A DNA stretch of 64,000 nucleotides from an uncultured Verrucomicrobiae bacterium (GTDB taxonomy: Bacteria > Verrucomicrobiota > Verrucomicrobiia > Palsa-1439). Of the stretch, positions 1-64,000 are shown in pieces (the stretch's first letter is position 1; each line of letters starts with the position of its first letter). The stretch lies in the NCBI GenBank assembly GCA_963812605.1, contig CAWEWF010000014.1, forward strand, positions 672,001 through 736,000, in the 5' to 3' direction. The position numbers and the translations under genes are program-made. A model generated the notes under the pieces. It had not been told where the DNA came from. It ran no database searches and saw nothing but the letters and a program-made list of their open reading frames with translations.

Positions 1-1185
1 CGGATCGGGCAGGAAGACCGGGTTGTCGACATCGAGGATTTCGCCGTTGGTCTTGAGCACCTTGTAAATGACGCTGGGGTACGTGGCGATGATGTCCATG
101 TCCCACTGCCGCCGTAGGCGCTCCTGGACGATTTCCATGTGCAGCAGCCCCAGGAAGCCGCAGCGAAACCCGAAGCCGAGGGCCGCCGAGCTTTCGGATT
201 GATACTGGAACGCCGAGTCGTTGAGTTGTAGTTTTCCCAGCGCAATCTTCAGGTGTTCGAAGTCCGCCGAATCGATCGGGTACAATCCGCTGAAGACCAT
301 CGGGTGCACTTTCTGGAATCCCGGCAACGGCTTCTTCGCGGGCTGGCGCGCATCGGTGATCGTTTCGCCGATCTTTACGTCGGCCGTGGTCTTGATATTG
401 GCAATGACGTACCCGGTGCTGCCCGCCGACAGTTTCTTGCGCGGCTCAGGCTTCGGCGTAAAGACACCAACATCTTTTACCTCGTACTTCAGCCCCGTGC
501 TCATAAGCTGGATCATCATTCCCGGCATGATTTCGCCCGCAAACAACCGCACATAGGTCACCACGCCACGATAGGTGTCGAACATCGAATCGAACACCAG
601 CGCTTGCAGGGCAATGTCGGTGGGCGGTTGCGGCGGCGGAATTCGCTCGACCACGCCGCGCAAAATATCATGGATGCCGACGCCCGTTTTCGCGCTCGCG
701 AGAATCGCCGTGTCGCCGGGAATGGCAAGGATGTCTTCGAGCTGGCGTTTTGTCTCTTCAACGTTCGCGTTCGGCAGGTCGATCTTGTTGATGATCGGGA
801 CAATGGTGAGCTCCTGCTTTGACGCCATGTGCACATTCGCGACCGTCTGCGCCTCGACGCCCTGTGCCGCGTCCACCACCAGCAACGCCCCTTCGCACGC
901 CGCCAGGCTGCGCGACACTTCGTAGGCGAAATCCACGTGGCCCGGCGTGTCGATCAAGTTCAACTCGTACACCTGGCCGTCCTCGGCGTGCCAGGTCATC
1001 GTCACCGGGTGCGCCTTGATCGTGATGCCGCGTTCGCGTTCGAGGTCCATCGAGTCCAGCACCTGTTCGCGCATCTCGCGTTTCTCCAGTGCTCCTGTCG
1101 TCTCCAACAACCGGTCTGACAACGTCGTCTTGCCATGGTCGATGTGCGCGATGATGCAAAAATTCCGTATATGCCCCAAATCCAT
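1..1185 (-). CDS. lepA: Elongation factor 4 (LepA), 5' part; runs off the window start
   Basis: Minus-strand translation from ATG 1185: [28 protein letters not shown]...[18 protein letters not shown]...[26 protein letters not shown], later [19 protein letters not shown]. Confidence 0.97.
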
Positions 1186-1215
1186 GAGCCGCGCAGTCTA
1201 TCAGCGATTGCCATT

Positions 1216-1274
1216 GTAGGGCAAGCGCCCCGCTTGCCAATCCCAACGGCGGCAGGCGACGCGCCTGCCCTACA
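1216..1274. repeat. REP-like palindromic doublet
   Basis: TGTAGGGCAAGCG...CGCGCCTGCCCTACA inverted arms; a related arm GGCAAGCGGGCCGCTTGCCCTACA occurs at ~57342-57365. Confidence 0.7.
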
Positions 1275-1332
1275 ACTGCTGCGGTGGCAGTCCTCTTCCC
1301 GGATTTTGCGGCTGGCAATCAGGGAACAACCT

Positions 1333-3198
1333 TCAGCGGTTGGCGGCGGGCAATTCACCAACGGGTGCTTTCGCTGGCCCCTCGATTGGTTCAAAGCCGA
1401 AACGCAAGTCCTCATCCGGACTCCGATACCTGATTTTGCGATTGGCCAGCCCCATGGCACGCTCGTCGGCGGGCGCGCACGGCAAGTCCGTGGCCCAACA
1501 TTGCTCTTGTTGGCCGACCAACGGCACGCGAACTTTCACCAGTCCTTTTTGCCGCCAGACGAATTCATCGGCCCCCAACACGGGCAGTTTTTCCGGCAAC
1601 AAGAATCTCACAGGATGAGCGATGTAGTTTTTCGCGTTCTCAGCGCCCATCTGCAGCGGGCGCATGAATTGGAACGCAAGCAGCAGCCAAACACTTATGG
1701 CAATCGCGGATTCCTTCCACGTTGCGCGCCGTGAAAGCAAAAGCGCCAGAAAGGCTGCTCCGTACACGAGCAGGCGCAGGATATCCAGACGATTCAGGAA
1801 TTGCCACGGCATGATCAGCCGTTGGCAGAGGCACGCCGCCAGAACGGCGATAAGCCACCAATCTCCCGCGCTAATGATAGCCAGGACCGGCACGACGGTA
1901 AACGCGCCGATAAAAAAACGCGTCACGGGAACTTGTCCACACTGTACCAGTGCAAGCCCGAGCAGCAGTAGCGCAACCACCAGGGAAAGCGTGGCTCGCC
2001 GCTTCTTCAGAAGGACAAATACGGCGGTCAGATTTAGCAACGCGAATGAATAGAGCCACCAATTATCCGTCAAGAATAACCTGGCCGCCTTCTCCTTGAG
2101 GGTGAGTTTCTCCGGAGAGCCGTAACCGAAAAATGGAAATTGTCGGATGTGGTCTTGAACGGCCGCCACTTCGCCTTCTGCCATCGCCCACGACACCGGT
2201 GCGGCGACCTTGAGAGTTGGATAGAGGGGATAACCCGAGGTGATCGTGTTGATCGTCAAAACCGGCAACGCCAGCAGCAGGGCCATTGCGAAAACCAAGG
2301 TGATCTTTTTCCAGGAACCACGGTACCAATAAACAGCCCCCAGAACACCCAGTCCGAGCACGACAATTCCGTTGGCTTTGACGGAGAACGCGGCCGCGCC
2401 GAGAATAACCAGTCCGAGCGGCGCGCCAGTGGTGGAAAGGTCCGCCGGATCCACCAATGCTTCACAGAGGAGGATGTACCATACGAAGGCACAAACCAGG
2501 AGGCATTCCAGGACATCGGGCAAACTCGTCAGCGTGTAGAAGGAAAAGCATGAAACACCCAGCAAGAGGCAAAGCGGCCAGAACAATTGGTCGGGCGCAC
2601 CGCCCTTCCGTAGCCAGGCCCGCGTTTTCGTGAGACCAAAGATCACGCAGACGATGAGAGCGGATAGGTTCGGCAAGCCGACCAACCGCGCTTGCAACGG
2701 ACCCCAGTCGAAGATGCCCGCCAGGGCAAACAACGACGAGGTGAAGCCCAGCCGATGGTGGATGAGAGCCAGCCCCGGAACCGCGCCGTACTCATAGTAC
2801 CAACGCGTCAACTGATAGTGGTAAAGTCCGGTATCGTAATGCGATACCCGCCGTGAACCCGCGGCACCCAGAACGAGCAGCAGGACGACAATCAGCAACA
2901 AGAAACAGGATTTCCAATTTCCTTTTGCCCAGGACCCTGGTGCGGCCCAGCATCGGCAGAACAGCAGTGTCGTGATCGGAAACAGAATGAACAGCAAGGT
3001 TGGCGTGACTTTTTGTAGGGGCACAAAAGCAGTTATTCCCGTCAGCACCACCAGAAGAATCGCAAAGCCCAACCAGAAGCTGCAAAACAGCCGATCCGAA
3101 GTGTCTTTAACACTTAGGCGGAGGACACGAAGTACAAGGTACCCCGCGACAATCGAAAAGCAGATTAACAGTCCGGCACATATACCGAGCACCAACAT
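1333..3198 (-). CDS. Polytopic membrane protein (GT-C-like / LIC_10190-like)
   Basis: Many hydrophobic helices; YDTGLYHYQ...GLALIHHRLGFTSS and SGYPLYP motifs; C-terminal CWATDLPCAP. Start chosen at ATG 3198 (ORF is open to 3384). Confidence 0.7.
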   Translation of the reverse strand: MLVLGICAGLLICFSIVAGYLVLRVLRLSVKDTSDRLFCSFWLGFAILLVVLTGITAFVPLQKVTPTLLFILFPITTLLFCRCWAAPGSWAKGNWKSCFLLLIVVLLLVLGAAGSRRVSHYDTGLYHYQLTRWYYEYGAVPGLALIHHRLGFTSSLFALAGIFDWGPLQARLVGLPNLSALIVCVIFGLTKTRAWLRKGGAPDQLFWPLCLLLGVSCFSFYTLTSLPDVLECLLVCAFVWYILLCEALVDPADLSTTGAPLGLVILGAAAFSVKANGIVVLGLGVLGAVYWYRGSWKKITLVFAMALLLALPVLTINTITSGYPLYPTLKVAAPVSWAMAEGEVAAVQDHIRQFPFFGYGSPEKLTLKEKAARLFLTDNWWLYSFALLNLTAVFVLLKKRRATLSLVVALLLLGLALVQCGQVPVTRFFIGAFTVVPVLAIISAGDWWLIAVLAACLCQRLIMPWQFLNRLDILRLLVYGAAFLALLLSRRATWKESAIAISVWLLLAFQFMRPLQMGAENAKNYIAHPVRFLLPEKLPVLGADEFVWRQKGLVKVRVPLVGQQEQCWATDLPCAPADERAMGLANRKIRYRSPDEDLRFGFEPIEGPAKAPVGELPAANR

Positions 3199-3463
3199 GC
3201 TAGCGTGATATTCTCCCTTCCGAGCGATGGGGTGGTAGCACGATGAACATTTAACATTGGTGTCGACCTGCTGGCAAGTCGCATTGACACCATGGGTTTT
3301 AGGGTACGCGGGCCGACACGGTTGTAGGGCGGCATGCCCCGTTCCCACGGGTGTATCCCGCCGCGCCGTTCCCATATGACACACACTTCACAACGCGGAT
3401 GGCTGGATACCTAAACGACAGGCATCCAGCCCTACAAAAAGCCGGATGAGGGGATCATCTGGA

Positions 3464-4309
3464 CTACCAAGAGTAGTTCTTGCGACCTTCTGCGCCCGGG
3501 ACTTCATGGCTGCCTTTCATGGAATAGCAGTTGCTTTCGTCACGGAGCGCAAAAACGGGGGAAACTGGCGGCGGACCTATCGAGGAGGGAGAAACACTGC
3601 CAGGAGTCCAGCCCGGGGTAATCACCCTGACGGAATTCCGTCCGCCATAAAGCGTTAGCGACTGGCCCTGGACTGCGACCTGTTGTTCCTGCGCATCCTC
3701 TCGCGCTTTCCATTGCGCAAACTTTTTCGTGGCATCCTCCAAGTATCGTCGGCCGGCTTCATCAAAGCGTGCGCAGACGGTTGTTTGTGTCGTTTGATTG
3801 GTAACCGCGAGTTGCGCGGTATAGCTCCCCGCTTCCAGAGTCCTAATGAAACCAACGAGGTGGAGCACCTGAATCACCTCCACATTTGCATTGGACTTCT
3901 GGTCCGCCCGTAGTTGTTCCGCGGCCTGCTCCCTGGCCTGTGTCTTCGCCTGTTCTGCTCGGGCTTCCTGCTGTTTGCGCGCGGCTTCCAACGTGTCCGC
4001 TTCGCGCTTTTGCCTGAGGAGTTCCTGAGCCTGGACTGCCGCCAACTGTTGCGCCCGGTAATTGGCGGCCTTCTGCGGGTCATATCCGAAGCGTGCCTGA
4101 AGTTCGGGCGGGAGTTTTTCCAAAGAGATCGATGCGACGCCTGTCTGGTGGAAGATGGATACCGTCGCCGGCGTGACGGTGCGCCAGGTGACATTTGAGT
4201 ACGTGATCCCGTCAACGGTGATCGTGCTGGGCAGCGTGTTCGTTTCCTCGGCGAAGGAGGCAACAACACCGAAAGCGAAAAGCAGGACCGTTACGCGGAA
4301 GACATTCAT
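3464..4309 (-). CDS. Secreted hypothetical protein with central coiled coil
   Basis: Signal peptide MNVFRVTVLLFAFGVVASFA; 'LEKLPPELQARFGYDPQKA' segment; Gln/Ala/Glu-rich helix. Confidence 0.7.
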   Translation of the reverse strand: MNVFRVTVLLFAFGVVASFAEETNTLPSTITVDGITYSNVTWRTVTPATVSIFHQTGVASISLEKLPPELQARFGYDPQKAANYRAQQLAAVQAQELLRQKREADTLEAARKQQEARAEQAKTQAREQAAEQLRADQKSNANVEVIQVLHLVGFIRTLEAGSYTAQLAVTNQTTQTTVCARFDEAGRRYLEDATKKFAQWKAREDAQEQQVAVQGQSLTLYGGRNSVRVITPGWTPGSVSPSSIGPPPVSPVFALRDESNCYSMKGSHEVPGAEGRKNYSW

Positions 4310-4429
4310 CGCGACTGAAAAGAAGCTAGCACTCTCGTCGGCGCGCGCAAGGCCTTTTCGCCAGTCGCTTTTACCATCGGCGTCTTCTCAATTGTGCCAG
4401 GAGCATCGCTGGCGCACGAATTGTGCAGC

Positions 4430-6064
4430 TCACTTCGTTTTAACAGGCACGGAGATTGGCGCGGGGGCTTCGCGGCTCAACTCTTCGGCGAGTTGGTTGG
4501 CTTTGACGGGATCAATCTTTTTCATCTCGCGGGCGGCTTCGCCGGCTTTGTCGGTCTGGTGAAGCTGCAGGTAGGCCCGAACCAGGCCGCCCCAGGCTTC
4601 GGCGTAGTTGGGTTTCTGCTTGAGCGTTTGCGTGAAAAAAAGAACGGCTTCGTTGTGTTCGCCCTGCTGCTCGGAGACGACGCCGAGATTGAACCACGCG
4701 TCGGGAAGATCGGGCTTGTACTTCAACGCCAGGCGAAAAGCGTTGATCGCTTCCGGGTATTGACCCTGGCTGGCGTACGCCGCGCCGAGCTTAAAATGGG
4801 CGTCGGCATAATCGGGCTTCAGCTCGACCGCCTTTTCGAACGCGCCGACCGCGTCCGCTTGATGCCCCTGCCCCACGTACACGTCGCCCAGCTTGTCCCA
4901 CACCTGGGGATCGCGTGGCGACAGCCTGAGCAATTGCTGGAACACCCCGGCCGCTTCCGGTAGTTTACCCGCCTGGGTGTAGGCCCAGCCGAGGTTGTAC
5001 CACGCATCGATGTAATCCGGCTTCAGCTTGATCGCCTCGTGGAAGGCCGTCGCGGCATCCGGAAAAAAGCCCAGCTTCGCGTAGGCCTCGCCGAGGATAT
5101 ACTGGACCAGCGCGCTGTTGGGATATCGGTCCGCCAGGACCTTGGCGCTCTTGAGCAATTCCGGGTAATTCTTCGCGTCCTCCGCGGCGCCGGCCACCGC
5201 GTAATCCGGATCCGAATACACATACCCCTCCGCGCTACGGCCATATTTTCGCAGCGGTCCGCGCGCGCCAAACGGCCACTGGTCGAACCACCACACCGCG
5301 GCGCTGCACGCCAGCACCGCCAACAAAAGCGCAACGATGCGACCTACCCAGTTTGCCCGGCGAGCCGGCCTCGCCATCTCCTCGCCGCCGGTGGCAAACT
5401 CCGGAATCGCCGTGGGACCCAACTTGACGGGCGCCTCCCAACGCGCCTCCTTGGGAGGCGTGCCCAACAGATTGGTCGGCGTCGGGGTGGCCCTCAGCGC
5501 ATCAGCAAACTCCGGGAACTCCGCGAGTTGTTTCCAGTTCCGGCGCGCCTCGGCCGGCACCCAGGTTTGCTCATTGGCGTAGCCTTGCGAGATCCATTTC
5601 CGCAGTTGCGAGGCATCTACCGGCCCGTAGGTGCGTCCATCGGCGCCCACAATCCGGTATTCCATCTCTTTTGCGGGCGACGGGATCGGTCGCGCTCGCC
5701 CCAGGGGCAACACGGTCTGGCCCGCCGTCTTCCTGGGGTCGGCCACCGCCTGCCCCGGTTCTTCATACCGCATTTCCACCTCGCCAAAGAGCACCACGTC
5801 CCCATGACGCAACTCCGCCCCGGTCAGGCGTTCGCCGTTGACGAAGGTCCCGTTCGTGGAGATCAAGTCGCGAACTTTGTAATGCGTGCCGATGCGAATC
5901 AAGATGGCGTGATGAAGAGAAACCGTGATGTGGTCAAGACAGATGATATTGTCGTCGTCGCGCCCGACGTTGACGCGATCCTGCGTCAATTCGAACACCC
6001 GACCCGACATTGCACCCGAGACAAGATGAAGCTTGCCTATGGCGCTCGTCGCGGAGTCAACCAT
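4430..6064 (-). CDS. FHA + GYF_2-like + TM + TPR-repeat protein
   Basis: FHA motifs VGRDDDN..VSLHHA..DLISTNGTFVNG; YRIVGADGRTYGPV..LRKWI (GYF_2-like); one TM helix; several TPRs (AWYNLG, AHFKLG, AWFNLG). Confidence 0.85.
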   Translation of the reverse strand: MVDSATSAIGKLHLVSGAMSGRVFELTQDRVNVGRDDDNIICLDHITVSLHHAILIRIGTHYKVRDLISTNGTFVNGERLTGAELRHGDVVLFGEVEMRYEEPGQAVADPRKTAGQTVLPLGRARPIPSPAKEMEYRIVGADGRTYGPVDASQLRKWISQGYANEQTWVPAEARRNWKQLAEFPEFADALRATPTPTNLLGTPPKEARWEAPVKLGPTAIPEFATGGEEMARPARRANWVGRIVALLLAVLACSAAVWWFDQWPFGARGPLRKYGRSAEGYVYSDPDYAVAGAAEDAKNYPELLKSAKVLADRYPNSALVQYILGEAYAKLGFFPDAATAFHEAIKLKPDYIDAWYNLGWAYTQAGKLPEAAGVFQQLLRLSPRDPQVWDKLGDVYVGQGHQADAVGAFEKAVELKPDYADAHFKLGAAYASQGQYPEAINAFRLALKYKPDLPDAWFNLGVVSEQQGEHNEAVLFFTQTLKQKPNYAEAWGGLVRAYLQLHQTDKAGEAAREMKKIDPVKANQLAEELSREAPAPISVPVKTK

Positions 6065-6204
6065 TTCGGCCACCCGTTTCCACAAGGCAGTGTGACTTGA
6101 ACACCATGAATTTGCAAGCCGAGAGCACCGCGACTCGCACGAATTCTCAGCATGCCCAAACTAACGTGACATTGCCCGGCAGGTCTGGCAGGATTCCCCG
6201 CCAG

Positions 6205-7767
6205 ATGATGGAAAACAAGCCAGAGAAGCGAATCCTGGGGGTCAGTTGGAGCTTGCTCGCCATCCTCCTTTTGGGGACAACCCTGCGATTTTTGTACCTG
6301 GGACGACAAAGCGTGTGGATTGACGAAGGGTTTTCCTGGCTCGCGGAACAACTGAGTTTTCGTGGCGTAACCCGTCTGTCCTTGAACGATGTCCATCCGC
6401 CGCTCTACTACTATTTCCTGAAAGCCAGCCTGTGGGTTCTCCCCGACACGGCGGTTGGCATGCGGTTCATAAGCGTTCTTTTTTCCATCGCCACCCTGGC
6501 CGTCATGATGACTTTCGTGTACCAGCGCTGGGGACATCGCACCGCCTGCTATGTCGGATTGCTCGCCGCCTTGTCCCCATTCGACATTTATTACGCGCAA
6601 GAGGCGCGGATGTACACGCTGCTCTCCCTTCTGTTTGTGCTGGCCTTCACGGAACTCGTCAGGGCCCTGGAAGGGAAGCGGGCGCACCTCATCGGGTGGG
6701 TTGTCGCGACGACCGGACTGGCGTGGACCCATGCTTATGGTTTGCTGGCGGCTTTCCTGCAAATCGGGTTCCTAGCCGTTTATTGGGCCTGGCAACGCCT
6801 CCGTGGCCGTCCGTTTCCGTTGCAACCAAAGCCTGTGCTGGCGGCGCTGGCCGCTTCGTTACTAGGTGTCGCACCGATCGTGTTTCTTTTCTATAAAGTA
6901 CGCAACCGGTTGGCCGGCAGTGTCTCGATCCCCAAAGCAAGCTGCCTTCTCACTATCGTTCGCTGCTGGGCCACCGGCCCCCTGACCGCCTTCCCCTCTT
7001 TCAGGATCCCCGGGTGGGAACCGGCGGACAAACCCGCTGGGGAATTGGCAAACGCCTTCATGGCGTTGCGGGTCCCGCTGTGGATGTATATCGTGGCAAC
7101 GATAGTCATGGTCGCTTGCGCCGTGCTGGGAGCCCGTCAATTGTGGCGGCGCGACACGTTCCATCGATGGGTTCTGCTTTTTGTCGCCGGGCTCATCACG
7201 CTTCCGCCGATCCTGGTCTTCGCCTACTCGACTCTTTTCAAACATCCTCTTTGGGTTGATCGCGGTTTTCTTCCCAACGCGCACCTTCTCTACCTGCTTG
7301 CGGGCGTCGGGCTGGGCGCAGTCGGATCGCGGGCGCTGCGCGGCATTGCTGCCATAATTATTGGGTTTTCCGTCGTCACGGCTGAGATCTACTATTACAC
7401 CAAATTCGAGAAGACCCCTGCCGCTGCCGCCTGTCAGGCCCTGCCTCCCTCCACACCCCAACGAGTCATTCTGGTGACCCCGTCATGGATCGACTGCGAG
7501 ATCTATTACTATCTCCGCACGGAGTCCGTGCTTTGGGGCGTTCAAGAACCTCCCCGGCAATTAATGCGCATTACCCGAGCTCCCGAAGAGATGCTGCCAA
7601 TCGACGCGATGACGTGCGATGAAGCCAATCTTCAGGCCGTTTCCGATATTTACGCTTTTGGCGACGCCGACACAATCCGAACGGAACGAAAGCAATGGCC
7701 AAGCTGCCTGCTGGCAAAGAAAACCTGGGTGTTCGAACACTCGCGCTGGCTTCCCATCAACGGGTAG
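6205..7767 (+). CDS. Glycosyltransferase family 39 (PMT-like, GT-C), copy A
   Basis: SVWIDEGFS, DVHPPLYY, YYAQEARMY motifs; multiple TM helices. Confidence 0.88.
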   Translation: MMENKPEKRILGVSWSLLAILLLGTTLRFLYLGRQSVWIDEGFSWLAEQLSFRGVTRLSLNDVHPPLYYYFLKASLWVLPDTAVGMRFISVLFSIATLAVMMTFVYQRWGHRTACYVGLLAALSPFDIYYAQEARMYTLLSLLFVLAFTELVRALEGKRAHLIGWVVATTGLAWTHAYGLLAAFLQIGFLAVYWAWQRLRGRPFPLQPKPVLAALAASLLGVAPIVFLFYKVRNRLAGSVSIPKASCLLTIVRCWATGPLTAFPSFRIPGWEPADKPAGELANAFMALRVPLWMYIVATIVMVACAVLGARQLWRRDTFHRWVLLFVAGLITLPPILVFAYSTLFKHPLWVDRGFLPNAHLLYLLAGVGLGAVGSRALRGIAAIIIGFSVVTAEIYYYTKFEKTPAAAACQALPPSTPQRVILVTPSWIDCEIYYYLRTESVLWGVQEPPRQLMRITRAPEEMLPIDAMTCDEANLQAVSDIYAFGDADTIRTERKQWPSCLLAKKTWVFEHSRWLPING

Positions 7768-8140
7768 TTCGTAATCGCAACCGATGACCGCACACGGATC
7801 TAGGTGCACGTATCCGGCGATTCATCCGTCAGCCATGATGCACCTCCCTCGTGCTCGGAGGTGAGCGGGTGCCGGCTCCTCGTACCGTCTCTCGACCTCG
7901 CCAAACAGCAGAACGTCCCGTTGGTGGAAGATCAGGTCGCGACCCTTGTAGTGCGCGCTTGTCTATGGCGCTCGTCGCGGAGTCAACCATTTCGGCTACC
8001 GGATTCCGCAAGGCAGTGTGACCCGAACGCCACGAGTTTGCAACCGAGAGCGGCGCGGCCCGCACAAATTTCCATCGCCCCCCGCTACCCCAAACCAACG
8101 TGACATTATCGGGACGATCTGGCACGATTGGCCCGAACAA

Positions 8141-9640
8141 ATGATGGAGAACAAGCCAGAGAAGCAAATCCTCGGGGTCCGTTGGAGTTTGCTCGCCATC
8201 CTCCTTCTGGGGACAGTCCTGCGATTCCTCTATCTGGGTCGGCAAAGCGTGTGGGTTGATGAAGGGTTTTCATGGCTCGCGCAACAACTGAGCTTCCGTA
8301 GCATAACCCGTCTGTCCTTAAACGATGTTCACCCGCCGCTCTACTACTACTTGCTGAAAGCCAGCCTGTGGGTTCTGCCTGACACGGAGTTTGGCATGCG
8401 GTTCGTGAGCGTTCTTTGCTCCGTCGCCACCCTGGCCGTGATGATGAACTTCGTGTACCGGCGTTGGGGGCATCGCGCCGCCTGCTATGTCGGATTGCTC
8501 GCCGCTTTGTCCCCGTTCGACATTTATTATGCGCAAGAGGCGCGGATGTACACACTGCTCTCCCTGCTGTTTGTGCTGGCCTTTACGGAGCTTGTCAGAG
8601 CGCTGGAAGGGAAGCCGGCGCACCTGATCGGGTGGGCGGCCGCCACGACCGGGCTGGCGTGGACCCACGCGTATGGTTTGCTGGCGGCGTTCCTGCAGAT
8701 CGGGTTTTTCGCGGTCTATTGGACCTGGCAGCGCCTCCGTGGCCGTCCGTTTCCGCTGCAACCAAAACCGGCGCTGGCGGCGCTGGCCGGTGCGTTACTC
8801 GGCGTCGGACCGATTGTGCTTCTTTTCTACATGATTCGCCACCAACACGCCGGCAGTGTCTCGGTTCCCAAGGTGAACTATTTCTTCGCCCTTGTTCGCT
8901 GTTGGGCCACCGGACCGATGTCTGCCTTCCCGGCTTTCGGAATCCCGTGGCGGGCGCACGATGTATCGACGGCGGTCATGGTCGCTTGCGCCGTGCTGGG
9001 AGCCCGTCAACTGTGGCGGCGCGGTGAATTCTATCACTGGGTCCTGTATTTTGCCGTGGCGCTCATCGCGCTTCCGCCGGCCCTGGTCTTCGCCTACTCG
9101 ACCCTTACGAAACATGCCCTCTGGGTCGACCGCGGTTTTCTTCCCAACGCGCACATTCTCTACCTGCTCGCGGGTATCGGGTTGAGCGCTGTCGGATCGC
9201 GTGCGCTTCGTGGGATTGCCGCCGTAGCCATTGGCGTTTCCATCGTCCCAGGCGGGCTCTACTATTACACCAGATTTGAGAAGAGCCTTGCCGCCTCAGC
9301 CTTCCATTCCCTGCCTCCTATCACGCCGCAATGCGTCGTGCTGGTGTGTCCACCATACCGGGACAACGAGGCCTATTACTACCTCCGCGGGCAGACCACG
9401 CTTTGGGCCGTGGAACAGAACTCTCCGTGGCACTTGCTGCACCTCGTGCGGCGTACCGGAGGGGACCACGGGGTAACCGCAGCCACGTGCGACGAAGCGG
9501 AACTCCAGGCCGCTTCCGATATTTACGCTTTTGGCGATGGCGCCGCAATCCGAACGGAACGAAAGCAATGGCCAAGCTGCCTGCTGGCAAAGAAAACCTG
9601 GGTGTTCGAACACTCGCGCTGGCTTCCCATCAACGGGTAG
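8141..9640 (+). CDS. Glycosyltransferase family 39 (PMT-like, GT-C), copy B
   Basis: Tandem paralog of 6205-7767 with the same WxDE/HPPLYY/EARMY motifs and an identical C-terminus. Confidence 0.88.
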   Translation: MMENKPEKQILGVRWSLLAILLLGTVLRFLYLGRQSVWVDEGFSWLAQQLSFRSITRLSLNDVHPPLYYYLLKASLWVLPDTEFGMRFVSVLCSVATLAVMMNFVYRRWGHRAACYVGLLAALSPFDIYYAQEARMYTLLSLLFVLAFTELVRALEGKPAHLIGWAAATTGLAWTHAYGLLAAFLQIGFFAVYWTWQRLRGRPFPLQPKPALAALAGALLGVGPIVLLFYMIRHQHAGSVSVPKVNYFFALVRCWATGPMSAFPAFGIPWRAHDVSTAVMVACAVLGARQLWRRGEFYHWVLYFAVALIALPPALVFAYSTLTKHALWVDRGFLPNAHILYLLAGIGLSAVGSRALRGIAAVAIGVSIVPGGLYYYTRFEKSLAASAFHSLPPITPQCVVLVCPPYRDNEAYYYLRGQTTLWAVEQNSPWHLLHLVRRTGGDHGVTAATCDEAELQAASDIYAFGDGAAIRTERKQWPSCLLAKKTWVFEHSRWLPING

Positions 9641-9676
9641 TTCGTAATCGCAACCGATGACCACGCGCGGATCCGG

Positions 9677-10526
9677 CTATTTGGGCGTCAGCGAGGAAGC
9701 ATCTCCCCCGTACTCCGAGGGAAGCGGCGGAGCGCGGAGCACCTTGCGGTAAATCCATTTTGCCACGGGATGCAGCGGCCTCAGCCACGGGTAGAAGGGC
9801 GAATAAATGACGCGCAAGCGCACCACCGACAGGAGCATCGCGAGCGACAACCGGAACAATGACCCTGTGACCTTCGACCCCAACTTGTCGGTCCATTCCG
9901 TCGGCGTCTCCAGAATCGTATAACCCTCCCGCTTCAAGCACACGAGCAGGTTCACATCGAAAGCGAGGTCCGCGATGCAGAGTGAAGGACGGACGTGCTC
10001 CACGGCCGCGCGTCGGAGCAATTTGCAGGGGCATTGGGTGTCCTGGATATTCATCCAGAACAACGACTGCACGACCAGGTAAAACACCCGGCTCGTGAAC
10101 CGGCGCAACAGCGGTTGGCTTTGGTGCAGCACGGCCCCCGGCAGCCAACGGGATGCAATCACGCAATCCGCCTGCGGTGAGAGTTCAATCAACCGGCGAA
10201 AGGCCTGTGGCGGGCTGGCGCCATCGGCGTCCACGTACCCAATCAAGTCGGCTTCGGGAGCCAATCGCAGGCCTTCAATCAGGGCCCCACCCTTTCCGAT
10301 GGGCGCCGGGAAATTCAAGGCGCGCACTTCGGGGTACTCGACGGCGACGCGTTGCACGACCGTCAGCGTGTTGTCCTTGCAGCCATTGAGGACCACGACA
10401 ATGCGAAATGCTCCTGCGTACTCCTGGCGGAAGAAGCGCACGTAGTCGCGCAGCATCGGTTCGATCCGCTGTTCCTCATTGTACGCCCGGCACGAGCAGT
10501 AGCACGCTGGGTGTTGGAGAATTCAT
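9677..10526 (-). CDS. GT2 polyprenyl-phosphate glycosyltransferase; frameshift near 10488
   Basis: N-terminus MNSPTPSVLLLVP|AYNEEQRI is restored by removing one base; GKGGAL, YVDADG, DTQCPCK, AFDVNLL motifs. Confidence 0.85.
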
Positions 10527-10570
10527 ATGCGATTACGAGCGGTAGCAGCCGGCCTGAAGAAAGGGCCGGC

Positions 10571-12001
10571 CTAGGACCTCACCATCTTCATTGCGAGGCT
10601 CTTGCCGTGTTCAAGCAACTTCTTCACACGCGTGCTCGTGGCGGCTTCGCTGTAGATGCGAATGATCGGCTCGGTGCCGGAGGTGCGGAACATCAACCAG
10701 GAATCGTCCTTCGCAAGGTACTTCACGCCATCGAGGTCCTTCATCTGGACCAGCGGCACCCCGAGTAATTCCTTCGGCGGTTGGGTGCGCAGGGCCTCGA
10801 TGAAGCTTTCGCGCTTCTCCAGCGGAAACTTCATGTCGATGCGATCGTAGCAACTGGCGCCAAATTCCTTCTGCAGTTCGCGCGCAATCTCGGTGAGGCG
10901 TTTGCCGGTCATCGTCAACATCTCCAGCAGCATCAAATTGGCCAGCATGCCGTCACGCTCGGGAATATGACCCTGAAACCCGATGCCGCCGCTTTCTTCG
11001 CCGCCGATCAGCACATCCGTTTCGCGCATCTGTTCGCAGATGTATTTGAATCCCACCGGCACCTCCGCCATTCTCAAGCCGTTCGCGCGGCAAATGCGAT
11101 CGATGAGCACGGTGCTGTTGGCGGATTTCACCACCAAGCCGGTCTTCTGTCCGCGGTTGCGAATCAAATGCAGCAACAGCATGGCGAACACAAGCTGGAT
11201 CGACTCGTACTGGCCCTTGTCGTTCACGATGCCGAGCCGGTCCGCATCCCCGTCGGTCGCCAACCCAATTTGCGCGCGCGTCTTCTTTACCGCTTCGCAC
11301 AACGCGCCAAGGTTCTTGCCAATGGGCTCGGGGTTGATGCCGCCAAACAGCGGGTCGCGATTTGCCCGGATCGTCTCCACCCGACAGGCCGACTTCGCGA
11401 GAATCGTCTCCAACTGCGTGCCACCACAACCATACATCGAGTCCACGACAATCCGCAGCTTGTTCCCACGAATCTTTCTGAGATCGATGATCTTCTTCAC
11501 GGCCGCGACGTGCGCCGCGCGGGGATCGTAAATCGCAATCGACCCGCTCTTCACCGCTTCGTCGAAGCCGATCATACGGACGGGTGACCGGTCCACGCGC
11601 GCTTCCACTTGCGCGCAAATCTCGGGATCCGCCGGCCCGGCGTAATGCGCCTTGAGTTTGTAACCATTGAACTGGGGAGGATTGTGGCTGGCGGTGATCA
11701 TGACCGCTCCCGCAAGCGCCCGGTCGCGCACGGCGAACGTCACGGCCGGCGTCGGCACCGCCAGTGGCGGATAATAAGCCTTGATCCCATTGGCGGCGAG
11801 GACCTCGCACACCAGTTTCGCGTACGTCTCCGATAGAAAGCGATTATCGTAACCGACAATCGCTGCTTTCTGTGTGCCGACCAGGGAATTCCAATAATCC
11901 GCGGTCGCCTGGGCCACGCGACGCACGTTTTCAAACGTAAAATCCTCGGCGATCACTCCCCGCCAGCCGTCCGTCCCGAATTTAATCCTGGTTGGTTGCA
12001 T
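10571..12001 (-). CDS. Phosphoglucomutase/phosphomannomutase
   Basis: IKFGTDGWRG, ITASHNP (phosphoserine), DGDADR, GEESGG, RTSGTEP motifs. Confidence 0.95.
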   Translation of the reverse strand: MQPTRIKFGTDGWRGVIAEDFTFENVRRVAQATADYWNSLVGTQKAAIVGYDNRFLSETYAKLVCEVLAANGIKAYYPPLAVPTPAVTFAVRDRALAGAVMITASHNPPQFNGYKLKAHYAGPADPEICAQVEARVDRSPVRMIGFDEAVKSGSIAIYDPRAAHVAAVKKIIDLRKIRGNKLRIVVDSMYGCGGTQLETILAKSACRVETIRANRDPLFGGINPEPIGKNLGALCEAVKKTRAQIGLATDGDADRLGIVNDKGQYESIQLVFAMLLLHLIRNRGQKTGLVVKSANSTVLIDRICRANGLRMAEVPVGFKYICEQMRETDVLIGGEESGGIGFQGHIPERDGMLANLMLLEMLTMTGKRLTEIARELQKEFGASCYDRIDMKFPLEKRESFIEALRTQPPKELLGVPLVQMKDLDGVKYLAKDDSWLMFRTSGTEPIIRIYSEAATSTRVKKLLEHGKSLAMKMVRS

Positions 12002-12653
12002 GCTTCCTTAATTCCGCGATGGCTTCCTCCAGATTCAGCGTCTTATGCCGAAACAACGAATTTCCCGCCACCAGAATGGTCGCGCCGGCGGCGACACACT
12101 GGCGGCCTGTCTCCGGATTGATCCCCCCATCGACAATAATCGGCAAATTCGCCGCCACGGATCGCAGCGCGCGAACCTTCGGCAACATTTCCGGAAGGAA
12201 TGCCTGGCCGCCGAAGCCCGGATGCACCGTCATCACCAGCAGTTCATCGATTTGGCCGAGAAACGGCAACGCGCTCTCCGCCGTCGTGGTGGGGTTGATC
12301 GCCAGGCCCGCAGCCTTCCCGTGAGCGCGAATCTGCGCCAGTGTCTTCGCGACATCATGCGGCGCTTCGAGATGGACGATCAGGTGGCTTGCGCCAGCCG
12401 CGACGAATTGGTCAATGTATTGATCGGGGCGTTCGATCATCAGGTGCACATCCAGCGGCAGCTTCGTTGCCTTGCGGAAGGCGGCGATTGTATCGGGACC
12501 GAACGTGATATTTGGCACAAAATGGCCATCCATCACATCGCAATGCAGCCAATCTCCCCCACCCTGCTCCGTCCGTTGCGCATCCCGCGCGAAATGGCCA
12601 AAATCGCCGGCAAGAATCGAAGGGGCGACGACGATGTTTCGCGGTGCGGTCAC
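11982..12653 (-). CDS. rpe: Ribulose-phosphate 3-epimerase
   Basis: APSIL, HCDVMDGHFVPNITFG, DVHLMI, MTVHPGFGGQ, VDGGIN. Confidence 0.97.
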   Translation of the reverse strand: MTAPRNIVVAPSILAGDFGHFARDAQRTEQGGGDWLHCDVMDGHFVPNITFGPDTIAAFRKATKLPLDVHLMIERPDQYIDQFVAAGASHLIVHLEAPHDVAKTLAQIRAHGKAAGLAINPTTTAESALPFLGQIDELLVMTVHPGFGGQAFLPEMLPKVRALRSVAANLPIIVDGGINPETGRQCVAAGATILVAGNSLFRHKTLNLEEAIAELRKHATNQD

Positions 12654-13039
12654 TTCCCTGGCCGTTGGATAAGTTCGATTTCGTAGCCTTCCGGCGCGTC
12701 AATAAAGGCGAAAATCGTGCCCGGCGCCGATCCCACCGGTCCGTCGGACAATTTCACGCCCTTCTTCTCGAGCTGCTTCGCGAAAGCTGCTAGATCGTCC
12801 ACCTCGAACGCGAGGTGCGTGAGATCCGGCGGCACGTGGACGGGGCCGCTCGCCGGGTAGCAGCAGAGCTCGATCTCCTCTGCGCTTTCGGGGGCCTTCA
12901 TAAAAACCAATTCCGAGCCGCGCGGTGATTTGTGCCGGCCGGTTTCCTCGAGACCCAGCACGTCCCGATAGAACGCAACCGTCTTCTCCAAGTCGTTCAC
13001 ACGAAAGCGGGTATGGAGCAATTTGCGGATCTTCGCCAT
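12650..13039 (-). CDS. VOC / lactoylglutathione lyase family protein
   Basis: LLHTRFRVNDLEKTVAFY, HLAFEVDDL, FIDAPEGYEIELI; GAGGAG RBS before ATG 13039. Confidence 0.88.
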   Translation of the reverse strand: MAKIRKLLHTRFRVNDLEKTVAFYRDVLGLEETGRHKSPRGSELVFMKAPESAEEIELCCYPASGPVHVPPDLTHLAFEVDDLAAFAKQLEKKGVKLSDGPVGSAPGTIFAFIDAPEGYEIELIQRPGK

Positions 13040-13250
13040 ATTCTCCTCAGTGGCCATGTTGGTTCGGAAACGGCCCTTCCGAGCCGTACTTCTGGACATA
13101 CCAGTAGTCCGCCGCCATCAGTAGCAGGATAACGGCCAAAAACAGCGCAATCGCAACCAGTACTTTCCTCATCGCGTTTGACTGTAATGGAAACCTGCCC
13201 GCGGGACAAGCCGCGAGCAGGATCACGCGCCAGCGAATGTTCCGCCGCCG

Positions 13251-16200
13251 CTATTTGAAGAGATCGATGGTGATCTTCTCGGCGGCTGTATCCGTGCCCT
13301 TCAACTTTAGCGCAGCAGGACTGGTAGCGCTGAAGGTACCCGAGAAGTTGATCGACTTGCTATCGAACGTAACGTAGCCAACAACCTTGTCGTGGGACGT
13401 CACCAGCAATTGCCCCACCACCGTGCCCGGAGCAGCGCTCGTGGCAATGTCGAATACGGCGGCATCCGTGGCGTTGGAACTGATTATGTAGTTCACCGCA
13501 GCCGCTGTCTTGACCACCGTCACCGCGCCCGTCCAGGTACCGCTGACATCCGGGAAGGTCGTCGCCAGCACGCCCTTCCAGTGGAACGTGCCCGAAGCAG
13601 TCGGCACGGTCGCGCTGATACCCTTGAGACTCTTGGCTTTCAACGACAGAGTACCGGTCCAATTTGTCGTGCTGCCGGTCTCTTCGAGGAAGGGTCCCGT
13701 CACCAGTCCCTTGGCGGCGAAGCTCCAATGGCCCGACACATCATCCAATCCAAACGTCTTGAGCCGAATCCCAAAGCCGCTCGCGCTATAGTCATCCTCG
13801 AACGTCAGGAATTCGTAGCCTTTGTCGGCCCCGGCGATCTTGACCTCCCAATCGCCCAGGGGCGAGTTCTTCGCCCCGACGGTAATGGTCACCCCCGCGG
13901 AGATATTGGTCAGGCCAAATATCTCACTCGCACGCGCGCTAAGGACATGGATGCCGGGCGTGGGATGGAACACGTTTGTTCCGGGGTTCGAGGTCGTTGA
14001 CCCGAGCTCCGTGATGCCATCGAAGAATTCAATGTTACCGACGGTGCCGCCATCGTTGGCGACGGCATTGGCGACAATGGTGACCGCCAAGTTCGTGGCC
14101 GGCGGGTACAACATGCCGTTCCCAGGACGCGCGATGGTCACCGTTGGCGGCGTGCTCACGGCATTCGTTACCGTAATCAGATTCGCTCTATTGGTCGAAC
14201 TCGAACCCGCCGGACCCGAGACCGTAAGGGTAACGGAGTAGATGCCGGCGTTGGAATACGTGTGACTCGGGCTGGTCAGGGCACTGGCGCCGCCATCGCC
14301 GAACAGCCATGAGTGGTTCGTAATCGAGCCCGTCGAGGCATCGGTGAAGTTCACCAAGAGCGGCACCACGCCACTCAAGGGACTGGCGGTGAATGCCGCC
14401 ACGGGGGCGCCGACGAAATTCGTCACGGTAATGAAATTCGGGCGCGCCAGCGTGTTCGAGCCGAGCGGGCCCAAAACCGTCAAGCTGACCGAGAAAGTTC
14501 CCGCGTTCGTGTAGGGGTGACTCGGACTGGTCAGAGTGCTTGTCCCTCCATCACCGAAGGCCCACAGCCGGCCCGTCACCGTGCCGCTGGAAGCATCGGT
14601 GAAATTCACCAGCAGCGTCGCCGCGCCGTTGGTCGGGGTCCCGTTAAAGCCCGCGACCGGTGCAACTGCACCCGAACCGGTGACGGCGTTGGTCGAGACA
14701 CCGCCGTTACTGGTGAATACAACGGAACCTGTAAACGCTCCGACGGCCACCGGATTGAACGCCACGTCGACGGTCCCCGTTTGACCGCTGGCGACATTGT
14801 ACGGCGTGCCACTGATGGTAGTGAATGGACCGCTGAGGACAGTCGCTGTTCCCGACAACAGAGCCGCCCCCTCGTTGACGACGGAGAAGCTTTGTGTGCT
14901 GCTCTGACCGACAGCGAGGAGTCCATAATTGAGGCTTGCGGGCAAAACCACCTGCTGTGCAACCGTGCCGATCCCCGTCACGGTATTCGTGGCTCCGCCA
15001 CCGTTGCTGGCGAAGACTACCTGGCTGGTGAAGTTGCCCGCGGTCAGCGGCGTGAAATTAACAAATACATTCGTCGAGCCGAAGGCGGTCACGTTGAAGG
15101 GACTGCCCGAGGCGATCGCAAATGGGGCGCCGCCAACGACCGCCGTTCCGGCAAGCGTCGTTGCGCCACTGTTGGTCACTACAAAGCTGACCTGCGCGGT
15201 CGTGCCTGTAAAAACCGCTCCAAAGGACTGACTCGCGGGCGTCGCGGCAAGAGTGGCGGGTACCAAAGCACTGTCGATGTTGGTGGCGGTATTGTTCGCC
15301 AGGCTTGGGTCGGGGCTAAACGCGCTCGCTTCCGCAAGATTGGTCAACGAGGCGCTCGACGACGGATCCACGAGCAGGCTGATCGAAGCCGTGGTGCCAT
15401 TGGTCAGATCCTGGAGATTACAAATAACGCGCCCAAACACATCCGTTACGCAGGCGCCCTGGCTTGGCGTTGCGGAAATGAACACAACGCTGTCCGGCGG
15501 GGTATCCGTCACCATGGTGCCAAACGCAATGCCCGGTCCAATGTTGGTCACCGTGATTGTGTAGGTGAGATTACTGCCGACGAACACAGGACTGGATGAG
15601 GCGGATTGACTGATCGCCAGATCGGCTTCACTGCCGGCCGTGCAACAGTTGCCGCCGTCGTTGATCTCAACGCCGTCAATCAGCCAGCCATTGCCGCCGC
15701 CACTGTCAGCAGTCACACAGCGCCAGCGCAATGTGACGTTTTGGCCGGCAGCAGCGGCCGGCAGGTTCACCAAGGTGGTGATCCAACCGCCGGAATTGCC
15801 CGACCATGCCGCCAGACCGACGAGACTGCTGTTCGAGTTGCTGTTGATAATATGTGAATAGCCGCCCTGCTCGAAACTGCCGCCGGCGTCCAGGATATCG
15901 TCGAACGCGCCCGCGCCGATCGCGATTTCGAGCACGCCACCATCAAAGCCCGGCACCAAGTCGTAGTTATTGCGGAAAATCATTTGCGCATTGGAGCTGG
16001 TGATCGCAATACTCGGCGTAATAAGCTGCGCCTCGCCCAGGTCATTCGTATCGGGGCAAAAAGCCGCATTTGGCGCTGTGTCCGCATCGCTGTTGGTCGT
16101 GACCCAGCCCGACAACGCACCGCTTCCGACGGTGGACCAACCGGCCGGCAAGGCCGGCGCTGTGACGGAATCGAAATTCTGGGTGAAAACGCCGTTGGGC

Positions 16201-18027
16201 GTGCCGACCGGCAAAAGGAAACTCACGGTGCCAAGATTCACCGCCCCACTCTGCAGTTGGAGAGTTGCCAGAACGTTGCTGCCGCACGCGGCATCGACGA
16301 GGAACGAGATCACACTCGTGTTCGTCGTTCCACCCGCCAGGATTGTCCCAAAGTTGTGTGGCGCAGCGGGTGAGGTCACGCCGCCTGTGGCCTGCAAGGT
16401 TCCGACCACGTTGGTCGCATCCTGGCCACCGATATTCAGCAAGGAAAACTGGACGGCCGCGTGTTCAAAAGGATCGATAACGCCGTTGGTCGGGCTGCAA
16501 CTTCCGCTCACGACCACCGCATTGCTGGCAATGACGTGGGGACCGACCAGGACGTTGCCCCACCAGGTACCCCAAAGTGAAATACCCTCGATTGGGGTGG
16601 CGGAATACTCCTGAATCGTCCACATGTCGGTATCGTTGACAGGATCCACAATTGTCGAGGTATGGTCACCCCAACGGTCGCTACGGTCAAAAGGCGATTC
16701 GCCGGCCTTGAGCAGGGTTTCTCCCTCAAGCGTGTTCGTGGGGTCGGTCCCAGCACGGAAAGCGAAGTAAGCACTGGGGAAATTGGTTGCGCAGAACCGC
16801 ACGTACCCAATGAGGGCGTCGTTGTTTTGGTTCACGGCGATACTCGGATAACCGTAAAATAGATTGCCGGTGGGATCGTCAAGGCGGCCCCGCTGGAGGA
16901 TCGTGCCATCGGCGCGGATCTGCCACCATTGAATGGCGCTACGGGTGGCGGAACCCCCCGCGGGAAGGAAAACGGTATGGGCGGCCCAAATCGCGCCGTT
17001 GCGGTAAACGGTCTCGGACAAACGGGAATCGTCCAGCCCGATCATTTGCGCGGTTCCCAGCTGCGGCGCAAAATCATACGATGGCGAAAAATCATCCCAC
17101 GGATTCGGCGTGCTAACCTGCGGCCCGATCTGCAGGATTTCCGACCCGACGGTGCCGGTGATCGAAAGCACTCGCAACAAGCCATCGCCACCGGAGTCGC
17201 CGGTAATTTCCGTCAGCATGTATAGATTGGACAGTGTGCTGTCATATGTCGCCGCCGGGCAGTTGGATGGTGCCGAAATTGGAAATATCCGCATTGATGA
17301 ATTCGGTGTAGTGTCCCGTTCCGCCCGCGTACAGGTCGGCCTTGTCGAAAGCGTAAATCTGGGATTGCGCGAAGGCTGCGAGGGTACCCGGCCCGTTGGT
17401 AAACGCGGTCACCGAGACCACGACCCAATTGGTATTAAAACCGAAACTCGGGTAATTGACCCAATTGGCGCCGTTGGTGTCGGCAGGGACTCGATAAAGG
17501 TTCCAATTGCCGGTGGGATCGCTGGTCTGGGAGACCCCGATCAGGGTCGAGGAAGTGTTTGTGTTGTAATCCGCCACAGCGGTGGTTATCCAACGGCCTT
17601 GGTAGGGGTCGTAAAGCACCTTCGGGTCGAACGCGCCGCGCGGGTCGAGGTATGGGCCGAGCACTCCCCAAAACTGCTGCAACGTAATCATGCTGAGGAC
17701 TGTGCCGTCGCGTTTTTGGATGCGAATTGAGTTATCCAACATCGAGACCACGTGATTCGGTCCAATCGCACCGCCGGGGAATGGCGGATCCTGCGTGCCG
17801 CCATCGTCCTGCGCCTCGAACGTGATGGCCGGGGGTGACGAGGTGAGGTTTGTGCCGGGAACCGATACCGCCGGGTTCGTCACCAGGCTGCTAAAGTTAA
17901 TGACGGCCCTGGTCGCCGCTGTACCGGGTGTGCCCGTAAAGGTTTGGCCAAATGCCTGCCCCACCAGCATGACAAACGAAACGGTAAAAAGCAATGCACC
18001 GACCTGGCGATGGTCACGCGAAAACAT
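13251..18027 (-). CDS. Large (~1590 aa) secreted multidomain surface protein with DUF11, Ig-like and two PKD domains; frameshift near 17257
   Basis: ORFs 17242-18036 (signal peptide, GPNHVV, FDPKVLYD) and 13251-17294 join if one C is removed (CTGCCCGGCGGCG). ADLAISQSASS (DUF11) and two WxFGDGG...HxYxNAG (PKD) motifs. Confidence 0.8.
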
Positions 18028-18253
18028 GGTCCCCACTCCTTTTTGTTACCGACAAATCTTCCTCCTCGGCAGTTCGTACGGAACGCGAATGTATCAGGAA
18101 ACGTCATTCTGACAAGCCCAAAGTGAACATCAAACAACCAAACCCTCCTAGGAAGGCCGCCTATGGCAATTTCCAAGCTGTCAGAATCGCGTAACTTTTT
18201 TTGCGCCACTTCAACTCTTGCACTGCCGGGCAGAAACATTAGACTGCGCTCTC

Positions 18254-19033
18254 ATGCTCATCGACTACCACATGCACACGGAGTTGACCGACGGAACGGG
18301 ACGACCCGCTGATTACGCCCGTGTCGCCGTGGAGCGCGGCCTTGACGAAATTGGCTGCTCGGACCACGCGCCCCTGGCCGACCGCGAGACGGATTGGACC
18401 ATGAAGAAGTCGGACCTGGAAACCTACGTCGACTGGGTGCGCGAGGCACAGGCAAAATTCCCACAGTTGCCGATCAAACTCGGGCTCGAGGTGGATTACT
18501 TGCCGGGGTGCGAGGGCTGGGTGCGGGAGTTGGCGACGATGTACCCCTGGGATTTCTTTCTCGGTAGTGTCCATTACCTGGGCGAGTTTCCCGTCGATCG
18601 CAGCGCGAAGGACTGGGAGGCGGAAGACGTGGAGGCACGCTGGCGCGAGTATTTTGAAGTCTGGAAAAAGGCGGCGCAAACCCGCCTGTTCGACTCCCTT
18701 TCCCACCCCGACCTGCCCAAAAAATTCAACTTCCGCCCCCAGACGGATTTCAGCAGTGTTTATGACGACGCGCTGCGTGTCGTCGCGGAATCCGAGATGG
18801 CGATTGAAGTCAGCACGGCCGGATTGCGCAAACCGTGCCGGGAGATTTACCCAAGCGAATCCTTCTTGAAGATCGCGCGCCGACGGAATGTCCCGATCAC
18901 CTTGGGCAGCGACGCGCACATCCCGCAAGACGTGGGCGCGAATTACGGCAAGGCCCTGGCGCTGGCCCGCTCGTGCGGTTACGACAGGATTTGCCGCTTC
19001 ACCCTGCGGAAGCGGGAACTCGTGAAGCTGTAA
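18254..19033 (+). CDS. Histidinol-phosphatase, PHP/HisJ family
   Basis: DYHMHT, SDHAP, GLEVDY, GSVH, HPDLPK, GSDAH metal-binding motifs. Confidence 0.88.
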   Translation: MLIDYHMHTELTDGTGRPADYARVAVERGLDEIGCSDHAPLADRETDWTMKKSDLETYVDWVREAQAKFPQLPIKLGLEVDYLPGCEGWVRELATMYPWDFFLGSVHYLGEFPVDRSAKDWEAEDVEARWREYFEVWKKAAQTRLFDSLSHPDLPKKFNFRPQTDFSSVYDDALRVVAESEMAIEVSTAGLRKPCREIYPSESFLKIARRRNVPITLGSDAHIPQDVGANYGKALALARSCGYDRICRFTLRKRELVKL

Positions 19034-19057
19034 GCGACCATGCGGGATCGCGCCCTG

Positions 19058-19693
19058 TCACTTCAATCGGTAGTGTCCGATGATATGAAACTGGAACAGG
19101 ACATCTTCTTCCTGGGTCCCGCCGCCGATGTTGTGGATCACCAGCGGCACGCCCTTTTGATTCCGTCGGTCGGAAACGATCCCAATATGCGTGATGCCAC
19201 CTCCCAGATCCCAGGCTACGATGTCTCCGGCGACAAAGTTCTCCACCTTCTCGTCATGGGATTGTGCATAACCCTTCCGTTGAAAATAGGTCATTAGGTT
19301 GGGAACGCGCCGGTGATCGATGCTCGGATCCGGCTTCTTCAAACCCCATTTTTGGGGGTAGGCTGCGAAATCCTGGCCCATGTCCTGATGGATTTCCTTC
19401 TGCAGATCGATCCCCTGCTCGCGCAAGGCGCGGACCACCACATCCGCACATACGCCGGTGGTTTTTGGTAGATCGCCGCCAGGATAGTCCAGCTTGCGAT
19501 AGGCAGAGTCGTACGACACCGTGACCCCAATCTGACTTCTCGCCGACGCGACCAGCTTATCCGGTCGAACCTCGGCAGAGCAAACTGCGGTCGCAACCAC
19601 TAAGAAAGCTGCAACAAACTTCAGCACATTCTTCAGGGTAACAGTTCCCCCTACGGACTGCGGCGCAAATACTCGGGCGCGCAGTCCTGCCAA
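19058..19693 (-). CDS. DUF1287 (YijF-like) protein; start uncertain
   Basis: YPGGD..GVCADVVVRALR, DLQKEIHQDM, IDHRRVPNL, HIGIVSD, IHNIG. Confidence 0.85.
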   Translation of the reverse strand: MAGLRARVFAPQSVGGTVTLKNVLKFVAAFLVVATAVCSAEVRPDKLVASARSQIGVTVSYDSAYRKLDYPGGDLPKTTGVCADVVVRALREQGIDLQKEIHQDMGQDFAAYPQKWGLKKPDPSIDHRRVPNLMTYFQRKGYAQSHDEKVENFVAGDIVAWDLGGGITHIGIVSDRRNQKGVPLVIHNIGGGTQEEDVLFQFHIIGHYRLK

Positions 19694-19698
19694 TCAAC

Positions 19699-20043
19699 CT
19701 ACTTCGTTGCCGCGAGTACGGCGTCAAAAGCCTTGGGATCGTTCGTCGCGAGCTCGGCGAGGATCTTGCGGTCGAGCGCGATGTTAGCTTTCTTGAGCGC
19801 GGCGATGAAGCGGCTGTAATTGATGCCTTGGGCGCGGCAGGCGGCGTTGATGCGCAAGGTCCAGAGGGTGCGATAATCCGCTTTCTTGTCCTTGCGATGG
19901 GCGAAACTGTAGGTCAGGCCGTGCCAGACCGCGTTCTTCGCGTAACGGAATTTTTTGCTGCGCCAGCCGCGATAACCGGCGGCGGCTTTGATCATCCGTT
20001 TGCGGCGGCGCTGGCTGGCGGGGGCATTAGTGGCTCTTGGCAT
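19699..20043 (-). CDS. rplT: 50S ribosomal protein L20
   Basis: [47 protein letters not shown]. Confidence 0.97.
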
Positions 20044-20092
20044 GGTGGTGAACTCCTGGGATTTTCAAATTGTCGATTTCAGCGGCTGTCAA

Positions 20093-20308
20093 TTAACCGC
20101 GATGACTGAATGGCATCACGTCCGTAATATGGTGCATATGGGTTACGCTGACCGCCTTGGTCTGGCCCAGGCGCCGCTTGTGCTTCGAGGACTTGTGTCC
20201 GTTCAGATGCCGCTTGCCTGCGCCGTAGCGCATCACTTTACCGGTCGCCGTGATCTTGAATCGCTTCGCGGCGGCTTTTTTTGTCTTGGCTGATTTCCAA
20301 CGTGGCAT
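20093..20308 (-). CDS. rpmI: 50S ribosomal protein L35
   Basis: [32 protein letters not shown]; lies between infC and rplT. Confidence 0.95.
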
Positions 20309-20331
20309 GTGCCGTTTCCTTCCAAAAATTT

Positions 20332-20889
20332 CTACGCTTCTTTTTCTTCTTCGTCCCGTGAGCCGTCCTGCTTCTTTCCGCCGCGCACGGGCGAGATCAT
20401 CATGGTGATGCTGCGTCCCATCAGCTTCGGCATCACCTCGGCCCGACTGCAACCCTGCAGATCCTCGATGATTTTCTGCATCAATTTATTGCCGTACTCC
20501 GGATGCGCGTTTTCGCGGCCCCGCAGCATCATGGTCACCTTTACCTTCATCCCGTCGCCGAGAAAATCCCGCATGTGATTGACCTTCGTCTCATAATCAT
20601 GCGGATCGATGTTCAACCGAATCTTGATTTCCTTCAGTTTGGTCGCGTGATGATGCTTGCGCGCTTCGCGGTCCCGCTTTTCCTGCTCGTACTTGTACTT
20701 GCCGAAATCGACGATGCGGCAAACCGGCGGCGTCGCGTTCGGCGCGACTTCCACCAAATCGTATCCTCGCTGCATGGCCGCCGCCAACGCCTGGCTGGTG
20801 GGCAGCACCCCGAGTTGCTTCCCGTCTGAGTCGATGACTCGTACTTCGCGCGCGCGAATCTTCTGGTTGACACGAACAAACTGTTGAAT
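20332..20889 (-). CDS. infC: Translation initiation factor IF-3, ATT start codon
   Basis: [47 protein letters not shown] lies 7 nt before an in-frame ATT; the frame is closed upstream by TAA with no ATG/GTG/TTG in between. Confidence 0.95.
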
Positions 20890-21085
20890 TGCTCCGACCT
20901 CCTGTTGGCCCTCAGCGGGTTGGCTTGGTTAAATGACTTCGCTCACAATTCTTTATATCGTAAATGCGTCCTGCGCTCCGTCAGCGTTAGCTTCCAACCG
21001 TCGATGCAGGCACGAATAGGCTCTCCTTTTACGGCTTTTCCCCCGTCAATGCAACAGTCTTTTTGAGCCCCATCCCTCAAGACCG

Positions 21086-21784
21086 TCAGGCCTGCTCTTT
21101 CAGGCCGTTTTCAAAGCGGTAACCGATCTCGCGGATGGTATGGATAAACGTGGGACGATGCGGGTCGGGCTCGATCTTGCTTCGCAGCGTGGTCACGCAA
21201 CGATCCACGCTGCGCGCGGTAACCATGACGGTATTACCCCAGACGGCGTTCATAATGCTGTCCCGCGTGAACGCGCGCCCGGGGTGTTGGAGAAAGTATT
21301 CGAGCAGGCGAAACTCCTTGTTCGTCAGCGGCACCTCGACGCCGTCCTTGAGCAGTCGGTGGGAGACGGTGTCGAGGTCGCAGCATCCGAACTGGTAGCT
21401 GGCCGACGCGCCCGCCTGCCGTCGACGGAGAAATGCCTGCGCGCGCGCCACCAGCTCACGCACGCTGAACGGCTTGGTAATGTAATCGTCCGCGCCGAGT
21501 TCCAGGCCGCGCACGATGTCTTCCTCCTGCCCTTTGGCCGTCAGCATGAGGATTGGCATTTCCAGTTTTTCGGCGCGGACAGCCCGGCAGATTTCAAAGC
21601 CGTTGATCTTCGGCAACATGATGTCGAGGAGGATGAGATCGGGTCGGCCATTCAAGGCGGCCTCCAACCCTTCCTCGCCGTCACGCGCGATTTGGACGTG
21701 ATAGCCGCGCGTGGCAAAGTTATCTTTGATCACGCGCAGGATTGTCGGGTCATCTTCGATGATGAGGATCTTGGACGGGGTCAT
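21086..21784 (-). CDS. OmpR-family response regulator
   Basis: ILIIEDD, LLDIMLP, GADDYITKPF, winged-helix RSVDRCVTTLRSKIE..GYRF. Confidence 0.93.
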   Translation of the reverse strand: MTPSKILIIEDDPTILRVIKDNFATRGYHVQIARDGEEGLEAALNGRPDLILLDIMLPKINGFEICRAVRAEKLEMPILMLTAKGQEEDIVRGLELGADDYITKPFSVRELVARAQAFLRRRQAGASASYQFGCCDLDTVSHRLLKDGVEVPLTNKEFRLLEYFLQHPGRAFTRDSIMNAVWGNTVMVTARSVDRCVTTLRSKIEPDPHRPTFIHTIREIGYRFENGLKEQA

Positions 21785-34007: not shown

Positions 34008-34169
34008 ATGAGCAGCAAGGCGAAGAAAATGAAATCCGTTGCACGCAGCGCCGTCAAAGTTCATCGTGATCGTATGAAACCAATGGCCGATAGAGTGCGA
34101 GAAATGCGAAATCAAAGAGCCGTCGAACAAGTGATACGCAGTGAAGTGCGCTCATCTCTGCGCCACTAA
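34008..34169 (+). CDS. Possible small basic protein (53 aa)
   Basis: MSSKAKKMKSVARSAVKVHRDRMK...; TATCAT (-10-like) lies 8 nt upstream; no family recognised. Confidence 0.35.
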   Translation: MSSKAKKMKSVARSAVKVHRDRMKPMADRVREMRNQRAVEQVIRSEVRSSLRH

Positions 34170-34185
34170 AAATCAAATTAAGGCA

Positions 34186-35972
34186 CTACTGCTGCGTCGG
34201 CTCGTCGGTGAGCGTCTTGAGGAAGGCGACGAGGGCTTTTTTGTCGTCGAGACTGAGTGGGACCCCGCCGCCGGGATGTTTGGCGAGATTGGGATCGAGC
34301 GTTGCGCTGCGTTTCGTGCCGGTGCAGTAGTGCTCGATGACTTCTTCCAGGGTCTGGAAACGCCCGTCGTGCATGTACGGACCGGTCAGCGCAACGTTGC
34401 GGAGGGACGGAACCGCGAACTTTCCCTTGTCCAGCGGTTTTCCGGTCACCCGTTCACGACCCGTATCACTGGGATCGGCATCGAGGCCGTTGTTGGTGAA
34501 GCGGAAATCGGAGAAGAGCGGTCCGCCGTGACAATGAAAACAATCGGCTCCCGTCAGGCCGCGGCGCGGGTCGTATTCGGTCATGAACAGTTCGAAGCCG
34601 CGCTTCTCTTCCTCGCTGAGTTCGACCCTTCCCTTGAGCGCGTGATCGAATTTGGAGTTGGCCGACTCCGGCGTGAGGACGAATTGTTCTAGTGCACGCG
34701 CCACCCGATCCGCGCTGATCTCGCGGGAACCGAAGGCCTTCTCGAACTGTTCCGCGTAGCCCGGAGCGGCGGCGAGTTTACCCACCATCTTTTCTAGCGG
34801 CTCGTGCATCTCTTTTGTATCCTGAATCGGCATGAGTACCTGTTGACGTAGCGATGACGCGCGACCATCCCAGAAGAATTCCCGCTTCCACGCGAGGTTG
34901 AAGAGCGGCATGGCATTACGTGCGCCTTCCTGTTGGTCCGCGCCGATGCTGAAACGGCGCGGGCTATCGCTGAACGCCTGCGCCTCTTTGTGGCACGAGG
35001 CGCAAGAGAGCGTGTTGTCACGCGAGAGCAGTTTCTCATGGAAAAGTCGGCGTCCGAGAGAAACGCCCTCCTCGGTCAACGGATTATCGCGCGGCAATGA
35101 TGGAATCGGGAATCCTGCCCGGCACGCGGAAATGGTAAGGAGTAGCATTGGTGGCGATCAGGGCCACGGGAGATGACGGAAATTGGCGCAGCATCCGACG
35201 AAGAAACCGCGCGAACGGAGAAGCTGCGCGCAATGTTGGCCCGGAAGGTCGCCGCGAGCGGATCGCCTTCGCGTGAGTGGGTAGCGGATGAGTCCGCTGC
35301 GAAATGAACCGACTGCAATAATCCATGCACGTCCAAGGCGATGTCGATATGGCGGTCTTGCTGCAGATCGAGAGGCGCGGCCAGACTGACTGGCGTTTGG
35401 TTCGGTGTTTTTGCCAGATGAAGCGAAAAGCCGGCATCTTTGTCGTAGTGGCCTTCCAGAGCGAAGAACACGTAGCCACCCTGCCAACTCCAGTGGAGGC
35501 TATTGACCAGTGGATTCAATGGATGATCCGCGGGCCATTGCGATGGGTCGCCATAATTTGTTTTTTCATTTAGCCCGACAGTGAACGTCACTTGCTGATA
35601 GGAATCTGGCGGCACGTTCTCCAAGCGGAAGCTCAATTTATTCTGCAGGGCATCGATGAACGCGAATTGCCCCGGCAGATCGATCCAACGCCCATCGCTC
35701 TGCTGCAGGCGAAAGCCTGAAAGCAGAAACGCCAATCGCGTCACCGTGACGGTCTGGCCGGAGTCAGTCGTCCACGACGGGTTGCCGCTAGGTTCGATGC
35801 GAATCTCGAGAGTCGCCGCGCACGCTTGGTGGGCCATCATCAAACAAACCGCCACAATCAATAGAACGGTTGTAGAGACGCTTCTGTGAAGCGCCGCCGT
35901 AATGCCACGCATCAACGGCCCGCGCTTCACAGAAGCGCGGCTACAACGGCTTGTTATATTTCGCGACTTCAC
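34186..35972 (-). CDS. Probable MbnP-like + MbnH-like di-heme cytochrome c peroxidase fusion; frameshifts at ~35120-35180
   Basis: N part: HPLNPLVNSLHWSWQGGYVFFALEG (WxW motif). C part: SCASCH, FFWDGRA, DCFHCH, PSLRNVALTGPYMHDGRF. Linker TPYHFRVPAGFPIPSLPRDNPL is restored across frames. Confidence 0.8.
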
Positions 35973-37414
35973 GGGTCAAATGACGCGATGGAGGACAAGT
36001 TCACCTTGTAGAAACGGCGGGTGTAGGTCTGGGCGGCACCGACTTCGGTATTCTGCGAAACGATACCGGTGGCGGTGACGGATGGACTCAGGGCGGCCCA
36101 ATTGACCATATCGGTCGAGGCGTCGACGATGTACGTGCCGCCTTGCACACTGCTCCAGGTGAGCGTTACGTCGCCACTGGCCGAAGTGCTGACGCCCGTG
36201 GCGATGAGCGCGGTGTTGGTACCGCCCGTGAAGTTCGTCGTGACCGACTCGGTGATAGTGCTGACCGTGCCGCCACTGACGACGCCGTAGAACTGGCGAC
36301 CGAGAAGATACGGGTAGGCGGGCGTGCCATCACTGTTGATTGTGACGAAGTAGGCGTAGGTCCCTGCCGGATAATCGGGGGTGACGCAGAAACGCCCGTT
36401 GTAGCGATCGAGGTCCCACTGCGCGCCGGCGGTGAGGTTGGTCGGCAGGTCGCCGAGATGATCGTTGTCCTCGGCATAGCGGCCCAGTGCAAACGAACCG
36501 GTCATATCGGCGGCCTTCGTTGTGCTCGGACCGTATTGCGACGACGTGAGGTTGGTGCGACCTTGGGCCAATTGCGCCCAGTAGGGCAACGTCGTGCGAC
36601 CGGTGACGTTAAGGTTCGAGGTCCCGTAGGATCCGTCGCGCTTGATATAACCGGAGATCAGGCGACGGACGCCGGAAGCGGCGTTGGTCGGGTCTGAATA
36701 ACCGTACGGACCGTAAACCGGATAGCCGTCGAAGGCCCACGCGAGAATCGGCGAATGCTGGAGGTTGTTGGTGTTCTCGCTGTAGGTAGTGGTGGCACCG
36801 TTGTAGGTCGCATTGTCGTTGAGTTGGTAGCGCAGCCCGATGGGGTTGATGTGCATGTGATACTGGCCGCTGCCTGGCTGATGCGCATTGGTAGGATCAA
36901 ATGTCGGAAGCTCGCCGAAATACGCGTCGCGTTCCCAAATGCCGGTGCCGATCATGCCCTGGACATCCATGCCGTTCGTATAGGCGTAGCCGTCGAGCAT
37001 ATTGAACATGGCGACCCCATTGACGTACATCCCCATCGCTCCGCCGGGGGTCTTGGTGAGCGTGCCGGTCGCAGGCGTCGGCACCCGCGGAAAACGCATC
37101 GTCACTTTTTGGTTGGTCGGCTTGTTCGGAAAGATCATGGTCTTGGCGGTGTTGAGATACCACGGGCCCATGATGTAACTGGCGAGACCGCTCGCGTACA
37201 CGTAGACGTAGCTCGCCGAATACATGATCGTTTGCACATCGGAATACACAGGCAACGTCTGCCCGGTCCAGGTGGTGACCGGGGTGGCGCCCGTGGTGCC
37301 ACGAATAATCGCATATTGCGCGGTGTTTGAGGTGGCCCATGACGTCAGTTGCGGGTCGGCAAATGCCGAAGCGCCCAATGTGAATGTGAGGAAAAGAGCC
37401 AGAAATGGTTTCAT
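35969..37414 (-). CDS. YHYH-domain secreted protein
   Basis: GMYVNGVAMFN, AHQPGSGQYHMH, HSPILAWAFDGYPVYGPYG, DLDRYNGRFCVTPDYPAGTYAYF. Confidence 0.88.
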   Translation of the reverse strand: MKPFLALFLTFTLGASAFADPQLTSWATSNTAQYAIIRGTTGATPVTTWTGQTLPVYSDVQTIMYSASYVYVYASGLASYIMGPWYLNTAKTMIFPNKPTNQKVTMRFPRVPTPATGTLTKTPGGAMGMYVNGVAMFNMLDGYAYTNGMDVQGMIGTGIWERDAYFGELPTFDPTNAHQPGSGQYHMHINPIGLRYQLNDNATYNGATTTYSENTNNLQHSPILAWAFDGYPVYGPYGYSDPTNAASGVRRLISGYIKRDGSYGTSNLNVTGRTTLPYWAQLAQGRTNLTSSQYGPSTTKAADMTGSFALGRYAEDNDHLGDLPTNLTAGAQWDLDRYNGRFCVTPDYPAGTYAYFVTINSDGTPAYPYLLGRQFYGVVSGGTVSTITESVTTNFTGGTNTALIATGVSTSASGDVTLTWSSVQGGTYIVDASTDMVNWAALSPSVTATGIVSQNTEVGAAQTYTRRFYKVNLSSIASFDP

Positions 37415-37439
37415 GTTGATCCCCCTGATGTAAGTTTGG

Positions 37440-37470
37440 CAGGCGCGCACCCGATGAGAGTGCGCGCCTG
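37440..37470. terminator. Intergenic hairpin (terminator or processing stem)
   Basis: CAGGCGCGCAC-CCGATGAGA-GTGCGCGCCTG. Confidence 0.45.
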
Positions 37471-37483
37471 CTTTATGGTTCGT

Positions 37484-38134
37484 TTAGTTGTTGTCGGACG
37501 GAGGCGGCGGACGTTGACCTCCCTGCTCATCACCGCCGCCCGGCGGGCCGTTCGGACGCGGCGGCAGGTATTCGTCCCGCGTCAACTTGCCGTCATGATT
37601 CTTGTCGAGCGTCAGCAACTCCGCCGGGGCGTTTGCGATCTCATTCGAATCGATTATGCCGTCGTGGTTGACGTCGAGCGCCTGGAGGAGGGGCAAGGGC
37701 GGCGGACGATGATGTCCTCCCTGCGGGCCACCACCGGGGCCTCCTTGCTGATTCCCCTGCTGATTGCCGCCCGGACCGTGCTGCTGGTTCCCCTGTGGGC
37801 CGCCTTGTGGCCCTCCCTGCTGGTCGCCTTGCGGGCCGTTTGGACGGGGCGGTCTGTACTCGTCCGGCGTCAGTTTGCCATCGTGGTTTTTGTCGAGCGT
37901 CAGCAACTCCGCCGAGGCATTTGCGATTTCATTGGAATCGATCACGCCATCGTGGTTGACGTCGAGCGCTTCCACGAGCGGAGAAGGCGGCGGACGATGA
38001 TGGTGATGCCCTCCTTGCTGTCCCTCTCCCCCACCGCCCTGTGGCGGCGGGCCGCCCTCGTCCTGCGCGAAGATCGTCGCCGCTCCCAAACCAACAACCG
38101 CTACTGTCATCCAAATAAGCCTTGGTACTTTCAT
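37484..38134 (-). CDS. Secreted EF-hand repeat protein with Gly/Pro/Gln-rich linkers and His clusters
   Basis: Two copies of ALDVNHDG(V/I)IDSNEIANA..LLTLDKNHDGKLT.DEY; HHHHRPPP and HHRPPP. Confidence 0.88.
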   Translation of the reverse strand: MKVPRLIWMTVAVVGLGAATIFAQDEGGPPPQGGGGEGQQGGHHHHRPPPSPLVEALDVNHDGVIDSNEIANASAELLTLDKNHDGKLTPDEYRPPRPNGPQGDQQGGPQGGPQGNQQHGPGGNQQGNQQGGPGGGPQGGHHRPPPLPLLQALDVNHDGIIDSNEIANAPAELLTLDKNHDGKLTRDEYLPPRPNGPPGGGDEQGGQRPPPPSDNN

Positions 38135-38170
38135 AACTTTGATTCCTTTCTGCCAGTAATAAACACGGCT

Positions 38171-38224
38171 ATTGTTAAGACGGTGTGTGCGAAAACAGGG
38201 AAAATTGTTAAGGAAGCGTTAAAG
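38171..38224. promoter_or_regulatory. Candidate response-regulator boxes in the divergent promoter
   Basis: ATTGTTAAG twice, plus GTTAAGG-N4-GTTAAAG at an 11-bp period. Confidence 0.4.
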
Positions 38225-38262
38225 TTGCGGCGCAATCAGCCTGCCTGCGGTATTCTGGCAAC

Positions 38263-38982
38263 GTGACGACCGAACGTTCCACGCGCGTGTTGATCATCGA
38301 CGACGACCGCAAACTCTGCGCGCTCATTCGCGAATATCTCGCGCCGCTCGGCTTCGAGGTGGCTGCCGCGCACACCGGTCCGGCCGGCGTCGAACAGGCG
38401 ACGACCGGCAACCACGACGTGGTCATTCTCGACGTGATGCTGCCCGGTCTCGACGGCTTCGAAGTATTGAAACGTATCCGCCAGAAATCACAGGTGCCGG
38501 TACTCATGCTCACAGCCCGTGGCGAGGAGACCGACCGAATCGTCGGCCTGGAAGTTGGCGCGGACGACTACCTGCCGAAGACGTTCTCGACCCGCGAACT
38601 TTTGGCGCGTCTGCGCGCCGTAATGCGTCGCGCCTCCCGTCCGACCCCGGCCACCGCCGATGCTCCGAGCGGCGAGATTGTTGTGGGCGACTTGCGGCTC
38701 AATTCCGACGCGCGCGTGGCTGCGCTCGGCGATAAACCCCTCGATTTGACGGCCATCGAATTCGACCTGCTGGAATGTCTGGCGCGGGCACGGGGGCGCG
38801 TGCGTTCGCGCGAGCAACTTATCGAATCCATCACCGAACGCAACTATAACGTCTATGACCGCTCGGTGGACGTGCACATCTGTTCGTTGCGGAAGAAGTT
38901 GGGGGACGAATCGGCCAGTCCGCGCTTCATCCGCACTGTGCGCGCGGTCGGTTATCTGTTCATCAACCCGGACAACCGATGA
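38263..38982 (+). CDS. OmpR/CpxR-like response regulator
   Basis: LIIDDD, LDVMLP, GADDYLPK, DRSVDVHI..LRKKL. Confidence 0.93.
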   Translation: MTTERSTRVLIIDDDRKLCALIREYLAPLGFEVAAAHTGPAGVEQATTGNHDVVILDVMLPGLDGFEVLKRIRQKSQVPVLMLTARGEETDRIVGLEVGADDYLPKTFSTRELLARLRAVMRRASRPTPATADAPSGEIVVGDLRLNSDARVAALGDKPLDLTAIEFDLLECLARARGRVRSREQLIESITERNYNVYDRSVDVHICSLRKKLGDESASPRFIRTVRAVGYLFINPDNR

Positions 38983-40436
38983 GACTGCGCCTGCCGCTAC
39001 TTGCCCGCATCCTGTTGTGGTTCTTCCTGAACCTCGCGTTGCTGGCCGCCGGTTTTGTCCTGTTGGTGCGGTCGCAGTTCATCTTCGACAGTGATTTCCT
39101 GCTGACGGCGGGCGCTGCGGAGCGCTTGCAGATGATAAGCGATGAGATCGCGACCGAAATGTCAAACCGTCCACTGGAACAATGGAAAGACCTGCTGGAT
39201 CAGTATGACAACACTTACAAAGTCCGCTTTCATGTTTTTTCCGAGGAAGGCCGGCCATTGGCAGGTGGCGAACCGCAACGGTTGCCTCCCGAAGTCCACG
39301 ATCGTATCGGGCGGCGTCCGCCGCCGCCACGGCGTTCGCCATCCGAGAATGTGGGGCCATTAGAGAACCTGCCGCCGCAGGATTCGCCGCCAGAGCAACG
39401 TCCGCCTCCAACGGCGGGACGCAACCAGAATCCATTGCGCCGGCTCATTCGCGCGGGTAATCCCGCGCGTTATTGGGTCATTGTTCGCGCCTCGACCGGA
39501 GTGGTCGTCGTTGTCGAATCTGAGACATTGACCGGCGGCGGATTGTTTCTCGACCTGCGGCCGTGGCTGGTGGCGATTTTCGGCGCGGCGATTTTTTCGG
39601 CGCTGTTCTGGGTGCCGGTGGTTCGGGGAATCACCGGCTCCATCGCCCAAATGACGCAGGCCACCAAGCAGATTGCGGAAGGCCATTTCGAGGTGCGAGT
39701 GGAGGCGCATCGCGGCGACGAACTCGGCACCCTCAGCCAGTCCATTAACAGCATGGCGCAGCGGTTGGATGGTTTTGTCACGGGCCAGAAACGCTTTCTC
39801 GGCGACATTGCGCATGAACTTTGTTCGCCGCTGGCCCGATTGCGCGTCGCGCTCGGCATCCTGGAGGAACGCGTCAGCGGCCCGCAGCAGCCCGATGTTT
39901 CCCGCGCCGCCGAACAGGCCGATGAAATCGCCGCGCTCGTAAATGAACTGTTGTCGTTTTCCAAAGCCTCGCTCGGCGCGACGCACGCCAAACTTCAGCA
40001 GGTTTCCCTGCGGACACTGGCTGAGACGGCAATCCGTCACGAGTTCATTGACAGCACACCCATCGAGGTGAAGATCGCGCCCGACCTTCGCGTCGAGGTT
40101 GAACCGGAGTTGCTGACCCGCGCCCTGTCGAACCTGCTGCGGAATGCCATTCGCTATGCCGGTGATGCCGGGCCAATCACGATTACCGCCGAGCCGCGCG
40201 ACGGACAGGTTCTGTTGACGATCTCCGACTGTGGTCCCGGCATTCCCGAAGCGGAATTGCAGCGCATCTTCGATCCCTTCTACCGGCTTGACGCTTCGCG
40301 CGATCGGGAAACCGGCGGTGTCGGCTTGGGCCTGGCCATTGTGAAGACGTGCGTCGAGGCGTGTCAGGGAACGGTAGTTGCGGAGAATCGGGTGCCGAGT
40401 GGGTTGCAGGTGATGATTACATTACGAGCTGCGTAG
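38979..40436 (+). CDS. HAMP sensor histidine kinase (CpxA-like)
   Basis: Two TMs, Pro-rich periplasmic loop, DELGTL, DIAHELCSPL, NLLRNAIRY, GLGLAI. Confidence 0.93.
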   Translation: MRLRLPLLARILLWFFLNLALLAAGFVLLVRSQFIFDSDFLLTAGAAERLQMISDEIATEMSNRPLEQWKDLLDQYDNTYKVRFHVFSEEGRPLAGGEPQRLPPEVHDRIGRRPPPPRRSPSENVGPLENLPPQDSPPEQRPPPTAGRNQNPLRRLIRAGNPARYWVIVRASTGVVVVVESETLTGGGLFLDLRPWLVAIFGAAIFSALFWVPVVRGITGSIAQMTQATKQIAEGHFEVRVEAHRGDELGTLSQSINSMAQRLDGFVTGQKRFLGDIAHELCSPLARLRVALGILEERVSGPQQPDVSRAAEQADEIAALVNELLSFSKASLGATHAKLQQVSLRTLAETAIRHEFIDSTPIEVKIAPDLRVEVEPELLTRALSNLLRNAIRYAGDAGPITITAEPRDGQVLLTISDCGPGIPEAELQRIFDPFYRLDASRDRETGGVGLGLAIVKTCVEACQGTVVAENRVPSGLQVMITLRAA

Positions 40437-40482
40437 TTGCACGGAGCGCGCGGGCACTGCAATAATTGGGAGGGTCTTTGCA

Positions 40483-40857
40483 TTAATCTCGCTGCCACGA
40501 ATCACCGTTCGTACCGCTGGCTGTAAATGGAGGAGCTAAATGCCAAATCATGGCTGCCGTTCGATTCGAGATCGACACGAATCTAAGTTCCGAAAATTTG
40601 CTCAGATCGAGTTCATTAGTGACAACTGTCTTCGCAAAGGCGGCAAGTTCCTGAGCATCCTTTGGGGGCCTGTCTTTCTCCTCGCAGAACTTGAAAAACT
40701 GAACGGAAACGCTCGCAACCGGATCGAACTGAGCCTTAAGCTGTCCGCCAATGTCAGCGTCCCAATCAGCCGTGAACTTCTGCCAGCCCAACATGGCAAT
40801 GACACCAACGCTCACCCCTGCGGCAAAAATCAAAAAGCGTCGAAGCAGCTTTCTCAT
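40483..40857 (-). CDS. Hypothetical membrane-anchored protein
   Basis: 124-aa ORF with an N-terminal hydrophobic helix, in a lower-GC segment. Confidence 0.55.
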   Translation of the reverse strand: MRKLLRRFLIFAAGVSVGVIAMLGWQKFTADWDADIGGQLKAQFDPVASVSVQFFKFCEEKDRPPKDAQELAAFAKTVVTNELDLSKFSELRFVSISNRTAAMIWHLAPPFTASGTNGDSWQRD

Positions 40858-41081
40858 TCTCCACGCCTAACATGGATTAGACGTCCTAATGGCGTAAAAA
40901 AGACGCCGCGTTGGCGTCTATTTCTATTCCCATTTCCATTTGGAGTCTGCATTTCGTACCAACTCCGTCCGCAGCAAGCACGTTAGCCAAGCCGTCTAAT
41001 GCCAGCAAGCCCAAACTCCCAGATCGCGAATGCCTACGCCTACTGACTCCGCAGGCTAAAGGCTGCGGCTACGGGTTTTGA

Positions 41082-42104
41082 TTACAGGTTCTCACTGGCT
41101 CCCGGTGGGATCCACAAGAATGAGCCGTGCTTTTGGAAGTGTACGATCTGCTGGACGGTCTGTTCGGCTTTGCGGTTGACCGCTTCGGAGGTGTTGAAGG
41201 CGTTGTGGGGGGTGAGGATCACGTTCGGGCGGGCGGCCAGCGGGAAAACAGCTTCGTTTTCTTTCGCTGTTGGTAGGGCGCGCTCGCCGAGCGCGCCGTT
41301 TGTTGACCCTACGGACGGCGGGCTGGGCCAGCCCGCCCTACCGGAGCGTAGCGCGACGGCCAGGGCACTTTCGTTTTCATAGACATCCAGCGCCAAGCCG
41401 CCCAGATGTCCTTCGTCCAATAATCGCAGCAAATCGTTCGTGGGGGATAGCTCGCCGCGGGCGATGTTGATGAAAATGACACCGCGCTTGGCGCGCTGGA
41501 GCGTTTCGTAGCGGAAGTAGCCTGTGTTCGCATCGGTCAGATTCATCGCACAGACAATGATGTCGGCCCATACCAGCCCTTCATCGATAGGTATATATGA
41601 TACGGAAGCGTGTCGCTGAACCAGATCGACGCCTTTCGCTTCCATGCCCAGCGCTTGCGCGATCTTTACGATTTCCGCGCCGATGCTGCCAACACCGACG
41701 ACCAGTAAGCGTTTCCCGGCGCATTCCTGTCCCGTGAGACCGTCGCGCTGAAACTTCGGGAATTGCGCGATTTGCGCCGGGAGTTTTCGTAGCAACGCCA
41801 GCACCAGCAGCAGCGCCTGCTCCGCCACGGCGCGGCTGCAATAATGCGGCAGGTAGCCGCAGGGTATTTTCTGTCCGACGAGATGGTCGTAGCCTGTCGT
41901 GCGTGATATGATGCCGCTCACCTTCCCCACCCACGCCGCGGGAATGACGGATTGCGTCCGAATGCTGATGAGCGGCGCGGGTGGTTCACGGTCGCCGGTT
42001 TCCTGGATGGTCTTCCCCGTGAAGCCTGCCTGCACCGCTGCCGGCAAGTAACGGCGCAGCGCGGCAATCTCTTCCTCAAACGCTTCGTAGAAATAGACGT
42101 CCAT
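41082..42104 (-). CDS. D-2-hydroxyacid dehydrogenase family protein with in-frame REP insert
   Basis: RTTGYDH, AVAEQA, VGVGSIG, INIARGEL, LDVYENE, ILTPHNAF. Confidence 0.9.
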   Translation of the reverse strand: MDVYFYEAFEEEIAALRRYLPAAVQAGFTGKTIQETGDREPPAPLISIRTQSVIPAAWVGKVSGIISRTTGYDHLVGQKIPCGYLPHYCSRAVAEQALLLVLALLRKLPAQIAQFPKFQRDGLTGQECAGKRLLVVGVGSIGAEIVKIAQALGMEAKGVDLVQRHASVSYIPIDEGLVWADIIVCAMNLTDANTGYFRYETLQRAKRGVIFINIARGELSPTNDLLRLLDEGHLGGLALDVYENESALAVALRSGRAGWPSPPSVGSTNGALGERALPTAKENEAVFPLAARPNVILTPHNAFNTSEAVNRKAEQTVQQIVHFQKHGSFLWIPPGASENL

Positions 42105-42140
42105 TTATTTGCGTGAAGACTGTAACAAAAGCGTGGCGGG

Positions 42141-42169
42141 TTGACAGCATTTCAAGCGGCTTGTACTAT
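42141..42169 (+). promoter_or_regulatory. Sigma70 promoter of tRNA-Val
   Basis: TTGACA-N17-TACTAT. Confidence 0.75.
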
Positions 42170-42184
42170 CGGAGCGGTGGCGAG

Positions 42185-42261
42185 GGACGATTAGCTCAGT
42201 TGGCTAGAGCGCTTCCTTGACATGGAAGAGGTCACAGGTTCAAGTCCTGTATCGTCCACCA
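42185..42261 (+). tRNA. tRNA-Val(GAC)
   Basis: Acceptor stem GGACGAT/ATCGTCC, D arm AGCTCAGTTGG, anticodon arm CTTCC-TTGACAT-GGAAG, GTTCAAGT T loop, encoded CCA. Confidence 0.97.
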
Positions 42262-42384
42262 TCCTTCGCTCGAAGCGCAGCGAAGACGAAGGGTGCGCGC
42301 CGTAGCCCGTCGTTTGGCGAAGGTGGGCTTTCCGAGCAAAGATTTTTTGTGCGCTTCGAGCTAAGGCTGGCACGCCAACATTTT

Positions 42385-42549
42385 ATGTATCATGCATACA
42401 TTCTCCGCAGCATTTCCAACTCGACCCGGTACTACGTTGGTTTCACCGAAAACATGAAGCAACGTCTCCCTGACCATAACGCGGGACAGCCTTTGCCTGT
42501 CAGAATGCATCGACACAGGCAGGGACGCCTGTGCCACCAAATTTTATGA
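42385..42549 (+). pseudogene. Truncated GIY-YIG nuclease
   Basis: MYHAYILRS...YYVGFTENMKQRLPDHNAG, then diverges into a REP (CACAGGCAGGGACGCCTGTGCCACCA). Confidence 0.7.
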
Positions 42550-42611
42550 GACTACTTGTAGACATTGCGTTGCTCTGGCATAATTGGCGAGAACACTTAA
42601 AGGAGAACACA

Positions 42612-43106
42612 ATGGCACTGAAAGTTGGCGACAAGGCACCGGATTTTGAATTGACCACGAAAGCGGCGGAGGGTCCGAAGAAGATCAAGCTCAGCAGCAA
42701 CCAGGGCAAGAAGAACACGGTGCTGCTGTTTTTCCCGATGGCTTTTACCGGCGGTTGCACGAAAGAGATGTGCGAGGTGAGCATGGGGTTGAACGCCTAC
42801 ACCAGCCTAAATGCCGACGTCCTCGGGATCAGCGGCGACAATCCGTTCGCGCAAGCCGCGTGGGCGGAGAAAGAAAAGATCACCGTCGCGTTGCTGGCCG
42901 ACTACGAACACAAGGTCGCCCAGGCGTATGGCATCGCCTATGACAGTTTTTTGCCGCAGAAGAACCTCGGCATGGGCGGCGTCCCCAAGCGATCGGCCTT
43001 CGTCATCGACAAACAAGGGGTCGTGCGTTACGCGGAAAGTAACGATGATCCGGGCGTAATGCCGAATTTCGAGGCGATCAAGTCGAGCCTGGCGCAGTTG
43101 AAGTAG
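42612..43106 (+). CDS. Peroxiredoxin (AhpC/TSA family)
   Basis: LKVGDKAPDFEL, FFPMAFTGGCTKEMC, RSAFVIDKQG; AAGGAG RBS. Confidence 0.92.
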   Translation: MALKVGDKAPDFELTTKAAEGPKKIKLSSNQGKKNTVLLFFPMAFTGGCTKEMCEVSMGLNAYTSLNADVLGISGDNPFAQAAWAEKEKITVALLADYEHKVAQAYGIAYDSFLPQKNLGMGGVPKRSAFVIDKQGVVRYAESNDDPGVMPNFEAIKSSLAQLK

Positions 43107-43183
43107 CAAGGTCCGCTGGGTCCGCGCAGTTTTATCGCCCTGGCCTGACACGTCAGGGCGATTTTTTACCAGTCGCCGGCGCT

Positions 43184-43702
43184 TCAATGGCCCTGGGCGC
43201 GATCGGGTTCGAGCACGCGGGAATTCACGGTCGCTACAATCCGTTTGCAGGCCTGGCCCAGATCTTCTCCTGCGGTGATTTCCAGCCAATGTCCGCGAAG
43301 GAAGATGTATCCCTTGCCGAACGCGGCAGCGTGTTCCGCGGTGGCCTCGTCGGCGCGTTGAGAAACGAAGGCGCTCATGCGTTCGGTGTCGAAACATTGT
43401 CCGATCAATACCGAAAAGGCAACGCCGGCGGAATCCTTCGTGTGGATTCCCGAAGTCGTGCCCACAGGCGCGGCAAAAACGTCCAGACGATACGCGGGCT
43501 CCTCATCCGTGAGCATCACGTGTGGTAGCGATTGAAGGGCGTCGGTCAACTGCCTGACGATGTTGCTTTTGAGCGAGGCCTCCGCAGTGACCGTCAATTT
43601 GATGCGTATGGCAGACGCTGTTCCTTCACTCTGAGCAGGAACTTGTACTTCGAGGGACAGCAAACCCGCCAGCACAACCATAAACGCAACGAAACGCTTC
43701 AT
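43184..43702 (-). CDS. Secreted hypothetical protein
   Basis: AAGGAG RBS; signal peptide MKRFVAFMVVLAGLLSL. Confidence 0.65.
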   Translation of the reverse strand: MKRFVAFMVVLAGLLSLEVQVPAQSEGTASAIRIKLTVTAEASLKSNIVRQLTDALQSLPHVMLTDEEPAYRLDVFAAPVGTTSGIHTKDSAGVAFSVLIGQCFDTERMSAFVSQRADEATAEHAAAFGKGYIFLRGHWLEITAGEDLGQACKRIVATVNSRVLEPDRAQGH

Positions 43703-44060
43703 GGAATCTCCTTCTGCAGCCGATATTCGACGATCGCCAACGGGTTCGCAGCCTATCGTGTTCGGACAGGACTGACAAGCTGGCAACTCAGGACGGCACG
43801 TGCAACCCATGGGGCACCGTTGGCAAAAGCAGAGTTTTTTGGCTATCGGACGAGGATTTGGGACCTTTCTCTCTGTATCTTCCTCAATACCAACTACCTT
43901 GTAAGCCAATAAAAATAAGGCCTGTGAGGTACACCAGCCCTTGAATTACCTCTTTCCCTGTGCTACATATCAGGGCTCACACGTTCCCCGCTTTCATGGG
44001 GATGGGGAATGCGAGGAGTGACGTATTAGGGTTACGTAATTAGGGAAAACAGGGAGAAGT

Positions 44061-44867
44061 ATGGGTATTCAAAAAGTTGTACGGGGTGGGGTATTTCGTG
44101 TTTTTGCCGCAGCGCTCTTTTTGCCGGTAGCGGCTCTTGCCGACACCATCAGCGGAACTGCCGGGGCCGCCTTTCAGAACTGGACAGCCGCCGATCTCAA
44201 TCAAAACGGCAAGCCGTATTGGGACAACACGTCCCTCGACGGAAACGATATGAACGTCGGCTACTTCCTGACCGACGCGCCAACGGCCCCGCTCGCGGGC
44301 GCGCCTGGTGCGCTGCCGTTTTGGGGCAAGTCTTTCAATCCGGTCACCGACAAGGGCGGCACTCCAGATCTGAACTTCTTCTTCCAAAAGAACTCGTCTT
44401 TTAGCATCGCCAGCTTGCAGTTGGAAGTGGCCGCGAACTCGAACATCAACGAATTCGGCTGGTATGATATCACGGCCCCGTCGGTGCTACATACGATCTT
44501 CACCGGCCCCGACGCGGCGCCCACGACCAATTCGTTCACACCCAGCGCCGAATATGGCTTCTGGTTGAAGAGCGCTGACGGCACCTACTATACGCAGTCG
44601 TCGCTGAATCCCAGCGGCGATACGAGTCATCAACACTTCGCGGTCTTCGAGCAATCCTCGACAAACGGAGCCCAGATCTATTGGCTGGGGATTGAAGACT
44701 TCAACCTGTCCGAATTCCATGGCGCCGAAGGCGGCGTAGGCGACTACAATGACATGCTCGTCCGCATCTCTGCCGCGCAGGTCCTGACTGTGCCCGAGCC
44801 GTCAACTGTGGCGTTCGTGCTGAGCGGCGCCTTGCTCATGGTTTGCAGGCAGAAACGCCGCCGGTAG
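44061..44867 (+). CDS. PEP-CTERM surface protein (DUF4114-like), copy A
   Basis: Signal peptide; [15 protein letters not shown]; VPEPST-TM-RQKRRR. Confidence 0.9.
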   Translation: MGIQKVVRGGVFRVFAAALFLPVAALADTISGTAGAAFQNWTAADLNQNGKPYWDNTSLDGNDMNVGYFLTDAPTAPLAGAPGALPFWGKSFNPVTDKGGTPDLNFFFQKNSSFSIASLQLEVAANSNINEFGWYDITAPSVLHTIFTGPDAAPTTNSFTPSAEYGFWLKSADGTYYTQSSLNPSGDTSHQHFAVFEQSSTNGAQIYWLGIEDFNLSEFHGAEGGVGDYNDMLVRISAAQVLTVPEPSTVAFVLSGALLMVCRQKRRR

Positions 44868-44908
44868 TTCCGTTCAATTAATCGAGCTTGCCGACAGCCA
44901 ACCCAGGG

Positions 44909-44938
44909 AGCCCCGACCTAAAAAGTCGGGGCTTTCCG
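44909..44938. terminator. Hairpin terminator between convergent genes
   Basis: AGCCCCGAC-CTAAAAA-GTCGGGGCTTT. Confidence 0.6.
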
Positions 44939-44969
44939 TTTCAGCCTTTGGAACGGGCTGCCGCGACAA

Positions 44970-45740
44970 CTACTTCCCGGCGGCACGCTTTCGATTCGGC
45001 TTGGCGGGGGTTTTCACGGGCTGATGCGGGATTGACAGGGCGTCGACTCCGGAGGCGCGGTAGCGCAGCCAATGAATGGCAAAGCGCGCCAGCTCTTCGC
45101 TCGTTCTCAGGTTCAGCTTCTCCTTGATGTGTTCCCGATGCGACGCGACGGTTTTGGTGCTGAGGTGCAGCCGGCGGGCGATTTCCTGGGTGGCGTAGCC
45201 GTCGCCAATCAACTGGAAAATCTCCAGCTCGCGGTTGCTCAGCCGCTGGGCAAGCGAAGTAATCTTGTCCTGGGACACATTGCCCCCGAGGCGGTTGACA
45301 ATCACATTCGTGACCTTCCCGCTCAAATAAACCTGACCGCGCAGCACCTGGCGGATCGCCTGCAGCAGCACGTCCGTTTCCTCCTGTTTCATTACATAGC
45401 CCTTGGCGCCAGCGTGCAGGCTGCGTTCGGCATAGAGGGTCTCGTCGTGCATGGACAACACGATGGTTGGCAACTGCGGATGGCGCAGCTTGATGTCCTT
45501 GATCAGCTCGATGCCGCTGCCTTCGCCCAGGGCGAGGTCCACCACGGCAATGTGGGGCCGCAACTTCTCAATCGCTGCCAAGGCGGCATTAGCATCCCGT
45601 GCCTGGCCGCAGACCTCCAGATCCGGTTCTCCATTGATGCGCTGCGCCAACCCCTCGCAAACCAGCGGGTGATCATCCACCAACAGAACTCGCTGCCGGA
45701 TGCCGGCGGTTTCTGGCTGCTTGGTCTGGGCGGCTTTCAT
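44970..45740 (-). CDS. NarL/LuxR-family response regulator
   Basis: LLVDDHP, VLSMHDE, LSNRELEIF..STKTVASHR..IKEKL; ATGA overlap with the kinase. Confidence 0.93.
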   Translation of the reverse strand: MKAAQTKQPETAGIRQRVLLVDDHPLVCEGLAQRINGEPDLEVCGQARDANAALAAIEKLRPHIAVVDLALGEGSGIELIKDIKLRHPQLPTIVLSMHDETLYAERSLHAGAKGYVMKQEETDVLLQAIRQVLRGQVYLSGKVTNVIVNRLGGNVSQDKITSLAQRLSNRELEIFQLIGDGYATQEIARRLHLSTKTVASHREHIKEKLNLRTSEELARFAIHWLRYRASGVDALSIPHQPVKTPAKPNRKRAAGK

Positions 45741-47437
45741 TTTGATTTTCGGGCGTGGCCCGGCAAGATGCAACTGATAATCGTTCCGCCGCCGCGGCAA
45801 GACGCGATCTGGAGCTTGGCGCCGATCGCGCGCGCGCGGCAATTCATGTTCTCGAAACCCATTCCCCGGCCCTCCGCCGAATCCCCGGACAACCCGCGGC
45901 CGTTATCGACAATGCTCAACACGGTCCCTCCCCGCCGACGGTGAAGCGAGACGCAGATTTCCGTGGCCTTTCCGTGAATGATGCCATTGTGGATCGCCTC
46001 CTGCGTGATGCGGTAAAGATGAACGGCCACGCCGTGGTCGCGGATGTGGACCCGGTGATTGGATTCAAATCGGCAGGAAATCGAGAACATCGTCCCGATG
46101 GAGGACGCCAACTCATCCAGGGCCGCCACCAGACCCATGGTTCCCAGGTTCACGGGATTAAGCCCGCGGGCGATCTGGCGTGCCTGGCTGGCGGTCGCCC
46201 GGGACAGCGCGGCGATTCGCCCTGCCACGCCCGCTTCGGAGGGGGATTGGGCCGCGAGTTGCCTTTGCAGATTACTGGCGATGTAAGCAATGCCGGCCAA
46301 TTGTTGGCACAAGCCATCATGCAAATCGCGCCCGATGCGCTGTTGTTCGCGTTCGCTGATTTCCAACAATTGCCCCTCGGCGCGGCGCCGCCCCATCACC
46401 TGACCAATTTGGCTGCAGATATCCTTGAGCAGTTGCAGCAAATGTTTGTCGGGAGGCAAGACGCGGCGGCTGAAAACCGTGATGACTCCCAGCACTTCCT
46501 GGTTCAGCCGGATCGGAAAGGCAAAGACCGTCCGCAGTCCATACTTGTCAGCGGCCCGCGTTCGTTGCGGCGCCGGCTGCTGGGAAACGTCCTCAATCCA
46601 GAGCGGCTGGTTGCGCGCCCAAACGGAGCCGGGGATTCCTTCGCCGCGCGCAAAGCCCAGATCCTTCGTGGCGCGCTCCACGCGGGGCAGCCGCTGCGAG
46701 GCGGGATGCCAGGTTTGGGCGCAGCGCAAGACATTTGCTGCCGGATCCACCCTCCAAAGCTCGCCCCAGTCGCAACCCAGGTTCTCACAAATGGCCCGAA
46801 AAATTTTCGGGCCGGCCTCGGACAAAGTATAGGATTCGGCGAGCGCATCCGTGGTGGCCTGTTGCGCGCGCAACCGCTGCTGGGCGCGCCGCATCTCGGT
46901 GACATCCTGGGCCAACAATAGAACGATCCGCCTTCCTCGCAAGGGGATCAGAGCCGCGTCGATTTCGACGTTGATAAAGCCGCCATCCTTACGGCGATGG
47001 CGAAACACGTTGTCGTGCCCGTTGTTGGCAACACCGCGCGGCGAAGATAATCCCTGGCAGTACTTCCTGAAGCCCGCCAGAGATTCCGGTGCGCTCAGGT
47101 CCGTCACTTTCATTTGGTGGAACTCGGACCGCGAATACTTGTAGCGGCGGATGGTTGCCTCATTCACCGCCAGGATGCGCAGGGTCCGGGCATCGCAGAC
47201 AAAGCGCGGTTGTGGCAGCTTCACAAACAGGAGCCGATGCAGTTCCTCCGCTTCCGACAAAGTTTGGAGCGCCTCTTGCGTCCGGGTCAGGGCTTCCGCA
47301 ACCCACTCGAATCCCTGCTTTTCATCCAAACGCTCGACACGTCCCCGATTACGGCCAAAAGGAAGGAGAGACGGAAGCTTTGTTTTCAAAGCCAACGCCG
47401 ACCGCTTCGTATCTACTCGCATCGAGGCGCCCGCCAT
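45737..47437 (-). CDS. Cytoplasmic PAS-GAF HisKA_3 sensor kinase
   Basis: PAS (VNEATIRRY..HRRKDG), GAF (GEGIPGSVW), EQQRIGRDLHDGLCQQL, QEAIHN, DNGRG; no TM segment. Confidence 0.92.
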   Translation of the reverse strand: MAGASMRVDTKRSALALKTKLPSLLPFGRNRGRVERLDEKQGFEWVAEALTRTQEALQTLSEAEELHRLLFVKLPQPRFVCDARTLRILAVNEATIRRYKYSRSEFHQMKVTDLSAPESLAGFRKYCQGLSSPRGVANNGHDNVFRHRRKDGGFINVEIDAALIPLRGRRIVLLLAQDVTEMRRAQQRLRAQQATTDALAESYTLSEAGPKIFRAICENLGCDWGELWRVDPAANVLRCAQTWHPASQRLPRVERATKDLGFARGEGIPGSVWARNQPLWIEDVSQQPAPQRTRAADKYGLRTVFAFPIRLNQEVLGVITVFSRRVLPPDKHLLQLLKDICSQIGQVMGRRRAEGQLLEISEREQQRIGRDLHDGLCQQLAGIAYIASNLQRQLAAQSPSEAGVAGRIAALSRATASQARQIARGLNPVNLGTMGLVAALDELASSIGTMFSISCRFESNHRVHIRDHGVAVHLYRITQEAIHNGIIHGKATEICVSLHRRRGGTVLSIVDNGRGLSGDSAEGRGMGFENMNCRARAIGAKLQIASCRGGGTIISCILPGHARKSK

Positions 47438-47609
47438 CCCTTTTCTCCAAGTACGCCATTAGATTAACCGAGGCTGGGCAGATTGCAAGTCTAATGCGGC
47501 GCCGCTACGACCCTGTATGCCAGTAGTTTGCGGCGTTACGGGGGTGAAAAGAATTTGAGAGCGAAGAGGGGTTTCCCCAGCGGCGGAAAGCACAGCAGCC
47601 GCCGGCGCC

Positions 47610-48011
47610 CTATCGCCTGGGCTTGGAGTGATGATTATCGTCCGGAGAGGATCCCTGCAGATCGCGCAAGGAGACGATTCCCACGAGATGTTTCCGCCGA
47701 TTCAATACGGGCAATCGGCGGAGTTGCCACCGCTGCATCAGATCAGCGGCTTCATTGACATTTTGGCCTTCGCGGCCGCAAATGGCCGGGAACATCATCA
47801 CTTCGCGCACCTGGCTGGTCCGCGGGTCGCAACCCTGGGCCGTCGCCCGCACCGTCAAGTCCCGCGCGGTCAACAGCCCCACGATTTTTCGTCCCTCGCA
47901 AACCGGCAGCATACTGACATTGTAAACACTCATCTTGCGCGCGGCTTCCTGCAACAGCGTATCCGGGGCAACCACCGCGACGCTTCTTTTCATGACGTTT
48001 TTGAGCTGCAT
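47610..48011 (-). CDS. CBS-domain protein
   Basis: LQEAARKM..LPVCEG..VGLLTARDL; RRLPVL..LVGIVSLRDL. Confidence 0.9.
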   Translation of the reverse strand: MQLKNVMKRSVAVVAPDTLLQEAARKMSVYNVSMLPVCEGRKIVGLLTARDLTVRATAQGCDPRTSQVREVMMFPAICGREGQNVNEAADLMQRWQLRRLPVLNRRKHLVGIVSLRDLQGSSPDDNHHSKPRR

Positions 48012-48368
48012 GGCGCTGGTCAGTCGGCTCCGTGAGGAAGAGGACGCAAGGCGCGAGCACGATGATCGCTGGCGATGCGAACAACAACGCGGTCTATATT
48101 GCCACCTGTCATCTTTATCCTACTTGGCGTGCGGCTACTTTACCCGGCTGTTCGGGTTGGCACAATAGAACCCGGACTGTTTTATGGTTCGGAGGATATC
48201 CCATCCCCCCTCAGCCGATCTCCCATGGGAAAACCGTCTTCGCACCGATTGTGGAGACGCGCTCCTTGGCGTAGAAAGAGGAGCGTAAGAACAATCATGA
48301 ACCCAGAGCTACAACGAACCGAAAACCAGAAGGCCGATGAAGGATTGACCGGCCTGGTTGGAAGATTT

Positions 48369-48718
48369 TCAGATGTGGCCGAAACCGGGGCATCAGCGGC
48401 GTTAGTATCGGATCCTCCCCGTGCAATAAACTCGCTTCGTGTTTTGTCGCTTCTCCAAGTGCAAGACACCCTCACCACATTGCACAAACTCGCACCGAGC
48501 TACCGCCAGCTGATGCCCCTCCGGCCCTTTGTTTTTGTTCATGAAGATGAAATTTCGTCAGATGTGGCCGAAACCGGGGCATCAGCGGCGTTAGTATCGG
48601 ATCCTCCCCGTGCAATAAACTCGCTTCGTGTTTTGTCGCTTCTCCAAGTGCAGGACACCCTCACCACATTGCACAAACTCGCACCGAGCTACCGCCAGCT
48701 GATGCCCCTCCGGCCCTT
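48369..48718 (+). repeat. Two 161-bp direct repeats (48369-48529, 48558-48718); candidate rod-shaped ncRNAs
   Basis: 189-bp period with one substitution (A48464/G48653); each copy folds end-to-end (GGGGCATCAGC/GCTGATGCCCC, GTGCAAT/ATTGCAC, GTGTTTTG/CA(A/G)GACAC). Confidence 0.9.
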
Positions 48719-48919
48719 ATGGAATTGAGATCGATGAAACCTTTTCAACAATTCTCGAATGATTCAGCCAAGGTCGGGCAGATTTTGTTTTGGCTGTTCC
48801 CTTACGAGCAGAGCACATTTAATCCCCGCCGGACGCGGACAGATCGTGGCACACGCGGCGCCGCTGACGTTCGCGCATCCCAGGGGGCGCGTTCAAGAAG
48901 CATTTCGAGTCGTCAATCT

Positions 48920-49305
48920 GCAAGCTGAAGCCGGCACCAGGGAGTCAGGGGATCGGCCGGTGGAAGCTGAAGGAACACAGGTTGGGGCTGCCACTAGGGA
49001 AAAAGGGAGTGGCGGCTGCAGCCGAAGAAAGAAGTCGGCAGGCGGAAGCTGGCGGCAGGGAAACAAGGGATCTGCCAGCGGGAGCCGATGGAACGTAGGC
49101 CAAGGCGGCCACCAGGGAAAAAGGGAGTGGCCGCTACGGTCGAAAAAGAAGTCAGTCAAGTCGTCCGGCGAAAGCTGGCGCCAGGGATCGGCGCCGGCTG
49201 AAGCCGAAAAAACTCGGTGGAAACTGCCACTAGGGAAAAAGGGAGTGGCAGTTTCGGCCGACAAAAAGGAAGCCTGTCGAGTCGTCCATCGGCAGGCGGA
49301 GCCTG
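48920..49305 (+). ncRNA. Candidate multi-hairpin RNA with AGGGA loops (CsrB/RsmZ-like architecture)
   Basis: Six hairpins in three ~118-nt units; loop AGGGAAAAAGGGA at 48996, 49114 and 49232; compensatory stem changes between units. Confidence 0.65.
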
Positions 49306-49365
49306 AAGTAACAACGGCTGGACAGATGTCGATTACGTTACAACTGGCATTAAGGGCAATAGGGA

Positions 49366-50298
49366 ATGAAAACAGTTGTGCGGGGCCTCGTCGCCCTGTT
49401 GGTTTTATTTGTTGTCGGTAACGTCGCTCATGGCCTCACCTTCACCGCTACGGGTCAGGGCGACAATACCAATAAGATATTGAGCGCGTCGGTCACGTTT
49501 GCCGTCTCCGACCTGAAGCTCGTTATCACGCTCGCGAATACCGCCACCTTCGACCCGGATGATAGCGCTGACATCCTCACGGGCGTTTTTTTCACGCTGG
49601 TTGGAGACCCGCTGCTCACCCGGACATCGGCGCTGCTCGGTTCCGATACGGCGATCGAAGCCCGTTCGGGAGTGAGCGGTCCCGGTATGAATGTTGGCGG
49701 CCAGTGGGCCTATCGCAATGACTTGACCGACCTGACCAATGAACCGAACGAAGGCCTCGCCATCGCGGGCCTGAAAAACTTTAGCAAGAAACCGTATCGC
49801 TTCTCCGGCCGAAAGCTGGCCTCCCCCAGCGGTGTGCAATACGGGGTCACGACGGACTTCGATAACCTGGGCAACGATAAGGCCAGCCTCAAGCACCAAC
49901 AGCTCATTGAGAACACCGTCGTCTTTACGATGGGCGGACTACCCACGAACTTTACATTCGCGGACATCTCCAACGTCAGTTTCCAGTATGGCACGGGCCC
50001 CTCAGCCGCGGACCTCGCCGGTACGGTCAGCGGTAGTGGCGTCCCCGTGATTCCGGAGCCAAACACCATCGCGCTGGTGGCGGCGGGTTTGCTCGGGGGC
50101 GTTCATCTCAGGGCGGCGACCAAGGGTCGTCGCCCACGTTCGCGCATGCCCCGGGGCGCGCCAAACCAGCCACACTGGCGTCCGGCGGCGCAACCAAGCG
50201 CAAGAGGTTCACCCGGGGAACAATCTTTTGGATGGTCCATCGGTCAACAGAATGTAAAGGAGAATTCGCTTTCATGCGAAAAGGTCGATTCGGCATGA
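49366..50298 (+). CDS. PEP-CTERM (exosortase-dependent) surface protein; 3' end uncertain
   Basis: Signal peptide; LVITLANT..DILTGVFF..NVSFQYGT; IPEPNTIALVAAGLLG. A G-run at ~50095 may be a frameshift (LLGAFISGRRPR fits the motif better). Confidence 0.85.
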   Translation: MKTVVRGLVALLVLFVVGNVAHGLTFTATGQGDNTNKILSASVTFAVSDLKLVITLANTATFDPDDSADILTGVFFTLVGDPLLTRTSALLGSDTAIEARSGVSGPGMNVGGQWAYRNDLTDLTNEPNEGLAIAGLKNFSKKPYRFSGRKLASPSGVQYGVTTDFDNLGNDKASLKHQQLIENTVVFTMGGLPTNFTFADISNVSFQYGTGPSAADLAGTVSGSGVPVIPEPNTIALVAAGLLGGVHLRAATKGRRPRSRMPRGAPNQPHWRPAAQPSARGSPGEQSFGWSIGQQNVKENSLSCEKVDSA

Positions 50299-50404
50299 GA
50301 CGCCAGCGCACGAAGCATCGGCATTAGGATCGCAGCAACATGACAGAGAGGAAGATGGCGGATACAGGGACGCGCGCCATGAGGTTAACAAATGGGGACG
50401 GGTT

Positions 50405-51202
50405 ATGGGTATTAAACGGGTCATATGGGGAAGCGCCCTTGCCGTATCGCTCATTGTGCCGGTAGCAGCTTTTGCGGATACAATCAGCGGAACGGCCGGT
50501 GCCGGGTTTCAGAGTTGGACAGCCGCCAATCTCAATGAAAACGGCAAGCCGTATTGGGACAATCCGTCCCTCGACGGCAGCAATATGAATGTTGGGTTTT
50601 TTCTGACCGATGCGCCCACGGCCCCGCTGCCGGGCGCGCCTGGTGCGCTGCCGTTTTGGGGCAATACTTTCAGTTCGGGCGCCGACAGCGGCGGGACGCC
50701 AGATCTGAATTTTACTTTTCAAACGAACTCGGCCTTCGATGTCGCCAGCATGATCCTGGAAGTTGCCGCCAACTCCAATATCAACGAGTTCGGCTGGTAT
50801 AACATCACGGATCCGTCGGCGCTGCATCCGATCTTCGCCGGCGCCGACTCGCCGCCCGCTACTGACACGTTCGCACCGAACGGCCAGTATGGTTTCTACT
50901 TGAAAGGCAGCAACGGCACCTTCTACACGCAGTCCTCGCTGAACCCCGCCGGCGACACCTCGCACCAGCACTTCACCGTTTTCGAGCAATCCCCGACAAA
51001 GGGAGCCGAAGTTTATTGGCTGGGGATCGAAGACCTCACGGTGCACGATCAATTTGGCGGGGAAGGTGGCGCGGGTGACTACAATGACATGCTGGTCAAG
51101 ATATCGGGCGAGGCTGCGCCGGCTGTGCCGGAGCCCTCGACCGTGATGCTGGTGCTGAGCGGCGCCTTGCTCATGCTCTGCTCGCAGAAACGCCGCCGAT
51201 AG
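50405..51202 (+). CDS. PEP-CTERM surface protein (DUF4114-like), copy B
   Basis: Close paralog of 44061-44867; VPEPST-TM-QKRRR. Confidence 0.9.
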
Positions 51203-51246
51203 ACCCGCTTTCATTCGACCTCACGCCGCTGACATCTCTGGTGACG

Positions 51247-51278
51247 AAAGCCCCGAACAGCGAACTCGGAGCTTTTTG
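51247..51278 (+). terminator. Probable intrinsic terminator
   Basis: AAAGCCCCGA...TCGGAGCTTTTT imperfect stem with T-tract. Confidence 0.5.
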
Positions 51279-51329
51279 TCTCCTCCAGCGGCTTGCCTAA
51301 GCGGGAACGGGCCGTATAATGCAGTGGCG

Positions 51330-54210
<2,881 letters not shown>

Positions 54211-54599
54211 AAGCCCTACTAAACAAATCGATTAATTGACCGTTCTCGTTGTGCCATTCTCCCGGTTAGCATGATGCATATGTTACATATGCATCCAGCG
54301 AAATCGCCTTCCGTATACTCTCCCAGCGATAGCCCAGGACAAAGCGTGGTCGCTCACGCCATAATAGATGTCACTGACATCTATTATGGAGTTGACCACA
54401 CTGGTGGCCGCAATCACAAACAAATAACGGTCGATTCGGAATGTTCAGCGGCGAGTCGGCGCATTACCCTGCCTAGCAGAGTGGACTCGGAAATTGAAAA
54501 CCAGAATGAAGAGTTGCTTTAGAGGGTCTGATGATGAGATTTGACTTTTTTCCGACCATGAGCAAGAGGCAATCAAAGGGCACGGCGAAGGAATGTGCT

Positions 54600-55226
54600 T
54601 CAGTATTGAGGATTTTTGCCGCTCGAGATCAACCACCAGTCGACAAGCCTGACTTTAGGATTCATACCACGCTCGCCCAATTTAGCATAGGCGGCGTTTA
54701 AGAAACGCCACGCGAACCTATGGTAATTTTCGTCTACATTTGGCGGAACCTGGGGCCCCCTCTGCTTGGGGAAAAATGTGAGGGCCTTTACGACTCGTGA
54801 GTCGTACAGCGGCACAATCTCATTGTGAAAATGCATATACTTTGAACAGAATGACGTGGCCTTCTTCTTGCCGCTGAGTTGTGGAGCGGTCAGTTTCACA
54901 AACCTCCCGTGAGCGGCAACGATTCGTTGCAGTTTTTCGCATGTCAGAGGTTCATCTATATCCACAATACTATTGAGTATCATGTCTATGTGAGTGTGTT
55001 GTAGACGCAAGAACTCTGCGAAGTTTTGAAGGCGCTGAGCGCCCTCGCCACCAGCTACAAGAGCCCGCGCGAGCTGCGCAGTGTATGTTCCATTGATAAT
55101 CCAGACTTTAGCAGTTACGACACCTAGATTCTCATGTGCGGGATGGCTTCGGCAGAGACAGCGAATGGTATCGTATGCTATTTGCCAACGAATATTATAG
55201 TCGCGGCACGCTTCGGCGTATGTCAT
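54600..55226 (-). CDS. Hypothetical protein with an SFCSKYMHF..PLYDSRV motif (possibly HhH-glycosylase-like)
   Basis: 208-aa ORF in a low-GC segment; GGAG upstream of the ATG. Confidence 0.65.
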   Translation of the reverse strand: MTYAEACRDYNIRWQIAYDTIRCLCRSHPAHENLGVVTAKVWIINGTYTAQLARALVAGGEGAQRLQNFAEFLRLQHTHIDMILNSIVDIDEPLTCEKLQRIVAAHGRFVKLTAPQLSGKKKATSFCSKYMHFHNEIVPLYDSRVVKALTFFPKQRGPQVPPNVDENYHRFAWRFLNAAYAKLGERGMNPKVRLVDWWLISSGKNPQY

Positions 55227-55235
55227 TGGAGTCTA

Positions 55236-55811
55236 CTACTCCGTTTTCGGCAGGTATGAAATATACCCGGCTGCCAATGTGATGCTGTAAAACTCGCCTT
55301 GTTTGAAGTTGAATCCCAATACAAGTTCGTCGTACTTGTAAAATACTGCGTGGTCTTCGATCTCATCTATGTCGATATCTTTTCGTGCGTAGGGTTCGCC
55401 TTGAATCTTCACAATCTGCCTCAGAGAGACTCCCGCCCTAATGCCGGTGTCCGTTGAGGCGTTAGCTGGCTTGAATATTCCGTGGTACGTCAAGTAGAAG
55501 GTGAAGCATTTAATTTTGCCGTCTGGGTCAACGATAACCTCTAAGCCGTCTGTCGTGTAATCCAGCACAGTGCAATTAGCAAGATAACCACCGGTTCCTA
55601 TGTTGGATCGTTCTTCTGGCGGCCCAAACTGCCTCTCAAAGTCAGAACCTTTCATGCCGAGCGTATAGAGCTTATCCCCCTCCTTGAAACCGAGTTGCCC
55701 GTGCGTGACCACAACAAGGGCCGGTGCTCCCTGAGCGCAGGCCACAAATAACGACCCAGGATATTCAATCAAGAAGCAGATCGTGAATAAGCTGAGTATT
55801 ATCTTTCTCAT
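55236..55811 (-). CDS. Secreted hypothetical protein
   Basis: N-terminal hydrophobic segment; internally repeated motifs LGMK..FGPP and IRAG..QGEP. Confidence 0.65.
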   Translation of the reverse strand: MRKIILSLFTICFLIEYPGSLFVACAQGAPALVVVTHGQLGFKEGDKLYTLGMKGSDFERQFGPPEERSNIGTGGYLANCTVLDYTTDGLEVIVDPDGKIKCFTFYLTYHGIFKPANASTDTGIRAGVSLRQIVKIQGEPYARKDIDIDEIEDHAVFYKYDELVLGFNFKQGEFYSITLAAGYISYLPKTE

Positions 55812-56086
55812 CAGCCGACATTTCCCATGTGACCTATGCCTCGCACCCATTGGAGGTCATTCAGTCTCGTTAATCAACATCGTATCATCCCTGCAAGTGC
55901 CTTCAAGCCTTTCCTGCCACTCCAAGACCGGATTCCTGACTCCGGGGAAGATGGTTTCTGCCGTCGATGCCGTTCAGCAGGAGAAAGAGGTCAGGTTTCA
56001 TCGTCAGACAATTCGTCTGACTCGGCAGGGGGACTGCTCGCGCTCGCCTAGGCGCGGCATCAGCACCACCCGCCCTCTGTCCGCAT

Positions 56087-56299
56087 CTACGCCACGCTGG
56101 CGCGGGCATCGCGGCAGGCATCCTTCATGGACACCAAGGCGCCGGTGGTTACCCGGTCCAGCGATTTGCCGCTTTGCAGGTTGCGTTGGGCCAGTTTCTC
56201 GATCTCGAGGATGTGATCGATGAGGAAGCCGCCGCCGGTGGTCGTGAAACGGAAACCTGTTTCGGTTGCTACTGCAGTGGCGTTGGATTCTTGGGTCAT
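56087..56299 (-). CDS. Small hypothetical protein
   Basis: AAAGGA RBS, then MTQESNATAVATETGFRF... Confidence 0.5.
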   Translation of the reverse strand: MTQESNATAVATETGFRFTTTGGGFLIDHILEIEKLAQRNLQSGKSLDRVTTGALVSMKDACRDARASVA

Positions 56300-56327
56300 T
56301 CGGTTCCTTTCGATCAAACGGTAAATG

Positions 56328-56711
56328 TTAGCGTTTGCCCGCCTGGTCAACCACGACGCGACGCTCGGTGGTTTCATCCACCATCCGCATGATGTCACCC
56401 CACTGCCCCGGCGATGGCACGGATGCCGCCGTGTAACCATTGAAGGCATCGAGCAGGTTGTGGACGGCGTTCAACATCAAACCGGTATTCGTGATCTGCA
56501 TGGAGGACGCGTCCTCGCCGTCGCGCCTGACTTCGCATAACGGCCAGTCACACGTTTTAACCATGTTCTTGATGACGGTCAGGACCTCGCTCCACTCGCT
56601 CTTGGAGGGCGTGTGCCACGATTGGAATGCCTCGCAATCCAATAATCCACAGGCGAGGGCATACTTCTCGTTGAGGAACTGATTAAATTCCACTCCGCCG
56701 ATCTGGCTCAT
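56328..56711 (-). CDS. Hypothetical protein
   Basis: AAAGGAG RBS, then MSQIGGVEFNQFLNEKY... Confidence 0.55.
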   Translation of the reverse strand: MSQIGGVEFNQFLNEKYALACGLLDCEAFQSWHTPSKSEWSEVLTVIKNMVKTCDWPLCEVRRDGEDASSMQITNTGLMLNAVHNLLDAFNGYTAASVPSPGQWGDIMRMVDETTERRVVVDQAGKR

Positions 56712-56899
56712 CGTCACAAAAATCTCCTTTGGCAGCGATATTTGTTGTAGCGCCGTGCTGCCTGCTGCGCCGCGACAATTCAGGATCTGGCCGGAGAGAA
56801 GCAGTTCGCTGAGGCCAACTGAAGCTTACACTGGATTGGGGAATAACCTAATTGTTTCGCGAGAAATCGCTACTGCTCGTCCGGTGCCAGCAGCCGCGA

Positions 56900-57460
56900 T
56901 TGGGGACTGCGGTCAGCGCCCGCGGCTACAGCGGCACGGCGGGAGGCGAAACCGCGAGGCCATCGCCATGCTATCGTTTTTCGATATTGACTTGTGGGGA
57001 TGTTGTTGTACGATTCGATCATGCACAGGAAGCAGACTTGGCCTACGGCGACCGTGAGCGGTCGTTGCTCTGAAGTACTGTCCCGTAGAACATCCAAGGG
57101 GCAGACCCCCTATATGCTTTCTGCGAAACGAACCCACCGTTTTTGGATGACATTTTTTGTGGAACATTCTTTGTATGTGAGAGTTGCGTTGGAAATGCTT
57201 GAAGAACTTCGGTGGGTTCGTTTTGGAAAACGAACCCACTTTTGGGGGGGTAAAACGGGAGATCGAAGGCGTTTTTAACCCGGTTTGGAGGGTTTTGGGG
57301 TGAAAGATCGACCATTGGTGAAGCGAATGCGCTCAAACGGCGGCAAGCGGGCCGCTTGCCCTACAAGGGAGACCTTGCGGTCTTACGAAGTGAGCGGTCG
57401 GGAGACCCGCGCACAACGGAGGCAGAATAAACGGGCGGGACGCCCGTTCCACTACGGAGA
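56900..57460. repeat. Cluster of heterogeneous REP-like hairpins
   Basis: CGCCCGCGGCTACA; GCGACCGTGAGCGGTCGT; GTGGGTTCGTTTTGGAAAACGAACCCAC; GGCAAGCGGGCCGCTTGCCCTACA; GCGGTCGGGAGACCCGC; ACGGGCGGGACGCCCGT. Confidence 0.65.
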
Positions 57461-57522
57461 GGCACAACGAGTCGGCAACAGTTATTAGGACGGTTCCCTA
57501 TCAAGGGGATACCGTTGAACGC

Positions 57523-57582
57523 TTGACTCTCTGGCTGGTGGCGATATAGTGAAGTTGGAATCGGACAAAAATTGTCGCATTT
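57523..57582 (+). promoter_or_regulatory. suf promoter with downstream palindrome
   Basis: TTGACT-N16-TATAGT followed by GACAA-AAA-TTGTC. Confidence 0.55.
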
Positions 57583-57619
57583 GAAATGTGGGGTCCGATG
57601 GCATCGAGGAAGACAGACC

Positions 57620-58390
57620 ATGGCTGATACGTTTGAAATTCAAGACTTACACGTCAACATCGAGGAGAAGGAGATTCTCAAGGGTGTGGATCTCGTGGTT
57701 CGCAAGGGCGAAGTGCATGCGTTGATGGGGCCGAACGGCTCGGGCAAGAGCACGCTGGCCAACGCGATCCTGGGCCATCCGAAGTACACGGTGACCAGTG
57801 GCAAGATCCTGATGAAGGGCGAGAACATCCTGGAGATGGAAACCGACGAACGCGCCCGCAAGGGCCTGTTCCTCGCCTTCCAGTACCCGTGCGAGGTGCC
57901 GGGCGTCCGCCAGTCCAATTTCCTGCGCCTGGCTTGCAGCGCGCGCGCGGGCCGCGACCTGGATGTCATGGATTTCTACAAGAAGCTCGAAGACAAGATG
58001 AAGGTGCTCGACATCGATGAGAAGTTCCTGAAGCGCTACCTCAACGAGGGGTTCTCGGGCGGCGAGAAGAAGCGTAACGAGATTTTGCAGATGATGATGC
58101 TCGAACCCGAGTTCGCCGTCATGGACGAGACGGATTCGGGCCTGGACATCGACGCGCTGAAAGTTGTGTCGCGCGGCGTGAATGAGTTGCGCGGCCCGAA
58201 CCTCGGCATCCTGATCATCACCCATTACGAGCGGATCCTGCGCTACATCAATCCCGATTTCGTGCACATCCTGGTCGACGGCAAGATCGTGAAGTCGGGC
58301 GGTCCCGATCTCGCCGCGCACCTCGAAGAGCACGGCTACGATTGGATCATCAAGGACGCGGAGACCGCCGCCGCGCCGGTGAAAGGTTAA
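57620..58390 (+). CDS. sufC: Fe-S assembly ATPase SufC
   Basis: MGPNGSGKSTL, FLAFQYP, NEGFSGGEKKRNEILQ, DETDSGLDIDAL. Confidence 0.97.
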   Translation: MADTFEIQDLHVNIEEKEILKGVDLVVRKGEVHALMGPNGSGKSTLANAILGHPKYTVTSGKILMKGENILEMETDERARKGLFLAFQYPCEVPGVRQSNFLRLACSARAGRDLDVMDFYKKLEDKMKVLDIDEKFLKRYLNEGFSGGEKKRNEILQMMMLEPEFAVMDETDSGLDIDALKVVSRGVNELRGPNLGILIITHYERILRYINPDFVHILVDGKIVKSGGPDLAAHLEEHGYDWIIKDAETAAAPVKG

Positions 58391-58394
58391 GACG

Positions 58395-59801
58395 ATGAGC
58401 ACTTCTACCGAACAAGTTTTGCCGGGAGCCTACAAGGAAGGTTTCCACGACGAGAACATCAAGGCCCTGCACAAGGTCCCGAAGGGCCCGACGCATGAAG
58501 TCATCGATTACATGTGCGACACGAAGGGCGAACCGGACTGGATGCGCCAGTTCCGCCATCGCAGCCTTGATTTGTTCTTTAAAGCGACCATCCCGGAGTG
58601 GATGCCCGGCTTGCGCGACATCGACTACGACGCGATCACCTATTACGCCAGCCCGATCGAGAAATCGGCGCGGCGCTGGGAGGATGTGCCGGAGGAAATT
58701 CGCCGCACGTACGACAAGCTGGGCATTGCCAAGGAAGAGCAGAAGCTTCTCGGCGGTCTCGGCGCGCAGATCGACAGCGAGATGGCGTATCACAACATCC
58801 AGGAGACGCTTTCCAAGCGGGGCGTGGTCTTCCTGAGTTGCGACGACGGCATGAAGGAGTATCCCGAGATTTTCAAGGAGCACTTCGCGAAATCGATCCC
58901 GCCCGAGGACAACAAGTTTGCGGCGCTCAACTCGGCGTTCTGGAGTGGCGGCTCGTTTGTGTACGTTCCCAAGGGCGTGAAGTGCGACGTCCCGTTGTCC
59001 GTGTACTTCCGCATCAACGCCGAGCAGTTCGGGCAATTCGAGCGCACGCTGATCATCTGCGAGGACGACAGCTTCTGCCATTATGTGGAAGGCTGCAGTG
59101 CGCCGGTGTACACGACCAATTCGTTGCACTCCGCGGTGGTCGAGATTTTCGTCAAGGACCGCGCGCGGTGCCGTTACACGACGATCCAGAACTGGTCGAC
59201 GGATGTTTACAACCTCGTGACCAAGCGCGCGTTTCTCTACAAGAAGGCCGTGATGGAATGGGTGGACGGCAATCTCGGCTCGAAGCGCACCGTGAAATAC
59301 CCGTCGTGCTACATGGTCGGCGAAGGCGCGCACGGCGAAATTCTGAGCCTCGCCAGTTCCGACAAGGGAATGTGGCAGGATGCGGGCGCGAAGCTGGTCT
59401 TTTTTGCGCCGAACTGCACGGGTCGCATCAACTCGAAATCGATCAGCGGCCACGGCGGGCGCGCCTCGTACCGCGGTTTGGTACAGGTCAACGAAGCGGC
59501 CAAGAACTGCCGGGTGCAGGTCAATTGCGACGCGCTGATTCTCGACGAGATCAGCCGTTCCGATACGTATCCCGTGATGGAAATCGACGGCGACCTCGCG
59601 ACGATCGAGCACGAGGCAAGCGTTTCCAATGTTTCCGAGGAACAGCTCTTTTACCTGCAGAGCCGCGGCATCAAGAAAGAGGACGCGGTCGCGATGATCG
59701 TCAACGGATTCATTGAGCCGATCGTCAAGGAGTTGCCGATGGAATTCGCCGTCGAGATCAACCGGCTCATCAACTTGCAGATGGAAGGTTCCGTCGGGTA
59801 A
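58395..59801 (+). CDS. sufB: Fe-S assembly protein SufB
   Basis: DNKFAALNSAFWSGGSF, GQFERTLII, YVEGCSAP, EHEASVS, YLQSRG, MEGSVG. Confidence 0.97.
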   Translation: MSTSTEQVLPGAYKEGFHDENIKALHKVPKGPTHEVIDYMCDTKGEPDWMRQFRHRSLDLFFKATIPEWMPGLRDIDYDAITYYASPIEKSARRWEDVPEEIRRTYDKLGIAKEEQKLLGGLGAQIDSEMAYHNIQETLSKRGVVFLSCDDGMKEYPEIFKEHFAKSIPPEDNKFAALNSAFWSGGSFVYVPKGVKCDVPLSVYFRINAEQFGQFERTLIICEDDSFCHYVEGCSAPVYTTNSLHSAVVEIFVKDRARCRYTTIQNWSTDVYNLVTKRAFLYKKAVMEWVDGNLGSKRTVKYPSCYMVGEGAHGEILSLASSDKGMWQDAGAKLVFFAPNCTGRINSKSISGHGGRASYRGLVQVNEAAKNCRVQVNCDALILDEISRSDTYPVMEIDGDLATIEHEASVSNVSEEQLFYLQSRGIKKEDAVAMIVNGFIEPIVKELPMEFAVEINRLINLQMEGSVG

Positions 59802-59845
59802 CACTGAATCGGTCCTCGGCGCTCATAGAGCGCCGCTACAGCGCC

Positions 59846-61084
59846 ATGACAACCGGATTCTCTCAGCAGACCCTCGAAGCCGTCGCCTCGGGCGAGCCCG
59901 GCTGGCTCACGTCCCAGCGGCGGACCGCGTGGCAGACATTTGAAAAGCTCCCGCTGCCGACCCGGCGGGACTTACAGTGGCAGCGCTTCGATATTCGCGG
60001 CCTCAAACTCGATAAAGTATCTCTGTCGCTCGAAAAGCCGGCCATCGTCGAACGGCTCACTCCCCTGCCCGCCGAATTGAGCAAGCAGGGTGTTATTTTT
60101 TGCGACATGGCCACCGCGCTCGCCAAACACGGCGACGTGCTGAAGGATTACCTCGGCAAGAGCATCGCACCTGACGAGCCGTCAAAATTCCAGGCCCTGC
60201 ACGCGGCGCTTTGGAAAAGTGGCGCGTTTCTTTATGTACCGCGCAACATTCGCTGCGAGCTACCGTTGGAAGTCGTGTACGAAATGGTCGGCCAGAACAC
60301 GGCGGGTTTCCCGCACACGCTGGTCGTTGTCGAACCCGGCGCGGAGGCCACGCTCGTGCAGAAGTTCATCGGCGGCCCAGCGGTGGGCACCAATGGCGCG
60401 CCCAGTATTCATGCAAGCGGCACGGAAGTCTTCGTGAAAGAAGGCGGTCATCTGCACTACATCAGCGAGCAGAATTTCTCGCCGAATGTTTACGATTTCA
60501 CGGCAAAGCGCGCGCATGTCGCCCGCGACGCGGAGATTGACTGGGTGCTCGGCATGTTCGGCGCGTCGTTCCAGCGTTACGATGTCGAATGCATCATGGA
60601 AGGCGAAGGCGGCATGAGTTTCATGTATGCCGTGGGCGTGCTCGACCAGCACCAGCAGTTCGGGCAATTCACGAAGCAGCATCACCGGACGGGCAATACG
60701 ACCAGCGACCTGATGTTCAAGAACGTGCTGCGTGATTCCGCTGTCAGCAATTACACGGGCGTGATCAAGGTGGAGAAGAACGCCAATGGCACCAACGCTT
60801 ACCAAGCCAATCGCAACCTGGTGCTCAGCAAGGAAGTTCGCTGCGACACGCGCCCGATTCTTGAGATTGAATCGAACCAGTTGCGTTGCACGCATGGGGC
60901 AACGGTCGGCCAATTGGAAGAGGACCAGCTTTTTTACCTGCGCAGTCGCGGGCTGACGCCGGAACTGGCGCGCGATGTTTTGATCGAGGCGTTTCTCGAT
61001 CCGGTGTTGGCGCGTATCCAGGTGGAAGCAGTGCAAAAGGAATTTGCCAAACTGGTGCACGACAAGGTGGTACGCAAACAATGA
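59846..61084 (+). CDS. sufD: Fe-S assembly protein SufD
   Basis: AYQANRNLVLS, PILEIE..CTHGATVGQL..LFYLRSRG. Confidence 0.93.
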   Translation: MTTGFSQQTLEAVASGEPGWLTSQRRTAWQTFEKLPLPTRRDLQWQRFDIRGLKLDKVSLSLEKPAIVERLTPLPAELSKQGVIFCDMATALAKHGDVLKDYLGKSIAPDEPSKFQALHAALWKSGAFLYVPRNIRCELPLEVVYEMVGQNTAGFPHTLVVVEPGAEATLVQKFIGGPAVGTNGAPSIHASGTEVFVKEGGHLHYISEQNFSPNVYDFTAKRAHVARDAEIDWVLGMFGASFQRYDVECIMEGEGGMSFMYAVGVLDQHQQFGQFTKQHHRTGNTTSDLMFKNVLRDSAVSNYTGVIKVEKNANGTNAYQANRNLVLSKEVRCDTRPILEIESNQLRCTHGATVGQLEEDQLFYLRSRGLTPELARDVLIEAFLDPVLARIQVEAVQKEFAKLVHDKVVRKQ

Positions 61085-62352
61085 TTGAAGTCCTCGATGA
61101 GGTGGAGTTGGAGGAGATCCGCGACGACTTTCCGGTGTTGCAGCAGAAAGTCCACGGCAAACCGCTGGTTTATTTCGACAATGCCGCCACTTCGCAGAAG
61201 CCGCGCGTCGTCATCGAGGCGCTGAACGACTACTACGAGCGTTACAACGCGAATGTCCATCGCGGCATCCACGCGCTGGCGGAGCGGGCCACCCGGGAAT
61301 ACGAGCGCGCCCGCGAGAAGATCACCAAATTTATCAACGCGCCCTCGCCGGAGTCCGTAATTTTCACGCGCGGCACGACCGAGGCGATCAACCTCGTCGC
61401 CTATTCCTGGGCGCAGGCCAATCTCAAGAAGGGCGACGAAATCCTGCTGACATTTATGGAGCACCACAGCAACACGGTGCCATGGTACCAGGTGTGCGAG
61501 CGCACCGGCGCGGTGATCAAGCGCATTGAGTTGAATCCCGACGGCACGCTGCGATTGGACGATCTTGACCAACTTATCACCGAGCGCACGAAACTTGTCG
61601 CCGTCACGCAACAATCCAATGTTCTCGGCACGATCAACCCGGTCCGCCTGATAGCGGATGCGGCGCACAAGAAAGGCGCGGTGATTCTCGTCGATGGCGC
61701 GCAGAGCGTGCCGCACATGCCGGTGGATGTGCAGGCGCTTGACTGCGATTTCTTTGTGTTCAGCGGCCACAAGATGTGCGGTCCAACGGCCAGCGGCGTC
61801 CTATATGGCCGGCGGGCGATTCTCGAAGCCATGCCGCCGTTCATGGGCGGCGGCGAGATGATCAAGGAAGTGTGGTTCGACCACGTGAAGTACAACGACC
61901 TGCCTTATAAATTTGAGGCGGGCACGCCGAACATCGCCGAGTCCATCGGCCTCGGGGTCGCTGTGGATTATCTCACGCGCATCGGCATGGAAAAAATTCG
62001 GCAACATGAAAAGGAAATCACGCAGTACGGTCTCGATTGCCTGAAGGACTTTCCCGAGATTACCGTCTATGGCCCTGAGGACGTCGAGAAGCGCGGCGGC
62101 CTGGTTACTTTTACGTTGGGCGATGTGCATCCGCACGACATTGCCACCTTTGCCGACCAGGACGGCATAGCGATCCGCGCGGGTCATCATTGCGCCATGC
62201 CGTTGCACAAGAAGCTGGGCCTTGCCGCGACGGCGCGCGCCAGTTTTTATCTTTATAATACCCGCGACGAAGTGGATGTGTTTATTGCCATGCTCCACAA
62301 GGCCAAGAAGTTTTTTGGCGCCTGCCCCACTGGTCGCGCGATGGGCTACTAG
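61081..62352 (+). CDS. sufS: Cysteine desulfurase SufS
   Basis: YFDNAATSQKP, NVHRGIH, FSGHKMCGP (PLP Lys), RAGHHCA. Confidence 0.96.
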   Translation: MIEVLDEVELEEIRDDFPVLQQKVHGKPLVYFDNAATSQKPRVVIEALNDYYERYNANVHRGIHALAERATREYERAREKITKFINAPSPESVIFTRGTTEAINLVAYSWAQANLKKGDEILLTFMEHHSNTVPWYQVCERTGAVIKRIELNPDGTLRLDDLDQLITERTKLVAVTQQSNVLGTINPVRLIADAAHKKGAVILVDGAQSVPHMPVDVQALDCDFFVFSGHKMCGPTASGVLYGRRAILEAMPPFMGGGEMIKEVWFDHVKYNDLPYKFEAGTPNIAESIGLGVAVDYLTRIGMEKIRQHEKEITQYGLDCLKDFPEITVYGPEDVEKRGGLVTFTLGDVHPHDIATFADQDGIAIRAGHHCAMPLHKKLGLAATARASFYLYNTRDEVDVFIAMLHKAKKFFGACPTGRAMGY

Positions 62353-62437
62353 CTCCGCACGGCGTCTGGTGTGACCAGTTTGGCGGTTTCAAATTGACCC
62401 ACTGCCGTGCCCGCACTAGTCTGACTTCGGAGGCACT

Positions 62438-62896
62438 ATGCAGGCATTATCGGTTGCGCAACTCATTCCGGTTCTTCAAACCGCCATTGGTCCCACGATT
62501 TTGATTTCGGGCGTGGGGTTGCTCCTGCTGACCATGACCAATCGGCTGGCGCGGACCATTGACCGCGCGAGAATCGTTGCCCGCGACCTTCCGGATGCGA
62601 ACGCGGCGGATCACACGAAGCATGCCGCGCAGCTTCGGGTTCTCTGGAAGCGCGCGCGCCTGATCCGTCTGTCCATTGCGCTGGCTTCCCTGAGCGCGCT
62701 TTTCGCCGCGATCCTGATCATCGTGCTGTTTGTGACAGCCTTGTTACGGATTGAGAACGTTTGGCTGATCTGCTCGCTGTTCATCATCTGCCTGGTTTGC
62801 CTGATTGGATCGCTCATGGTGTTCATCCACGACATCAATCAGGCCCTGGCGGCGTTGAAACTTGAGCTTGCGGGGAAGGACTTCGGTGGCGCCTGA
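62438..62896 (+). CDS. DUF2721 membrane protein
   Basis: AIGPTILISGVGLLLLTMTNRLARTIDRAR..RARLIRLSI; three TM helices. Confidence 0.85.
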   Translation: MQALSVAQLIPVLQTAIGPTILISGVGLLLLTMTNRLARTIDRARIVARDLPDANAADHTKHAAQLRVLWKRARLIRLSIALASLSALFAAILIIVLFVTALLRIENVWLICSLFIICLVCLIGSLMVFIHDINQALAALKLELAGKDFGGA

Positions 62897-62959
62897 AAAG
62901 AAAGTAAAATAAATTGAAACGAAAACAGGCTTCGCGCGTCTAAATTTACAGGAGGTCAT

Positions 62960-63130
62960 ATGAAAAACAGTGCCAAGAAGCACATTATGACATTGCAGGA
63001 CGTAATCGGCATCGTGTCGCGGTTTGCTCGCAACGACCATGAGACGAGCGCCGTTGTCGCCGATCTAATCAACCGCGGGTTGGTTCGCGTTCGGACCCGT
63101 GGTTATCCCCGCTGCATAGTCGTGCGGTAA
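62960..63130 (+). CDS. Small hypothetical protein (56 aa)
   Basis: AGGAGGT RBS; MKNSAKKHIMTLQDVIGIVSRFARNDHETSAVVADLINRGLVRV... Confidence 0.65.
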   Translation: MKNSAKKHIMTLQDVIGIVSRFARNDHETSAVVADLINRGLVRVRTRGYPRCIVVR

Positions 63131-63466
63131 TCAACGCTGTGTCGCATCAAGACGTGCGCGCAAGTTCGCGAGGAAAGCCTCGCGATCTTGGGGCGCGATT
63201 GTGAAGTTCCGTACGAAACCGCTCTTGCGGGGTATGGTTACGCGCCGGCACACAAACTTCCCCAAAGTATTGGTCCAGTGCTCGTTCCAGAACCGGAATT
63301 CGATATGAACGTCCTCTATGTCTTTGAGGGCCATTTTCCGCAAGGTGAATCCAAACCAAGTCACACGGATGTAGCAGTCATCGATCTCATATTGCATCTG
63401 GTGGATGCCATATAAGATCGTCGACATCAGAAACAGATCCAACACGACAATGCCCACAATCATCAT
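63131..63466 (-). CDS. Membrane-anchored hypothetical protein (PH-like); start uncertain
   Basis: TM segment, then YEIDDCYIRV..RKMALKDIEDV..FTIAPQDREAFL. Confidence 0.55.
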   Translation of the reverse strand: MMIVGIVVLDLFLMSTILYGIHQMQYEIDDCYIRVTWFGFTLRKMALKDIEDVHIEFRFWNEHWTNTLGKFVCRRVTIPRKSGFVRNFTIAPQDREAFLANLRARLDATQR

Positions 63467-63526
63467 TCGATACCAGCAGGCGTTTTTTCTTCTCGCAATC
63501 GCATCTTGTGGTAGCTTGGTGGCGTC

Positions 63527-63961
63527 ATGATGGAAGAGCTTTACCAGGAAATCATCCTTGATCACTATCGCCGTCCGCGCAACAAAGGCAAGGCGGAGCC
63601 TGCCGACATTTCAGCGCACGACTCCAACCCGCTGTGCGGCGACGAGATCGACGTGACGGCGAAACTGGTAAACGACAGGATTACTGAACTGAAGTTCGAT
63701 GGCAAAGGTTGTGCAATTTGCACGGCTTCCGCGTCGATCATGACCCAGAAGCTTGTCGGGAAAACCCTGGCGGAAGCCAGGCAGTTAATCGAAAGTTTCT
63801 TGAACATGATGCGCGGCGAGACGCCTTTTGGCGGCAAGGACATGGGGGACTTGAAAGCGCTGGAAGGTGTCCTGAAGTTTCCCGTGCGCGTCAAATGCGC
63901 CACGCTGGCATGGAATACCGCCCAGCAGGGTATCCAGGAACGTGCGACGAAAAAGCCCTGA
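63527..63961 (+). CDS. sufU: SUF-system SufU scaffold/sulfur-transfer protein
   Basis: ELYQEIILDHY, NPLCGDEI, GCAICTASAS, RVKCATLAW. Confidence 0.95.
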   Translation: MMEELYQEIILDHYRRPRNKGKAEPADISAHDSNPLCGDEIDVTAKLVNDRITELKFDGKGCAICTASASIMTQKLVGKTLAEARQLIESFLNMMRGETPFGGKDMGDLKALEGVLKFPVRVKCATLAWNTAQQGIQERATKKP

Positions 63962-64000
63962 GGCGAGCGGCGGCTCCAGCTCCCACAGCGATACGCTCAT

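Follow-up and report, generated by a model that had tools for sequence, protein, structure and literature searches.

A murF-embedded RNA rod in one family of soil and peat Verrucomicrobiota and its re-use in the predicted translated leader of an accessory two-gene module

The window investigated here is a stretch of 64,000 nucleotides from an uncultured Verrucomicrobiae bacterium (GCA_963812605.1, contig CAWEWF010000014.1, positions 672,001 to 736,000). Tandem Repeats Finder reports in it a tandem array at 48369-48718, with a period of 189, 1.9 copies and 99% matches. Each repeat unit corresponds to a rod-shaped RNA fold, and both units are contained in an open reading frame, ORF1, with the sequence GAGGAG upstream of it at 48278-48283. 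A second small frame (ORF2), a hairpin array and the gene of a surface protein come next on the same strand (Table 1).

Table 1. Features of the rod locus, in positions of the window.
Feature	Position	Strand	Remarks
ORF1	48297-48728	+	143 codons, MurF frame, holds both rods; ATG at 48297, TGA at 48726-48728
Rod copy 1	48369-48529	+	161-nt repeat unit; from repeat search and fold
Rod copy 1, paired part	48377-48525	+	
Rod copy 1, family-conserved core	~48387-48519	+	corresponds to MurF codons ~58-108
Spacer between the rod copies	48530-48557	+	in frame; remnant of murF 'DGHEF'; holds the non-conserved T-rich run
Rod copy 2	48558-48718	+	161 nt; differs from copy 1 at one base
ORF2	48734-48928	+	64 aa in the window; starts 5 nt past the ORF1 stop
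AGGGA/GGA hairpin array	48930-49310	+	between ORF2 and the XDD4 gene; repeat families D7 and D8
XDD4 family exosortase-dependent (PEP-CTERM) surface protein gene	49366-50298	+	NF045504, E 1.1e-47

On the + strand, copy 1 folds into a single rod with a minimum free energy (MFE) of -69 kcal/mol, against -41.4 +/- 3.8 kcal/mol for dinucleotide shuffles (z -7.19), none of the 200 shuffles being as good. The helices are exactly those listed in a first-pass annotation of this DNA, which had proposed folding both strands as a check, and the - strand folds too (-74.6 kcal/mol, z -5.28). The rod has a 23-bp outer helix and an 8-bp middle helix placed between two internal loops. In these loops RAACUCGC stands opposite CCUMMCC, the arrangement is repeated in pseudo-two-fold symmetry, and the loops vary as little as the stems. 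The symmetry, already described in the first-pass annotation, could be located by coordinate in copy 1, where the motif AAACTCGC occupies 48428-48435 and 48486-48493 and faces CCTCCCC (48414-48420) and CCTCACC (48470-48476). The suggestion that CCUCC acts as an anti-SD-like loop did not survive the comparison with relatives, being present only in part of the extragenic copies and replaced by CCUACCC in the murF copies. When the region 48270-48790 was folded whole, two rods were obtained, each folding independently of the other, with no clear sequestration of the ORF2 start.

The copies differ only by A48464 in copy 1 and G48653 in copy 2, which turns a U-A pair of the apical helix into U.G. 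The tandem duplication is corroborated by the repeat search, with 161-nt copies 99% alike, and by a contig of the DNA run X1 (a run that may be the window's own sample) that runs through copy 1 and the spacer and 30 nt into copy 2 (48369-48587). Tandem rod pairs are also found in six metagenome contigs. A T-tract had been reported after copy 1, and a T-rich stretch is indeed present at 48527-48540, but it lies inside the open frame and is missing from the homologous spacers at other loci. The promoter and terminator scan called no terminator there, nor between the repeats and ORF2, and returned one weak promoter-like site (48725-48752).

The window genome (4.17 Mb) contains three copies of the rod, the tandem pair and one within murF, the gene of UDP-MurNAc-tripeptide--D-Ala-D-Ala ligase. 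This third copy (G000:C4:151170-151315) has 87% identity to the unit over 146 nt and lies inside a 470-aa ORF with the N, M and C domains of Mur ligases. The search with a covariance model over the genome recovered the same three copies and, besides them, only the antisense of such loci. With only three copies in 4.17 Mb, a dispersed MITE or REP was rejected. A 6S RNA (RF00013) was rejected too, with no match in 47000-50500 at E <= 10, and the genome has a canonical 6S RNA elsewhere (G000:C14:419151-419328, 89.9 bits). The Rfam scan of the same interval at E <= 10 gave four chance-level matches (E at least 4.7), none of them at gathering score. The first-pass annotation would have given up the element upon a dispersed repeat, a clear 6S match, or a single copy in the reads together with homologues lacking the structure; none of these was found.

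The relationship with murF is visible also at the protein level. The units read without stops in the MurF frame, the 189-nt period equals 63 codons, and tblastn aligns the unit to MurF aa 54-106 with 70-73% amino acid identity. ORF1 as a whole has a weak match to the murF model TIGR01143 of NCBIfam (E 1.6e-6). In relatives, the extragenic rods have remnants of MurF on either side, recognizable as DGHEF and as the P-loop GKTT, the latter being still visible in the spacers of the loci L012 and L013 (units of 237-246 nt). ORF1 can be aligned clearly with murF only beyond about murF codon 38; for the ORF1 start and the sequence before it, no homology to the murE-murF junction could be demonstrated. 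The window units are almost certainly copies of murF codons ~58-108. Since the flanks keep faded MurF remnants (~65-78% nucleotide identity, estimated by eye from the alignment) while the rod stays ~90% identical, we regard ORF1 as a partial, decayed duplicate of the 5' part of murF in which only the rod was kept. ORF1 was also considered as a functional Mur ligase and rejected as such, its 143 codons holding N-domain remnants only, with no match to Mur_ligase_M or Mur_ligase_C.

The segment inside murF folds into the same rod (MFE -70.7 kcal/mol, z -6.92), and its distribution is narrow. It is present in 44 of the 45 genomes of one family of uncultured soil and peat Verrucomicrobiota, and in the first search among relatives BLAST with the rod core detected it in 35 of the 36 further family genomes searched, whereas none of 24 genomes from other families of the order or class had it. 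The rod-less genome (G019) gave a weak and partial MurF-like match only, with 31% identity over aa 93-455. By tblastn, the rod match falls within a full-length murF in nearly all genomes. When one genome per prokaryotic species was scanned for the exact pattern, 46 matches were obtained, all in Verrucomicrobiota MAGs. The equivalent murF stretch (aa 56-110) of 17 genomes from outside the family shows no fold beyond that of shuffles (z -1.51 to +1.68), which argues that the rod is an innovation that arose in this family on top of an ordinary MurF sequence.

Within murF, the rod coincides with a sharp drop in synonymous variation. In a codon alignment of 32 murF genes (L022 and L026 were excluded for frameshifts), synonymous-codon identity is 0.83-0.94 in codon windows 61-105 against 0.42-0.65 elsewhere in the gene, and pS falls from 0.600 outside the rod to 0.154 within it. 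It is lower in the rod for 496 of 496 genome pairs, these pairs being related and not independent. The same stretch is the most conserved part of the MurF protein, above the P-loop. An overlapping gene was considered as the source of the constraint and is not supported. The MurF frame alone is open in all 43 copies surveyed, and one antisense frame, open in 24 of 34 murF copies, is closed in all nine extragenic ones; as no second frame stays open throughout, an overlapping gene does not explain the constraint.

RNAalifold recovers the rod from the alignment. Over a consensus structure of 44 pairs, written from the MFE folds for an alignment of 40 rows, 93.7% of the cells are paired. Two-sided changes are observed in 12 of the 44 pairs, compared with 4.3 +/- 1.4 in shuffles (0 of 500 reach 12) and 1-5 in slid controls. 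The clearest cases are in the outer helix, where CAUC/GAUG is replaced by CAAG/CUUG, CAGG/CCUG or CAAC/GUUG on arms 120 nt apart, the switch involving a Ser TCN-to-AGC codon change on one arm, matched by Met/Leu changes on the opposite arm. Pairs are also often broken without compensation, as in columns 26/151 (8 of 40 rows), 27/149 (14 of 40) and 80/104 (35 of 40), and the alignment is highly conserved (effective sequence number 1.18), so the covariation rests on few events in related genomes. Selection at the level of the nucleic acid is very probable, and with synonymous constraint confined to the rod and compensatory pairing within it, the segment has the sequence features of a coding-embedded structured RNA element, the sense RNA being its putative active form. 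The homologue search and covariation analysis proposed in the first-pass annotation thus bore out its structural claim, the fold being conserved with compensatory changes across the family. The array is a real conserved structured element whose shape had been rightly described, yet it is not a pair of independent, stand-alone ncRNA genes, the units being a murF coding fragment in a frame that is kept open in relatives.

Extragenic rods were found in the window genome (G000), in G004, G006 and G012, at two loci in G022, and as a separate copy in G005. Eight extragenic copies form one clade apart from all murF copies (support 100/100), which points to an old lineage not homogenised by recent gene conversion, and the module is common to two genera. 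The copy of G005 (L046) is an independent offshoot of murF and retains the outer helix through a CG-to-UA double change. The covariance model finds two further and much more diverged rod copies, L161 and L162, which suggest that this piece of murF was exapted as RNA repeatedly. L161 forms a very stable hairpin of -87.6 kcal/mol, and its MurF frame is interrupted by a stop, so not every copy has stayed translatable.

In the module, the ATG of ORF1 and its surrounding context are conserved in relatives, and the MurF-frame ORF is open over the rod in all 27 metagenome contigs with the extragenic type, several of which derive from organisms already represented among the genome loci and thus lack independence. 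The tandem spacings in six contigs are 189, 228, 237, 240, 240 and 246 nt, all multiples of 3, and a seventh contig carries two separate modules 918 nt apart. ORF1 of the window has an in-frame deletion of 21 codons relative to its relatives, and the extragenic leader ORFs vary from 105 to 230 codons. Conservation is nevertheless uneven along the frame. In the extragenic rods pS is about equal to pN (0.03-0.15), whereas the N-terminal flank of ORF1 shows, for the same pairs, 0.21-0.65 synonymous and 0.17-0.46 non-synonymous changes per site (dN/dS 0.27-1.32), the rod evolving about 5 times slower than its flanks. Similar pN and pS together with slow change indicate selection on the nucleic acid rather than on the protein. 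The ORF1 peptide thus appears close to neutral, with the rod conserved regardless of codon position.

Members of the ORF2 family have 61-64 aa with the invariant motif G.I.FWLFPYEQ.TF, and their dN/dS of 0.15-0.49 is that of a protein-coding gene under purifying selection. The distance from the ORF1 stop to the ORF2 start is 5 nt in 14 contigs, -4 nt in three and 10 nt in two, as measured in the 19 of 27 contigs with a match to the ORF2 motif; of the remaining eight contigs, three stop short of the region and five gave no match to the strict pattern. Of the 45 genomes, only the five with the module are matched by the ORF2 profile, apart from one weak match with a stop, and in these family genomes ORF2 was encountered only beside extragenic rods. 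Among 5.8 billion proteins 12 relatives were found, none of them named, and ORF2 has no Pfam, NCBIfam or PADLOC family match; for ORF1, ORF2 and the long ORF2 form of L043, PADLOC gave no match at E <= 0.1, and thus no hint of a known defence or toxin-antitoxin protein. The AlphaFold2 model is uninformative (mean pLDDT 57.5, pTM 0.23), with one helix at residues 9-21. With a kept start and frame, a drifting peptide and a short stop-to-start gap, ORF1 has the features of a translated leader of ORF2, its translation being predicted.

The AGGGA array accompanies only the genus-g1 type of the module and is missing from the second type, so that rods and array are not one obligatory ncRNA, as they had been joined in the first-pass annotation; moreover, ORF2 intervenes between them. 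CsrA (PF02599) was not found in the window's 90%-complete genome, and the array could therefore not be tied to it.

In two soil metatranscriptome runs, contigs were found over 48302-48527, 48332-48418, 48371-48529 and 48578-48705 with a depth of 3-4, and over the AGGGA array (48937-49308) with a depth of 19-39. Such contigs carry no strand, ends or level, and DNA carry-over is possible, so they indicate only presence in RNA libraries. RNA-library contigs are absent over 47900-48300 and 48710-48925, parts of both being covered by the DNA run X1, and these gaps are no evidence of processing.

Regarding the strand, the single change between the window copies had been taken to preserve pairing on the + strand only. 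The conversion of U-A into U.G is correct, but the family-wide tallies (86 sense-only G.U cells, 55 antisense-only A.C cells) do not settle the strand. The mean MFE is -69.0 kcal/mol for the antisense and -63.4 for the sense, and the covariance model gives 140-197 bits to full-length sense copies against 29-44 to the antisense of murF copies. At columns 87/98, 38 of 40 rows retain a G.U pair. We favour a sense RNA on account of the covariance scores, this kept G.U pair, the sense transcription of murF and the location of ORF1 and ORF2 on the sense strand.

The element is an RNA rod embedded in murF and re-used in the predicted translated leader of an accessory two-gene module, its function being a proposal. 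The best explanation overall, to which we assign a probability of roughly 55%, is that it serves in both places as a cis-acting RNA operator within a translated mRNA, a reading we favour because murF and ORF1 both carry the rod inside a translated frame and about equally far from the start. Somewhat short of even odds is the specific mechanism, in which the operator would gate ribosome passage and/or mRNA stability, with ORF2 affected by translational coupling. On this view an element of about 133-150 nt arose inside the murF coding sequence, where selection on the nucleotides keeps it. A putative trans-acting factor would bind or cut the loops, the 8-bp helix and the 23-bp outer helix, and its action would determine the passage of ribosomes and/or the life of the mRNA. 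The two-fold symmetry and the invariance of the loops fit a dimeric or two-site RNA-binding protein or RNase III, so a dimeric RNA-binding protein and RNase III are the candidates. In murF, the operator might tune MurF and the downstream genes of the cell-wall cluster; in the module, it would control the coupled ORF2 likewise, the dose depending on whether one or two rods are present. That the sense form is the active one, that a factor binds it and that regulation results are what we infer.

The rods could instead be free-standing trans-acting sRNAs, processed out of the transcript and serving as a decoy or sponge that titrates the factor of the murF rod, much as pseudogene-derived competing RNAs would if they had a counterpart in bacteria. 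No part of ORF1 other than the rod is strongly conserved, the number of rods is one or two and varies between strains, RNA-library contigs cover the rods and neither 47900-48300 nor ORF2, and the diverged L161 keeps the hairpin without an open frame, all of which such an sRNA would accommodate. A mere decoy, however, would need neither the kept frame nor the start codon nor the 5-nt junction with ORF2, the T-tract after copy 1 is neither conserved nor called as a terminator, and contig gaps say nothing of processing, so we hold this unlikely. Highly improbable is that the window copies are a functionless, decaying pseudogene fragment, recently duplicated, with the hairpin passively inherited. 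ORF1 is clearly a decayed piece of murF with near-neutral flanks, and a one-base difference is compatible with recent duplication, but a fragment without function would not be expected to keep a rod evolving at one fifth of the rate of its flanks in the same lineages, to persist as an old clade in two genera, to accumulate compensatory changes within the extragenic copies, or to preserve spacings in multiples of 3 with ORF2 always attached.

That ORF1 acts as a protein, a mimic or decoy made of a MurF N-domain fragment (for example, an antidote to ORF2 in a toxin-antitoxin-like pair) with an inherited fold, is decidedly improbable. The close coupling of two small genes, their scattered occurrence (5 of 45 genomes, G022 having two copies in different contexts) and a frame open in 27 of 27 contigs and in all 43 copies could be seen in this light; the equal pN and pS of the rod, the dN/dS of up to 1.32 (from 0.27) in the N-terminal flank, the in-frame deletions that remove much of the N-domain remnant in the window and the lack of PADLOC, Pfam and NCBIfam matches for ORF2 speak otherwise. 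An element acting as DNA (a cruciform or a long palindromic protein site) or as antisense RNA is improbable too. The - strand folds equally well or better in absolute energy, the covariance model does give the murF antisense 29-44 bits, and the pairing tallies are undecided. Against it stand the far higher sense scores (140-197 bits), the G.U pair of columns 87/98 in 38 of 40 rows, and the sense strand itself, which is necessarily transcribed within murF and carries both the frame and the coupling to ORF2.

A bolder reading, unlikely as a whole, would make the rod the operator of a putative post-transcriptional regulator of peptidoglycan synthesis in this family and the module a dosage-tunable competing RNA, with one or two rods, that reports the regulator's activity via ORF2. 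If true, the regulator would be titrated off the murF mRNA, and bacteria would have in the module an analogue, maintained by selection, of the competing endogenous RNAs that derive from pseudogenes. Structured RNA elements hidden in bacterial coding sequences are rarely documented, and this one is unusual for lying in an essential cell-wall gene, with stems and loops more conserved than the P-loop of the enzyme. It illustrates a possible route for the spread of regulation, in which a housekeeping gene is duplicated in part and the copy gradually loses its meaning as protein, the rod, start and frame being kept and wired to a new small gene. It also provides a testable handle on the post-transcriptional control of murF and the dcw cluster in abundant uncultured Verrucomicrobiota of soil and peat, as well as a warning that intergenic "ncRNA" candidates can be exapted gene fragments.

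The literature listings and abstracts consulted contain no description of an RNA element embedded in murF or of this module. In concept, its nearest parallels are coding-embedded cis elements and translated leaders. According to the same kind of sources, coding-embedded cis RNA elements found by excess synonymous constraint come mainly from RNA viruses (FRESCo, PMC4376164; PMC4227794). As these elements are summarised there, they share with the rod a local collapse of synonymous variation and a conserved covarying structure. The rod differs from them, as far as those summaries go, in its host, an essential bacterial cell-wall gene, in its 133-150 nt with conserved internal loops, and in having been copied with part of the host gene into a new locus.

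Among bacterial systems, 6S RNA is likewise a rod of ~160-190 nt with internal loops, but our units lie inside an ORF and murF, in a genome with its own 6S RNA elsewhere. In type III toxin-antitoxin systems (ToxI/ToxN), tandem structured RNA repeats precede a small gene. The module shares with them such repeats directly upstream of a small gene and the patchy distribution; its units of 189-246 nt, however, are in frame within an ORF, no terminator separates them from the gene, and ORF2, of about 61 aa, has no PADLOC match. A type III toxin-antitoxin system was accordingly rejected, with no known toxin family detected downstream of the repeats by PADLOC at E <= 0.1.

RNase III operator hairpins are known from the mRNA leaders of rnc and pnp and from phage sites. 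Like them, the rod falls in the substrate size class and has an outer helix of ~23 bp interrupted by internal loops; unlike them, it lies within coding sequence with loops as conserved as the stems, its cleavage being only a proposal. RNA decoys or sponges and pseudogene-derived competing RNAs offer another parallel, since a partial gene copy that has lost its own function retains precisely the regulatory element of its parent mRNA, but the rod copies keep the frame and are coupled to ORF2, and the titrated factor is hypothetical. In the translated leader ORFs of bacteria, such as attenuation leaders, an upstream ORF is coupled to the next gene. For our module, neither the terminator scan nor the fold of the whole region gave a terminator/antiterminator alternative. 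ORF1 nevertheless shares with translated leaders the kept start and frame, the drifting peptide and the stop 5 nt before the next start, and it stands apart from the known ones by its origin in a housekeeping gene, its length of 105-230 codons and the one or two rods of -60 to -70 kcal/mol that it contains.

ORF2, the small conserved protein encoded downstream of the truncated murF paralogue (ORF1) in the module, was found only adjoining extragenic rods. The stretch G.I.FWLFPYEQ.TF is invariant in its sequence, and the tail is arginine-rich. At one locus (L043), this N-terminus begins a longer ORF of 289 aa that includes a hydrophobic segment. In one metagenome protein (P0013), a single frame spans the rod-encoded peptide and ORF2.

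Coordinates of the module's neighbours and of rod copies in other contexts (contigs given as genome:contig)
Feature	Coordinates	Strand	Remarks
CBS-pair protein and PAS/GAF histidine kinase (HisKA_3 domain)	window 45737-48011	-	upstream neighbours of the module, divergently oriented
ORF2	window 48734-48928		small protein, lineage-restricted
AGGGA/GGA hairpin array	window 48930-49310		downstream of ORF2
Extragenic rod copy, separate	L046 1491-1651 (G005:C2)		other context, without ORF2
Rod-like copy, strongly diverged	L161 1501-1654 (G031:C99)		covariance model, 39.5 bits
Rod-like copy, strongly diverged	L162 1501-1661 (G020:C11)		covariance model, 31.7 bits

The CBS gene neighbourhood is common to the genus-g1 loci L013 and L014, and is absent from the loci of genome G022. 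The module locus is also flanked by a pair of 300-nt repeats (44104-44403 and 50439-50738), 82% alike and 6.3 kb apart. Elsewhere in the window, between 6031 and 9673, there are segments 79-93% alike with a spacing of about 1.9 kb, which look like tandem paralogous genes.

The separate extragenic copy L046 sits on a long branch nested within the genus-g1 murF copies, and a CG-to-UA double change keeps its outer helix. The two strongly diverged rod-like copies were detected by the covariance model only, each with a LuxR-type regulator gene a few hundred nt upstream. In L161, which has a fold energy of -87.6 kcal/mol, the outer helix is preserved via compensatory changes and the MurF frame is interrupted by a stop.

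In genome G007, murF is split across two contigs, C8 (L016) and C31 (L053), both ending inside the rod. Since an unassembled second rod copy would cause such contig ends, the number of genomes carrying extragenic copies may be underestimated. The murF gene also appears frameshifted in two other assemblies, G009 (L026) and G010 (L022), either by assembly error or in reality; at the site of the G009 frameshift, the rod's 3' arm has a 1-nt insertion (alignment column 150).

No CsrA was found in the window's genome, which is 90% complete. Of the 20 metagenome loci whose sequence extends 700 nt or more past the module, 14 have at least four AGGGA within 1 kb on its 3' side. The second-type modules of genus g6 have 0-1 AGGGA within 1 kb downstream at all 6 loci. 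In the RNA-library contigs, from two soil metatranscriptome runs, the array reaches depths of 19.2 and 38.7 versus 3-4 for the rods, that is, 5-10 times as much.

Follow-up and report, generated by a model that had tools for sequence, protein, structure and literature searches.

What does the regular array of hairpins that stands ahead of a surface protein gene do? The window (the whole stretch of DNA analysed here, 64,000 nucleotides long) contains such an array, and the preliminary description of the locus had proposed for it either a titrating small RNA of the CsrB/RsmZ kind or a long regulatory leader of the PEP-CTERM gene that starts at position 49366.

Organization of the hairpin array

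The array occupies positions 48906-49365 on the + strand and is formed by three units of ~118 nt, each with one type-1 (B) and one type-2 (C) hairpin, whose loops follow the pattern AGGGA-N3-5-AGGGA. These units had been recognized by the preliminary description, and the 118-nt period could be measured, as the likeness between two copies of 113 nt is 75% and three copies of 43 nt follow each other at a spacing of 118 + 118 nt; the array was missed by Tandem Repeats Finder. An A-box word stands before each module, so that a module consists of this word and a long-stem B or C hairpin, with two GGGA 3 to 5 nt apart in an open loop of 13 to 16 nt. The first A-box (GAGTCGTCAATC, 48908-48919, repeat family D4) is followed by hairpin B1 (48923-48969; inner stem 48930-48935/48956-48961, loop containing AGGGAGTCAGGGGA) and hairpin C1 (48980-49023; stem 48980-48994/49009-49023, loop 48995-49008, TAGGGAAAAAGGGA). 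Next come B2 (49041-49087; inner stem 49048-49055/49072-49079, loop CAGGGAAACAAGGGAT), which gives a weak match of 27.8 bits to the R1 model, and C2 (49098-49141; stem 49098-49112/49127-49141, loop 49113-49126, CAGGGAAAAAGGGA). A degenerate second A-box (AAGTCGTCCGGC, 49158-49169, repeat family D3) leads into B3 (49167-49206; stem 49174-49182/49190-49198, repeat I2), whose short loop (AGGGATC) contains just one GGGA, and into C3 (49216-49259; stem 49216-49230/49245-49259, repeat I1), the loop of which (49231-49244) is again TAGGGAAAAAGGGA. Last, the third A-box forms a hairpin of its own (CCTGTCGA[GTCGTCCA]TCGGCAGG, 49273-49296, RNAalifold columns 62-87), which is also predicted by the single-sequence fold and shows both-side changes at two pairs in RNAalifold.

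The details given from the sequence alone hold at each of these hairpins. The type-1 hairpins lie where they had been placed, near 48923, 49041 and 49167, and B1, B2 and most homologues share a 4x4 purine internal loop with the consensus GGAA/GGAA. The type-2 loop AGGGAAAAAGGGA is indeed invariant at 48996, 49114 and 49232, and the stems that flank it read as described (GCTGCCAC/GTGGCGGC, GCGGCCAC/GTGGCCGC and ACTGCCAC/GTGGCAGT), each extending to 15 positions. More than a dozen GGA had been noted in ~390 nt, and we counted 19 GGA and 12 GGGA in the 386 nt of 48920-49305, compared with genome means of 6.5 and 1.45 for windows of equal size. Only 2 of 43,176 half-overlapping genome windows reach 12 GGGA, and nowhere in the genome is GGGA denser than in the array.

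RNA structure, covariation and strand

The + strand folds with -202.8 kcal/mol (z -7.3), a value equalled by none of 100 shuffled sequences, and the - strand with -157 kcal/mol (z -5.3). The compensatory changes between stems claimed by the preliminary description are thin within the three copies of the window and become convincing only with the homologues: covariation in the first 11 hairpin copies was equalled by 57 of 500 shuffles, while none of 500 matched it in the 38 distinct copies of hairpin C (score 0.184 versus 0.131 in shuffles, with slid controls at 0.068 or less). In these copies 91.8% of the 570 cells are paired and both-side changes occur in 6 of the 15 pairs (15 cells). Hairpin B behaves in the same way, with all 153 cells of its 17 copies paired, both-side changes in 4 of 9 pairs and a score of 0.276 versus 0.205 in shuffles (matched by 0 of 500). 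The + strand is favored both by its better fold and by the excess of G.U-type over A.C-type cells in hairpin C (35 versus 14).

Stems and loop length vary, yet 38 of 38 copies keep both the GGAA of the first loop motif and the GGG of the second unchanged, and the loops are predicted to be open in the single-sequence fold. Two distinct stem families, B and C, thus display one common loop. RNAalifold also proposed a pairing of the GGG at the ribosome-binding site with codons 5 to 12 of the downstream gene, to which we give no weight because it shows no covariation. A G-quadruplex between loops seems unlikely, given the conserved stems and no more than two GGG tracts per loop.

Distribution and homologues

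Homologues of the array were found in three further genomes of the genus, weakly in one genome of a sister genus and in 20 soil or peat metagenome contigs; its carriers are soil Verrucomicrobia of one small clade. Within the genus, the array was found in the source genome G000 (90% complete), G004 (73%), G006 (95%) and G012 (95%), and the hairpins occur in 5 of the 45 genomes of the family and 5 of the 47 of the order. Species differ in having one, two or three C hairpins, and G012 has modules at three sites on two contigs.

The array had been considered to fall outside known RNA families, and the Rfam scan agrees with this. With Rfam 15 at gathering thresholds, the whole window gave one tRNA and nothing else; at E values of up to 10, region 48300-49700 gave seven junk matches, the best scoring 18.4 bits where 40 are required. 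None of the 4,227 Rfam models, riboswitches and other cis-regulatory families included, matches the array. A dispersed repeat of the REP, BIME or MITE kind, which the preliminary description had named as grounds for giving up the idea, was rejected as well. The 20-nt hairpin core has three matches in the 4.17-Mb genome, every one inside the array (0 in the reversed control), the R1 model matches G000 at the array locus alone, and searches of plasmids and phages gave no array match. Pairs of AGGGA are not enriched genome-wide (22 versus 22 in the reversed control), and across 401 genomes of the class they number 0 to 3 per genome, about the control level.

Downstream genes and their ribosome-binding sites

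The gene directly downstream (49366-50298, + strand) codes for an exosortase-dependent surface protein of the XDD4 family (NF045504, E 1.1e-47), the product of which also matches the PEP-CTERM family PF07589 with 20.1 bits, slightly below the cut-off of 20.7. It is followed by a second PEP-CTERM gene, of the DUF4114 type (50405-51202, + strand), with a degenerate module remnant upstream; its orthologue in G012 has its own single hairpin-C module. An aconitase gene lies farther downstream, at 51276. We considered aconitase as a binder of the array in the manner of iron-responsive elements (IREs) and dropped the idea, as there is no IRE-like loop.

Wherever the downstream gene is visible, the modules precede a PEP-CTERM gene at a near-fixed distance, and hairpins and gene have the same orientation in every case. 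These genes are exosortase-dependent PEP-CTERM genes of the XDD4, DUF4114 and DUF4394 kinds, each with its own spacing. The last hairpin lies 136 to 139 nt 5' of the ATG in the XDD4-type loci (n = 15; 139 nt in the window), 209 to 220 nt in the DUF4394 loci (n = 4) and about 76 to 120 nt in the DUF4114 loci (n = 4). One single hairpin, in G022, precedes a gene for a 96-amino-acid membrane-type protein that is not a PEP-CTERM protein, which counts against reading the array as a leader.

The XDD4 gene has a ribosome-binding site (TTAAGGGCAATAGGGAATG, 49350-49368, + strand) that contains a twin GGG at 49354-49364 with the same GGG-to-GGG spacing as in the loops, 8 nt. Both GGG are retained in 12 of 12 aligned leaders, and so is the motif TTAAGGG-N5-GGGAATG. 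As the downstream site has the same twin GGG at the same spacing, the hairpin loops look like copies or decoys of it. In L061 the start codon is immediately preceded by half a hairpin, consisting of the 5' arm and the twin-GGGA loop, and here the loop is itself the ribosome-binding site. The ribosome-binding sites of further XDD4 paralogues in the genus contain a twin GGG(G)A in genes that have no array, and an unpaired copy of the loop motif (AGGGAAAACAGGGAG, 44042-44056, + strand) is the ribosome-binding site of another PEP-CTERM gene of the window, at 44061-44867.

GGGA is not the usual Shine-Dalgarno word of this organism. Upstream of 1,981 long open reading frames (ORFs), AGGAG is enriched 5.8-fold and AAGGA 4.0-fold (115 ORFs), compared with 2.1-fold for AGGGA and 1.0-fold for GGGAG (27 versus 26), and the 3' end of the 16S rRNA is canonical (...CACCUCCUUUCU). 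Of 38 PEP-CTERM-like ORFs, only 2 have a ribosome-binding site with a twin GGG, and such a site is missing from the DUF4394-type genes that follow a module. Both observations count against the leader reading. A wider twin-GGGA regulon is not visible in the genome.

Upstream genes and coding potential

The array is preceded by two ORFs on the + strand. ORF-A (48298-48728) contains a 189-bp tandem duplication at 48369-48718 and gives a weak match to the MurF N-terminal domain (E 5e-7, far below the cut-off). Its homologues lie 5' of the array in L005, L006, L007 and L014, and its differences by codon position are ambiguous, so it is not clear that it is coding. ORF-B (48734-48928) codes for a small conserved protein with an invariant 12-residue core (MKxFQQF..GQILFWLFPYEQ) and a basic, Arg-rich tail. 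The differences between ORF-B and its counterpart in L014 are rich in third positions (19, 17 and 34). It is found in 6 of the 45 genomes (G000, G004, G006, G012 and G022, all with hairpins, plus a weak match in G026) and lies directly 5' of the first module in 11 metagenome loci as well as in L005-L007 and L014. G022 has a second copy, fused to a 298-amino-acid membrane-type protein and without a hairpin. We were unable to assign ORF-B to any Pfam or NCBIfam family, a sequence search of the PDB gave no match, and a protein atlas gave nothing useful (best score 0.80); its AlphaFold2 model has low confidence (pLDDT 57.8), with one helix at residues 9-21. Farther upstream, 1.5 to 4 kb from the array, there are genes for a PAS-GAF histidine kinase and a LuxR-type regulator.

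A 220-amino-acid ORF (48759-49421) also runs across the array and is open both in the window and in L005. That the array codes for a protein is nevertheless scarcely credible, as is a dispersed REP/MITE repeat, for which the three sites of G012 would speak and the single locus of the core motif in G000 speaks against. The + strand contains only 12% T, a composition that leaves frames open by itself, and loop length differs by 1 to 3 nt among copies, which shifts the frame between them. No + strand ORF of at least 80 amino acids crosses the array in L006 and L007, and the long frame overlaps both ORF-B and the start of the XDD4 gene. Judging from these sequences, the array does not appear to be a conserved coding frame.

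Presence in RNA libraries and boundaries

All four RNA runs, from four studies, contain metatranscriptome contigs over the array. Their depths are 19.2, 38.7, 5.4 and 2, against 4.6 or less for the contigs that flank the array, and in X3 and X7 the array contig is 5 to 10 times deeper than its flanks; as contigs, these data carry neither strand, nor ends, nor true level, DNA carry-over is possible, and, since the conserved hairpins are common to related strains, the depth may be overestimated. Gaps in the coverage of the flanks are not evidence of silence. One contig spans 49207-49360 and links hairpin C3 to the ribosome-binding site. Contigs from three studies start at 48935-48938 and that of X3 ends at 49308, positions that contigs cannot establish as true ends. 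The higher depth of the array than of the coding sequence would also be compatible with an independent or terminated small RNA, which counts against the leader reading. The array is a genuine structured RNA that appears in RNA libraries and has no counterpart in Rfam.

No terminator-like site was found in 48900-49365, so there is none between the array and the ATG. The C hairpins are followed by CCGAAAAAAGG and have no U tract, and an intrinsic terminator or attenuator was therefore rejected. The scan for sigma-70 promoters and terminators gave one promoter-like site at 48725 and two terminator-like sites, a chance level that is uninformative, with none of them bounding the array, and inspection by eye gave no convincing sigma-54 or ECF promoter.

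The search for a protein partner

CsrA is the protein known to bind ANGGA in the hairpin loops of CsrB and RsmZ, and the link to CsrA/RsmA made in the preliminary description was not supported by the search of the genomes. Six-frame searches with PF02599 gave no match in G000, nor in G004, G006 and G012, that is, in any of the four array-bearing genomes of the genus at the completeness given above. The model scores in control genomes and finds CsrA in 9 of the 45 genomes of the family; within the genus the count is 0 of 4 array genomes versus 5 of 14 others, a difference expected about one time in three by chance and so not statistically meaningful. Nor is a distance of only 3 to 5 nt between two GGGA of the same loop a spacing known for a CsrA dimer. 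A search for Hfq in the genome of the window gave no match. The same genome has three matches to RRM proteins (C5:299184-299393, C14:354899-355108 and C6:120437-120640). Such proteins are encoded in every one of the 18 genomes of the genus and so are not particular to array carriers; their number per genome does not track the array.

Comparison with known systems

The sponge RNAs CsrB/CsrC and RsmX/Y/Z carry repeated hairpins with A(N)GGA-type loop motifs, and leaders such as those of glgC, pgaA and hag are controlled by CsrA. The array resembles them in its repeated loop motifs (AGGGA fits ANGGA), in the overlap of the motif with the ribosome-binding site of the target gene, in a repeat number that varies between species and in the surface or biofilm-type products of the genes. 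It differs in the array genomes, in which CsrA was not found, in the two GGGA per loop 3 to 5 nt apart, in the sequence-conserved stems of 14 to 15 bp, in having neither an Rfam match nor a terminator of its own, in its fixed place ahead of the target genes and in its phylum, the Verrucomicrobiota. Membership in a Csr/Rsm-type sponge family is thus not supported, and we use the likeness as an analogy only.

Other parallels come from general knowledge. STAB-SD or standby sites, as in the Bacillus cryIIIA leader, are also SD-like purine words that lie in a long 5' untranslated region and are not used for initiation, and the array likewise precedes a presumably abundant secreted protein and is a leader more abundant than its coding sequence; its word, however, is GGGA instead of the preferred GGAG and lies, paired with a second, in closed hairpin loops, and 30S binding to it is hypothetical. 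As a lead only, the loop YAGGGA-N3-5-AGGGA resembles the tandem UAGGGA/U bound by the RRM domains of hnRNP A1, and the genome encodes RRM proteins, but hnRNP A1 is eukaryotic with two RRMs and the candidate bacterial proteins, found throughout the genus, are single-domain. The gene for a small Arg-rich peptide directly 5' of conserved RNA hairpins recalls lambda N and boxB, from which the array differs in both hairpin and peptide, in the C-terminal position of the basic region of ORF-B and in that no terminators to overcome were found.

Function of the array

We favor, with a probability of about 0.5, the reading of the array as a lineage-restricted cis-acting 5' leader whose hairpins would be decoys of the ribosome-binding site for a factor other than CsrA. 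Of the two proposals of the preliminary description, the leader fits best, given the spacing, the absence of a terminator and the RNA contig that reaches the ribosome-binding site, while the sponge did not hold as a family assignment. The array has the features that would be expected from a cis-acting leader: it is upstream of its genes, co-oriented and at a conserved spacing, with no terminator between and a motif that overlaps the ribosome-binding site. Starting from the structure, conservation, strand, gene association, motif identity and RNA-library presence described above, we infer the binding of a factor and the direction of its effect. The factor would recognize the twin GGGA at the ribosome-binding site and control the initiation of translation, and the upstream hairpins would capture the same factor, either tethering it beside the site for cooperative repression, as in CsrA-controlled leaders, or competing for it. 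Being neither CsrA nor Hfq, it would most likely be a dedicated RNA-binding protein, for which the RRM proteins of the genus and the adjacent ORF-B are candidates. The highly structured leader piece could outlast the coding part, so the leader may possibly also accumulate as a stable RNA. At this locus the array may instead be an intercistronic leader that follows ORF-B.

A trans-acting sponge of ~370 nt, roughly 48936-49308, that sequesters a GGGA-binding regulator from many mRNAs as CsrB and RsmZ do, seems unlikely to us. The deeper array contigs of X3 and X7, the varying number of hairpins and the abundant GGA motifs would suit it, and the shared contig starts and the X3 end are a weak hint in its favor, although these ends may be assembly breaks in a repeat-rich region common to several strains. 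It would explain neither the fixed distance to the ATG nor the single modules ahead of other PEP-CTERM genes, there is no terminator after the array, and neither a twin-GGGA regulon nor CsrA was found in the genome. Similarly unlikely is a direct binding of the 30S subunit itself, through pairing of its anti-Shine-Dalgarno sequence with the loops (AAAGGGAG) and with the A-rich linkers (AAAAGGAAG), so that the array would be a standby site or a STAB-SD-like 5' stabilizer of highly expressed surface protein mRNAs with no dedicated protein. Aligned by hand, AAAGGG can pair with the UUUCCU of the 16S 3' end with one wobble, each C hairpin is followed by a linker with AAGGA(A)G, and AAGGA ranks with the most enriched 5-mers upstream of ORFs; no missing partner is needed, consistent with the failure to find CsrA and Hfq, and a leader more abundant than the coding sequence would be expected. 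The loops themselves argue against it, as the preferred GGAGG or AGGAG occurs in 0 of 38 and GGG is invariant in both halves, and GGGAG is not enriched upstream of genes. The first loop GGGA and the GGGA that abuts the AUG are conserved, yet they would be too near the start codon for a Shine-Dalgarno sequence.

The remaining explanations are less probable still. The array could lack any regulatory role and consist of duplicated pieces of ribosome-binding sites in stable intercistronic structures, its RNA being a nuclease-resistant decay intermediate; the likeness between the loop with its 3' arm (AGGGAGUG) and the ribosome-binding site (AGGGAAUG), the half hairpin of L061, which suggests an origin by duplication, and the narrow distribution within the order all point that way. 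We consider this improbable, as the loop stays invariant over 38 copies while the stems covary, the spacing is kept, two stem families share one loop and the elements are conserved across two genera. More doubtful is a recruitment of the ORF-B peptide, the Arg-rich tail of which would bind the nascent hairpins like lambda N at boxB and alter elongation, termination or stability. The overlapping sets of genomes with ORF-B and with hairpins, its place beside the first module and its basic tail, with no predicted fold beyond one helix, could be read in this way, but the co-occurrence may mean only that one locus is gained or lost as a block, the DUF4394 modules (L008, L059, L063) have no adjoining ORF-B, the second copy in G022 has no hairpin, and the peptide resembles no known RNA-binding family. 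We give very little credit to a DNA element, in which the inverted repeats TGCCAC-N14-GTGGCA would serve a sigma-54 activator, the neighboring LuxR-type response regulator or a similar transcription factor as operators or activator sites, despite their palindromic form, their regular spacing upstream of genes and the kinase and regulator genes encoded nearby. A double-stranded site would not favor G.U-type over A.C-type changes, the most conserved part is the 13- to 16-nt "spacer" and not the arms, arms of 15 bp exceed typical operator half-sites, and the array is found in RNA libraries at high depth.

Significance

The general importance of the array is limited by its narrow distribution in few uncultured species. 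Little seems to have been described either of regulatory RNAs in Verrucomicrobia or of how PEP-CTERM/exosortase substrates are controlled, and a literature search without full texts turned up no RNA element upstream of PEP-CTERM genes. The array can be seen in soil metatranscriptomes of several studies, so existing data are usable, and it provides a defined bait for pull-down experiments. Its hairpins, which mimic a ribosome-binding site, copy the logic of Csr/Rsm in genomes for which the searches gave neither CsrA nor Hfq, and this points to an RNA-binding partner or to the ribosome being used directly. A broader and more tentative idea, which we hold as possible though not probable, is that a new CsrA-free post-transcriptional system has the twin-GGGA hairpins as its RNA half, with ORF-B or an RRM candidate as a possible regulator. 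Such a regulator would recognize the twin GGGA both at ribosome-binding sites and in the decoy hairpins, with the leader acting in cis and its abundant stable fragment in trans, and the leader would thereby set the output of exosortase-sorted surface proteins in soil Verrucomicrobia.

A conserved structured RNA array upstream of a PEP-CTERM gene

The array occupies 48906-49365 of the plus strand and is a genuine structured RNA, conserved, transcribed, and belonging to a new family. The small conserved ORF-B (48734-48928) lies on its upstream side and a PEP-CTERM gene starting at 49366 on the other; the stretch is purine rich and poor in T (65% purine, 12% T). It comprises three units of about 118 nt, each with one type-1 hairpin (B1, 48923-48969; B2, 49041-49087; B3, 49167-49206) and one type-2 hairpin (C1, 48980-49023; C2, 49098-49141; C3, 49216-49259), all on the plus strand. 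A short recurring word, the A-box (GAGTCGTCAATC and variants), lies at 48908, 49158, and 49280 on the same strand. Its third copy is the loop sequence of a small hairpin (49273-49296). The C loop has the sequence YAGGGAAAAAGGGA, while GGG(G)A occurs twice in the loops of B1 and B2 and once in that of B3. There are 12 GGGA motifs in 386 nt of the array versus a genome mean of 1.45, and only 2 of 43,176 genome windows reach that number. The plus strand folds far better than its shuffles (z = -7.3) and also better than the minus strand. On re-inspection, every sequence detail of the preliminary description proved correct.

With the first 11 copies of hairpin C, covariation was not above that of shuffles, but the stem covariation proposed earlier emerged with 38 distinct copies: none of the 500 shuffles and none of the slid controls scored as high. 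Shuffle counts are not probabilities here, since the copies share ancestry and certain metagenome contigs repeat loci already taken from genomes. In the 38 copies, 91.8% of the cells are paired, and both sides change at 6 of the 15 pairs (e.g., C-G to U-A in the inner stem of four copies). The 17 distinct B copies are paired in 100% of cells, with both-side changes at 4 of 9 pairs, and the A-box hairpin shows such changes too. G.U-type cells outnumber A.C-type cells by 35 to 14, which indicates that the structure is selected on the plus strand, that of the downstream genes.

A scan of Rfam 15 gave no match for the array, in agreement with the earlier impression that it belongs to no known family. 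A dispersed REP family, a match to which would have refuted that description, is not what we see, as the hairpin core occurs nowhere else in the 4.17-Mb genome and the plasmid and phage collections contain nothing similar to the region. We also rejected a 220-aa ORF running across the array: its frame is not conserved, the arrays of loci L006 and L007 have no plus-strand ORF of at least 80 aa, and loop lengths vary by 1 to 3 nt among copies, which shifts the reading frame; its openness here is explained by the low T content of the strand.

Distribution and transcription

The region was matched by blastn in 3 of the 17 other genomes of the genus, and the covariance model of hairpin C (R1) recovered the same three (G004, G006, and G012) plus one weaker match in a sister genus (G022), so that R1-positive genomes, including the present one, amount to 5/45 in the family and 5/47 in the order. 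When 185,579 species, each represented by one genome, were scanned for the exact pattern, 17 loci came up, three of which, all from two Verrucomicrobia MAGs, score at least 61 bits with R1; the remaining 14 have at most 28.6 bits or no score. The same pattern in JGI metagenomes retrieved 28 contigs, 20 scoring at least 46 bits with R1 and 8 that are chance matches. The sequencing runs containing the region are labeled soil metagenomes. Across 401 genomes of the class, a looser loop motif was scattered at control level, with clustering like that of the present genome in none.

All four soil metatranscriptome runs, from four studies, contain contigs on the array: 48938-49308 in X3 (depth 19.2), 48937-49155 in X7 (38.7), 48956-49272 in X11 (5.4), and 48935-49085 and 49081-49230 in X12 (2), with depths of 2.6 to 4.6 for contigs on ORF-A (48298-48728), the 3' part of the leader, and the gene. 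An X7 contig (49207-49360) joins C3 to the ribosome-binding site. The depths sum related organisms, the RNA libraries may contain DNA, and contigs convey neither strand, ends, nor true level. Strain differences falling in stems, read from contig coordinates, preserve pairing (49079 C>U in B2, 49135 U>C in C2, and 49195 C>U in B3).

Downstream genes and copies of the ribosome-binding site

The array has the architecture of a leader in which the ribosome-binding site is displayed in several copies. The gene at 49366 codes for an XDD4-family exosortase-dependent surface protein (NF045504, E = 1e-47), and 12 of 12 leaders have UUAAGGG-N5-GGGAAUG at the XDD4 start, with a GGG-to-GGG spacing of 8 nt that the loops share. 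The last loop bases of hairpin C together with the first of the stem give AGGGAGUG. In contig L061, a start codon comes immediately after a partial C hairpin consisting of the 5' arm and the twin-GGGA loop. Another PEP-CTERM gene in the window (44061) has AGGGAAAACAGGGAG as its ribosome-binding site, and twin GGG(G)A is likewise present at the start of XDD4 paralogues from array-less genomes, with or without CsrA in the genome. For the organism as a whole, the Shine-Dalgarno signal is AAGGAG-like, GGGAG is not enriched, and the 16S tail is canonical. In 10 genomes of the genus, XDD4 paralogues have a different conserved leader hairpin at the ribosome-binding site (GGGGAU-GUCGUC-GUACGGGGA-GACAUC; L091, L093, L095, L096, L098-L100, L102, L109, and L110), which has the words GUCGUC and GGGGA in common with the array; these words may characterize XDD4 leaders throughout the genus.

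In 15 XDD4-type loci, 136 to 139 nt separate the ATG from the nearest C hairpin (the window has 139 nt), and single modules precede four DUF4394-PEP-CTERM genes at 209 to 220 nt and four DUF4114-PEP-CTERM genes at about 76 to 120 nt. The exceptions are G022, where the gene behind the hairpin codes for a 96-aa protein with no PEP-CTERM domain, and L060, where unrelated sequence follows the array; contig L079 stops short of the downstream gene.

The XDD4 ORF (49366-50298) extends some 60 codons beyond the PEP-CTERM motif (residues 229 to 249 of 310). This tail overlaps a degenerate version of a sequence found ahead of the hairpin modules at other loci. At L008 (1640-1760, G012:C53), the 5' region of ORF-A, with its CCGATTGTG...GTAATAAAG motif and start codon, recurs before a DUF4394-PEP-CTERM gene, yielding a 13-codon upstream ORF whose stop overlaps the ATG of that gene. 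The motif is also found about 70 nt upstream of the hairpin module of that locus and is a possible marker for the promoter or 5' terminus of these transcripts. Between two PEP-CTERM genes, the minus strand codes for a PAS-GAF HisKA_3 histidine kinase and a LuxR-type response regulator (44970-47437), possible transcriptional regulators of the locus. The aconitase gene seems split into two ORFs in different frames (51276-52853 and 52977-54047), which may reflect a frameshift, an assembly error, or a pseudogene.

ORF-A and ORF-B

Within the genus, and in G022 too, both genes lie ahead of the array. ORF-B belongs to an orphan family without named relatives (12 homologues, P0001-P0012, 60 to 68 aa), with an invariant GQILFWLFPYEQ core, an Arg-rich tail, and a predicted structure of one helix followed by a disordered tail. 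No gene but ORF-B follows the hairpins in its distribution, which is weak evidence for it as a partner since it shares their locus. The sister genus has a second ORF-A/ORF-B pair with no hairpin nearby (L033, G022:C26:6515-6664, minus strand), in which the ORF-B domain forms the N terminus of a longer open frame (about 298 aa) that includes a hydrophobic segment. ORF-A contains a 189-bp tandem duplication (48369-48718; 1.9 copies, 99% identical), also present as two more diverged copies in L005 and L006, and its module has a weak match to the MurF N-terminal domain (E = 5e-7, far under the cutoff).

Mode of action

In its proposed working, the array resembles the decoys of the Csr/Rsm system, but the tests do not support membership of that family. 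The link to CsrA/RsmA made in the preliminary description was not supported, as CsrA was found neither in this genome nor in the other three array-bearing genomes searched (9 of 45 family genomes have it). Hfq was not found in the present genome either, and the three RRM proteins it codes for belong to a type present in 18 of 18 genomes of the genus. Of the main alternatives, a sponge RNA acting in trans, with the array titrating a factor as a separate molecule, seems unlikely to us, and we consider it equally improbable that the loops act directly on the 30S subunit as Shine-Dalgarno mimics. The reading we favor, with a probability of roughly 0.5, is that the array is a cis-acting leader that would bind a putative factor other than CsrA.
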